A stretch of DNA of 64,000 nucleotides. Source: Octopus vulgaris (Eukaryota). This document shows, in pieces, positions 1-64,000 of the stretch (within the stretch, counting starts at the first letter, position 1; every line of letters starts with the position of its first letter). The stretch is from assembly GCA_951406725.2 (NCBI GenBank), contig OX597836.1, forward strand, positions 8,184,001-8,248,000, given 5' to 3'. The notes below the pieces were generated by a model, which worked only from the letters and a program-made list of their open reading frames with translations, made no database searches and was not told the origin of the DNA. The translations under genes and the position numbers were made by a program.

Positions 1-64
1 AGATAGATACATGTGTGTGTGCATATGTTCATACATATAAACACACACACACACACACATATAT

Positions 65-133
65 ATAGAGCAGTTGTATACTGTCAACTTCATGGGTCTG
101 TCACGTTAAGTTGACAGTATACAACTGCTCTAT
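65..133. repeat. Perfect 26-bp inverted repeat with 17-nt loop (copy 1)
   Basis: atagagcagttgtatactgtcaactt (65-90) is the exact reverse complement of aagttgacagtatacaactgctctat (108-133). Confidence 0.95.
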
Positions 134-178
134 CGTACCACCACTGCTTATATCTCTTTCAGATATTTAGAAACGTAA

Positions 179-219
<41 letters not shown>

Positions 220-788
220 CATAACTGTACACACGCGTGTATGCATGTGAATGTAAGCTAGACATAAGGAGAGAAGAAATAAAGAGAAGTGCAGGAGTGA
301 CCTGAAAGACACTTTTTAAGAAATTATTTAATTTTCTTTCACATTTTTCAACGAATTTAATAAGATATTCTCCGTTCACTTCAAACTTGATGTCTTCGCG
401 AACAGAACAGAAATTCTCATCTCCAAATATCAACACCAAAGACTGATAAGCGATTGAACAATACCAGTTTTGTCTTTAGAAATCTGTCTTTTCTTACTTT
501 ATGATAGATGACTGGCTAATTACAGTTTTATAAAGATGTAATGAGTATTTTTTAATGAAGTTAATAGGGAACTTTACCTTCAATGCTGACATGAGACGTC
601 TCCTTCGTTGAGAATGCAGGAACCAACTGATATGACTCAAAGACGATGGTTTAGCTTAGAAAGTTATCGTCTGCTAAAACTGGAAGAAAGGAAGATTCGG
701 TTGTTTCCGGATAATTCCGCTTTGAACTCCGTTTGTGAAATAACTGTGAGTGAGTGAGTGAGTGTGTGGGTATGTGTGTGTGTGAGAT

Positions 789-832
<44 letters not shown>

Positions 833-1109
833 AGAGAGGTAGAGAGAGATAGAAGATAGAGAGAGAGAAAAAGAGTCTCTGTGTTAGAGAGAGAGTAAGA
901 GAGAAGAGAAAGAGAGAAGAGGGAGAGAAAGAGAGAAGAGGGAGAGAAAGAGAGAAGAAAGGAGTCTCTGTGTTAGAGAGAGAGAGTAAGAGAGAAAGAG
1001 AAAGAGAAGAGAGAGAGAGAGGGACAGAGAGAGAAAGAGTGAAAGAGAGGGATATAAAAACACCTTCTCCCATCGAACAACCGGTCTAAATTGTAGCCTC
1101 AATAAAATG

Positions 1110-1560
1110 AAGCATTAAATTGTTAAACACCAACCGAAGCTAGAATGGTGGAAGCGCAGAGAGTTCCAAAGAATTTAAGAATTCAACGAAATATTTGACA
1201 GCCTCTGCAGGATCTGGAACTAAATCTATAGATATATATGGTTTTACATACCTGTATATTTCCAGAAATACGATACAATAACTTACTATTTATGTTATTG
1301 ACAGTGGTATTTTTCAATGCAAGTCTAGCCCTTTCACGTAAATACTTGTGATTTTGCTGGTGGTTCTGAAAATTTGGAAACACTCTTGCTAATAAGTTCA
1401 TCGAATGATGAAACTGATGTACAAATAAAAGATGTATCTAAATGGTCATCTTTATCAAGGAGTGCTTTACTTTCTCCGTGTTCCAGTAAATTCTGAGTGA
1501 TTTCTTTAGCAAAATAATTGCCCGAAAACAATTCGGCTCTCATATTCTTAGTTAGGCTTA
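1110..1560 (-). pseudogene. Helitron RepHel PIF1-like helicase fragment, frameshifted
   Basis: Minus-strand peptides SLTKNMRAELF..LLEHGE..FDELISK / VFPNFQ..YLRERARLALKNTTVNNINSKLL..ISG / VEFLNSL resemble the Helitron helicase motifs LxxNMR, ERAILAPxNxxVxxIN and PxEFLNSL. Confidence 0.8.
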
Positions 1561-1817
1561 TACATACATACATACATACATACATACATACATACATACA
1601 TACATACATACATACATACATACATACATACATACATAATACATACATACATATATACATAAGCATATATATATGCATATAAGCATATATGCACAAACAC
1701 TTATAGATAGATAGATAGATAGATACGTATGATAGTTATATATATATATATCGATGTGTGTGTGTGTGTGCATATGTTCATACATATAAACATACACACA
1801 CTCACACACACACATAT

Positions 1818-1884
1818 ATAGAGCAGTTGTATACTGTCAACTTCATGGGACTCACGTTAAGTTGACAGTATACAATTGCTCTAT
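1818..1884. repeat. 26-bp stem hairpin (copy 2; one G.T pair, 15-nt loop)
   Basis: Same arms as 65-133 except tacaattgctc; loop catgggactcacgtt. Confidence 0.9.
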
Positions 1885-2760
1885 CGTACCACCACTGCTT
1901 GTATCTCTTTCAGGTATTTAGAAATGTAATATTTATATATATATATACATACACACATACATGTATGTATATATATATATATAGCAAACTGTACCCACGC
2001 GTGTATGCATGTGAATGTAAGCTAGACATAAGGAGAGAAGAAATATAGAGAAGTCCAGGAGTGACCTGAAAGACACTTTTTAAGAAATAATTTAATTTTC
2101 TTTCACATTTTTCAACGAATTTAATAAGATATTCTACGTTCACTTCAAACTTGATGTCTTCGCGAACAGAACAGAAATTCTCATCTCCAAATATCAACAC
2201 CAAAGACTGATAAGCGATTGAACAATACCAGTTTCCTCTTTAGAAAGCGGTCTTGGTACTTGTCAATTGTCGTGGTCCCGGTTTTGCACACGCGAATTCG
2301 CGCGCGCGCGCGTCAGACGTAGGTACTCGATACTCGAGATCCTACGAGGTGACTTGCGCATGCGCAGTGCAGAATTCGCGCGTGCGCGTTAAACCCCCCC
2401 CCCCTAAAAAAAAAGGTGTTGGATTTCACTAAAAATATATATGTGTGCGTGTGTGTGTGTGTGTGTATATATATAACATTTTCAATTTTACACAAAAAAA
2501 TTACATAGTCGCTTTCCTCGCGGATTTACAGAGAAATGAATTAATTACTATTTTACAGAATAAAATTAATGAATTAATTATATAAATTAAATAATTCTTG
2601 AAAATTAATTAATATTAATAATATTTTTTGAACAAAGTAAATAATTTATAAAACTTGGTTAATAATTTTTTTTACACAAACGCGAACGTATATAATTTGT
2701 GAAACTTTTTTTTTTTTACAGACGTATATAATTTGGTAAACTTAATGAATTAATTTCTTC

Positions 2761-3185
2761 TCATCATCATCATCGTTTAACGTCCGTTCTCCATGCCAGC
2801 ATGGGTTGGACGGTTCGACCGGGGATCTGGGAAGCCAGAAGGCTGCACCAGACTCCAGTCTTATCTGGCAATGTTTCTACAGCTGGATGCCCTTCCTAAC
2901 GCCAACCACTCCGAGAGTGTAGTGGGTGCTTTTTACATGCCACCCGCACAGGTGCCAGGCGAGGCTGGCAACGGCCACGGTCGGATTGGTGCCAGTCGAG
3001 GCGGCTCTGGCATCGGCCACGATTCGGATAGTGCTTTTTACGTACCACCAGTCCAGGGGTCCTGGCATTTGCCGGGTGCCACACTTGCCCCAACATGTCT
3101 TCGCAAGCAAAGGGGGTTGGCATGGGTGCCTGTCGTGGGATGAGGTTCGATATCAACTTCGCTTGCCTCAACAGGTCTTTGTGTA
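2761..3185 (-). mobile_element. GC-rich SINE/LINE-tail-like retroposon with (GAT)n tail inside the left arm
   Basis: On the minus strand it ends ...ccgtccaacccatgctggcatggagaacggacgttaaacgatgatgatgatga. Sharp GC contrast with the AT-rich arm. Confidence 0.7.
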
Positions 3186-4251
3186 TAAATGTATAAATTT
3201 TTCGCACTAAATTCTTTCCGTAGAATTTATCAAAAAACGCGCAAAATTATTCCGTAGACTTTATCAAATTAAAAAACGCAAAATTAATATATTTTTTGAA
3301 ATTGCAAATTATTTAGAATATAAAACAAATTAAGTTAAATTTTAAAAATAAATGTCATATACTTATACTCTGTAAGGTGCTGTGTTCACACTTCAATTTA
3401 CTATTTTCTAGAAATGTTGCTTTTCTAATTGAAACAATTTTTCTCAATCTCCATTTAAAAGTCCATAATGCCTCTTGAGCCATATCAAAATGAACAACTT
3501 TGAATTACCCGGTGGTGGTGGTGGTGGTGGTGTGAGGTTCTAATTTTTTTTCTGATCTCTCTTTGCCCCCTCTTTATCTCAGTTGTTCATTCAGCTAATA
3601 TTTAGAAAAATTTTCGCGCCCAATTTTTGTTGTCGCGGGAAAAGATGAACGATTTAAAATAAATATATCTTAATTGTAGTGTGAGAAAGTATATATATTC
3701 TGATGACAAAATATATTATCTTTCAAAAACATCCCAAATTTATAGACTATATCGTGTAGGTTTAAGAAATATATATATATATATATATATATAGATATAT
3801 ATATATATACATATATAGTAGAGAATGAAACATCTTTCATCTGTCTCCCCACCACACCTCCATCTAGGGGGGGGGGCAAAGAGAGATCAGAAAAAAAATT
3901 AGAACCTCACACCACCACCACCACCGGGTAATTCAAAGTTGTTCATTTTGATATGGCTCAAGAGGCATTATGGACTTTTAAATGGAGATTGAGAAAAATT
4001 GTTTCAATTAGAAAAGCAACATTTCTAGAAAATAGTAAATTGAAGTGTGAACACAGCACCTTACAGAGTATAAGTATATGACATTTATTTTTAAAATTTA
4101 ACTTAATTTGTTTTATATTCTAAATAATTTGCAATTTCAAAAAATATATTAATTTTGCGTTTTTTAATTTGATAAAGTCTACGGAATAATTTTGCGCGTT
4201 TTTTGATAAATTCTACGGAAAGAATTTAGTGCGAAAAATTTATACATTTAT

Positions 4252-4675
4252 ACACAAAGACCTGTTGAGGCAAGCGAAGTTGATATCGAACCTCATCCCA
4301 CGACAGGCACCCATGCCAACCCCCTTTGCTTGCGAAGACATGTTGGGGCAAGTGTGGCACCCGGCAAATGCCAGGACCCCTGGACTGGTGGTACGTAAAA
4401 AGCACTATCCGAATCGTGGCCGATGCCAGAGCCGCCTCGACTGGCACCAATCCGACCGTGGCCGTTGCCAGCCTCGCCTGGCACCTGTGCGGGTGGCATG
4501 TAAAAAGCACCCACTACACTCTCGGAGTGGTTGGCGTTAGGAAGGGCATCCAGCTGTAGAAACATTGCCAGATAAGACTGGAGTCTGGTGCAGCCTTCTG
4601 GCTTCCCAGATCCCCGGTCGAACCGTCCAACCCATGCTGGCATGGAGAACGGACGTTAAACGATGATGATGATGA
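4252..4675 (+). mobile_element. Mirror copy of the same retroposon inside the right arm
   Basis: Reverse complement of 2761-3185; yields identical mirrored ORFs (2793-3143 vs 4293-4643). Confidence 0.7.
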
Positions 4676-4960
4676 GAAGAAATTAATTCATTAAGTTTAC
4701 CAAATTATATACGTCTGTAAAAAAAAAAAAGTTTCACAAATTATATACGTTCGCGTTTGTGTAAAGAAAATTATTAACCAAGTTTTATAAATTATTTACT
4801 TTGTTCAAAAAATATTATTAATATTAATTAATTTTCAAGAATTATTTAATTTATATAATTAATTCATTAATTTTATTCTGTAAAATAGTAATTAATTCAT
4901 TTCTCTGTAAATCCGCGAGGAAAGCGACTATGTAATTTTTTTGTGTAAAATTGAAAATGT

Positions 4961-5001
<41 letters not shown>

Positions 5002-5749
5002 TTTTAGTGAAATCCAACACCTTTTTTTTTAGGGGGGGGTTTAACGCGCACGCGCGAATTCTGCACGGCGCATGCGCAAGTCACCTCGTAGGATCTCGAG
5101 TATCGAGTACCTACGTCTGACGCGCGCGCGCGCGCGAATTCGCGTGTGGAAAACCGGGACCACGACAATTGACAAGTACCGCGGTCTTTTCTTACTTTAT
5201 GATAGATGACTGGCTAATTACAGTTTTATAAAGATGTAATGAGTATTTTTTAATGAAGTTAATAAGGAACTTTACCTTCAATGCTGACATGAGACGTCTC
5301 CTTCGTTGAGAATGCAGGAACCAACTGATATGACTCAAAGACGATGGTTTAGCTTAGAAAGTTATCGTCTGCTAAAACTGGAAGAAAGGAAGATTCGGTT
5401 GTTTCCGGATAATTCCGGTTTGAATTTCGTTTGTGAAATAACTGTGAGTGAGTGTGTGGGTATGTGTGTGTGTGAGAGAGAGAGAGAAGAGAGCGAGATA
5501 GAAGAGAGGGAGAGAGAGATAGAATATATATATAGAGAAAAGAAGTCTCTGTGTTAGAGACAGAGTAAGAGAAAAGAGAGAGAGAAGGGAGATAGAGAAA
5601 GAGAGAGGAAAGGAGTATCTGTGTTATAGAGAGAGTAAGAGAGAAAGAGAGAGAGAAGGAAGGGAGAGGGAGAGAGAGAGAAAGAGTGAAAGAGAGGGAT
5701 ATAAAAACATCTTCTCCCATAGAACAACCGGTCTAAATTGTAGCCTCAA

Positions 5750-6183
5750 TAATATAAAGCATTAAATTGTTAAACACCAACCGAAGCTAGAATGGTGGAA
5801 GCGCAGAGAGTTCCAAAGAATTTAAGAATTCAACGAATTATTTTGACAGCCTCTGCAGGATCTGGAACTAAATCTATAGATATATATGGTTTTACATACC
5901 TGTATATTTCCTGAAATACGATACAATAACTTACTATTTATGTTATTGACAGCCCTTTCACGTAAATACTTGTGATTTTGCTGGTGGTTCTGAAAATTTG
6001 GAAACACTCTTGCTAATAAGTTCATCGAATGATGAAACTGATGTACAAATAAGAGATGTATCTAAATGGTCATCTTTATCAAGGAGTGCTTTACCTTCTC
6101 CGTGTTCCAGTAAATTCTGAGTGATTTCTTTAGCAAAATAATTGCCCCAAAACAATTCGGCTCTCATATTCTTACTTAGGCTT
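5750..6183 (-). pseudogene. Helitron helicase fragment, second tandem copy
   Basis: SLSKNMRAELF..LLEHGEGK..FDELISK / VFPNF..LRERAVNNINSKLL; carries a 27-bp deletion relative to the 1110-1560 copy. Confidence 0.8.
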
Positions 6184-6366
6184 ATACATACATATATACA
6201 TACATACATACATACATACATACATACATACATACACACACGCACATATATACGTACATACACACACACATACATACAAGCATGCATGCATACATACATA
6301 CATACATACATACATACATACATACATACATACATACATACATACATACAAGCATGCATGCATACA

Positions 6367-6397
<31 letters not shown>

Positions 6398-6568
6398 GCA
6401 CACATATATACATAAGCATATTTATATGCATACAAGTATATATGCACAAACACTTATAGATAGATAGATTGATAGATAGATACGTATGATAGTTATATAT
6501 ATATATATCGATGTGTGTGTGTGTGCATATGTTCATACATATAAATATACACACACACACACATATAT

Positions 6569-6637
6569 ATAGAGCAGTTGTATACTGTCAACTTCATGGG
6601 ATTGTCACGTTAAGTTGACAGTATACAACTGCTCTAT
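6569..6637. repeat. 26-bp stem hairpin (copy 3)
   Basis: Perfect arms 6569-6594 / 6612-6637; loop catgggattgtcacgtt. Confidence 0.92.
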
Positions 6638-8132
6638 CGTACCACCACTGCTTATATCTCTTTCAGGTATTTAGAAATGTAATATTTATATATATATATA
6701 TACATACACACATACATGTATGTATATATATATATATAGCAAACTATACACACGCGTGTATGCATGTGAATGTAAGCTAGACATAAGGAGAGAAGAAATA
6801 TAGAGAAGTGCAGGAGTGACCTGAAAGACACTTTTTAAGAAATAATTTAATTTTCTTTCACATTTTTCAACGAATTTAATAAGATATTCTACGTTCACTT
6901 CAAACTTGATGTCTTCGCGAACAGAAGAGAAATTCTCATCTCCAAATATCAACACCAAAGACTGATAAGCGATTGAACAATACCAGTTTCCTCTTTAGAA
7001 AGCGGTCTTTTCTTACTTTATGATAGATGACTGGCTAATTACAGTTTTATAAAGATGTAATGAGTATTTTTTAATGAAGTTAATAAGGAACTTTACCTTC
7101 AATGCTGACATGAGACGTCTCCTTCGTTGAGAATGCAGGAACCAACTGATACGACTCAAAGACGATGGTTTAGCTTAGAAAGTTATCGTCTGCTAAAACT
7201 GGAAGAAAGGAAGATTCGGTTGTTTCCGGATAATTCCGGTTTGAATTTCGTTTGTGAAATAACTGTGAGTGAGTGAGTGAGTGAGTGTGTGGGTATGTGT
7301 GTGTGAGAGAGAGGGAGAGGGAGTAGAAAGAGTAAGAGAGCGAAAGAAAGAAAGAGACAGAGAGAGAGAGTGACCGGGAAGATGGCAGGTGTGAGAAGAT
7401 ACAGTAAGAGGAGTCGAAAAGAGGATAAAAGAAAGTGATGTAAAAGATAGGGAGTGAGAGAGAGAGGGGGAAGAAAGAGAGAGAGAGATAGAGGTAACGA
7501 GAGAGAGAGAGAGAGCGATAGACGGGTGTGAAAGAGTGATAGTGTGAGAACATTGTAAGAAGGGGTTGTAAAAAGGAAAACAGAAAGGAATATGAAAGAT
7601 AGGGAGTGAGGGAGAGAGAGAATAAGGGACAGAGAAAAGAGAGAGAAAAAGAAGTAAATACAGAAAGTGTTTAACTTATTTGTCAATGTATATTTTTTCA
7701 TGGGTATGCCCGTTACTTTCATAGATTTGTATATTTGTTTTATGTCACAGATGTATTAAAATGTTATTGTTGTTGTTTAAAATATTCAAGCTATAGATAA
7801 ACTGTCTTAACTTTTCATCTCATCCAGTGTGACCCTCCGTTTTTAAAATGGCAATGAGTGACATTGGGATGTGAGTATATGTGTGTGTGTATGTCTGTGT
7901 CTGTGTGCGTATGCGTGTATGTATGTGTATATGTGCGCGCGAGTGTGTGTATGTGATTGTGAGAGGGACAATATATATATATGTATGCAGCACGGAATTT
8001 TGTCAGTGAACAGGTCGCGGTCTCAAAGCGACGAAAATATTTTGACAAATTAAATTTAAACGTTGAAGTGAATCTAACGGTTTTTGTGTGTTTCTTAAAT
8101 GGCTTATAAACACCTTCCACGCTGCAATTGTT

Positions 8133-8194
<62 letters not shown>

Positions 8195-8202
<8 letters not shown>

Positions 8203-8410
8203 TGGGTTTGTCTCCCACCACCGTTTGACAGCCGCTGTTGGTGTCTTTCCATCACTGTAACTTTGCGTTTCGGCAACAGAAACCCATAGAATAATTACCA
8301 GATTTTACAAAAAGAAAAAAAAATGGTGGAGGTGATTCGTCCAACTGAAATTCTGCCAGGCTGTGCCCCAGCATGGCTGCAGTCTAATGACTGAAAAATG
8401 TAAAAGAGAA
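8195..8410 (+). mobile_element. SINE family A, 3' part
   Basis: Ends gtgccccagcatggctgcagtctaatgactgaaaaatgtaaaagag, matching the tail of the full copy at 21636-22050. Confidence 0.75.
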
Positions 8411-8451
8411 AAGATAGATACACATTCATTCAAAAACATAGACACACATAG

Positions 8452-8507
<56 letters not shown>

Positions 8508-8914
8508 ACACACACACACATATGTTAGTGATCATTTATTACAATTTCATCGTGGTCGTTGAGTGGATGCGCGTACGTGTGTGAATGTGGCATGTATGTA
8601 TGTATGTATGTATGTGTGTATGTATGTATGTACGTACGTATGTATTTATGTATGTATGTATGTATGTGTAGGAGAGAGGGAGAGAGGGAGAGAGGAGATG
8701 AGGAAGGAGAGAGAAGTGGAAGGAAGGAGATATGGGCAAGGATAAGTTATGAAAGCGTGCGTGGATATGTGCATGTTGCGTTGTTCTGTGTCGTGGACAG
8801 AAAAGAACGTGTCTCTCTGGATGACATCTGTGGTAAAGTCACAAACCTTATCCCCACTTAGCTACATCAACTTCAAACTAACACACACACACACACACAC
8901 GTATGTATGTATTA

Positions 8915-8971
<57 letters not shown>

Positions 8972-9221
8972 ATGAATCTATGCATATATATATGTATATT
9001 TATGTATACATATATGTGTATTGGTATACGTATATATATATATATATACATATACGTATACCAATACACATATATGAGTATATCCACTGACAGCTTCTCG
9101 GTGCGTTCTAAAATCACATAACCCCCATATATATATACGTATATGTATGTATACATAGATGTGTAAGTATGTATGTATACATATATATTTATAGTTCAGA
9201 TTTACAGAGAACAAAAGACAG

Positions 9222-9283
<62 letters not shown>

Positions 9284-9284
9284 T

Positions 9285-9770
9285 CGTAAATAATACAATC
9301 TAAAGAAGAAACAAAAATTAATGACATACATTAATACAACAAATGCATTAAGACATTCAGAACAGAAGAATAATTTTATAATAAAAATAAGAAATATATG
9401 AAATAAGAATAGACATGAAAATATAAGCAAAAAGAAATTCGATATGTGGAGTGATAATAGCTAATATGTGAAGACCTTATTAAATATTAAAAAATTATAA
9501 ATTAGAATCAAAAATTGTAAATTAAAAGTTAGATTGACGACAACGAGAAACCTTAATAAGGAATTTAAACATCAGAGAAATATATTTGTTTTAAGAGTTC
9601 TAAAAAATATATATAACGGATTATAACAGGTATGAGGTAATTCTACGGCCGTTCCAGACGTCGTTTTGTCATGGTAAGGTGTGAATCTTATAATTCACGT
9701 ATGGACAATGTCACCTTCATCAGGAAAATAGAGACCAAGGTTCTAAAGAAGATATAGAGTAAGGAAATTT
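9285..9770 (-). mobile_element. Penelope-like element terminal remnant with hammerhead-like motif (9644-9723)
   Basis: Minus strand: cCTGATGAagg...gtctGGAACGGCCGTA, a PLE-type hammerhead layout with a palindromic stem III; flanked by (TA)n/(CA)n. Confidence 0.5.
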
Positions 9771-11125
9771 ATATATATATATATATGTATATATAGGTTC
9801 AGCAAAAATTTAGATTCGAATGAATATGGTACTTAATTTAGATGCACCAGAATTTTGTATGGTGTTATCCATAAAAATTTGCGGGGTGATTATAATCAAA
9901 ATAAGCAACAAGAATGACTCCGGTAATTTGGTACAATTGTTTCGCACTACATCATTTTATTAAAAGTTGTAAATAGACAGAGAGAGAGAGAGAGAGAGAT
10001 AGAAACATACATACACACACACATAAATGTTTTATCGTATCTTTAATTTTTTTCTATATGGTATGATTTAAGTATATCATTGTTGAATTGCCACATGGTG
10101 GTTCATCTCCAATTTATATACATGTACTATATATATATATATATATATCACTGTACTTATTCCACGTCCTCGCGTTGCTTTTTTTCCTGTTTGTTCATCT
10201 TTGGATTGACTATATATATATATATATATATATATCAACAATTGAGGGTAAAATTAATTAATTAATCAATTTCACCAAGTGTTCAGTATATATATATATG
10301 CATAGATATATATATATACATATATATATATATACATGCATGCATAAATACGTACACAACACGCGCGCACACACATACACAAGCAGAGCTAGATGGCCCA
10401 GAGTATATTTGAAAGTCGTGACCACTTACAGCTGAGTAGACTGTGTCATGTTGAGATTTAAGAGGGTTAACCTTTGACACCACAACTGAGCCCTTGTGGC
10501 ATCTATTTATAGTTGGATGAACTCAGCCATTTCCCTGTTAAGTTTCCTAATCATGATTTTAATACACTGCAATGCAGAATGCAGGATTCGATCCATCAAC
10601 CTCTCGACCCGTACTCCGTCGCTCTACCTCATCCAGACGCACGTCCATCCATCTTGATAATTACCTTTTATGGGAAATAATGGAAACTTGTCAAATTTAT
10701 TCTGGAAACCTCGAACCAAACCACAAATAAACAAATAAATAAAAATAAGAAAAGTTAAAATTGATAGAAGGTGTGATCAATGTAAGAGATCGATAATCGA
10801 CTGATTAACTTGACCTCACCTTATTGAGAAGGAAGAGGGAGAGGAAGAGCTAAAGTGACAGTGAAAGAAGGGAAGAGAGAGAGAGGGGGAGGTTGATGGA
10901 TAGGCAAAGAGAGGATGATGGGGAGAGAGAAAGAGAGAGAGAGAGGGAGGATGGTTAGTGGAAGGAGAGAGATGGGAGGGAGGGAGGGAGGTAATAGGTG
11001 AATATCAAATCAGAAAGGTAAATTATCGAAAAATGGTGAGACGGTTCATATCGATGATTTATGGTTGAACACTATACAATGTTGGCTATTGTTGAGAGAA
11101 GGGAAGAGAGAGAGAGAGGAGCGAC

Positions 11126-11353
11126 AGACATATATATATAGAGAGAAGGGGTAGACGTATAGAGAGAGGGGGCAGATATATATATATATACAGAGGGGGA
11201 GAGAGGGGGAGAGGAACAGACATATATATAGAGAGAAGGGGTAGACGTATAGAGAGAGGGGGCAGATATATATATATACAGAGGGGGAGAGAGGGGGAGA
11301 GGAACAGACATATATATAGAGAGAAGGGGTAGACGTATAGAGAGAGGGGGCAG

Positions 11354-11356
<3 letters not shown>
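11126..11356. repeat. ~90-bp purine-rich minisatellite, about 2.5-3 copies
   Basis: cagacatatatatagagagaaggggtagacgtatagagagagggggcagata recurs near 11126, 11217 and 11305. Confidence 0.9.
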
Positions 11357-11384
<28 letters not shown>

Positions 11385-11595
11385 GAGAGGGGGAGAGAGA
11401 AGGGAGACAGAAGGGAGAGAAGAAATTGAAGGGAGAGAGATGGGCAGGGGGAGGAGGAGAGAGAGAGAGAAAGAGAGGAGAGAAAAAAGTGACAGGTGGA
11501 GAGGGAGAGCGGGGGTGTGAGGGTAAAGAGGGGGAGAGAGTGGCAAAGAGAAGGAAGGAGTGAGGGAGAGAGCCGACTGAATGGGTGTAAGAAGG

Positions 11596-11628
<33 letters not shown>

Positions 11629-12052
11629 CAAAAGACAGCGAGAGTGTGGGAGGGAGAGGTGCAACAGAGTGACAGAAACAGAGGCAGACAGACATGTAGA
11701 CAGGCAGACTGACAGGCAGACAGACTGGCAGACAAACTGGCAGACAGACTGGCAGATAGGCAGACAGGCTGGTTTAAAGAGACGGAATGGATACGAGGAC
11801 AAGAATAAAAGCAACACTGGCAACAATAACAAGAAGAGGTATAACAACAACAACAATAGCAACAACAGCAACAGCAAGGGCAAGGGCACGAGCAACGATA
11901 GCCAGGGAACGTCATTAACAACAACAACAACAATCACAATAACGAAGACAACAATAGCAACAACATTAATGACGAAGGCAATTGTAAATACAAAACGTAA
12001 CAACAGCGACAAACAAAACGAATAAACAAACACCAACAGCTACAAAATCAAC

Positions 12053-12359
<307 letters not shown>

Positions 12360-12423
12360 CCATCATCATCATCGTTATCAGCATGAACATTACAGTCGTC
12401 GTCAACAATAACTATGTCAGACA

Positions 12424-12940
12424 AAGGATAAAGCGCCTTCGCGAGTCATATAGACTCATAAAGCCGGTTTATCCCCGGTTTCCGTGACGCATATATTCCT
12501 CCCATGGACGGGACGTCAGTCCGTCGCAGGATACTCAATTTTTGCTTGCCGAGTGAGCCGGAGCAACGTGGAAAGAAGTGTTTTGCTCAAGAACACAACG
12601 CATTTCTCGGTCAGGAATCGAAACTACAATCTTACGATCGTGAGTCTAATACCCTAAACACTGGCTCGCACGCCTCCACTCAGAAAAGGATAAAGGTCCT
12701 TCGCGAGTTATATAGACTAATGGGGGCCGGTTTCTGAGTTTCTGTGACGTATATACTCCCCCACTGGACGGGACGCCAGTCTGTTGTAGGATATTCATTT
12801 TTGCTATTTGAGTTGGCTAGAGCAACGAGAAAAGAAGTGTCTTGCTCAAGAATACAAATCATTGCTCTCTCCATGAATCGAAACCACAATCTTACGACCA
12901 TGAGTCCAACACCCTAACCACTAAACCAACGAACTTTCAC
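12424..12940 (-). mobile_element. Head-to-tail dimer of tRNA-derived SINE family C
   Basis: aaaggataaag..cttcgcgagt.atatagact...tggacgggacg...gctcaagaa.acaa...gaatcgaaac.acaatcttacga occurs twice (starting near 12424 and 12685). Confidence 0.8.
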
Positions 12941-12969
12941 TCTTAACAGACAAAAAAAAAAATCATAAC

Positions 12970-13141
12970 TATTGACCCTAGTGTTCAACTGGTCCTTTTT
13001 TTTTTTTTTTGTTTCCGTCGACACTGAAAGGATGAAGGGCAAAGTCGACCTCGGTGGAATTTGAACGCCGGACGTTGAAAGACGGCCGAAATGCCGCTAA
13101 GCATTTTTTGCCCGGCATGCTAACGATTGTGCCGGCTCGCC
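12970..13141 (-). mobile_element. SINE family B
   Basis: gaaaggatgaagggcaaagtcgacctcggtggaatttgaac is the reverse complement of the family B core gttcaaattccgccgaggtcgactttgcctttcatcc. Confidence 0.8.
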
Positions 13142-13670
13142 ACACTACCATCACCACCATCACCACCAGTATCACCACCATCGATACCACCACCATCAAC
13201 AACGACGACTACAACGACAACAGCGGCAATTATAATGAGGATGAAGAGAGGAAAGAACCGAATGACCTGGTCTTCGTATAAACAGCTTCACTTAAATTTT
13301 CAATATTTCTAAATCGATAATAAATAATTTCTAGATTTCAGAAAGTCTACCAATAATTTAAAGTCTGTTTAATCCTAAAACTCTACTTAAATACTTTTAC
13401 CAAAGTAGAATTCATATTTAATATCGATGTTGTTATTGCAGTTGTTATTCTTATTGATGTCGCCTGTCGTCATCGTCATCGTTGTTGTTGTTGTTGTTGT
13501 TGTTGCTGTTGTTAATGTTATTATTGTTGTTATGGTTGATTTTGCGCATTTTGTTGTTGTTGCTGTTGTATTACATTATTTCTGTCTTCTTTCTTACCAT
13601 ACTTATGTCGACGACAACGACGATAAAGATAGTAATAACAACAATACTGCTGCTGCTGCTGCTGCTGCTG

Positions 13671-13712
<42 letters not shown>

Positions 13713-13754
13713 TTACTACTACTACTACTACTACAAGGAAAGAAAATGGTACGA

Positions 13755-14255
13755 ACATCAACCAGAAATTGTAACAGGGAATGGCCAGTACAACGTTTTA
13801 TGGGATTTTAATGTACAAGTTGATTGGGAAATTCATGCTAGGCGACCAGATATTATCATTGTGGACAGGGGTGAAAAACTAAGTGCTGTCATCATAGATG
13901 TGGCTATGTCTACGGACATGAATGTAGCGGTCAAAGAACAGGACAAAGAGAAAAGATAAACCAGATCAAATATACCAAAATTTGGCTTGGTAAGTTCGAC
14001 GACTGTGGAGGGTTTCTACAAAAGTAACCCTAATTGTTTTATAGGTGTCCGCGGTACCGCCATCAACAGACTTAACAGTTCCCTTAAAGAAATTAGTGTA
14101 ACTACTTGAGTTGCATTAATTTAGAAATCTGCTCTATTGGGAACAACAACGTGTGTAAGGAAGATTCCTGATATCCAAGGAAAATGGTTGTGACCCGGTA
14201 TCAGTGATATTGATTCCGAATGTAAAACACTCGCGAACCCTATAAACAATAATAA
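13755..14255 (+). mobile_element. R4/Dong-like non-LTR retrotransposon 3' remnant (restriction-like endonuclease domain)
   Basis: VLWDFNVQVDWEIHARRPDIIIVDRGEKLSAVIIDVAMSTDMNVAVKEQDK fits the WD..RPDI..IIDVA..D.N...KE REL motif. It starts just after a (CTA)n tract and ends in aataataat. Confidence 0.8.
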
Positions 14256-14436
14256 TTATTATTATCATTATTTCTACTCTAGGCATAAGGCCTTCAATAT
14301 TTTTTGGAGAGGGGGGGGGGGCAGTCGATTACAACAACCCTAGTGGGTAACTGGTACTTATTTCATGAATTCCGAAAGGATGAAAGGCAAAGTCGACCTT
14401 GGCGGAATGTGAATTCAGAACGTAGCGACAGAAGAA

Positions 14437-16180
14437 ATTACCAAGTGTATATCCTAAATATACATAAGGTAAAGGCACCGCTTAAAGAATTACTAAAAAA
14501 TAGATGACAAATAGGTTTGGACAGAGAAATGCCAGAAAGAATTTAACGAGTTAAAAGATATGTTAACTTCAGACTTGTATCTTACGCATTTCGACCCAAA
14601 GTTAGAGATAATGATGGCTACAGATGCGAGCGAGTATGGGATAGAAGCCGTGCTCCTACACAAGGATAACCATGGCAGGAGAAAGGCCATAGCTCACATA
14701 TCAAGGACATTATTGTCGGCGGAAAAGAGATATAGCTAGATTGAAAAAGAAACGTTGGCTATTATATTTGAGGAGAAAAAGTTCCACAAGTTCATTCACG
14801 ATAGACATTTTTGGTTGCCAAAGGACCAAAGACCTCTAATAATGATATACAGATCCAAGAAAGGAATCCCGATACATATGGCAAACAGACTGCAGCGGTG
14901 GGGTACCATTCTACTAATCTACGATTATAGAAGGGAATATCTGCTTTCAAAAAAGTTGGGGCATGCCGATGATCTGTGTAGGTTAATTCCGAGAAATAAG
15001 GAATCGCTGAAGGACACCGTAGTAGCAGCGCTAAACGTGGAAGCAGAAACAAAAAAAAAAGTGATGTGGAACATCGTGCGTGAACTACCAGTAACTTTGG
15101 AAGAAATAAAAAGAAATGCGAGAAATGACAAATTTATTAATGAGACAAAAGAAAACTGTGGTCGACAAAAGAAAATAAAGAAATGTCTGAACATAAAGAA
15201 CCGCCAGAGCGTGCACTCTATATGTGATGGTGAACTAATGTACGCTCAGAGGATGGTCATACCACAGACATTACAGAAGAGAATGCTAAAAGAGCTGCAT
15301 GTGCCACACCCAGGCATCTTTAGAATGAAAGCGCTGATGCGAAGTTTCGTTTACCGGCCAAGCATGGGCAAGGAAGTTGAGAACCTGGTAAAAGGCTGCG
15401 GATGATGTGCGCTGGCAGCGAAACTACCTACAACAAAATATGGACTTTGACCAGAAGTGAAAATACCATGGTCCCGATTGCATATCGATTTTGCAGGCCC
15501 GGTAAATGGATATTATTACTTAATAGTATTGGACAGCTACACAAAATGGCCTGAGGTCGCAAGGTGTAAACGACCAACCTTATATACGGTAATAAACTTC
15601 TTACACGAACTGTTCGCAAAATTTGGTGTACCGGATATAATTGTCTCTGATAACGGAACACATTTTGTATCCTGTGAGTTTAAAAGATTCTGCGAGAAGT
15701 TCACCTTAGAACATAAAACTATAGCACCATATCACCCTAGATCGAATGGAAGAGCCGAAAGGTAGGTGGACACTGTTAAGAGAGCTTTAAAGACAGCTAA
15801 TAAGGAAGCCACGGACGAAGTCGCAATCCAACAATTCTTAAGAGTATACAGGGTAACTCCGATCACAAATGCGCCAGAAAGAAGTTCACCAGCAGAATTA
15901 ATGTTTGCCAGAAAGGTGAAGTCGGTATTCGATAAATTGTTACCAGTGAATAAAAAGATACATGCTAGTAAAGACATGCCAAGATTCTTTAGAATTGGTG
16001 ATAAGATTTATGTAATAATGTACAAAAATGGCAAGCAATACTGGGAAGAAGGAGGAATTGTAACATACATAGGAAGAATGATGTATGGTGTAAGAAGAAG
16101 AAATGGAATGGAAAGGAGACAGTGAAATCAGCTTCAGGAAAGAGTCATAGAAAAGGAACCAACAAGAGTAGAAATACCGA
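14437..16180 (+). pseudogene. Ty3/Gypsy LTR retrotransposon pol remnant (RNase H + integrase, K02A2.6-like) with stops
   Basis: WTEKCQKEF..LTHFDPK..ATDASEYGI..YS*IEKE (RNase H); LHVPHPGIFRMKALMRS..C (zinc finger); PWSRLHIDFAGP..DSYTKWPE..IVSDNGTHF..PYHPRSNGRAER (rve core). No LTRs seen. Confidence 0.95.
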
Positions 16181-16189
16181 TGGATTGGT

Positions 16190-16765
<576 letters not shown>

Positions 16766-16957
16766 AGATTTACATACATACATACATAAACTTCAAACGA
16801 AGGAGAAATCTTTAATTAAAGTTGTTTCATATATTGTTGTTGTTGATTGTCTCCAAGCAATCACAACTAAGATCGTTAAATTCAACAAACCCACTCGCTA
16901 CCCATCCATCATTCACTTCTATATACATGTATAGATGTATGTACATATATGTATATA

Positions 16958-17020
<63 letters not shown>

Positions 17021-17284
17021 TATTTATTTATTTATTTATATATATGTATATATATATATATATTTATGAATATATATATACATCCAAACATCTATGCATA
17101 TATATATAGTTATATTTATATATATATATACATACATAATATATATATATATACATATATATATATATGTATATATATATATTATGTATGTATATATATA
17201 TATAAATATATATAAATATATATATATATGTATGTATATATATTTTATATGTATATATATTATATATATATCTATATATATATT

Positions 17285-17372
<88 letters not shown>

Positions 17373-18110
17373 TTTTATATTTATATATTCTTTTATCATT
17401 TATATATATATATATATATACACACACACATATACACGTATTCTTTTATTATTATTATTATTATTATTGCCCGCTCTCATTCGTGCTGATGCGGTATAAG
17501 TCTTGTAGTAAAAAGCAACTGAATATCAGGAACTTACCATAAGATTTTTAGAAGAACAAGCCACAACCGTAAACTAAGCTTATTATATTTGAATTATAGA
17601 AAGAGGAATCAGATTTTTGGTTTGTTGTGTTTCCTTCCTTCCTCAACTTTCCAAGGATTTGGCTTTTTTTTTTATTTTCTTTCTCTTTGATGATCAAAGA
17701 CTAACCAGAATAAATTAAAATAAAATGGTTTTCTTGTTCTTCCAGGATAAAGTTGGTTCTGATGATTAAAGAAGAGTTATTAGAGCATCGGAATCGGTTT
17801 GTAGATTGCTTTGCGGTGATCGTTCCGGTTCTTAACGTACTGAGTTCGAATTGTACCGCGTATCATTCGTTCGCTTATTCGGGCATTCATCATCATCATC
17901 ATTGTTGTCGACGTCATCGTCATCATCATCATTGACACCATCACCACCATCTTCTTCATCAAAATCATCATCATCATCGTCGTCATCATCGTCATGATCA
18001 TTATCATCGTTATCATCAACGTCACCACCATCTTCATTATCAACATCATCGTCATCATCATAATCAACACCCCACCCCAGAAGCACCATCATCATCACCA
18101 TCATCATCAC

Positions 18111-18164
<54 letters not shown>

Positions 18165-18269
18165 TATCCATCATCGTCATCATCATCAACATCCACACCA
18201 TCAACCTCCGGACATTTCATTTTGGAATCCTAGCACTCGAAACGATAATGTCCAGATGTTGATGGACAT

Positions 18270-18510
18270 AAGCCCGGTTACCGTGGCTTATATGTGACCG
18301 AGGTCACAAAATTCCCCCCACCCTACCCCCTGCCTGAACGGAACACTGTCAGTCAGTCGCAGGGTTGCACGTTTACAGCTGAGTGGATTGGAGCAATGTG
18401 AAAGGAAGTGTTTCGCTCAAGAACACAACGCACCAAACTGCGTGATCCGGGAATTGAAACCACAATATTCCGATCACGGGGAACAACATCTTAACCGCAA
18501 GACCACGCAC
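18270..18510 (-). mobile_element. SINE family C
   Basis: cagctgagtggattggagcaatgtgaaaggaagtgtttcgctcaagaacacaacgcac, homologous to the copies at 12424-12940. Confidence 0.75.
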
Positions 18511-18579
18511 TTGCGAATTTCATTCATTCGGGGGTTCGATAAATAAGTCACCTGTCATGTACTGGATTAATTTTTCTCT

Positions 18580-18641
<62 letters not shown>

Positions 18642-19825
18642 GCATGTATGAATGTATGTATGTATGTATGTATGTATGTATGTTTGTATGTTTGTATGTA
18701 TCCTGGAAGAGATCGGGTGTGTTCCAATATGCAGAGAGAGATGGGCTCTGCCCTTACAAGAATAGTGTTGACAGTGACTTCGAAGTCTCTGCTTGTTAGC
18801 TTTCATCGTGCTGTGATACATCTGTGCTCACCTTGGTTTTATATAGTCTCTGATTATTTTTCAGGGCGCAAAGGAGCATTTGTTGGATGATAATTTGTTT
18901 AGAGGAAAAGTTCTGAGCGGAAGATGTTATAAAAGGCTTTTATTGATTAAATTTGGAGCTATGCTGTTGTTCAAAGTCCAGCCATGCATGTAAAACTTAA
19001 TGAAGTGTGCCTATTTTGGTAAGTCAGTTTCCGGTCTTGGGGTTGTTAGTTTTGAGGGCTCACAAAAGTTAGTTGGCCAGTGGATGTGTAACAAGGTTTA
19101 GTTGTTGGTATTATTTGAACACTAATGAGAGATTTAACCTGTTTGTTTTGGGAAGATGGAAGTTATTGTTGAGAGATCAGTCCACCTAGTAATTTGCAAT
19201 TAGGTGTGTTTATTTGGGTTTGTCAGCTTTAGGTCATGGAGTTTTTTTCTACAAATTTCGTTATCTTACGTTTTAGGATTCACAAAAGAATGAAAATGGA
19301 TGGAAAGATTAGTTGGTTAACAGATTTCTTTACTTGTTGATGTTATATTTGAACACTATTTAGAAGATTTAACCTGTTTGCTTTGGAAAAGTGAAAGATA
19401 TTGTTCAGAGTTCAGTCAAGCATGTAAAACCTTGTAATTAGGTGTGTTTATTTAGATGTGTCCACTTTAAGTTAAAGTGTTTCAGTATAGAAATTTGTTT
19501 GTCGTGTGTTGTGGGCTTCAAGATGATGTAGGTAGGAGGAAAGGTTAGTTGGTCATCAAATATTTGACTAGGAGATAATTGTCATTGATGTTATTTGGTT
19601 ATTTACTCTTTAGAAAACTTAACCATTGTGCTTTGGGGAGAGTAACGTTTGTGGATTTTTTAAAATAAATATTTCTTCTATTCGGATTCCAGCATAGGGT
19701 ATTTGTAATGATATTTATGATATATTATTTTGGAGCTATAAATAAATGCCAAGGAGGAGCATCATAAAAATGCGTACGTATACCTATATATAAAAATAAG
19801 AATACCATCACCGCCGCCGCCGTCA

Positions 19826-20330
19826 AAACTTCCCAGCCCAAAGACTTCACTTTTTTTTCTCGGGTTTGCTTGACAGAATGTGGCTGTAGATTATCGTGTT
19901 GCAAAATGGTTCCTTTTCTGTTCAGCAGAGTAGGATGCTTTTTATGCAAAGCTTCATCGAGACGGGTAAGCTGTTGACAGTTAAAGTTCTACGGTAACAT
20001 CTTTTCCCTGTTCCAATAGTTCACAGTGAACTATATCTCTATTGTTCCAAGGTATTACTTTCTTTTGGTCTAATGCTGGCTTGGGTGTTGCAACTGGAGT
20101 ATCATTCTTTGAAAGCCAATTTTTCTTAAGTTTATTGGTTACGAACATAATCCATTCCTTATTTCCGGTAACAAATCGATCAAGCAAAGATGCTATTTTA
20201 CACCTGATCAGTAAACTATTGCCAATTGTTGAACACAAAGCATTGTTATCAGGTGACAGTGCATGTGACACTCAAATTCTTTCCCTACACACCTTTCCAA
20301 ATTTCTTAAGATGTCCCTGTATGGTGGACC

Positions 20331-20333
<3 letters not shown>
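19826..20333 (-). pseudogene. Mariner (Mos1/SETMAR-type) transposase remnant
   Basis: [80 protein letters not shown]. Confidence 0.92.
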
Positions 20334-20413
<80 letters not shown>

Positions 20414-20507
20414 ATATATGCTTGATCGCTATATTTGTACGTATATATACTTATGCACAAACACATACATATATACATATATGTATATATATGTATATAT
20501 ATATACA

Positions 20508-20563
<56 letters not shown>

Positions 20564-20565
<2 letters not shown>

Positions 20566-20725
20566 TTTCAACCCTTTCTTATGACTTTCCTCATATTCAC
20601 ACACACACACACACATACACATAGATGGAGGTCAATATATATATATATATATATTGACCTCCATCTATGTGTATGTGTGTGTGTGTGTGTGAATATGAGG
20701 AAAGTCATAAGAAAGGGTTGAAAAT
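20564..20725. repeat. Perfect 162-bp palindrome centred on (TA)n
   Basis: attttcaaccctttcttatgactttcctcatattc...gatggaggtcaa(ta)n ttgacctccatc...gaatatgaggaaagtcataagaaagggttgaaaat; symmetry axis at 20644.5. Confidence 0.95.
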
Positions 20726-21324
20726 GCACTAAATTTTTATGCATATAAATATTTGTTTGGATAAAACAAGTTTTTATATTTCAACATACTAGGTAAATAT
20801 TTCTATTATATACCTATAAATATGGAAGTAAAAATACAAAAACTATATTTTACATAACAAATGTTTGCATATAACTGTTTTACTGTAAAAAATATTAGTG
20901 TATGTTTGCAGAAGGTAAGTTTTACACATACGCACAAAAGAGAGAGAAAAATCACGTTACTGGAAAGTTTTCCTTTAGAAATAAGTTTACATATAAAAAA
21001 AGTTTTACTGAATAAATTTTAGAGAATGTAGCCAAAAGTGGTTTTATATGCTTATGTATGAATGTATATATGCACACTTGCTAAATACTGGAGTTGAACT
21101 GGCGGAACTGTTAGAACGTTGGCCAGAAAACCTCTAGCTATTCCTTATGAATTTCTGCATTTTGACTTCAAGTATTGCTGAGAGCAACTTTGCTTTCGGG
21201 GGTCGGTTTCCCTCCCGTTTTTTTTTTTTTTTTAGGAAAATAGGTGCTCTCAAAGGTGGTGGTTAAACGAACCGCAAAAAGTGTCAGGGCTGATACATTA
21301 TGTTGTATATATATATATATATAT

Positions 21325-21630
21325 ATAATTAACAGAATGAGATAAAAATCCAAGGCTGTGAAAGATTTCAGAACATTTATAAAGAGAAGGCCTTACAGCT
21401 GTTTCTGGGATATTTCATATATCCCTTCATCGGAGACGGTGTGAGAGTATGGTTAAGCAACAGTTATTCTAGAGAAGATATGAAATAGAGAGTACAATGG
21501 AGGAATGAAAACAGATGTGAGATATGCAGGGATATTGTATCTGCAGTTCTATTATTTAAGCAGAATGGTATACATATAAGTTTCCTGTACGTTGTGTGTA
21601 AGTTACATATAAAATAGAGGAAACTTATAT
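21325..21630 (-). mobile_element. Penelope-like terminal remnant with hammerhead-like motif (21394-21433)
   Basis: Minus strand: CCGATGA a gggatat atgaa atatccc a GAAA CAGCTG TA. Confidence 0.6.
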
Positions 21631-21635
21631 GTATA

Positions 21636-22050
21636 GGGCGCAGGAGTGGCTGTGTGGTAAGTAGCTTGCTTACCAACCACATGGTTCCGGGTTCAATGCC
21701 ACTGCGTGGCATCTTGGGCAAGTGTCTCCTGCTATAGCCTCGGGCCGACCAAAGCCTTGTTAGTGGATTTGTTAGACGGAAACTGAAAGAAGCCCGTCGT
21801 ATATATGTATATATATGTATGTGTGTGTGTGTTTCTGTGTCTTTGTTTGTCCCCCTAGCATTGCTTGACAACCGATACTGGTGTGTTTACGTCCCCGTAA
21901 CTTAGCGGTTCGGCAAAAGAGACCAATAGAATAAGTACTGGGCTTACAAAGAATAAGTCCCGGGGTCGATTTGCTCGACTAAAGGCGGTGCTCCAGCATG
22001 GCCGCAGTCAAATGACTGAAACAAGTAAAAGAGTAAAAGAGTAAAAGAGT
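21636..22050 (+). mobile_element. Full-length tRNA-derived SINE family A
   Basis: Pol III A-box-like tggctgtgtggt and B-box-like gggttcaatgcc, internal (TA)/(TG) tract, tail (gtaaaaga)n. More than 10 related copies in the window. Confidence 0.92.
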
Positions 22051-22440
22051 ATACCATTCTGCTTAAATAATGGAACTGTATCGTCTGTTTGAATGTTTTG
22101 CGTGCTTGTCCCATTTTGTATTATATATATGCGCATTTTCTCGTTCTGACTTCAAATTCCCCCATTCCGCCAGGGGTCGCCCAGTTTAACTCCACTCCTT
22201 GAAACGCAGGGTACCTTTAGCCGAGTCATCTCTGTTGTAAGCATTCTGGTCAAGTCTCCGGTTTGAAGACTCCTCTCTTTCTCTCATATCTACCAGTTGT
22301 TGGAAGCTGTGTCATAGGCATTGCCTTCCTTTTCGACTAAAAGACCAAACACACACACGCGGGCAGGACTAACACGTGTACGCGCGCACACACACACATA
22401 CACGCATCACACGCACACGTACGCAAAATTATATGTATGT

Positions 22441-22473
<33 letters not shown>

Positions 22474-22611
22474 TAAAAAAAGGAGATGTCGAACACGAGT
22501 GGTGATATATAAAAAAGGAAATGAAGAAAATGCTGACAAATAATTGAAGTAATTTAAGTAATTTAATTAGGTGAAAGTTCTTTTTACCGGTTGCGCATTT
22601 GTTATGCTTAT

Positions 22612-22669
<58 letters not shown>

Positions 22670-22833
22670 CACACACAGAGACACACACACATGGAGAAAT
22701 ATATATGCATATATATATACATACATACATACATGCATACACATACATATATATATACTTACATATATATACATATATATACTTACATACATATATATGT
22801 ATATATATATTTATATATATATACATATATATA

Positions 22834-22871
<38 letters not shown>

Positions 22872-22914
22872 AAATTGGACAAGAACGCAAAACATCCAGA
22901 TAGACGATATAAAA

Positions 22915-22966
<52 letters not shown>

Positions 22967-23529
22967 CACATATATATTTACATATATACATAAATACATA
23001 TATACATACATATATGCACATATGTATGTATACATACATAAACAGGCATAATTACGTATTCACACACGCATACACACATACGAATGTATAAACGTACGCA
23101 CATATATTGTAAGTATAGGAGACTCCCAAGGCACACAGAGAAACCGTTCCAGTCTGTTATTGCAGTATCACGACCATGGAACTCAAATCATTACATATTA
23201 ACACACCATTGGTCAGTGATTCTATTCCAGTCTATTGGAACCGTTGTCCTAATAAAATGTCCAGTTCCACCAGGACCATCGCGAAGAAGGACCGTATCCA
23301 TTATTCATCCTGATTGTTCTAACGTTATAGTTCGCTAACGTATCTCTCTTTTAAAATATTAATTACTTGCAGACAGGAGAGTGCTTCTGTGGCAGAATTG
23401 GTGAAGCGGGTGTAATGTTGTAGCGGTGCTTAGTTTCGGTAACTAAATACGTTCTGAGTTCGTTTCCCGCCGAGGTCGACTTTAAGTTTTATGTGCGTGG
23501 CGGTGGTGTCGATTGATTATGCTTTATTG

Positions 23530-23690
23530 TAGTGGCTGTGTGGTAAGAAGCTTGCTTCCCAACCACATGGTTCTGGGTTTTAGTGCCACTGCGTGGCACC
23601 TTGGGCGAGCGTCTTCTTATATAACCTCGGGCCAATGAAAGCCTTGTGAGTGGATTTGGAAGACGGAAACTGAAAGAAGCCTGTCGTATA
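23530..23690 (+). mobile_element. SINE family A, 5' half
   Basis: tggctgtgtggtaagaagcttgcttcccaaccacatggttc...gaaactgaaagaagcctgtcg. Confidence 0.85.
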
Positions 23691-23704
23691 TATATATATA
23701 TATG

Positions 23705-24735
23705 GAAAAGACCCAGTAAAAGGGAAAGCGACAAATCAAGGTTCAAGAGTTGTTGAAGACCCAATAAAAGAGCTTGGACATACTGGCCACTTGTGATAAT
23801 TTTTTAACAAGTCTAGGATTGGCTCGAAAGCTGCTTAGCAAGAAAACTACTTTAGTTGGAACAATTAGAAAGAACAAAATTGAACTTCCAAGTGCTTTCC
23901 CAAATGGAAAAGAAAGAGAACTCAACAGCACAATATTTGGATTTCAAAAGGATTCTATGATCATATCTTATTGTTCCAAGAAAAATTATGTAGTCACACT
24001 TATGAGTACAATGCACTCTTAGCCTTCAGTTGATTCAAAAAGTGGTGAAAAGAAACCTGAAGTTATTACATGTTACAACAAAACATAAAATAGTAAGGAC
24101 ATGTACTTGCAAAAGAATAACTCAAAGATGGCCTATGGTTATATTCTACAACATGATTGATATAAGTGCAGTGAATGCTTTCGTTGTTGTTGAACAGCTT
24201 CACTTGCAAAGAAGACAGTGTCTGATTCAGTTAGGAAAGGAACTTGCCGGAGTTAATGCGAAACAAGAACATGACAAACGATCTAGTTCCGCGAACATTT
24301 CTCAACCAAACAAGAAAGAAGACGATCTTCAACCTCATTTGAGATTCCCCAGCCAAAGTCAAAAGGAAGATATTCTTTGTGTGCCGCCCCCCCCGCCCCC
24401 CCCCAAAAAGAAGACAGGAAAATTCGTACTACATATAAGAATTGTAATATCCGTGTTTGTCAAGAACACTCCAATGGTGTTTGCATTCACTGCCATGAAG
24501 AGGTGTAATTCTGAATTTTTGTAAGTTTTAAAATTTATGATATATTCTGTAAGCTGTATTTTTTAAAATTAAAATCTATGAGAAACAGTAATTCTTCATT
24601 CACCCGATAGCATATATAATGTAGCTAAGGAATAGAGGTAGTCTGAATAAAGTTTAATCAAAATAAAAACATTAGGTCCATTGGACCCGGTCGGTAATTA
24701 GTGACATACATTTTCTCTGGTAGAGCAAGAGTTAA
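23705..24735 (+). pseudogene. piggyBac transposase remnant (PGBD4-like) with right end at TTAA
   Basis: TCDNFLTSLGLARKLL..TLVGTIRKNK.ELP..STIFGF..VTLMSTMH..KPEVI..YNKT..TCKRITQRWPMVIFYNMIDISAVNAF. The element ends ...ggtagagcaagagTTAA (24732-24735). Confidence 0.9.
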
Positions 24736-24769
24736 GCAGTAAAATGTACAATAAATTTTGACATAGAGT

Positions 24770-25580
24770 CATCAGTTTTCGAGGGGAGAGGGTAGTCGAT
24801 TACATTGACCCCAGTGCTTGATTAGTACTTATTTTATCGATCCCGAAAAGCCCAAATCTTTGGGGAGAGGTTTACACAATTACATTGACCTTAGTTTTCA
24901 GCTGGTACTTATTTCATCGACGTCGAAAACATGAAAGGCAGATTATCGCCAAGGTCGACTTTGCCTTTCATCCTTTCGGGGTCGATAAAATAAGTACAAT
25001 AATAATAATTATTATTATTATTATAATCCTTTCTACTGTAGCCACAAGGCCTGAAATTTGGGGGAGGGGGCTAGTCGACTGCATCGACCCCAGTGATCAA
25101 GTGATACTTATTTAATCGGCCCCGAAAGGATAAAAAGTAAAGTCGACCTCAGCGGAACTTGAACTCGGAATGTAAAGACGCAAGAAATGTCATTAAGCCC
25201 GTTGACCATCGTGCTAGCATTTCTGCCAGCTCGTCCCCTTCTACGGCTTCAAATTCTGGGAGGGGGCCATCAGTTTTTGAACAGTATGGCAAGTCGATTA
25301 CATCTACCACAATAGTTGACTGGCATTTATGTTATCGACCCTGAAACGATGAAAGGCGAAGTCGACCTTATCGGAATTTGAGCTCAAAACGTAAAGACGG
25401 AAAAAATGCCGGTATGCATTTTGTACGGCATGATTATATTCCAATAACTTGACTGGTTCTTTATTTTATCGACCTCGGAAAGAATTGTGGCATAATTGAT
25501 TTCAGTGGGATTTGAACTCAAAACCTCAAGAAATGGAAATGAATACAGTAAGAGTATTTAATTTGTTGCTCTAACGGTTC
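24770..25580. mobile_element. Cluster of about 5 nested or truncated SINE family B copies, mostly minus strand
   Basis: Repeated gtcgattacatcgaccccag...ggtacttattt.atcgac...aaggatgaaaggc.aagtcgacct motifs. Confidence 0.75.
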
Positions 25581-25712
25581 TTTTATATACAACAACAACA
25601 AGAACAACAACAACAGCAGCAGTAACAATAACAACGTCAACAAGAATTAAACGTCAGCGACTGACTGATTGCAGCGAACGGTGATGGACATGTGTGTACG
25701 GAGTATGTGTAT

Positions 25713-25759
<47 letters not shown>

Positions 25760-26360
25760 CTGTGTGTGTGTGTGCGTCTGTGGGTGTCTATTTGTGTTGG
25801 TAGACGGTGTATAGTACTGAAAGCGAAAGTAGAACAAAGAGTGTGACAGAGAGAGAGAAGGGGGGGGAGAAATGAAGAAAGAAAGAAACAAACAAACAAA
25901 CCAAGAGAGAAAGACAGAGAAGGTTGCTTGAGGATAGAGAGTGTGGGCAGAGGAAAGAGAGCTGAGGACGGAGGAGGGCGAAGAAAGAATAGATGAGAGT
26001 AAGGTAAAAGAGAAGTCGTATAGAGCGGAGAGTAAGGTTGTACAGTATAGAAAAGAGGGAAGAAAAGAGAGAGAGAGAGAAAGCGGCGAAGAAGAATAGG
26101 TGAGAGAGATGGAGGGAGGGAGATAAGAAAATGGTAAATGGAGAGGAAGGGGAAATGGAGAGATGAGGGAGAAAGGAAGACAAAGGAGATGGGGAGGTGA
26201 AATGGAAGGAAAACAGTAAGGAAAATAGAGGGATAGAGGGATAGAGGGGTGTATTGAATGAAGGGGAGAGGGAAGACAGAGGAGAGACAGACAGATAGAT
26301 AGATAGAGAGAGACAGAGACAGACAGAGACTAACAGACAGGTAGATCGATAAACAGTAAG

Positions 26361-26392
<32 letters not shown>

Positions 26393-26724
26393 AGAGAGAG
26401 GGAGAGAGGGAGAGAGAGGGAGAGAGAGAGAAAGAAAGAAGGTGAGCAGAGGATACAGGAAGAAGACGAGGAGACAAAGTAAAAGAAGGAGAGCCGAACA
26501 GGAGAAAGGTGAGCGGACAGAGAGAGAGAGGGGGGAAGAGGAGAGTAAGGAAAAGAGGAGAGTAAGGGAAAGAGGAGAGTAAGGAAAAGAGGAAGATGAA
26601 GATAGAGGATGAGAAGGGAACTAGGACGGAACGGAAGCAGGAGATTGATTAGTATTCTTGTACTTGAAGGAATTGGAGCGAAAAGAAATACTGAGACTTG
26701 TGTATTCCACTTTCTTTTACTTCA

Positions 26725-26790
<66 letters not shown>

Positions 26791-26891
26791 GTTATTATTA
26801 TTGGAAATTCTTGCTAAAAATAGACGTGGTCCTGTAGCGAAAAATAATGGTAAAAAAAAAAAGAGAAGTAATAATGAAAGAGTGAATGTTA

Positions 26892-26940
26892 GCGCCATAT
26901 TGAGAAATGGCCAGCTTGTTTAGCGCAGTTGCCTAGCAAC
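26892..26940. promoter_or_regulatory. Candidate RFX X-box (GTTGCCTAGCAAC, 26928-26940) next to a YY1-like CGCCATATT
   Basis: Motif match only, in a short non-repetitive island. Confidence 0.4.
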
Positions 26941-28089
26941 TAAAACGAGAAGAGAAATAAAAAAAAAAAAAAAACAAAGAAAAAACAAGAGTCAAATAAA
27001 TAAGTAAATAAATGTACAATACAGGTAATAAAGTTAAAATAAAATATTGGTAAAAATTCTGCTGAAATAAAGTTTGAGAGAAATATGGTTTGGTTTTGTG
27101 GCTAAGAAGCTCACATTGCAGCCACCTGGTTTCGGGTTCAATTCTGCATCACAGAACTTTGGGCAAGTGTCTTCTACAATAACTGTAGCCTTGTGATTGA
27201 CCATGACAGACGGAAAATGTGTGGAAACCCATCATATATGTATAATGTGTGTGTGTATGTGTGTGTGTCTGTCTGTTGTCTGTCTGTCTGTTGTCTGTCT
27301 GTGTTGTGTGTATGTGCTTTGTGTGTGTTGTGTGTGTGTATCTCAGTGTGTGTGCGCACGCATGTCCGTATGTATGTGTGTTGTGTCGGTGCGTGAGTTC
27401 CATACACAGCAGCACGCTGTGTCCTTGAGCAAGACACTTTATTTCCCATTGATCCAGTCCACTCAGCTGACAAAAGTGAGTTGTACTAAGATTTCAAAGG
27501 GGTAACCTTACCACACTCTAAGTCACGCTGAATCTCCCTGACAACTATGTAAAGTGTACGCGTGTTTGTAGAGTACTCAGCCACTGTCACGTTAATTTAA
27601 TGAGTAGGCTGTTCTGCTAATCGGGGCGGTGAGCTGGCAGAATCGTTTGCACGCCGGGTAAAATGCTTAGCAGCATTTCGTCCGCCTTCAGATACTGAGT
27701 TCAAATCCTGCCGAGGTCGACTTTGCCTTTCATCCTTTATATTTGTGTGTCTGTGTTTGTCCCCCACTATTGCTTTCCATATGTATGTGTGTGTGTGTAT
27801 TTGTGCGCGCACACACACATACACACACACACATATATATTTCAAGGATTTAACGGGAAAATTTAATAAAAACAAACGGACAATTTGACAAAACCATAAC
27901 ACAGGGAAAATTTGTAGCTAATTCCTCATCAGCCAATGTCCAATCGATTATAACAGTTTCGTGCCGTTATCGTTGAGACCACTTCGTCTTGGAGGAGCCA
28001 GTTGCAAAATGTCACTAGGAATACCTAATGAACGTACAGGACAATGACGAAAACAAAGAAGACAAACAAAAATGATTATAATAATTATA

Positions 28090-28712
28090 TATATACAACA
28101 ACAACTGCAACAACAAAAGTCGTGCGGTTGCCAGACGGAGAAACACCGGCACCCCAGACTAAAGAAGGTCTTCACCCACGTAAGCTGTTATCTGTTTGGT
28201 GGGATATGAAAGATTTAGTCCACTCTGAACTTTTAAACCAAACCAAACGATAACAAAGAGATCTACTTCGAGCAGTTTGAACGGCTCAATTGAGTGCTAG
28301 AAGAAAAACGACCATCTTAGGTTTCAAGACGAAAGGTATTCTTCCATCAGGTTAATGCTTGGCCAAATACAGCGAAGATGACATTTTAGAGGCTGGAGCA
28401 GTTTCAATGGGAAACGATGCCCGACCCACCATATTCACCGGACATTGCTCTATCTGATTATCATTTATTTCACAATCTTCAAAATCATTTGGACGAAAAA
28501 AATATGAAATCCGTAGACGAGGTTAGAACAGTACTGGAGGCGAATTTTTCGTCACGGACAATGAATTTTGGAATAAGGACCTTGGAAGTCTACCACACAT
28601 ATGCAAAGGCATTGTAGAAAATGACTGAGAGTATATTTGAGATTTTGGTTTATCTTAATATTGAAAAATAAAAAGAAGTATTTAAAAAACCGCATTATCT
28701 AAGGGATAATCC

Positions 28713-28714
<2 letters not shown>
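28090..28714 (+). pseudogene. Mariner transposase C-terminal remnant with right TIR
   Basis: KEGLHPRKLLSVWWDMKDLVHSELL..; PDPPYSPDIALSDYHLFHNLQNHL (YSPDL..D motif); ends aaaaaccgcattatctaagggataatccaa. Confidence 0.92.
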
Positions 28715-28780
<66 letters not shown>

Positions 28781-29147
28781 TGTATGTATGTATGTATGTG
28801 TGTATGTATGTATGTATGTATGTATGTATAGTCACATATATGTGTATATTTATACTTATATATACGTATTAAATATATGCACATACAAATTCATATATGT
28901 ATATATATGTTTAAGTATATACATGTATATGAGTGCATATTTGCCTACATAATTAAATTCAGTATATAATGTAATTACGTATACACTTGCGCGCGCAAAC
29001 ATGCCTGCATGCGTACACATACATACATACATACATACATACATACACATAGATATGTTTATACTTGTTCTATTACCTGAGGAGAGTAGAAGTAACATCT
29101 AATAAGATTAGAAAGAATATATATATATGCGTATGTGTGTATGTGTG

Positions 29148-29194
<47 letters not shown>

Positions 29195-29250
29195 ATGTAT
29201 GTATATATATATATATATATACATATCATATACATATATATACACGTACA

Positions 29251-29334
<84 letters not shown>

Positions 29335-29357
29335 CATATACATAAATACAATTATAT

Positions 29358-29428
<71 letters not shown>

Positions 29429-30019
29429 GGAGGAAAGGGGGAAAGTGGAAGACAGATAGAGATGATGGGTGATGCGCAGAAGTGCAGAAGCTATGAATGC
29501 GAAAGAGAGAGAGAGAGAGAGACAGACAGACACAGAGAGAGAGAGAGAGAAATGGAGACTGACATAAAGACAGACATACAAGAGAGAGAGAGGGAGGGAG
29601 GGAGGGGGAGGGAGAGAGAGAGAAGGGGGAAAAGGCAAAGAAGATGGAATCAGTGACTGTTAAGGAACGAAAATGGAACAATTGAGACGCGAAAATTCTC
29701 TGCAGAAATAATGGTTAACGGGGATCTTTTAAAGTGGAAGTAATGAAGCTTATTGGTGCCAAGACATGAGAGAGGCAGAGAAGTAGAGTGGCAGGTAAAA
29801 CAGTATCCAATGACCCAATTTTCGGATCAACCGACGTAAATTCAAGTGAGGCGATCAATTAGGGGCAATTTAGAACTCCGATCAAAGAATTTTGCTGTGG
29901 GATTCATTATTTTTTATTCCAATCCAATTTTATTCTTAAAGACACGTTTCGACGTTTCCGCCTCACTTATGAATATAAAAGAAGGCGACAAATATACTTA
30001 GAATACATACATACATACA

Positions 30020-30138
<119 letters not shown>

Positions 30139-30391
30139 CACATATATACATACAAACACACACACACACACATATATATGTTTGTGTGTGTCTGTGAGGA
30201 ATCGTAACAGTGACCAACTTGTACACGTGTGACGAAACTTTTTGATAATGACTAGTAGACAGAACGGCTGGGCAATAAACGAAAGTGAAAGTGTAACAGA
30301 TTTTGTGTAATTAAATGACGAACATGTCATTTCCACACTATGATTTTGTTGATGCGTGTGAGCGTGTATCTATCTATCTATCCATCTATCC

Positions 30392-30503
<112 letters not shown>

Positions 30504-30580
30504 GTCTGTCTGCCTGTCTGTCTGTCTGTATATCTATATATCCATCTATATATTCTGCTCTCTTTAAATCTCTCTCTTTC

Positions 30581-30644
<64 letters not shown>

Positions 30645-30917
30645 CGTGTGTGTATGTGTAGTGTGCTGTTCCGTAATGGTAAAATCAACAAAAAAGCACT
30701 CTATCTGGTGAGAGACAAATATTATTTAATAAATGTTATGCCATGTGGACAATATCTGATGATTGTACAAGGACACCAGACGAATATTAAATCACTGTTT
30801 GGCATGTTCCCAGTACATGAAACTAATAATAACACATAAAAACATAAAGTGTGTTTATTAAATAGCGTGTGTGTATGTATATGTGTGTATATATATATAT
30901 GTATATGTATATGTGTG

Positions 30918-31055
<138 letters not shown>

Positions 31056-31249
31056 TGGTACATTCTATTACGAATCCTGTTTACTCCAGTTTTTTCAATT
31101 ATATATATATATATTTATATATATAATATTATCAGAATTTTATAGTATTAAGTATCTATCACGGCTGGTCTTACCAATCGGTTTCGCGCCAATAATACAA
31201 TGGAGTCTTAGGTAACAATCCAATTATATAAATACGTTCATCTTTAAAG

Positions 31250-31455
31250 TTTGGCATAAGGACCGCAATTTAGAGGAAAGAGGTAAGTCGATTAAATCGA
31301 CCCCAATGCTCAACTGGTATTTATTTCATCGACTCCGAATTGACGAAAAGTAAAGTCCACCCCGGTGACATTTGAACTCAGAACGTAAAATCATAAGAAA
31401 TGCTGCAAAACTTTTTGTCCAGTGCGGTAACAATGCTGCCAGCGCGTCGCCTTAT
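31250..31455 (-). mobile_element. SINE family B
   Basis: gtcgattaaatcgaccccaatg..ggtatttatttcatcgac..tttgaactcagaacgt..gctgccagcgcgtcgcctt. Confidence 0.75.
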
Positions 31456-31763
31456 CTTTAATTAATTTATTAAATATGTTCATTCACATTTCACTAATTC
31501 TAAATCTAGAACTAGGTTGTATAATGTGACCATTCTTTATTGTCAGTGGTGGAAGTGATATTGCAGAGATCTTGTTGTTATTTTTAGCAGATTCAGTGAC
31601 CACATAAAGGCGCCTTGTTTTCGATTGTTGTCATTTATATACATACATGCACACATACATACTTACATACATGCATACATACACATATATATGTATGTAT
31701 GTATATATATAACATGCATACATAGATGCATACATAGATACATACATGCATACATACATATTC

Positions 31764-31796
<33 letters not shown>

Positions 31797-32856
31797 AAAT
31801 CAAAATAAGTAACTGGCTTTCAAGTTGTAATGCAGTACGACCGTTTCAAGTAGCTTCATTTAATTGAACAATACAATCATTACTTCAATTTTAAATACAG
31901 CGCTATTTTCAGCTGCACAGATATGGAATATCAACAGACAAAATAGATTAATATAATTTTTCTTAAATATTTTAACAGAGCAAGAGGATGGAAGAAATTC
32001 CTGTTGTGGCTATTGCAGCAGGAATAGCTTAGAAAACAGACTACAATTTATTTATAGAGTGGCATGGAACACAGTGGGGATCATAGGGCTATAATTCATT
32101 TCCAAATATTATCTATTTCTTTATCATTCATCTAAAACCTGAGACTAGAAGACTATATTTAGAAAAAAGAGCAAAAGTGAGTTGACAGCTCATGACTGGA
32201 TATTGGTCATAAATATTTTCAAAAATACCCCTAACACCCAAAAGAAAAAGAAACAAAACTTTATAAAAGAGTTAATCAGATAGAAGTAATTGTCTATAAA
32301 GGAGGTTGGGGTAGGGGCGATATTAATTCATGATGTTGTTACTAGTTAAAGGGGCAGACATTATGAAACTTAGGATGCTACAATGAGATTCAGAAAAAAA
32401 CATTAGAAGCTCAGTAGGAGAACGTTTATAAACAACATTATTATGTTGCATGAGAATTTTTTAAAATATCGACAAATTGATATCATAACCATATAAACTA
32501 AAAGGTGTATATGGATCAATTTTAAACATTAAAAGGAAGATTACTATTATGTATAATCAATTTAATACCTCGTCTTCACTTAATCAATTAACTATTAGTT
32601 GATCACTATAAAGACCACTCAAACCACTTACATATGGGATATCTGGAAAGATGTACATATCATCCGCTGATTGAAAGTAATGAACCAGAAGCAGGGTAAT
32701 AAGATAATAGATGGACGTAATTAAATATAAATATACAAGAGAAAGTGTGTACTGATATAAGTAGGCGTAATGGTATAAAAAAATTATACATACGGATACA
32801 TATGCAAAATGGTGTCTTATATTTACATACATATATATGTACACACAAACACACAA

Positions 32857-32921
<65 letters not shown>

Positions 32922-32922
32922 T

Positions 32923-32979
<57 letters not shown>

Positions 32980-34229
32980 AATAAAAAATATTATCAGTAC
33001 TAACTGATAATAATAATATAAGTGGCTAGCAAGCTTAAAAACCAAAAAGGTAAATTTATAAATTTATGATCATAGCTTTGATTATAATTAAGAGTGCGAG
33101 ATAGTAGCAGTGTTGTTAGAAATAAGAGTCGAAAAATGATCAAATAAACCACAATATCACTGAATATTTAAAATGCTGACGAAATCAAGGAACGAGTAAA
33201 AAGGCAACCTACTAATTGCGGGGGAAAGACGCATATGAATTTGCAGATATACTCATAACTCTGAATTATAATTATAATTATAAATTTATATATATATATA
33301 TATAGCTTCACATTTTAACAGCTTCACATTTTAACAGCTTAACTGAAATATAGCTCACGTAACAGGAACTGAGAGGGATATCGTGGAACAGAGAAAGAGA
33401 AATTGTGGGTGATATAGATAATTTGACAATATCTTTTAATTCTGCATGCAAAAACATATAAGATACAGGTATTCTTTTCCTTGGAATAAATTCTTTGTTG
33501 ACCAGTGTTGTTCTTATCGTGGTTTACAAATCCAAGCATGAAAACGTTACTCAACTTTGCAGTGTTGGAAACAGACTCCATTTTTTCACACATATACACA
33601 TGCACTTATATATTAATGATGTACAAAAATACATAGCAGGTATACATAATACTGAAATACGCATAAAGTAAACACACGCAGACAAATATATTAATATAAC
33701 AAATTTTTAAAAAATAATTTAAAAAAATAAAATCAACGAAGTGACAAAAGAAACAGTAAAATGATACATGTTAATTTCATTAAGTATTTCTGTTTATTTA
33801 GAAACCTACAATGAACAGGTCAAACGCTAAACTATAAATTTCACAGGATACAACCTTAAAGTTAACACCGCTCCGTTAAATGCAGAAAATTTGTCTCGCT
33901 ATTGGCTAAAAATACAGTTTTTTTCGATTTTTAAACCTCTGTAACTTTTTTCTCTATTATTTTTCTTCACAACATCATACCTTCAAAGCAATGAGACTGG
34001 AAGGCTACATTATTATAGCCGATTTTCAGATTTTTTTACTTCCTTTTAAAAAATGCATAATTTTGCGAATGAAAAAAACTAGATCCGTATGATATTGTAG
34101 TGCGGAGTGTGGTATAGCGGTGTGGAGGGTAGATGTGCTGCTGTGTTTTAGTGTTAGATTGGAGCATATGTTATAATAGAGTGATGTTGTATAAGTCGAA
34201 TTAACGCTACTAGTAATCGACTTACAAAT

Positions 34230-34838
34230 ACCACCACCACAACCATCACTACCACTACCAATACCAAGACCATTACTACTACCACCGTCTCCACTACCAA
34301 CACAACCACCACTACCATCACAGATACCACTCCCATGACTACTATTACGAACACCACCACCACCACCACCACCACAACCACTGTCACCACTATCCAACAC
34401 CAGCACCAGCAACATCACCATCAAAACCACTATACCACCACCATCACTACAATCATCCCCACTACCACCACCCACCACCATTCACAAACCACAATTACAC
34501 CGCTACTACTACTACACACCACCGTTCACCACCAGCACCACAACCTCCATCAGTATCATCACCATCACCACCGACGGCCTTCATCATCATCATCCCCAAA
34601 TTTCCACCACCATCGACAACACTACCGACGCTCCAAACCATTACCAACACCAAGACCATTACTACTGTCATCACCACTACCACCACCACCACCACCACCT
34701 CCGCCGCCACTTTCATAACTACCACAAGCGTCTCTATCAAAGTCCGAACCGCCATCCCTGTCATCATCATGACCATCATTATCATCATCATCATCACAAA
34801 CACAAGTACGAAGCGCAGCCCCCCACCACCACCACCGT

Positions 34839-34913
<75 letters not shown>

Positions 34914-35697
34914 CAGCATCACTACCAACGCCTAAACTATCATCAACATCAAGACCACTACCACTACCACCACTACCACCACCACCAGCACCACCACAAC
35001 CCAGCGCCAATACAAAGACCACCCCCACTGAATTAACTACCAACAGCTGGTGTGAGGCACAACCCATCACTCCACTCCCCTCTCCCTCATTACCCCACTC
35101 ACGATATTTCCAACATCTTCATCACGTCATTACGTCGTTCCATCAGTAGTAGCAGGGGTAGTAGTAGCAGTAGCAGCAGCAGTAGTAGTGCTGCTGTTGG
35201 TGGTGATGGTGATGGTGATGGTGGTGGTTGTAGTGGCAGTGGTGTTTGTTGTGGTGGTAGTCGTGTTATTGTGGGAGAGTGGTGGTGGTAGGGGTGGTGG
35301 TGATGGTGGTGATGGTGGTAATGGTATAGTAGTGGTAGTGGTTATCGCAGTGATGGTGATGTTGTGGTGGGGGGTAATGGCGGTCGTGGTGGTGGTTGTG
35401 ACAGTAGCGGTGGTATGGTGGTGGTGGTAGTGGTGGGAGGATGGTAGTAGCGGTGGTGGTGGGGGTTGTCGTGGTAGTGGTAGTTGTGGCAATAGTGATG
35501 GTGGTGGTGGTGATGGTGATGGTGGTGGCGATGGTAGTGGTGGTGATGGTGGTGGTGGTGGTGATGGTGATGGTGGTGGTGGTGGTGATGGTGGTGGTGG
35601 TGGTGGTGGTGGTGGTGGTGGTGGTGGTGATGGTGGTGGTGGTGGCGATGGTGGTGGTGGTGGGTGTTCTTGATGTTAGGGATAGTTTAGGCGTTCT

Positions 35698-35728
<31 letters not shown>

Positions 35729-35800
35729 GAGAAGGAAGAGGAGGAGGATGATAGTGAAGTGGTGGTGATGGTGGTGGTTTTAGTGGTATTAAGTGGTGGA
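34230..35800. repeat. Low-complexity (ACC/CAT)-rich block followed by a complementary (GGT/GAT)-rich block
   Basis: Seen directly; the strand composition switches near 35100-35150. Confidence 0.9.
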
Positions 35801-35905
35801 GAGTGAGGTGGAGCGGGGAAGTGAGGATTCGCAGAAATTTGAGGACAGATTTGAACAGCTTCCTGTTGTTTAAGGGTAAACAGCTGTTATGGGAGTTGAA
35901 AGATC

Positions 35906-35970
<65 letters not shown>

Positions 35971-36289
35971 ATGTCAGTATGTAGCTATAGATATGTGTGT
36001 ATGTGCTTATGATTTTATATGTTTGCATGTGTGCGTCTATATGCATGTATGTGTCTGTATTTATGTGTGTATGTATGCATATAGGAATCTATGTGTATTA
36101 ATGTGTATAAATATATGTGTGTGTTTGTATATGTATGTGTGTATGTATGAATATATACATCTGTGTGTCTATATATATATATGCTTGGATGCGTATACAT
36201 GTGTAGATTTGTATATATGTATGAGTGTGTGTGTATATGTGTATGTATGTGTGTGTGTGTATGTGTGTGTGTGTGTGTGTGTGTGTATA

Positions 36290-36423
36290 CAGGCGCGAGT
36301 ATGGCTGTGTGGTAAGAAGTTTGCTTCTCAACCACATGGTTCCGGGTTCAGTCCCACTGTGTGGCAGCCGACCAAGCCACAAGAGTGGATTTGGTGGACG
36401 GAAACTGAAAGAAACCCGTCATA

Positions 36424-36459
<36 letters not shown>

Positions 36460-36700
36460 TGTATGTATGTATGTATGTATGGGGTGGGTGTTTTTGTGTT
36501 TGTGCTTGTTCCTCACCACCGATGGACAACCGGTGTTGGTGTGTTCACATCCCCGTAACTTAGCGTTTCGGTAAAAGAAACCGACATAATAACTACCAGG
36601 CTTAAAAAATATGTACTATGGTCGACTTGTTCGACTAAAATTTCTTCGATGCGGTGCCCCAGCATGGCCGCAGTCTAATGACTGAAACAAGTTAATGATA
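36290..36700 (+). mobile_element. SINE family A
   Basis: Same head and tail as 21636-22050. Confidence 0.88.
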
Positions 36701-37732
36701 AAATATAAACCGTAAAAGATATATGTATATGTGCGTGGGTGTAAATATGTATTTACACATGTACACACAACACAAACACACATACACACATATATACACA
36801 TGCACATACACACTCACACACTCACTCCCGTTAATTCATTCACAATACTTTCCGCATTGTTTTGTGATTCGAATCATTTGAAATATAAGTTATACATTTT
36901 TAATAAGCCTACAATTTAGCATCGCTGTAAAGACTGGACGAAGTGACTACACAACACATATACATATATCATTTTATCTCTTTGTGACCCGAAAAATACT
37001 GAATGTCGATATATTTCGTTTCTGATCTTGTTATACTTTCATCAGAGAAGGATATTTTATCTTCCGTTCAAGGAAAGATCAATAGCTTACAAATATTTAT
37101 GGTGTTTCGTCCTGTTTTAGCTTGTATATACCATGTGAGCACAGCCCAAAGATTGCACGAAGGTACCGAAAGTGCTATAAAATGCAGTATTGTTTTATTA
37201 CATGAAACTATTTGTATGTAGTTCATAAAAATATATACTGTGTTCATTAATACACACACACACACACACATACACACACACAAACATATGTATGTATGTA
37301 TGTATTTTATTTTTACGAATATTTTTAATTTCATTTTCATTCGTACAAATGTACAAATTCACAAATTTTCCACTTCACAAAGCCTTTCTATATCATTGCG
37401 AACTTTTTACAAAATAATATAACATTTTTTTAAAAAATATAACATTATCGATATGACTTCAGGTTCTGTAAGTAGGAGATATTTTAAGCTTTCTCAATTT
37501 TTAAACTATTCTAATCGATTTATTTGTACCTCTGATAGGGGAAATGCGATTAATTTGTATCGGCTGGAAAACTCGTCCAATACAAATGCATTTCTCGAAA
37601 TGATCGTAAGGTTTTGTAATACTTTTCTTTGGATTGTAATTTTGGAGCGCTTGAAACCTAACATCTCCATGAACTGTTTATGCATTTTGTATTCCCATGA
37701 TAAAGGAACTTGACCTACGAATTCTTCACCTT

Positions 37733-37772
<40 letters not shown>

Positions 37773-37775
37773 ACT

Positions 37776-37854
<79 letters not shown>

Positions 37855-37857
<3 letters not shown>

Positions 37858-37956
37858 GACTTGTTTTATTTATATTTCCTGAGCGCCATACTAATACAAT
37901 TGTTCGTTTGTTTTCCACCTGCCTTCGTCTTTTGTTTATTTTCATAAAGCTTCCCG

Positions 37957-37960
<4 letters not shown>
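37855..37960 (+). mobile_element. Penelope-like terminal fragment in (TA)n (same family as 45301-45452)
   Basis: aaagacttgttttatttatatttcctgagcgccatactaatacaattg...aaagcttcccgttata closely matches the reverse complement of 45301-45405. Confidence 0.65.
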
Positions 37961-37996
<36 letters not shown>

Positions 37997-38070
37997 TAAA
38001 TAAATTAATTAATTAATTAATTAATTAATTAATTAATAAAATAATATATAAATATAAAAATATACATACA

Positions 38071-38139
<69 letters not shown>

Positions 38140-38366
38140 TTATAAGTTTAAATTATTTAAATAATTTTTTATTCTTGACTTTTATATTTTAAATTAATTT
38201 TATGTTTTTCACTGTTTGATTTGCCTAATAGTGGTTTTATCTCTAATTTAATATAATATAATATAAATATATATATACTATAAAATTGGATTTAATCCTA
38301 AATCTCATTTTTCCCTGTAAGTTTGGATTTATTCCCTAATATTTATATATATATAATATATATATA

Positions 38367-38530
38367 TACGGCGGGCTTCTTTCAGTTCCCGTCAACCAAA
38401 TCCATTCACAAGGCTTTGGTCGGCCCGAGGCTATATAGTAAAAGACAGTTGCCCAAGGTGCCACGCAGTAGGACTGAACCCGGAACCATGGGGCTGGTGA
38501 GCAAGCTACTTACCACACAACCACTCCTAT
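38367..38530 (-). mobile_element. SINE family A, 5' half
   Basis: Reverse complement of the family A head. Confidence 0.88.
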
Positions 38531-38618
38531 TTTTTCAATGTATTTTTAAGTGTTTATATATTTATGTATTTAAATATTTGCTTTTTGTAAGAAAATAAGG
38601 TAGCTGTATCCCACATAT

Positions 38619-38828
38619 AGGCGCGGCCGTTGTTGTGTGGTAAGAAGCTTACTTCCTTAACGTTCACAGGGTTCAGTTCTACTGCGTAACATTAACTTTG
38701 TTAGCGTCTTCCACTAATAAATAACCTCCAGCCGACCAAAGGCTCGTGAGTGAACTTGATAGACGGAAACTGAAAGAAGCTTGTCATAGATGTGTGTGTG
38801 TGTGCGCGCATCTGTGTGTGTGCGCGCA

Positions 38829-38862
<34 letters not shown>

Positions 38863-39110
38863 TTTGTGCCTGTGTTCGTCCCGCACCTTCGCATGATAAC
38901 CGGTGCCGGTGGGTTTTACGCCCACGTAACTTAATGGTTCAGCAAAGCAACAACAACAACGACAACAACTATAACAACAAAAACGATAGAATTACTACTA
39001 CCAGGCTTATAGAAGAAAAAAAAGAAATACTGGGGTCGTTCCGTTCGACCAAAACCTTCCTGAAGGCGACGCACCAGCATGGCCGCACCGAAACAAACCA
39101 GTAAAAGATA
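38619..39110 (+). mobile_element. SINE family A, diverged
   Basis: ggcgcggccgttgttgtgtggtaagaagctt...gacggaaactgaaagaagc...cagcatggccgca. Confidence 0.8.
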
Positions 39111-39305
39111 AAAATAGTTGTCATTGCGATGCGTTGTCTGTTTCCTTCCTGTATCCTCTCGAATGTTTTTTTCTTTTCCATGTTTAATGCTTAACAGTGC
39201 GATTTTAATATTGCTGTAATTGGTGTCGCTGTGTTGCCTAAGATTTTCATCTGTTCGGCTTTTACAGTTAGTTGTGTAATTTTGAGTTATCAATTCTAAC
39301 TACGT

Positions 39306-39695
39306 TAGGAGTGGCTGAGTGGTAAGTAGCTTGCTTACAAACCACATGGTTCCGGGTTGGTCAAGTGCCTTATACTATAGCCTCGGGCCGACCAAAGCCT
39401 TGTGAGTGGATCTGGTAGACAAAAACTGAAAGAAGCCCGTCGTATATATGTATATATATATATATATGTGTGTGTGTATATGTTTGTTTGTCTGTGTTTG
39501 TCCCCCCAACGTCGCTTGACAACCGATGCTGGTGTGTTTACGTCCCCGTAACGTAGCGGTTCGACAAAAGAGACCCGATAGAATAAATACTAGGCTTTAT
39601 TCTAGTATTATTCTGGGGTCGATTTGCTCGACAAAAGGCGGTGCTCCAGCATGGCCACAGTGAAATGACTGAAACAATTAAAAGAGTAAAGAGTA
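39306..39695 (+). mobile_element. SINE family A
   Basis: aggagtggctgagtggtaagtagcttgc...ctccagcatggccacagtgaaatgactgaaac. Confidence 0.9.
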
Positions 39696-39779
39696 TTTAT
39701 GTATTGATTATATTTTGAGAGGAAATATCTACGGTTATGTTGGTGCGTGTTTTGTGTTTGTGAATTATCGAAGACACTG

Positions 39780-40560
39780 TAACACTACCAGCCACCACCG
39801 CCACCACAACCACCACATCCACCACCACCACAACAACCACCACATCCACCACCACCACAACACAACCACAACCACCACCACCACCACAACCACCACCACC
39901 ACAACCACAACAACCACAACAACAACCACAACAACCACCACCACAACTACCACCACCACAACTACCACCACCACAACTACCACCACCACAACTACCACCA
40001 CCACAACTACCACCACCACAACTACCACCACCACAACCACCACTGCTACTACTACAACCACTGCCGCTGACTCCGCAGTGCCGTTGCCAGCAATATCATC
40101 AACATTATTAATCACCATCAGCAAAATCGCCAGCACCATCACCATCACCATCATCATCATCATGATCATCATGATCATCATCATCATCACCATCAACACC
40201 TCCACAACAAGCGCCCCTGCTACCAACACTACCACCACTAACACTGTCATCATCATCATGACCATCACCATCATTATCGTTATCATGATCATGATCGTAA
40301 TCATCATCTTCAGCACCACCACCACCAACAACAACAACAAAAACACTCCCATCACTATCATCATCAACACTATCACCACAACTTCCATAACTACCACTAT
40401 CATAACCACCACCACCACCACCACCACCATCTTCATCATCATCGTCATCATCTTTGTCGTTGTCATTGTTTTCGTTGTCGTCGTTGTCATCGTCATCATC
40501 ATCATCGTCGTCGTCGTCGTCATCATCATGTGCGACAGCAGCAGCGGCAGCAGCAGCAGC
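39780..40560. repeat. (ACC/ACA/ATC)n compound microsatellite
   Basis: Seen directly; source of the poly-Thr/poly-Val ORFs. Confidence 0.95.
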
Positions 40561-40652
40561 AGTAGGATATGGTCTCCGTTTTTGAACACCAACAGTTATG
40601 GAGCACTCATCTTGGGCTGCCTACACACGCACGCATGCATACATACATACAT

Positions 40653-40754
<102 letters not shown>

Positions 40755-40764
40755 ACATACATAT

Positions 40765-41150
40765 ATTATCCAGATTGCAGATTCATGTTTATGCCTGTAA
40801 TTATTGGGGCCCTGGGATATGTAACACACTGCCTAAATACCAATCTTGAGAAATTAGGCTTCTCAAAACCAGAAAGAAGAAAGCTAATTCGAAGACTACA
40901 AATTCAATCCATCACTGGAACTGTAAAAATCTGTAAAACTTTCCAGAAGTTTATCATTTCAATTTATCTGAGCATATCTAGATATGCAACTTTACGCATC
41001 AGAAGACATACATAAAACAAAACATACAAATCTGCAATTATACATACATAGATACAAAGAAAAATACCCTGGTGTTTATGTTGAAATTCCAATGAAGAAG
41101 CCTTGGATCTAGGTTCGAACCCGGTTCTTTCTCTATTGGCAAGAAATAAA
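40765..41150 (+). mobile_element. REL-type non-LTR retrotransposon extreme 3' remnant inside (AC)n/(ACAT)n
   Basis: FMPVIIGALGYV..LNTNLEKLG..RLQIQSITGTVKICKTF resembles the C-terminal PVxIGALG..LQ....GT..I segment of R4/R2-like elements. Confidence 0.7.
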
Positions 41151-41199
41151 GTGAATAATGGCATACATACATACACATGCATTTCAAAACTGACCAATT

Positions 41200-41400
41200 T
41201 ATGATTCCAACCACCCATGTAATTCTTGGTTTTTCCATATCACTCCCCGCCCACGCAGCTTCCTTTTTGTCTCCAGTTAGTCTCTGCAAGCCATTTCCAT
41301 CCAATTACGTGTCCAAAATATTTTAATTCTGCTCTTATTGCTAGTGTGAAATATTACATTATTATAAGAAAATAATAGACAAGGGGAATGTAGCATTAAA
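41200..41400 (-). mobile_element. RTE-like LINE 3' fragment
   Basis: Minus strand AELKYFGHVI..GL.. followed by KPRITW, resembling the LxYFGHxxR..GRPxxxW end of RTE reverse transcriptases. Confidence 0.55.
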
Positions 41401-41709
41401 TGTTATAAAGTTACAAAAAGGTCTAAAATGGAATCGCCCACCATCACGCACGTGTAAAACACCCCCTGGAGTTATGGAGTGAATCATCGACCTTACGCTG
41501 TGTGTATGTACGTACGTATGAGTGAATGTATGTATGTGTGCATAAGTGTGTGAAAGTATGTATGTATGTATGTATGTATGTATGTATGTATGTATGTATG
41601 TATGTATGTATGTATGTATGTATGTACGTACATATGTACGTATATAGATATATATACAATATATACATGTACATATTCATACATATACACATATACATAC
41701 ACGCACGTA

Positions 41710-41798
<89 letters not shown>

Positions 41799-41891
41799 CA
41801 GATATATATAAGTATATATGTATATATGTAAGTATATATGTATATATATGTATATATATATATATGTATATATATATGTACATATGTATAC

Positions 41892-41934
<43 letters not shown>

Positions 41935-42045
41935 TTTATATATATACATGTACATATATAAACACTATACACACATATATGTATGTATATATATATTATA
42001 TGCAATATATGTATGTATATATATTATACATACATATACATACAA

Positions 42046-42100
<55 letters not shown>

Positions 42101-42103
42101 TAA

Positions 42104-42176
<73 letters not shown>

Positions 42177-42421
42177 AAGATAGGTATACACACACATTTA
42201 AGTAGGTGTTTGTTGTCGGCTGGTGATAGCCATTTACACTCCTGTTTTTATTCTGTAACTCCCAGAAAAATTCTTCCGCGACACCCGATCTACCAAAGTT
42301 CCACCACCCCTTGCCCTTTCTTTTTCTCCATCTTTTCCCCTTTTTCAAAGAAATGCCTTGTTCTCTAAGTTTCGGTATTTCAGGAGCAACTATACGCACG
42401 CGTATATATACATGTATATAT

Positions 42422-42526
<105 letters not shown>

Positions 42527-42689
42527 TGCATGTATATGTATGTGTTTGTGTGTATGTACAATTGTGTGTATATGTGTGCGATGGGTTATCGCGTTAAGAA
42601 TGACGTATGTACACTCAGTAACAAAGGATTTGACGTATGAACATGTGCGTGCGTCGTGTGTGTATGTGTGTATATATATACATATACAT

Positions 42690-42744
<55 letters not shown>

Positions 42745-42835
42745 AGTATATACATAAGTATATGAATATATGTATTTATATGTATGCACATATACACACA
42801 CATATATGCATATATATACTGTATACACACATAGA

Positions 42836-42871
<36 letters not shown>

Positions 42872-42964
42872 TGAATGTATGTATGTATGTATGTATGTAT
42901 GCATATATGTATGTAAATCTTAAGTTGGTACTTAAATTCGTTCATCAATCCATATATGCAGGTG

Positions 42965-42997
<33 letters not shown>

Positions 42998-43305
42998 ATG
43001 CGTCCATACACACGGAAGCGCACACGAATACACGCACATTCACTTAACAGATATACATCTGTACGCGTCCGAGTGCGTACAAGTGCGCGTGTGCGTATGT
43101 TTAAGTGTACAATTGTTTATGTGTATGGAAGAGGCTGGTCGGCTTGGAAGCTGGCCTAGTTATGAACCAATGAGAATTAAGAGGAAATTAATGGCCAAAG
43201 ATGACTGGCCAACTCAATAATGACTTTATTAAGAGACAACCGGATCTCCAACTACTTATTTGTACATTTCTGGATCCGTGTGTGGCTATATATACACATA
43301 TATGC

Positions 43306-43348
<43 letters not shown>

Positions 43349-43352
43349 TGCT

Positions 43353-43402
<50 letters not shown>

Positions 43403-43404
43403 TC

Positions 43405-43490
<86 letters not shown>

Positions 43491-43491
43491 C

Positions 43492-43544
<53 letters not shown>

Positions 43545-43572
43545 TTATAAAATGAGATAGGGGTTGAAAATT

Positions 43573-43613
<41 letters not shown>

Positions 43614-44009
43614 CACACATATATACATCTATATGTTTTGCATCTGCGTATGTGTGTCTATGTATGTATGTCTGTGAATGTCTACGTGTATATGTATTTA
43701 CGTACTTAAGTCTATGTATGAATGTATATGTACATATGTATGTATGTATATATATATGTGTGTGTATGTATGTATGTGTACGTATGCACATATGTATATG
43801 TGTGTGTATGTACAAGCATGAGGCAAGGATTCGACAGAGTCGTTATTGTGGTGGCTCTCAACGATCTAAGTTCAAATCCCGTCGAGGTCAATATATTCTT
43901 TCCTTTCGGGGTTGATGAAGTACCAGTCCTGTACTGGGATCGGTTTTTCTGTCTTTATTTCCCCCTCCCTTCACTCTTTTCATCTGTATCTCTCCATCAA
44001 GAAGAGAAT

Positions 44010-44093
44010 GAAGAAGAAGAAGAAGAAGAAGAAGAAGAAGAAGAAGAAGAAGAAGAAGAAGAAGAAGAAGAAGAAGAAGAAGAAGAAGAAGAA
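44010..44093. repeat. Pure (GAA)n tract
   Basis: Seen directly. Confidence 0.97.
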
Positions 44094-44699
44094 ATCGCCT
44101 GGGGTCACATTTGATGAGGGGCGAGCGTCACTATGTATAATACTTGTCATGATACCTCGTATGTCAAAATGGCGCCTCTGCAACGACGCCTCATTAGGAG
44201 TTGAGGTATCGAAGCAGGAGTCACATTTTGTGAACAAACTTATAAGTGCCGAGGATGGTGGTATTCTACAGAAAATGAAGGAATTTTCGATCGCAAGATG
44301 GCTGTGAAGACAACTTGGAAAATCGGGTAAATACGGTTATAAGACAGAAAAAGAGACCAGCAATCCTCTACAGAGAATCGAACCCTTTACCTCTCAAATT
44401 CTGGCTGAGCGCTCGATACCGTTTAGCTAAGAGACCTCTATATGAATTCAAGTTAGGTTTAAACCTTGTCGTTTGCTTTAACAGACTCGTCTTCCGGTAT
44501 CGGCCAGCAAATGCTATCATATGGTGAGATCGATTGTATCGCAAGATATACATCTGTAATTCTGTAACATCCGTAGAGTTTATACTAAAATATGAATAAT
44601 AGGAAATAGATTGAGCAACACGCTTTATGGAATAACACTACAATTGTTTCAACGTCGATTCACCAACAGAAACATTGCTGAGGCATTATATTAAATATG

Positions 44700-44900
44700 A
44701 AGGCGGCGAGCTGGCGCGCCGGGCGAAATGTTTAGCTGTATTTCATCTGTCTTTACGTTCTGAGTTCAAATTCCGCCGAGGTCGACATTGCCTTTCATCT
44801 TTCGGGTCGATAAATTAAGTACCAGTGAAACACTGGGGTCGATGTAATCGGCTAGTCTCCTCCCCCAAAATTTCAGGCTTTGTGCTTTTAATAGAAAGAA
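44700..44900 (+). mobile_element. SINE family B
   Basis: aggcggcgagctggc...gttctgagttcaaattccgccgaggtcgac...gtcgataaattaagtaccag. Confidence 0.88.
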
Positions 44901-44904
44901 TTAT

Positions 44905-45300
44905 AGGTGCAGTCTTGGCTGTGTGGTAAGAAGCTTGCTTCCCAACCACATGATTCCAGGTTCAGTCCCACTGTGTGACACCTTGGCCAAGTGTCTACTA
45001 CTATAGCCTCGGGCCGACCAAAGCCTTGTGAGTGAATTTTGTAGATGGAAACTGAAAGAAGCCCATCTTATATAAATAAGTATGTGTGTGTGTGTCTTTC
45101 TGTCTGTGCTTGTCCCCCACCACCACCGTTTGACAACCAATGTTGGTGTGTTTATGTCCCCGTAACTTATCGGTTCAGCAAAAGTGACCGATAGAGTAAA
45201 TACTAGGCTTACAAAGAATAAGTTCTGGTGTCGATTTGTTCAACTAAAGGCAGTGCTCCAGCATGGCCGCAGTCAAATGACTGAAACAAGTAAAAGAGTA
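44905..45300 (+). mobile_element. SINE family A, full length
   Basis: Head tggctgtgtggtaagaagc; tail tgactgaaacaagtaaaagag. Confidence 0.9.
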
Positions 45301-45452
45301 TATAACGGGAAGCTTTATGAAAATAAACAAAAGACGAAGGCAGGTGGAGTACAAACAAACAATTGTATTAGTATGGCGCTCAGGGATATAAATAAAACAA
45401 GTCTTTTACGTTTCGAGCCGACGCTTTTCAACAGAAAGATACACAGAAAAGA
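45301..45452 (-). mobile_element. Penelope-like terminal fragment with minimal hammerhead-like motif (45402-45439)
   Basis: Minus strand: tcttt CTGTTGA aaagc gtcg gctc GAAA CG TA aaaga, with stem I tcttt/aaaga. Confidence 0.65.
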
Positions 45453-45920
45453 GTATATATATCGTTTAACATACACAATTACAAAAGATCTAATAATCGT
45501 TCCATTCTTTAAGATACAATAATTTGGCAGATTTATATAGATTTATATAGCATGCTTTGAATCTCCAAGCAATATTTAGGCACAGTTTATAACGTTAGTT
45601 GTATTTAAAAACAAACGTTGGTTCATGAGAAAAACATGAAAAAAAAAGAGAGAGAGAGAAAACAGAAGAAAAAACCTGAAGAAATTTGATGCAAAAAATG
45701 GAATGAGAAGAAAGAAACGAAAAGAAAACCAAGACCTTCGTCCTCTTTGACTATAGAAACCATAAATAATGTAACTGGTGCAGAATAATATAACAGAAAG
45801 GAGGCCAGAGTCTATGAGATAGATACACGATTCGGAGAGGCTAGTGTCCTCCAGTTGGACAAAATGAATTTGTCCATGTAGTGTGGTGAAATTCTTGGCC
45901 CTCAAAAGAATGAGGTGTGT

Positions 45921-45980
<60 letters not shown>

Positions 45981-46084
45981 GTGCACGTGCACGTGCGCGT
46001 ATGAAGTAGTCATGTATCCAAGAGATTTATCAATAAAATAAAATGCTTCCTTTTACAGGAAGTTTCTCGACACGGGATACAATT

Positions 46085-46134
<50 letters not shown>

Positions 46135-46135
<1 letters not shown>

Positions 46136-46366
46136 TCTTTTACTCTTTTACTCTTTTACTCTTTTATTTGTTTCAGTCATTTGACTGCGGCCACGCTGGA
46201 GCACCGCCTTTTAGTCGAACAAATCGAAACCAGGACTTATTCTTTGTAAGCCTAGTACTTATTCTATCGGTCTCTTTTGCCGAACCGCTAAGTTACGGGG
46301 ACGCAAACACACCAGCATCGGTTGTCAAGCGATGTTGGGGCGACAAACACAGACACACAAATATAT

Positions 46367-46411
<45 letters not shown>

Positions 46412-46550
46412 TACGACGGGCTTCTTTCAGTTTCCGTCAATCAAATCCACTCACAAGGCTTTGGTTGGCCCGAGGCTATAGTAGAAGACACTTGCCCAAG
46501 GTGCCACGCAGTGGGACTGAACCCGGAACCAAGTGGTTGGTAAGCAAGCT
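46135..46550 (-). mobile_element. SINE family A, near full length
   Basis: Reverse complement of the 21636-22050 family sequence, with (ctctttta)n tail. Confidence 0.92.
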
Positions 46551-46801
46551 ATTTAAGATCTAAGGAGCGAGGTGTAGGAAGGTAGTTGGCTTCAAGCAAT
46601 CCGTCGTAAATATTTTTAAAAAACTTTCAGGGACAATAGTGGTTTATTGAGACGGAAAGTCGTGGATTTTTTTCGTTTTGAAGTACGATAAACTGAAAAA
46701 AGGTCACGGTAGGCGACCAGGGTTCCCGGGTATGCAAATAAGAATACAAGAGTTAAGGAATGGGGTTGATAAGAACCGGGCTACTCTTGTACACACACAC
46801 G

Positions 46802-46876
<75 letters not shown>

Positions 46877-46974
46877 CTACATATACACACACACACACAC
46901 ACACAGATATATCTACATATACACACACACACACATTAGAAACTTTATTCTCTCCGGCGCGCCGGCGTGAGTCA

Positions 46975-47300
46975 TAAGTCATTTGCACAATGGCCTTAAC
47001 AGTAGCGTCGGAATTCACCCAAGGCTACAATCACGTGCCATTCGTTCCCTACACAATTCAGGATCACAACATATAAATACACTGCAACGACAAATTTCTT
47101 TCCCTCAACAGACTCTGTCCTATTTAACATTGCCCGAAGACAAATCAAGGAGGAAAAAGATCCCCATTACCGTCAAACGGGATCTGGACAAATTTCTTCA
47201 AGGGATCCCAGACAAGTCGCCTATACCTGGATATAGCTCACTCAACAAGAACTCCCTACTTGATTGTTCCATGATAGCACAAAACTTGACTTAAAAAGGA
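46975..47300 (+). mobile_element. CR1/L2-group LINE 3' remnant
   Basis: TVKRDLDKFLQGIPDKSPIPGYSSLNKNSLLD resembles the FK..LDKFL..IPD.P...GY....NSL C-terminus of CR1/L2-group ORF2. Confidence 0.7.
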
Positions 47301-48245
47301 TTTAGTAAATCTTATCGGGTGTTGCTATTAAGTTAGAAATGGTTTGGACTGATCTTTGGTCGAAACATATCTAAGTCATTTGTGCGCATTCAAAAATGAC
47401 CGCTTCAAATCGGAGAATAAATACTTATTTATTTATTGCCCACGGGGGAGGGGGCTAAACATCGAGGGGACAAACAAGGACAGACAAAGGGATTAAGTCG
47501 ATTACATCGACCCCTGTGTGTAACTGGTACTTATTTAATTGATCCCGAAAGGATGAAAGAAGGTAAAGTCCACCTCGGCGGAATTTAACCGGAGAATAAA
47601 TATTTCCATGATCCATTATTCTCTGAGTATTAAAATCAAACCTGGAAAGTAACAGTTTTGGTATCATGCAGTGATGAGGAAGTGAACTGGTTTTCTTTGA
47701 AGTGGAATGGCAACAGACTCAGGAACCGGGTAATTGTTAAAGGGTATCTTTTTATGCATTTTTATCTTTAAATCTTCATTTTTCTATTTTCTTAAATTTC
47801 CAAACAAGTTTGTGTTAAAGATCGACTGAATATGCAGGTTTTTATTCTGTATTTTTTTTTTATTTCCTTTAATTTGTCTCCGGAGTTTTTCTCTAATTTC
47901 TACCTCTTTGTAATTCTTTGTTCCTCTTTGTCAGAGGAATACTAAAAATAGTATTTGGTGCGGAGAAACTAAAGATGACACAGCAGTTCTATGACTCTGG
48001 TCAGCCGAGGGTGAACATGTACACAGTGATTGTTTAGTCACATTAATACAAAAGTGCGTATAATTTATCTAACATTCAGCAATTAACAGCTGATAATGAA
48101 GCGTTGAAACGGTTTTAGAATTCCTAATGAAACCTGTTCAATCCATCTTCTCGAATTAAAATTTATATATGTGTGTATGTGTGCGCGTATTTATATGTAT
48201 ATATGTAAATATATGTATACATATATATACATATATACACATATA

Positions 48246-48286
<41 letters not shown>

Positions 48287-48371
48287 ATATGTACATATAT
48301 ACATACACACATATATACATATAAATATATACCTATATACATACACATATACATATATAGATACATATATA

Positions 48372-48403
<32 letters not shown>

Positions 48404-49010
48404 CATATAAATATATATATGTATATATATATATGTATATTTGTATATATATATATGTATATGTGTATATATATATATATATTTCTTTATAAATATATGT
48501 ATATGCGTGTGTGTGTTTGTGTGTTTGTGTGTGTATATATACACACACACTCACACACTTTTACATACATATATTATCACCTCGCCGTCCTACTTGGCCG
48601 CAATCTAGACCATTTACTCCCAATATTTGTCTGTTTCATTATGTATTTATTATTCACTACTAAATGCGACATGCGTAAGCCGTAACTAATCCATCCATCA
48701 ACCATCGTAACATGTGAACAAGTCGATGTCTGTTTGTGACTCACTTAAATTGCGTCTGAGCTGATAACTTAATTGAAGCTGACATGTGAAGCTGGTTGGC
48801 TGGGATATAATTTATTATCGCGTGCCGCTACTAATGGCGATGGATTCTGCAGAATTGACAGAATTGATAAAAGTGGTTGGCAATATACATTGCGGTATAG
48901 CTTTACTTTCCACGTTCAAATCCCCACGAGGTTAATGGTGCCTTTTAACATTCTGGGGTCGCTAAAATAAAATACCAGTTTGGATCGATATGATATTATA
49001 AGGGTATTTC

Positions 49011-49243
49011 AAGGTGGCGAGCTGGCAGAAACGTTAGCACGCCGGGCGAAATGCTTAGCGGTATTTCGTCTGCCGTTACGTTCTGAGTTCAAATTCCGCC
49101 GAGGTCGACTTTGCCTTTCATCCTTTCGGGGTCGATTAAATAAGTACCAGTTACGCACTGGGGTAGAAATAATCGACTTAATCCGTTTGTCTGTCCTTGT
49201 TTGTCCCCTCTGTGTTTAGCCTCTTGTGGGTAGTAAAGAAATA
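49011..49243 (+). mobile_element. SINE family B, full length
   Basis: Nearly identical to 55324-55556; A-box-like tggcagaaacgttagc and B-box gagttcaaattc. Confidence 0.92.
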
Positions 49244-50254
49244 AGAATCGTTAGTACGCCGATCACTTACCAGCATTTCGTTCGTCAGCACGTTCTGAGT
49301 TCAAATTCCACCGAAGTTGTCTTCGCTCTTCATCGTTTCATCAACTTCATCTCTCTGAAAATTGAAACATAATTCTGTCTTTTTTTTATGATATTAAAAA
49401 TCTGATCCAATTTCTTTCAATTCGTTTTAATATTCCCTTTATGTGTATTGCACGAGAATTTATGAGAACTCAGTTATTCTTGCGAATTATTATGAATTGA
49501 ATTTCGTTCCTGCCATCAGCTGGTTCCACTTCGCCAGAAATTGGTTCCTCCTTCATAAGATAAAATTTCTTCCTCGGCGGAGAGACTTTCTTCTTCGCAT
49601 GAATTGTAATCTACCTTGCAACTCAATAACCCCTTTTCTCTTTCTTTCCCTTTGGCTAGTTTACGTTAATTTTTTTTTAGGAAGTCTTCTTATCCTCATC
49701 GACCTTTTTTTAGGGTCCTCCCTCTTCATAAGTAGATGGGATTGTACTATTATGAAGTGGTACTTCCTGGTCGTTTAGTGCTGGTTGTTGTAGTTACTGC
49801 TGTCGGTGACTCCCATCACCTTCGCCAGCTGAGGTTAGGTTTCATGATTATTTTTCTTTGTTAGGTTTCATGACTCGTTCCTGGTAATAAGAATGCCTCA
49901 GTTTCATTAACCGACACACGAAGAGCGCCTGGTGTCGTACTAGGATAGCAACAGCCTTTCTTTTACATTCTTTTACCGGTTTCAGCAAAGGGCTGGGGAG
50001 AAGGGCTGCTTTTTTTTCTGTGCAGAAAACCTATAGATAGGTTTTGCTGTCACATATATTATAGCTGAAAGTTCGTGGAGGAGTGGTTAAGGTAATCGGT
50101 TCACGATCGTAAGGTCGTGAGTTCAATTCCCGGCGGCGCGCTGAGTCCTTTATTTCACGTTGCTCTAGTCCGCTCAGCTGGAGAAATGAGTTGTGCCTAT
50201 AATTCAAAAAGGCCAGCCTCGTCACATTCTGTCTCACGCTGAATCTCGCATATT

Positions 50255-50835
50255 ACCACTCAATGCACGCCACTAGCCCAGAAAGAATATAAGAGACGTC
50301 ATGACAAAATAGCAAGGATCGTCCATTGGACACTTTGCGACAAATATGGTCTTGACAGAGCAAAAAAGTGGTACGAACATAAACCCGAAGGCATCATCGA
50401 AAATGATAATGCAAAGATCCTATGGGATTTTATGATTCAGTGCGACCATGAGATAGAGAATAGGAAACCAGACTTGGTGTTAATTGAGAAAGAAAGCAAA
50501 CGATGCTGGATCATAGATATAGCATGCCCAGATGACAACAAGGTATGCGATAAGGAAGAAGCAGTTGTGGTCGATGAAAATGGTGATAGTAGTAACAATA
50601 ATTGTCGGAACCCAGGGAACAGTGAATAAAAATCTTGAGAAGTACATGGAACAAATAGGGGCTGCAATGAGCGTGGTGGACTTGCAGAAAACAGCACTGC
50701 TTAGAACCGCTCGAATGCTCCGAATGGTGCTCGAAAAATAAGAAGTGTTACCTTAGTTCACTGGTAGTGAACAGCTGACACCGTAGTACATCTCCAGCGA
50801 TAGAAGCTGTGCAAAGACGATAAATAATAACAATA

Positions 50836-50900
<65 letters not shown>
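50255..50900 (+). mobile_element. R4/Dong-like non-LTR retrotransposon 3' remnant with (TAA)n tail
   Basis: CTPLAQKEYKRRHDKIARIVHW..KWYEHKPEGIIENDNAKILWDFMIQCDHEIENRKPDLVLIEK..CWIIDIACPDD..LQKTALL, followed by (TAA)n at 50820-50900. Confidence 0.92.
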
Positions 50901-50902
<2 letters not shown>

Positions 50903-51370
50903 GCAAATATTCTGCTCAATACCACAGATTTGCTTGTCAGTTGTTTGACTTTAACCAGTTGAACATGTCCCTTAGTGGCTGACGATATGTGCATCTCTGA
51001 TCACGATCAGAAGTAGGGGGGGGGCATCATAGCCATGTGTTGAGAAGGATTCTTGGCGGTTTGAATAATTCACCTCTGGAAACATGGGTGTTTCGTTCAA
51101 CATCCTTAAACAACCCTTATTCAGGGACCTTTCGAGTGGGATGGGTTACTCGACCTGAAGAAAATTCTAACTGGGCCCCACCTGCAAGGTCATGTGCTGT
51201 TTATTTTGATATGAGATCACCATGTCGCGCACATATGGTTGTGATGCATGTGCCTAGTGTACCCTTATCAGACGGGTAGTCATGATGGGTATACTGGGCT
51301 TCGTATATTTTACCCCAGTGTCACTTTGATGGCATACACTGCTCTCTCATTCAATAATAATAATAATAAT
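50901..51370 (+). mobile_element. Interspersed repeat family D with (AAT)n tail; inverted partial copy at ~60490-60662
   Basis: aaatattctgctcaat.ccacagat.tgct...ttaacca...catgtcccttagtggctgac..tatgtgcatctctgatca appears reverse-complemented at 60560-60662. Confidence 0.7.
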
Positions 51371-51811
51371 CCTTTCTACTGGAAGCACAAGGCCTCAAAT
51401 TTGGGGGAAGAGATTAAGTCAATTTCATCGACTCCAGTACATAACTGGTACTTAATTAATCGACCCCGAAAGGATGAAAGGCAAAGCCGGCCTCGGCGAA
51501 ATTTGAACTCAGAACATGAAGACGGACGAAATACCGTAAAGCATTTTGCCTGATGTGCTAACGGTTCTGCCAGCTCACCACCTAATAATAATGATAATAA
51601 TAAAAGCAATAACAAGAGCAACGCCAATGATGATAATGACGATGATAATCTCCATATTTTCTGCAGAGATGACGGATCAATCAGAGTAATAGCAAAATGA
51701 TCTCTCGAAAAACTTCTTTCGTTTATTGTTGTTATTGTTGTTATAAAAGAGATGAATCAAACAGAAGGTGTTCTGGTGAAAATCCCTCTCTAGTTCTCTG
51801 GCTCTCTCTGG

Positions 51812-51871
<60 letters not shown>

Positions 51872-52329
51872 ATATATATATATATATCTTCCTCTCTCTC
51901 TCTCCCTCCTTTCTCTCTCCTAGATCTTCATTATTTGATCGTTTGGTGCATTAATGACGACATTTTCAACGTATTTGAATTTGCATTTCAAGAATTCTTC
52001 CATCAACAGAGTGTGTTTGTCATCAAACAACAAGTTTGTTAGAACTAAAGGTGAAATTATTAATGTTCGTTGTCCATTTCAAAGATATTATAAGAGACAG
52101 GACAACGTAATAAAGTTTCATGTTTGTCTCTCTGTGAAGATAAACCGTGTGCAAATGGTTGCCTCCGTTCAATAAAATAGGAAATCCTGTTGCTTCAACG
52201 TTTTCTTTTCTTTTTAGTCTTTTTTTTCCTGTAAATGCATTGTCTTGTCTTTATCTTTTGCGTTTTACTTGTTTCAGACATAGCGCTGAAATGATTCGAA
52301 CTTAGACTCCGATGTCTTTACCAGTGACC

Positions 52330-52615
52330 GAATATTCCACCTATTGCATCATGATCTGAAAAGTAGGATTTTGTTTCTACCCTGATGATGGAGGCTCGAT
52401 TTATCCAGTTTTATTTGCTTCCATTACTGGTTGCATATTTTGGTGAACTACATCTACCAGCATCATAATGGACTTTCGAGCCCCCAGAAACAGCTCTTGA
52501 ATACGTTACTTACTCCCCTTTAATTTTCTCGTTCACTTGTATTTTGTTTTAATCCCATAAACGGCCAGCCACATTTAAATGTACACTGCTCTAGATCTTA
52601 GAGTGTGCTTCCGGA
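52330..52615 (+). mobile_element. Penelope-like terminal fragment with hammerhead-like motif and extended stem II (52382-52496)
   Basis: CTGATGA tggaggctcga [76 nt] tcgagccccca GAAA cagctc. Confidence 0.6.
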
Positions 52616-52632
52616 TTTATGTTTTCTACAAA

Positions 52633-52705
<73 letters not shown>

Positions 52706-52734
52706 TATATACATATATATATATATATACATAA

Positions 52735-52915
52735 CGTTATAAAGCCCAAGCTGTTATATTCAATTTGTTTATCTGATTATTGTATATTGTATCGCTAAAT
52801 CCACAAATTCTTTTTTAATTCTCTCTGTTTATATTATCGAATTCCTTTCTGTTGAAGAGCGTAGGCTCGAAACATAAAATACTTTCTCACTTTCCCGAGA
52901 GTCAAACTAATACAC
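52735..52915 (+). mobile_element. Penelope-like terminal fragment with minimal hammerhead-like motif (52849-52876)
   Basis: CTGTTGA agagc gtag gctc GAAA CATA; flanked by (TA)n on both sides. Confidence 0.6.
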
Positions 52916-52935
52916 CTATATATATATATAATACA

Positions 52936-52988
<53 letters not shown>

Positions 52989-52989
52989 G

Positions 52990-53250
52990 TCATATGTTGT
53001 GGTGTGTGCTAGTGTTCAATTCCAGCTTCCTATTCAGGCTAGGTTTATCTTCTATTATGAGTGTAGCTTCTGTAATTTGTCTGATTGTTGCATCTGTTCT
53101 ATGTGTGGACAAGATTTTAACTTCTATGTTGTTGATTGATCCCCCGTGTTCCTGTTCGGCGTGTTGGTACAGAATCAATGAGCTTTTACCTTCCTTAAGT
53201 TCTCTCCAATGCCATTTACCCGCTCTCCTATGCTTCGTGTCGTTTCCCCT
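52990..53250 (-). pseudogene. Penelope-like GIY-YIG endonuclease C-terminal fragment
   Basis: HWRELKEGKSSLILYQHAEQEH..EVKIL..RQITEATLIIEDKPSLNRKLE fits the H...S.L..H....H..IL..R.I.EA..I....P.LNR pattern of PLE endonucleases. Confidence 0.75.
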
Positions 53251-53257
53251 ACGTACG

Positions 53258-53299
<42 letters not shown>

Positions 53300-53305
53300 A
53301 ATTTC

Positions 53306-53340
<35 letters not shown>

Positions 53341-54148
53341 AAATAATTAAAGGGCGGGCAGCAGGCTGCCTCGCCGCATACCGGAGGAATTAGAAATGGC
53401 AGTCAAAGACTGTTTTTTCCATTTTCTATAAGTGGATTATATATATATATATATATATATATAAGTGGATATATATATATATATATATGAAACACTGTCT
53501 GACGAAGGTTAGCAGGCCGAAACTTCGAACCCGCCGTCACCACATCTCTCGTAAAAGTTTAATAAACATGAACTCTACTAAAAAGTATTGAGTAATCCTT
53601 CAATTTATGTTAAACTATTTTCAGAAATAAATAACACTTGACATATATACAAACATTATTCTCTCTCTTTCTCTCTCTCCCTCCCCATCTCCATCTCTCT
53701 CTCTCTCCCCATCTCCCTCCGTCCCTCTCCTACACACACACACATTCTTCAAACGTCTCCTTGATATTCTTCGCAAGCGATTGACTCTTCTACAGCTGGC
53801 ATCGCGGCAATTCCATGATTCCATTCTATTCCGTTCCGTTTCTTTGTGCGTCGTAGAACATGTGACCGTATTGTTTTTACTGTTATCAAAATATGCAAGG
53901 CACCATTCCATCAATCAAAGATGGCAAGTGTGAAGTGAGACGTACCGAATTCACACAAAACAATTAGTTTGCTTGCTTTAATGGATCTGCCAACAATGGA
54001 CGACGAAGGCGACGGCGAAGAATAACGAACGAAGACGAACGAAGACGACACGACATTGAAAGCAAGTTACAAAGTTACAAAGACAGGAGGGATGAATATA
54101 TATATATATATATAACAAAAGATAAACAAAATAATGATAATAATAATA

Positions 54149-54183
<35 letters not shown>

Positions 54184-54359
54184 AATAATAATAATAATAG
54201 TAATAATGATAACAATGACGAATACTTGAATGAGAGAACAAAAGAAGAAGACCTACAACAGTATGAACAACATTATGTTTGAATAATACAAAATTTGATA
54301 TAGGTAAAAAAAAAAAAGAAAAAAATTAACTGATTAATTTCTGAGAAGTTTTAATGAAA

Positions 54360-55095
54360 TAGTATCTTCTTTTGATTTCTTTCCTTTCTTTCTTTCATTC
54401 GTTCATACTTTTTTCTTTCTTTCTTTCTTTCTTTCTTACTTTCTTTCATTCTTTCTTTATATCTTTCTTTTCTTTTCTTTCTCTCTTTCTTCCTTTCATT
54501 CATTCTTTTATTTATTTATTTATTTATTTATTTATTCATTTTGTTCTTTCTTTATGTCTTTCTGTCATTCTTTCTTTATATCTTTCTTTTATTTCGTTCT
54601 TTCTTTCATTCTTTTTTATATCTTTCTTTTTCTTTCTTTCATTCTTTCTTTCCTCCTCTTCCTCCACCTCCACAACTACCTCCTCGTTCTTCTTTCACTT
54701 CTTCCTTTCCCAACTTCTCCCAGTTTGTCTTTTTCTTCTTGTTGTCTTTCTCCTTACCTCCTTACCTCCTCCTCCTCCTCTTCTTCTTCTTCTTCTTCTT
54801 CTTCTTCTTCTTCTTCTTCATTGCTCCTTCTCTCTTTCTCCTACTACTTCTAACCCTTCTTCCTTTCACTCACACATTGATCCTCCTCCTCCTCCTCCTT
54901 TTCTTTCCACCTCACACATTCTTCACATCTCCCCTATTCCTCCCTATCCTCCTCCTCATACACACATCACCATCCTCCCCCTTCGCCCCCTACCCTATTC
55001 CTTTACTTCCTCCTACTCACATTGATTCCCGCCCCTCCCACAATCCAGTTCGATCGTTTTTCTTTACATCTTCCTCCTCTTCCTTCTCCTCGCAT
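54360..55095. repeat. Long polypyrimidine/polypurine low-complexity tract
   Basis: (TTTC)n, (CTT)n and (CCT)n mixture seen directly. Confidence 0.9.
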
Positions 55096-55323
55096 ACGAT
55101 TGTTATGTGATGTAACCACCACCCCATCAATTACAATAATTAAACTTAATTACGGTCGTGTCATCATCAAACTGGGTAATAGAACTAATATTCCTGAGAA
55201 TTAAACCTAAATGAGTTGATAGTGTCACGTGGTGCATTACAGTATCACGTGAAACTTATACTATGTTGTGTCATGTGGTACTATGTTATATGAAATGTCA
55301 CATGGTACAATACACACACAGAT

Positions 55324-55556
55324 AAGGCGGCGAGCTGGCAGAAACGTTAGCACGCCGGGCGAAATGCTTAGCGGTATTTCGTCTGTCGCTACGTTCTGAG
55401 TTCAAATTCCGCCGAGGTCGACTTTGCCTTTCATCCTTTCGGGGTCGATTAAATAAGTACCAGTTACGCACTGGGGTCGATATAATCGACTTAATCCGTT
55501 TGTCTGTCCTTGCTTGTCCTCTCTGTGTTTAGCCCCCTGTGGGTAGTAAAGAAATA
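55324..55556 (+). mobile_element. Young full-length SINE family B with ~17-bp TSD
   Basis: ggtacaatacacacaca occurs at 55304-55320 and again from 55557. Confidence 0.92.
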
Positions 55557-55562
55557 GGTACA

Positions 55563-55613
<51 letters not shown>

Positions 55614-56012
55614 GAAATATAAACTGTAATGTGGTAATCTATGCATATTAATTTGACATGGGCGATTCTTTCTTGTCTTGGGATTCACAGTCAAACGACT
55701 GGGTGGAAATACGCGAAAAATTACACAGATGTGTAGAATGATCCGGTGGTGTTGCTGGGCTTTGTCTTTTTTCTGTAGCGTTTTGTTCTTGCACAAATCA
55801 CTTCGTTTCACGTTGCTCCAGTCCACTCAGCTGGCAAAAAGGAGTAATCCTGCGACAGACTAGCTCCCCGTCCAGGTGAGGAATTTATACGCCGTGGAAA
55901 CCGAGAAACCTGCACGTTGCTCCTTACGCATCACCGTGGACTAACCTACTGTAATCTATGTAATCCGGCACAATATACTGGAGCATAATATAGTACTATT
56001 GATTATGATGTA

Positions 56013-57361
56013 CACAAGCATGACAGAAGTAAATAGACGCCCCATAGAACATCGTTTTGTGTTTATTCTAACTTATAAAGGTTTATATTTTTTATTAATT
56101 GACATTTCTATGTTTCAGGTTCTATACGTGACTGTTTAATCATGTCATGTACAAAATTTGAAAGAGGCCGCATCATGGGTCATTCTGAAATTGGACATAA
56201 CGTAAAATCACAGAAAACTAGGGAATGCCGCTTTCAACAGTTAATAGAGTGATTGTGCAATTCACTGGAGAAAGGAAAGAGTCCACATCACCTCACCCAT
56301 GTACAAAAGAAATCTTGGAACTGTCTGAATTTCAAAGAGGCCGCATTGTGGGTTATTCTGAAAGTGGACACAGTCAGAGTAAAAAGACAGAAAATCTTGG
56401 GATTTCCGCTTTCTACAGTTAATAGAATGATTGTGCAATTCCCCAGAGAGGGGAAGAAGTCCGCATCACCTCGCCCAGGTCGACCAAGGCCCTCTGTCAG
56501 GACCCTTCTCTTTGCTAAGAGAAGTGTAGAGGATAATCTTCGTTGTAAGGCTTCTGACAGCAATCGATGTCAGTTTCAGAACAGCTGACAGGTATCCCCA
56601 GAAACGTGGTTACTATGGCAGAGCAGCAAGATGAAACCCACTTCTTTGACCAGCCAACATCAAGCGGAGAAAAGATTGGGCCAGTGAGATGGTGGAGAGG
56701 CCATTAGCATTTTAGGACACTGTCATGTTCTCTAATGAGTCCAAATTTACTGTGTTTCCTGACAGTGGTCGAGTGTGGGTCTGGAGACACTGTGATCAAG
56801 AATTTGATGTGAAAAGATTGCAGCCAACAATGAAACACAGCGGCTATTCTGTGATGGTCTGGGAAGCAATTTGGAGCAATGGTTGATCAGAGCTGGTGGA
56901 GTGTGAGGGAAACATAAACTCAGATAAATGTGTTCATATCGCAAAAAGGATTCCTTCCAATCTTCTCCAGTGATGAAATGATTAAAGAAGACTCTTTATT
57001 TATGGAAGATGGGTCTCCTTGTCACACGGCTAAAATGACACAAGATTTGTTGCATGAGACTAGCATTGAAAAGCTTCCATGGTCAAGTCAGTCGCTAGAT
57101 ATGAATCCTATTGAACACCAATGAGACGTAATGGACAGGATACTTCATAAACTTCAAAGCCAGATCTTTTATGATTACTACATGAAACTTGGCAAGCAAT
57201 TCCCAAGAGAATATTCGTCGTCTGATCAGTAACATGCAAAGGGCATATCAACTAAATATTATATATTCACATTAAAACAATAAATACTTTGAATGTATAA
57301 TTTCAGACTTAAATAAACATTAATGATTATAAGGGTGTCTTTTTACTTCTATCATGTGTGT
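56013..57361 (+). mobile_element. Tc1-like (DD34E) transposon, both TIRs present, transposase disabled
   Basis: Left end TA|cacaagcatgacagaagtaaatagacgccc matches the right end gggtgtctttttacttctatcatgtgtg. Motifs [16 protein letters not shown] and FMEDGSPCH..WSSQSLDMNPIE, with 34 residues between D and E. Confidence 0.92.
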
Positions 57362-57499
57362 TTGATATTATACAATGCACTTTAGCGTATATAAAACATG
57401 GTACATGATGCTTTAGAGTACATAATACTCGAGCCTATCATATATAATATAGGACTATACTGTCGTGTATGTAATATGCTAGAATGTATTACAGTGTAG

Positions 57500-57845
57500 T
57501 GAAAGCACATGGCTCAGTGGTTAGAGCGTCGGCCTCACAATGATGAGGTAGTGATTTCGATTCTTGGACTGGGCTGTGTGTTGTGTTCTTGAGCAAGACA
57601 CTTATTTCACGTTACTCCAGTTTACTCAGCTGTAGAAATGAGTTGTGATATCACAGGTGCCAAGCTGTATCGGCCCCTTTGCCTTCCCCTTGGACAACAT
57701 TGGTGGCGCGGAGAGGAGAGGCTGGTATGCATGGGCTACTGCTGGTCTTCCATAAACAACCCTGCCCGGGCTTGTGCCTCGGAGGGGAACTTGCTAGGAG
57801 CAATCCCGTGGTCATTCATGACCAAAGGGGGTCATTACCCTTTAT
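57500..57845 (+). mobile_element. tRNA-derived SINE family C-related (second head at ~58000-58080)
   Basis: tggctcagtggttagagcgtcgg...ttcgattc...gtgttcttgagcaagacactt...actcagctgtagaaatgag. Confidence 0.8.
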
Positions 57846-58576
57846 CATAGTGTATATATTATATGGTACGATGTACTATTATGTATGTAGTGTATGGTTC
57901 ATTGTACTTTAGTGTATATAATATAGTACACTATAAAATAGGCAATATAATATAGTACAATATACAGTCGTGTATGCAAAAATGTATTATAGTGTAATGA
58001 AGACACATGGCTCAGCGGTTAGGGCATCGGGCTCACAATGATGAGGTAGTGAGTTCGATTCCCGGACTGGGCTATATGTTGTACTATATAATACAGTACA
58101 ATATACTGTCGTGTATGCAACAGATTGTAGTGCAATGTATTATAGGGTATGAGTCAGAGAGATGGCAGAAGCGTAGGCACGTCGCAAAAATTGCTTAGCG
58201 CCATTTCTTCCGCGTCTTTACGCTCTGAGTTCAAATCCTGCTGTGGTCAACTTCGCTTTTCATCCCTTCGGGATCGATAAAGTCCCTCTCTCTCTCTCTC
58301 TCTCTCATGCACACACATATTGTCTTTCATATACACGTACATAAATGCATATGTATACATCTTTTTTTTTTTGTATGTGTGAGTGTGCATTTGAGAGATA
58401 GACGATACAAAGGCGGACAGGAGAAGCAACAATTAGGACAGGCAAAAAAAAGACAGGTCATTCGTGGCCTTCTTTCCTCATTCAAGTATGCCAGAAGTCC
58501 TTACTGTTTCGATATATATATATATATGTATATATATATGTATATATTTATATTTATATATATATATATATATATC

Positions 58577-58786
58577 TAGTTAGTTAATCCAAACAAGAAA
58601 GCACAAAAAAACACAACAACGCGAGTACGTGGAACAAATATAGTATTATTGGACGCTCGGGAAAGGGAAGAAGGAGGGTTTAACGTTTCGAGCGGAGCTC
58701 TTCGTCGGAAACATAGGAGAAGGAAAGATCCAGAGATGGGAAGACAGAGGAAAAAAATCGCCAACGGTACACACGAGGTCACATTA
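58577..58786 (-). mobile_element. Penelope-like terminal fragment in (TA)n with minimal hammerhead-like motif (58681-58708)
   Basis: Minus strand: gttt CCGACGA agagc tcc gctc GAAACGTTA aac. A related fragment lies at ~10150-10212. Confidence 0.6.
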
Positions 58787-59134
58787 TATATATATATATA
58801 ATACGCCACATGCATTTGTATAATTTTTTTTTTTAATTTTGTGAGTGACACTTAACTATTTGAAGCTGTTGAATTTGTTTCACTTTAAATGATTTACTTC
58901 CTAAATCATTTGATACGAGACTATCTTCGACACATGGGCTGGATTCGTTCTGTTCATTTTTGGGGCTTTCGAAAGTTCATTCTCTGTTGTCTCCTTTGTC
59001 TCGTTGTGCTCAAGTGATGTATTCATGTTCATAAATTATGATGACCAACATATTTCCCCCCTTTTTTCTCATTGGTAAATCTAATCAATACACACAAAAC
59101 ACGCTATTTTAACATATATTTAATACGCTACATG

Positions 59135-59535
59135 TACTCCTTTACTTGTTTCAGTCATCTGGCTGCGGCCATGCTGGAGCACCGCCTTTAATCGAGCAAC
59201 TCGACCCCGGGACTTATTCTTTGTAAGCCCAGTACTTATTCTATCGGTCTCTTTTGCCGAACCGCTAAGTGACGGGGACATAAACACACCAGCATCGGTT
59301 GTCAAGCAATGCTAGGGGGACAAACACAGACACACAAACATATATATATATATATATACATACATATATACGACGGGCTTCTTTCAGTTTTCCGTCTACC
59401 AAATCCACTCACAAGGCTTTGGTCACCCCGAGGCTATAGTAGAAGACACTTGCCCAAGGTTCCACGTAGTGGGACTGAACGCGGAACCATGTGGTTGGTA
59501 AACAAGCTACTTACCACACAGCCACTCCTGCGCCT
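59135..59535 (-). mobile_element. SINE family A, full length
   Basis: Reverse complement of the 21636-22050 family sequence. Confidence 0.92.
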
Positions 59536-60138
59536 ATTTATTTATATATATAGACTTATTCCGCTATTCATTATTCTACTTCATGTATTCCACTGTATTC
59601 CACTTTTACCTTTTGAAGTCAACTTACTAAGAGTATCGTATTCAACTTTAACCTATTTATTATAACGCTGTATGCTTGTATTTCTTGGTTTATCCAAAAA
59701 AAAAAAAAATTGTATTACTGAATGGAAGTTAAGCAGGCCAAGGTGTTATCGCCTCCTCATGTCTACACAAAAACTTTGTTCTTCAACAATTTTTTTTTTC
59801 TGTGAATATGGACAATCATGCTTATTATGTACTTTTGTAGCTTTTCCACGGAATGTGTGTCAAATATTTTGCAAACACGCAGCTTTTGCATAATTTCAAC
59901 TTGCTGTCTTTTGACAACCTTTTGAAAATGTAACCTGTTCGTAAAATCATAGACGCAACGTATAAATATGCATGTATTTTGGACGTTTTAAATACATATA
60001 TGCAAGTACAACATTTGTGAAACTAGGTAGAACATTTATTGCAAAAAAATAGCATAATATAGAATAACGAGTGAATCATTGATTACAACAGGTTGCACAT
60101 AATCAAAGTAAACAGAACAGCATAGTATTTGGAGAGTT

Positions 60139-60355
60139 AAGGCGGTGAGCTGGCAGAAACGTTAGCACGACGGGCGAAATGCTTAGTGGTATTTCGTTCA
60201 TCTTTACGATCTGAGTTCAAATTTTGCCGAGGTCGACTTTGCCTTTCATCCTTTCGGGGTCGATAAATTAAGTACCAGTTGAGGACTGGGGTCGATCTAA
60301 TCGACTGGCCGCCTCCCCAAAAAATTTCGGGCCTTGTGCCTAGAGTTGAAAAGAA
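60139..60355 (+). mobile_element. SINE family B
   Basis: aaggcggtgagctggcagaaacgttagc...gtcgactttgcctttcatcctttcggggtcg. Confidence 0.9.
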
Positions 60356-61163
60356 AATGATATTTGGGGAGTCATAAATATAACACTGTGTAACACGATT
60401 TTTGTCCTTGAGTAGCAACTGTTATTTCCTATTTGCTTATCCGTAGAAAGTATGAAAAATGGATAATATTTCCTTCAAAGTTTGCTTAAGTTACATTTAG
60501 TCAAACCCCAAAGAATCCCTCTCAGTACAAGGAAATAATGCTTCCCCACTATTCCTGCTCATGATCAGAGATGCACATACTGTCAGCCACTAAGGGACAT
60601 GCTTCAGTGGTTAAGGTCAAGCAATTTAGAAGCAGATCTGTGGCATTGAGCAGAATATTTGTTATAATTTTATTTTTGCTTCAGCAACTCAGCGCTGAAT
60701 CTCTCTGAAATGTAATGGAAGATAGGTCAGTTTGAAAACGCTGACGTCCAGGTCACAAAAGCAAAATTTGAAGGGAATAGCAGTCATTTCCTTTGATTTA
60801 TAGACAGAAGCACGTAGGAAATAACACTTACTGACCAAAGACAAAAAAATATAAATAAAGATAAAAATTTTGTTAGTGTAATTTTCATTTTATCCTGTTT
60901 TTTTTGGGGGGGGGGGGAGGGGCATTTTTATTTACTTCCCTATTGTCTCATTAGCAACTTTTATCTTGTACTTTTTTCAGCAAAAGACCCGTCCTTATTG
61001 ACAGCTCGGACACTCTAATAGATATTTAAGCATCCACACACAATTCTGCCTCTCTTAAGACTTGTCGAAATATACTAACCTTGCATATAGTAACACATCT
61101 GGATATGTCCTGTCGTAAAGATGATTTAGATATATATTTCTTTATTGCCCACAGAGGGGGCGC

Positions 61164-61455
61164 TGGCGTGACTGTGTGGCAAGAAGTTTGCTTCCCAATC
61201 AAATGGTTTCAGGTTCCTTCTCACTGCACGGAACCCTGAGCAGGTGTCTTCTACTGTAATCTCGGGTCGGCCAAAGCCTTATGAGCAGATTTTACGGGCG
61301 GAAACTGAAAGAAGCGACCAATAGAATAAATGTCAGGCTTTAAAAAAAAAGTACTGGAGGTGGTGGTGGAGGGAGGTCGATCCGTTCAACTAAAATTCTT
61401 CAAGGTGGTGCCCCAGCATGGCCGCAGTCTAGTAACTGAAACAAGTAAAAGAACA
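61164..61455 (+). mobile_element. SINE family A, internally deleted
   Basis: Head gtgactgtgtggcaagaagtttgc; tail cagcatggccgcagtctagtaactgaaacaagtaaaag. Confidence 0.8.
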
Positions 61456-61609
61456 AATATTACTGGGAATTGTATGAAAAATTGTTAAAATATTTTGTGT
61501 GTTGCAGAAGTGTAACCAGTTTATTGCACGTAAATTTTAACAAAGAAAACATAAATTGACCCCAACAAGGGTCATATAAGATTTTGTTGTTGAGAACCAC
61601 TGCTCTGAA

Positions 61610-62630
61610 TGGTCATTCAATCTGCAAGAAATAACAGTCATGTCTCTCTCCAATCACAGTTTTCATCTGTGTTTCTCAACCATCTTTTTACCCATGGACC
61701 CCTTCAGTCCCCTATTTCATCTCGCTTTTATCTTGAGATTCCATTTGATGTGCTGCAGCCTGCGTTTGCTGATCTTGGGAAAGTTTCATCTTCCTTCTGT
61801 ATTGAGACTCCATCAGATGTGCTGCAGCGTGCCTTTGCTGATCTTGGGAAAGTTTCATCTCACTTCTCTCTTGAGACTCTCGCCTTCGGTTTTCTACAAT
61901 CCTCCTTGTTTTATAATTGTTACTGGAGAGATTACGTCTTTTCTTTGGTGGCATATTTTTTTCAATATTGTAAACCAAAAATTATGAACCTGGAAGAAAT
62001 TATACAGTAATCTCTATTATTGTAAGCAGTTGTATGTATGTAGTATGTCTTTATTTTTGTATGCAGAATAAATTAATCAAATACATGCAAATTAACCAAA
62101 TAGCAGCACATGTGTGAACTGCTAATTTAACGGTAAATTTGCAACTACTGCGATAATTATTAACTGGTAATTGAACGGTAAATATATAATTCCGTATACC
62201 TTGGACTTGTCACCTCATTGTTTTTTGTCAAGAGTTTCACCTCCAGCCGTTTCTTTTGTCAATCAACACACATATACTGACACACCATTTCGCTGTCGTG
62301 GCCGTAAAGACAGAAAGTTGCCGATGCGTAATGTTGCCCACATTAGGATATAATTAGAATTAAAAGTGAAAGAATAAAAGTGAAACGATATTATATCACA
62401 TTACAATATAGATGTTATTCTTTCACTTTTGACATGTAATACCGAACCAGTGCCAAGGTTGTATTGCTTTAATCCAAATGAGAAAAAAATTACATGATGA
62501 CACTCACGGGGTCTGATACTATTACCATGTAAAATTTGATTTGATTTGGTTGAGCCGTTTGAGAATACATTGGCAACAGACAGGCGGACAGAGAGACAAA
62601 AACTTTTATTTATATATATATACAGAGAGA
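61610..62630 (-). mobile_element. Helitron 5' fragment: A|TC terminus plus RepHel N-terminus with 23-aa STPR-like repeats
   Basis: The minus strand starts a|TCTCTCTGTATATATATATAAATAAAAG..TGTCCGCCTGTCTG..CTCAAACGGCTCAACCAAAT..AAATTT, a typical Helitron 5' end. The downstream ORF reads MPPKKRRNL..ESQERSEMKLSQDQQRHAAAHLM/ESQYRRKMKLSQDQQTQAAAHQM/ESQ. Confidence 0.75.
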
Positions 62631-63289
62631 TGAACTTTAACAACAAAATCTTATATGGATCCTCTATGGTCATATGAATCCTTCAGGGTCAGATCCGACT
62701 GACAACAACTGGATTTGCTGTATCAGAGCTGAACTAGGGTTAAACAACAACAACAGCAGCAACAACAACGACAACAACAACAGCACCGACAACAATAATT
62801 CCGATAGTACTGCGTTAATGTAACGATAGATTCTAAATAATACATAATACAATAATATAAATCGATGAGCAAATATATTTGATTGGTTTCTGTTGAACTA
62901 GGAAGGGGATGAGGGTGGCGAGAGGCGTGAGCGTTAATGGTGAGAGTAGGAGGGAGAGGGATTGGGTGGGGGTGTATGAGAATTGGTAGTGGGGGGAAGG
63001 GGAAGGGCGGTTGGGTAGCAGACGGTGTGAGTGTTGGCTATGAAGATAAGGAGGAGGGGACGGTGACGAAAGTGTGAGCGTCGGGGGGTGGGGTGAGTAG
63101 GAGGATGGGTTATGTGAGTATGAGTATTGGTGGTGAGGGTAGGAGGGAAGGGTGATGGCGAAAGGAGTGAATGTAGGGGGGTGGGGGAAGAGAAGGGCGG
63201 TGGCGGTGTTGGTGTTAATTCAGATTTGGAGATGTGTGACAGCTTAAGAAGTGACGGTTGTTGTGGGGAGACAGAATGTGTCTGCGATT

Positions 63290-63492
63290 GCGCGCGCGCA
63301 TATGTGTGTGTGTATGTGTGGATATGTGTGTGAGTGTATGTGTGTGAGTGTATGTGTGCATGTGTGTATGTGTGCATGTGTGTATGTGTGCATTGTGTAT
63401 GTGTGCATGTGTGTATGTGTGCATGTGTATGTGTGTTAATCCGGTTGTGTGTGTTTGTGTGGTTGTCTACTCTATAAGAGTGCATGCATGTG

Positions 63493-63524
<32 letters not shown>

Positions 63525-63579
63525 CTCGTGTGCATGTGGGAGTGTATGTATTTGTGTAGTTGTGTATGCATCTGTATGC

Positions 63580-63624
<45 letters not shown>

Positions 63625-63870
63625 CGCGTGGGTTTGGGGAGAGGTTATGTGGAGCAGTGTACGAGGTTTGTGTATTTATGTGTGCTTGTGTGTGTTTGCA
63701 TTTTTGTGTGTGTGTATTTGTGTGTGCATATGTATGTGTGTGTATTTGCGTGTGTGTGCTTAGTGTGTGTTTGTGTGTATATGTGTGTATGTATGTGTGT
63801 GTGCGTGTGTATCTGTCTGTCTCGACATTGTTGTGTGAGTGTGTGTGGGGGGGATGTGTGTGTGTGAGGG
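63290..63870. repeat. Degenerate (TG)n/(TGTA)n microsatellite field
   Basis: Seen directly. Confidence 0.95.
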
Positions 63871-64000
63871 ATGTAGAGGAGAGTTGTTATGGAGAGTAGG
63901 CCCGAGAAAATAGGACGAAGGATGAGCTAGAGGATGGTGAGAGGAGACTTAATGCAAGAAGGGAGGAAAGTTAGAGGGTGGAAGATGAGAGTGAGGAGTG

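Follow-up and report, generated by a model that had tools for sequence, protein, structure and literature searches.

A gene-less palindromic Merlin element of Octopus vulgaris with arms that evolve in concert

The window analysed here, a stretch of 64,000 nucleotides of Octopus vulgaris DNA (G000:C23:8184001-8248000, in a searched genome of 2.8 Gb), carries a palindromic element of 2926 bp that is placed by its sequence in the Merlin superfamily. This Merlin foldback, which contains no complete gene, probably arose by inverted duplication of a nested deletion derivative of two Merlin families; it was probably mobilised in trans by the transposase of one of them, here called family A, and probably homogenised by arm-to-arm conversion. 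What is new is that the arms evolve in concert and that the ancestry of the element is unusually complete; Merlins with long terminal inverted repeats (TIRs) and TIR extension were already known, and the classification is unchanged. Both the transposase partner and an origin in one step are matters that we infer.

Structure of the element and its target site

The original prediction had described an element of 2926 bp (2255-5180) with termini GGTAC..GTACC, arms at 2255-3570 and 3872-5180 and a spacer of about 300 bp, all of which was borne out by realignment. An exact 8-bp target-site duplication (TSD), also predicted, was confirmed as GCGGTCTT on both flanks (2247-2254 and 5181-5188). The two arms account for 89.7% of the element length, a foldback-type structure in which long inverted arms make up most of a gene-less element. 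Differences between the arms were few, as predicted, and consisted of five substitutions (2286, 2366, 2441, 2448 and 2670) and three repeat-length slips, namely 2 nt of CG (tract of 14 versus 16 nt), 3 nt of a C run and 6 nt of GGT (7 versus 5 units). The parts of the element were as follows.

2247..2254, unstranded: left target-site duplication, 8 bp, identical to 5181-5188
2255..3570, plus strand: left arm of the inverted repeat, 1316 bp, 98.8% alike to the right arm over 1318 aligned columns
2255..2653, plus strand: family-A Merlin terminus and subterminal region, found 3' of the transposase gene at L093, L094 and L096
2761..3184, minus strand: very-high-copy interspersed repeat, inserted, with a (GAT)n tail; inner boundary approximate, TSD not seen
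3194..3532, minus strand: what remains of a nested family-B Merlin, namely an eroded TIR, the 3' flank, part of the coding sequence and the 5' flank up to the GGT tract
3385..3483, minus strand: family-B transposase N-terminal remnant, about 33 codons (tblastn 58% identity, E about 3e-8)
3571..3871, unstranded: unique spacer, 301 bp, ending at a G run opposite the C run that closes the left arm
3872..5180, minus strand: right arm, 1309 bp, repeating the left arm and its sub-parts in inverted orientation (coding remnant at 3953-4051)
5181..5188, unstranded: right target-site duplication, 8 bp
7002..7009, unstranded: empty copy of the target in the adjacent tandem unit

The pre-insertion allele was located where it had been predicted, as a single, vacant GCGGTCTT in the next unit of a local tandem array with a period of about 1.75 kb. 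The array reaches left beyond the window, and two more of its units (window ~472, and L062:8794 immediately to the left of the window) carry a variant target. Contigs of three sequencing runs stop at 2254, with none of those listed crossing into the element, a pattern that also results from the sister tandem units. An imperfect palindrome of about 69 bp, possibly a small MITE, was present in every tandem unit (window 65-133, 1818-1884 and 6569-6637).

The element had been described as lacking a transposase, which holds for a complete gene; each arm nevertheless contains a Merlin transposase remnant of about 33 codons, matched by tblastn to family-B proteins at E 3e-8 to 3e-9. Five internal frames, out of 34 listed, were submitted to Pfam, with no family returned, and the two Rfam matches in 2200-3900 both fell far below the gathering score and were set aside as chance. 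The arms of Drosophila FB elements consist of internal tandem subrepeats, and the octopus arms differ from them in that only microsatellites were reported by TRF in 2255-5180. Elsewhere in the window, two frames were noted that we take to be a fragment of an LTR-retrotransposon pol gene (14740-15405) and a piggyBac-like C-terminal fragment (24006-24524).

The dispersed family and its Merlin relatives

Genome searches with the terminal sequence and a table of TSD lengths, the checks proposed with the original prediction, recovered a dispersed family. With the first 146 bp as query, the best 40 of 272 candidates were scored and all proved 98-100% identical, and an exact 27-nt terminal pattern was found 177 times genome-wide (87 + 90) against 0 for the reversed control, so that the family is not due to chance and comprises at least about 89 elements. 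From top matches and unpaired termini, 66 loci were fetched as a non-random sample. These held 57 two-ended elements, with an exact TSD of 9 bp in 28, an exact TSD of 8 bp in 22, one mismatch in 3 and none in 4; two of the assignments fall in microsatellites and are ambiguous. Insertion targets were AT-rich. Forty of the elements, including the window copy, are 2.75-3.0 kb long, and extrapolation from 100 listed matches gives about 60-70 full-size copies genome-wide. The insertion had been called real, and these full-length copies at different loci with TSDs of their own, together with the empty site adjoining the window copy, uphold that.

In derivatives of 1.1-1.7 kb one arm is long and the opposite end is reduced to 35-104 bp. 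Mini-elements of two termini only were also seen (L159:356-437, 82 bp; L160:343-426, 84 bp; L113:9598-9719, 122 bp), the first two with no clear TSD. Two pairs of copies lie about 11-12 kb apart (L040 and L167 at G000:C9:55.067 and 55.079 Mb; L168 and L169 at C2:106.44-106.45 Mb), and the C9 pair, which has its left flank in common, is likely a local duplication or an assembly duplicate. The stretch 3160-3760 was also present in runs under two other organism labels (20 rows, 8 studies), with no RNA run among those listed, and in an independent sample a contig of run X1 (3260-3688) runs across the joint of left arm and spacer. In organisms B and C (runs X12 and X20) a shorter relative was seen from which 2337-2666 and 2693-3236 are missing, the high-copy insert included. 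Summed contig depth over the spacer, which is not a copy number, was much higher in one organism A run than in B and C. Contigs on the arm and spacer occurred in one guessed-RNA run, which says nothing on transcription.

The available text of PMC8101967 defines Merlin by GG ends, an 8-9-bp TSD and a DDE_Tnp_IS1595 domain. Terminal 5'-GG TIRs are present in the octopus element, and the TSDs of its family were exact at 8 or 9 bp in 50 of 57 elements, with one mismatch in 3 more. Element positions 1-399 (2255..2653) correspond to the terminus directly downstream of DDE_Tnp_IS1595 genes at L093, L094 and L096, with about 5% substitutions (18/374, 17/344 and 18/353), and related AT-rich sequence goes on to about 2763. 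Of the first 30 nt, 27 are identical to L093, and 28 and 29 in older variants. The PF12762 profile was run against the genome, with the best 150 of 476 candidates scored, and a 294-aa open frame at L093 (given also under L071) matched PF12762 alone at E <= 0.001, without Zn_Tnp_IS1595; its three acidic motifs appear intact. Among named proteins, those most similar to the linked transposase come from Octopus sinensis (91%) and O. bimaculoides. The sister element L103 encloses Merlin fragments between short TIRs of the GGTAC type and is flanked by a TSD of 9 bp. The Merlin assignment, originally made from termini and TSD, thus stands, the transposases next to the terminus at these loci being DDE_Tnp_IS1595 and not MULE, hAT or P. 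Relatives with the same terminus encode DDE_Tnp_IS1595 and not the P-type transposase of Galileo, and the fetched copies align to the element throughout, with no MULE or hAT gene suggested in them. Judged by sequence, the element agrees with Merlin in every feature except the usual TIR length: its 1.3-kb TIR exceeds the published range (24-462 bp in text, up to 1000 bp in a Repbase table). TIR length is treated as descriptive, not diagnostic, in the accessible part of PMC3573991. According to the portion available of PMC10294476, Merlin is nearly restricted to cephalopods among the molluscs it covers.

A recently active partner transposase had also been predicted. An intact two-ended autonomous family-A partner was not found among the fetched relatives: L093 has the open 294-aa frame and one end only, L096 is frameshifted and L094 carries a stop. 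Seven matches to the family-A upstream region were inspected for the natural 5' end of the family, and none had that end. Family B was rejected as partner, its TIRs being different from the element ends and eroded inside the element. The spread of the family, seen in its TSDs, would on balance be attributed to the family-A transposase acting in trans. It is possible, if less probable, that the recent burst is owed to some other Merlin transposase, from another GGTAC-ended family or one absent from the assembly. No competent two-ended family-A element is on hand, several sister families have GGTAC...GGTCCCGG ends in common, and in three guessed-RNA runs the contigs are of the frameshifted L096 type and not of the L093 type. 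TSD length also shifts between the subfamilies described below, from 8 bp in 12 of 17 older to 9 bp in 23 of 33 younger elements (Fisher p 0.015, post hoc, in a non-random sample), and a second transposase may account for this. Against a different transposase, no terminus that was found comes closer than that of family A (27-29 of 30 nt), L103 and family B being clearly more distant, and family A retains one open 294-aa frame.

Further observations were made on the relatives. At L096:4211-8408 a one-ended family-A element still has a 9-10-bp direct repeat on its two flanks, and its TIR-less end opens at a small hairpin of upstream sequence that was found in L093 too. A dense nest of fragments of multiple Merlin families occupies G000:C14:64318000-64349000 (L211-L214, L096 and L187), with all listed matches on the same strand, an arrangement resembling that of a one-strand piRNA cluster; the guessed-RNA contigs mentioned above match the L096 type in this nest. 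A high-copy family (L193-L209, 267 candidates; e.g. L194:1043-2599) carries a family-A-type end and 3' region within a larger repeat, which we take to be Helitron-like from its hairpin/CTAG end.

Ancestry and origin of the palindrome

The outer arm corresponds to the family-A 3' terminus, the inner arm to family-B remnants and the spacer to the family-A upstream region (3622-3791 aligns with sequence 5' of family-A transposase genes, with 7/161 substitutions to L094). In older chimeras (L133, L153 and L154) the junction is the same, and the family-B TIR survives there with a longer part of the coding sequence. The insert at 2761..3184, likely a retroposon 3' fragment to judge by its sequence, is missing from these chimeras and from L156. 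The family-A gene would have been lost, a family-B element would have nested in and lost its own TIRs, and the high-copy repeat would then have inserted. The likely order is a family-A derivative, nested family B, repeat insertion and duplication, although conversion could blur the last two.

At L210 the spacer sequence continues past the point where the element turns back, and all 39 aligned full-length copies have the same right-hand spacer junction, found also in the 4.9%-diverged L158. For the turn itself we lean slightly towards a break some 300 nt beyond the C run, repaired by a strand that folded back, was primed on a G/C microhomology of 3-5 nt and copied the arm as far as the terminus. 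The G run that faces the left-arm C run at the turn would fit priming on a short microhomology; against it counts that the junction microhomology is short and lies within a homopolymer. Since no family-A copy with the other end was found, the outer ~400 bp may be an ordinary long TIR to which the inner ~900 bp were added later.

A rather unlikely alternative is that the arms of the same Merlin family grew stepwise by TIR extension of the Galileo type, one end being repaired from the opposite end, in the same copy or a different one, and the repair reaching into internal sequence, a mechanism proposed for Galileo in the available part of PMC3573991. The insert and the family-B remnants entered at different times yet sit in both arms, unequal-armed copies exist and arm-arm conversion is evident, all of which such growth would accommodate. 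It is opposed by the single right-hand spacer junction in which the 39 full-length copies and L158 all end, by the unequal-armed copies each having a breakpoint of its own, as in deletions, and by the failure to find an older relative with shorter matched arms and the same spacer. That a MULE-, hAT- or P-type foldback only captured Merlin fragments is very improbable: long TIRs and 8-9-bp TSDs also fit these superfamilies, but the element ends, up to its last bases, in the Merlin terminus found at three gene-bearing loci, which largely refutes it. Least probable of all is that assembly or fold-back reads created the palindrome as an artefact. In favour of this, the sequencing runs offered contigs and no long read across both arms; against it, 40 full-length copies at different loci share one junction, with their own TSDs, subfamily structure and an empty site adjoining.

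Returning to the fold-back, single-locus Merlin inverted duplications with 3' ends outward and no TSD seen were found at L094, L106, L107, L108 and L177. We tentatively consider, as a possibility short of the favoured reading, that 3'-end fold-back recurrently restores matched ends of one-ended or crippled Merlins and that conversion, coupled to transposition, preserves a nearly perfect palindrome of 1.3 kb over millions of years, seeding hairpins; the five inversions would fit recurrent fold-back, though none has a TSD. Their polarity is only a hint, because the search domain is C-terminal and favours the 3'-outward orientation. A larger duplication at L109 is not clearly bounded by Merlin ends. 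Opposite-strand Merlin pairs at L110, L175/L176 and L179-L181 were checked as palindromes and were not. The L177 palindrome (L177:2239-4341, G000:C20:37.66 Mb) belongs to family B and has 820-bp arms that are 100% identical, without a TSD. The centre of the L094 duplication (L094:4400-5317) is a fragment inserted in a (TA)n tract, which we assume from its motifs to be Helitron-like.

Concerted evolution, age and known systems

The arms of 39 full-length copies were aligned over 1023 columns, with gappy and microsatellite columns masked and L055 left out because its boundary motif is missing. Arm divergence was 0.22% within a copy versus 0.56% between copies, the latter the same for left-left, right-right and left-right comparisons, and no left/right difference was fixed among the 39 copies. 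At 10 sites with at least 4 carriers, 379 of 385 left-right calls agreed (2000 shuffles: mean 71.5%, maximum 83.6%). Private variants were found in both arms of one copy in 13 cases and in one arm only in 73, and five low-count variants were common to different copies, in one arm each. L158, at 4.9% from the window copy and with a 9-bp TSD, has inner arms that differ at 1/160. The variants common to both arms of a copy indicate that new mutations reach both arms, and the 73 one-arm variants that conversion is not continuous. Arm-to-arm conversion, taking place as gaps left by excision or breaks in hairpins are repaired, is very probably what homogenises the arms, and the same repair, if aborted, would likely yield the 1.1-1.7-kb derivatives with one long arm. 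Both-arm variants may also have been inherited from unsampled parents. The arms are known here from assembly and contigs, and polishing could have blurred them, which we regard as a lesser cause because linked variants define subfamilies.

A recent and real insertion had been read from the identity of the arms; recent and real it is, but homogenised arms do not date an insertion, and youth is instead shown by copy-to-copy divergence. The younger subfamily (29 copies including the window copy) is 0.22-0.26% apart and the older (10 copies) about 0.95%. At 0.0036 substitutions per My, as quoted in the portion available of PMC13282606, rough ages would be ~0.3 My for the younger subfamily, ~1.3 My for the older and about 7 My for L158.

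In this case each component of a foldback can be traced to its source, concerted evolution of TIRs can be measured over 39 copies, and arm-to-arm identity is to be distrusted as a measure of insertion age. Inverted repeats that are long and nearly perfect are as a rule unstable; since this family spread in that form, it can be tested whether arm conversion is linked to the repair of excisions. Heavy A-to-I editing is characteristic of the animal group that includes octopuses, and if copies sit in introns or UTRs, 1.3-kb duplexes would be predicted to form in such animals. Were fold-back recurrent, dozens of hairpins would be spread across the octopus genome as substrates for editing or small RNAs and as fragile sites.

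Canonical Merlin/IS1016 elements, with TIRs of 24-462 bp (Feschotte 2004, as summarised in the accessible text of PMC8101967), resemble the octopus element in 5'-GG ends, 8-9-bp TSD and a DDE_Tnp_IS1595 partner without Zn_Tnp_IS1595, and differ from it in that it has 1.3-kb TIRs and no gene. Supplement file 5 of PMC8101967, in which most rows have no length, gives TIRs of 1000 bp for the zebrafish Repbase entries Merlin-1_DR and Merlin-N5_DR, which are, like the octopus element, Merlins with long TIRs. Merlin-N5_DR, likewise non-autonomous, would be about 4.3 kb long to judge by the positions of its mirrored tandem repeats. Compared by table only, the zebrafish arms take up roughly half the element at most and contain tandem arrays, whereas the octopus arms take up 90% and, unlike the zebrafish Merlins, are built of two Merlin families and a retroposon-like insert. 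For Galileo, 2-TIR and extended-TIR copies, TIR extension and chimeras are described and conversion is proposed in the available parts of PMC3573991 and PMC4168063. Its non-autonomous copies are similarly nearly all long TIR and recruit internal sequence and inserted elements; with its P-type transposase and 7-8-bp TSD, however, Galileo is an element that the octopus one works like without being a member.

The description as a possibly undescribed foldback-type Merlin proved apt for the foldback-like build and too strong on novelty, given the zebrafish Merlins with 1000-bp TIRs and a possible place in the octopus library. No paper on a palindromic Merlin in cephalopods was found in the literature searched, the scope of which excluded most subscription journals and Repbase Reports. 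The O. vulgaris library of PMC13282606, of which part was accessible, has 18 Merlin consensus families and may already hold this one. Two of those families are given as active in recent times; their 11 insertions total 28,998 bp, and the mean of 2.6 kb, compared by description only, is close to the size of the octopus element.
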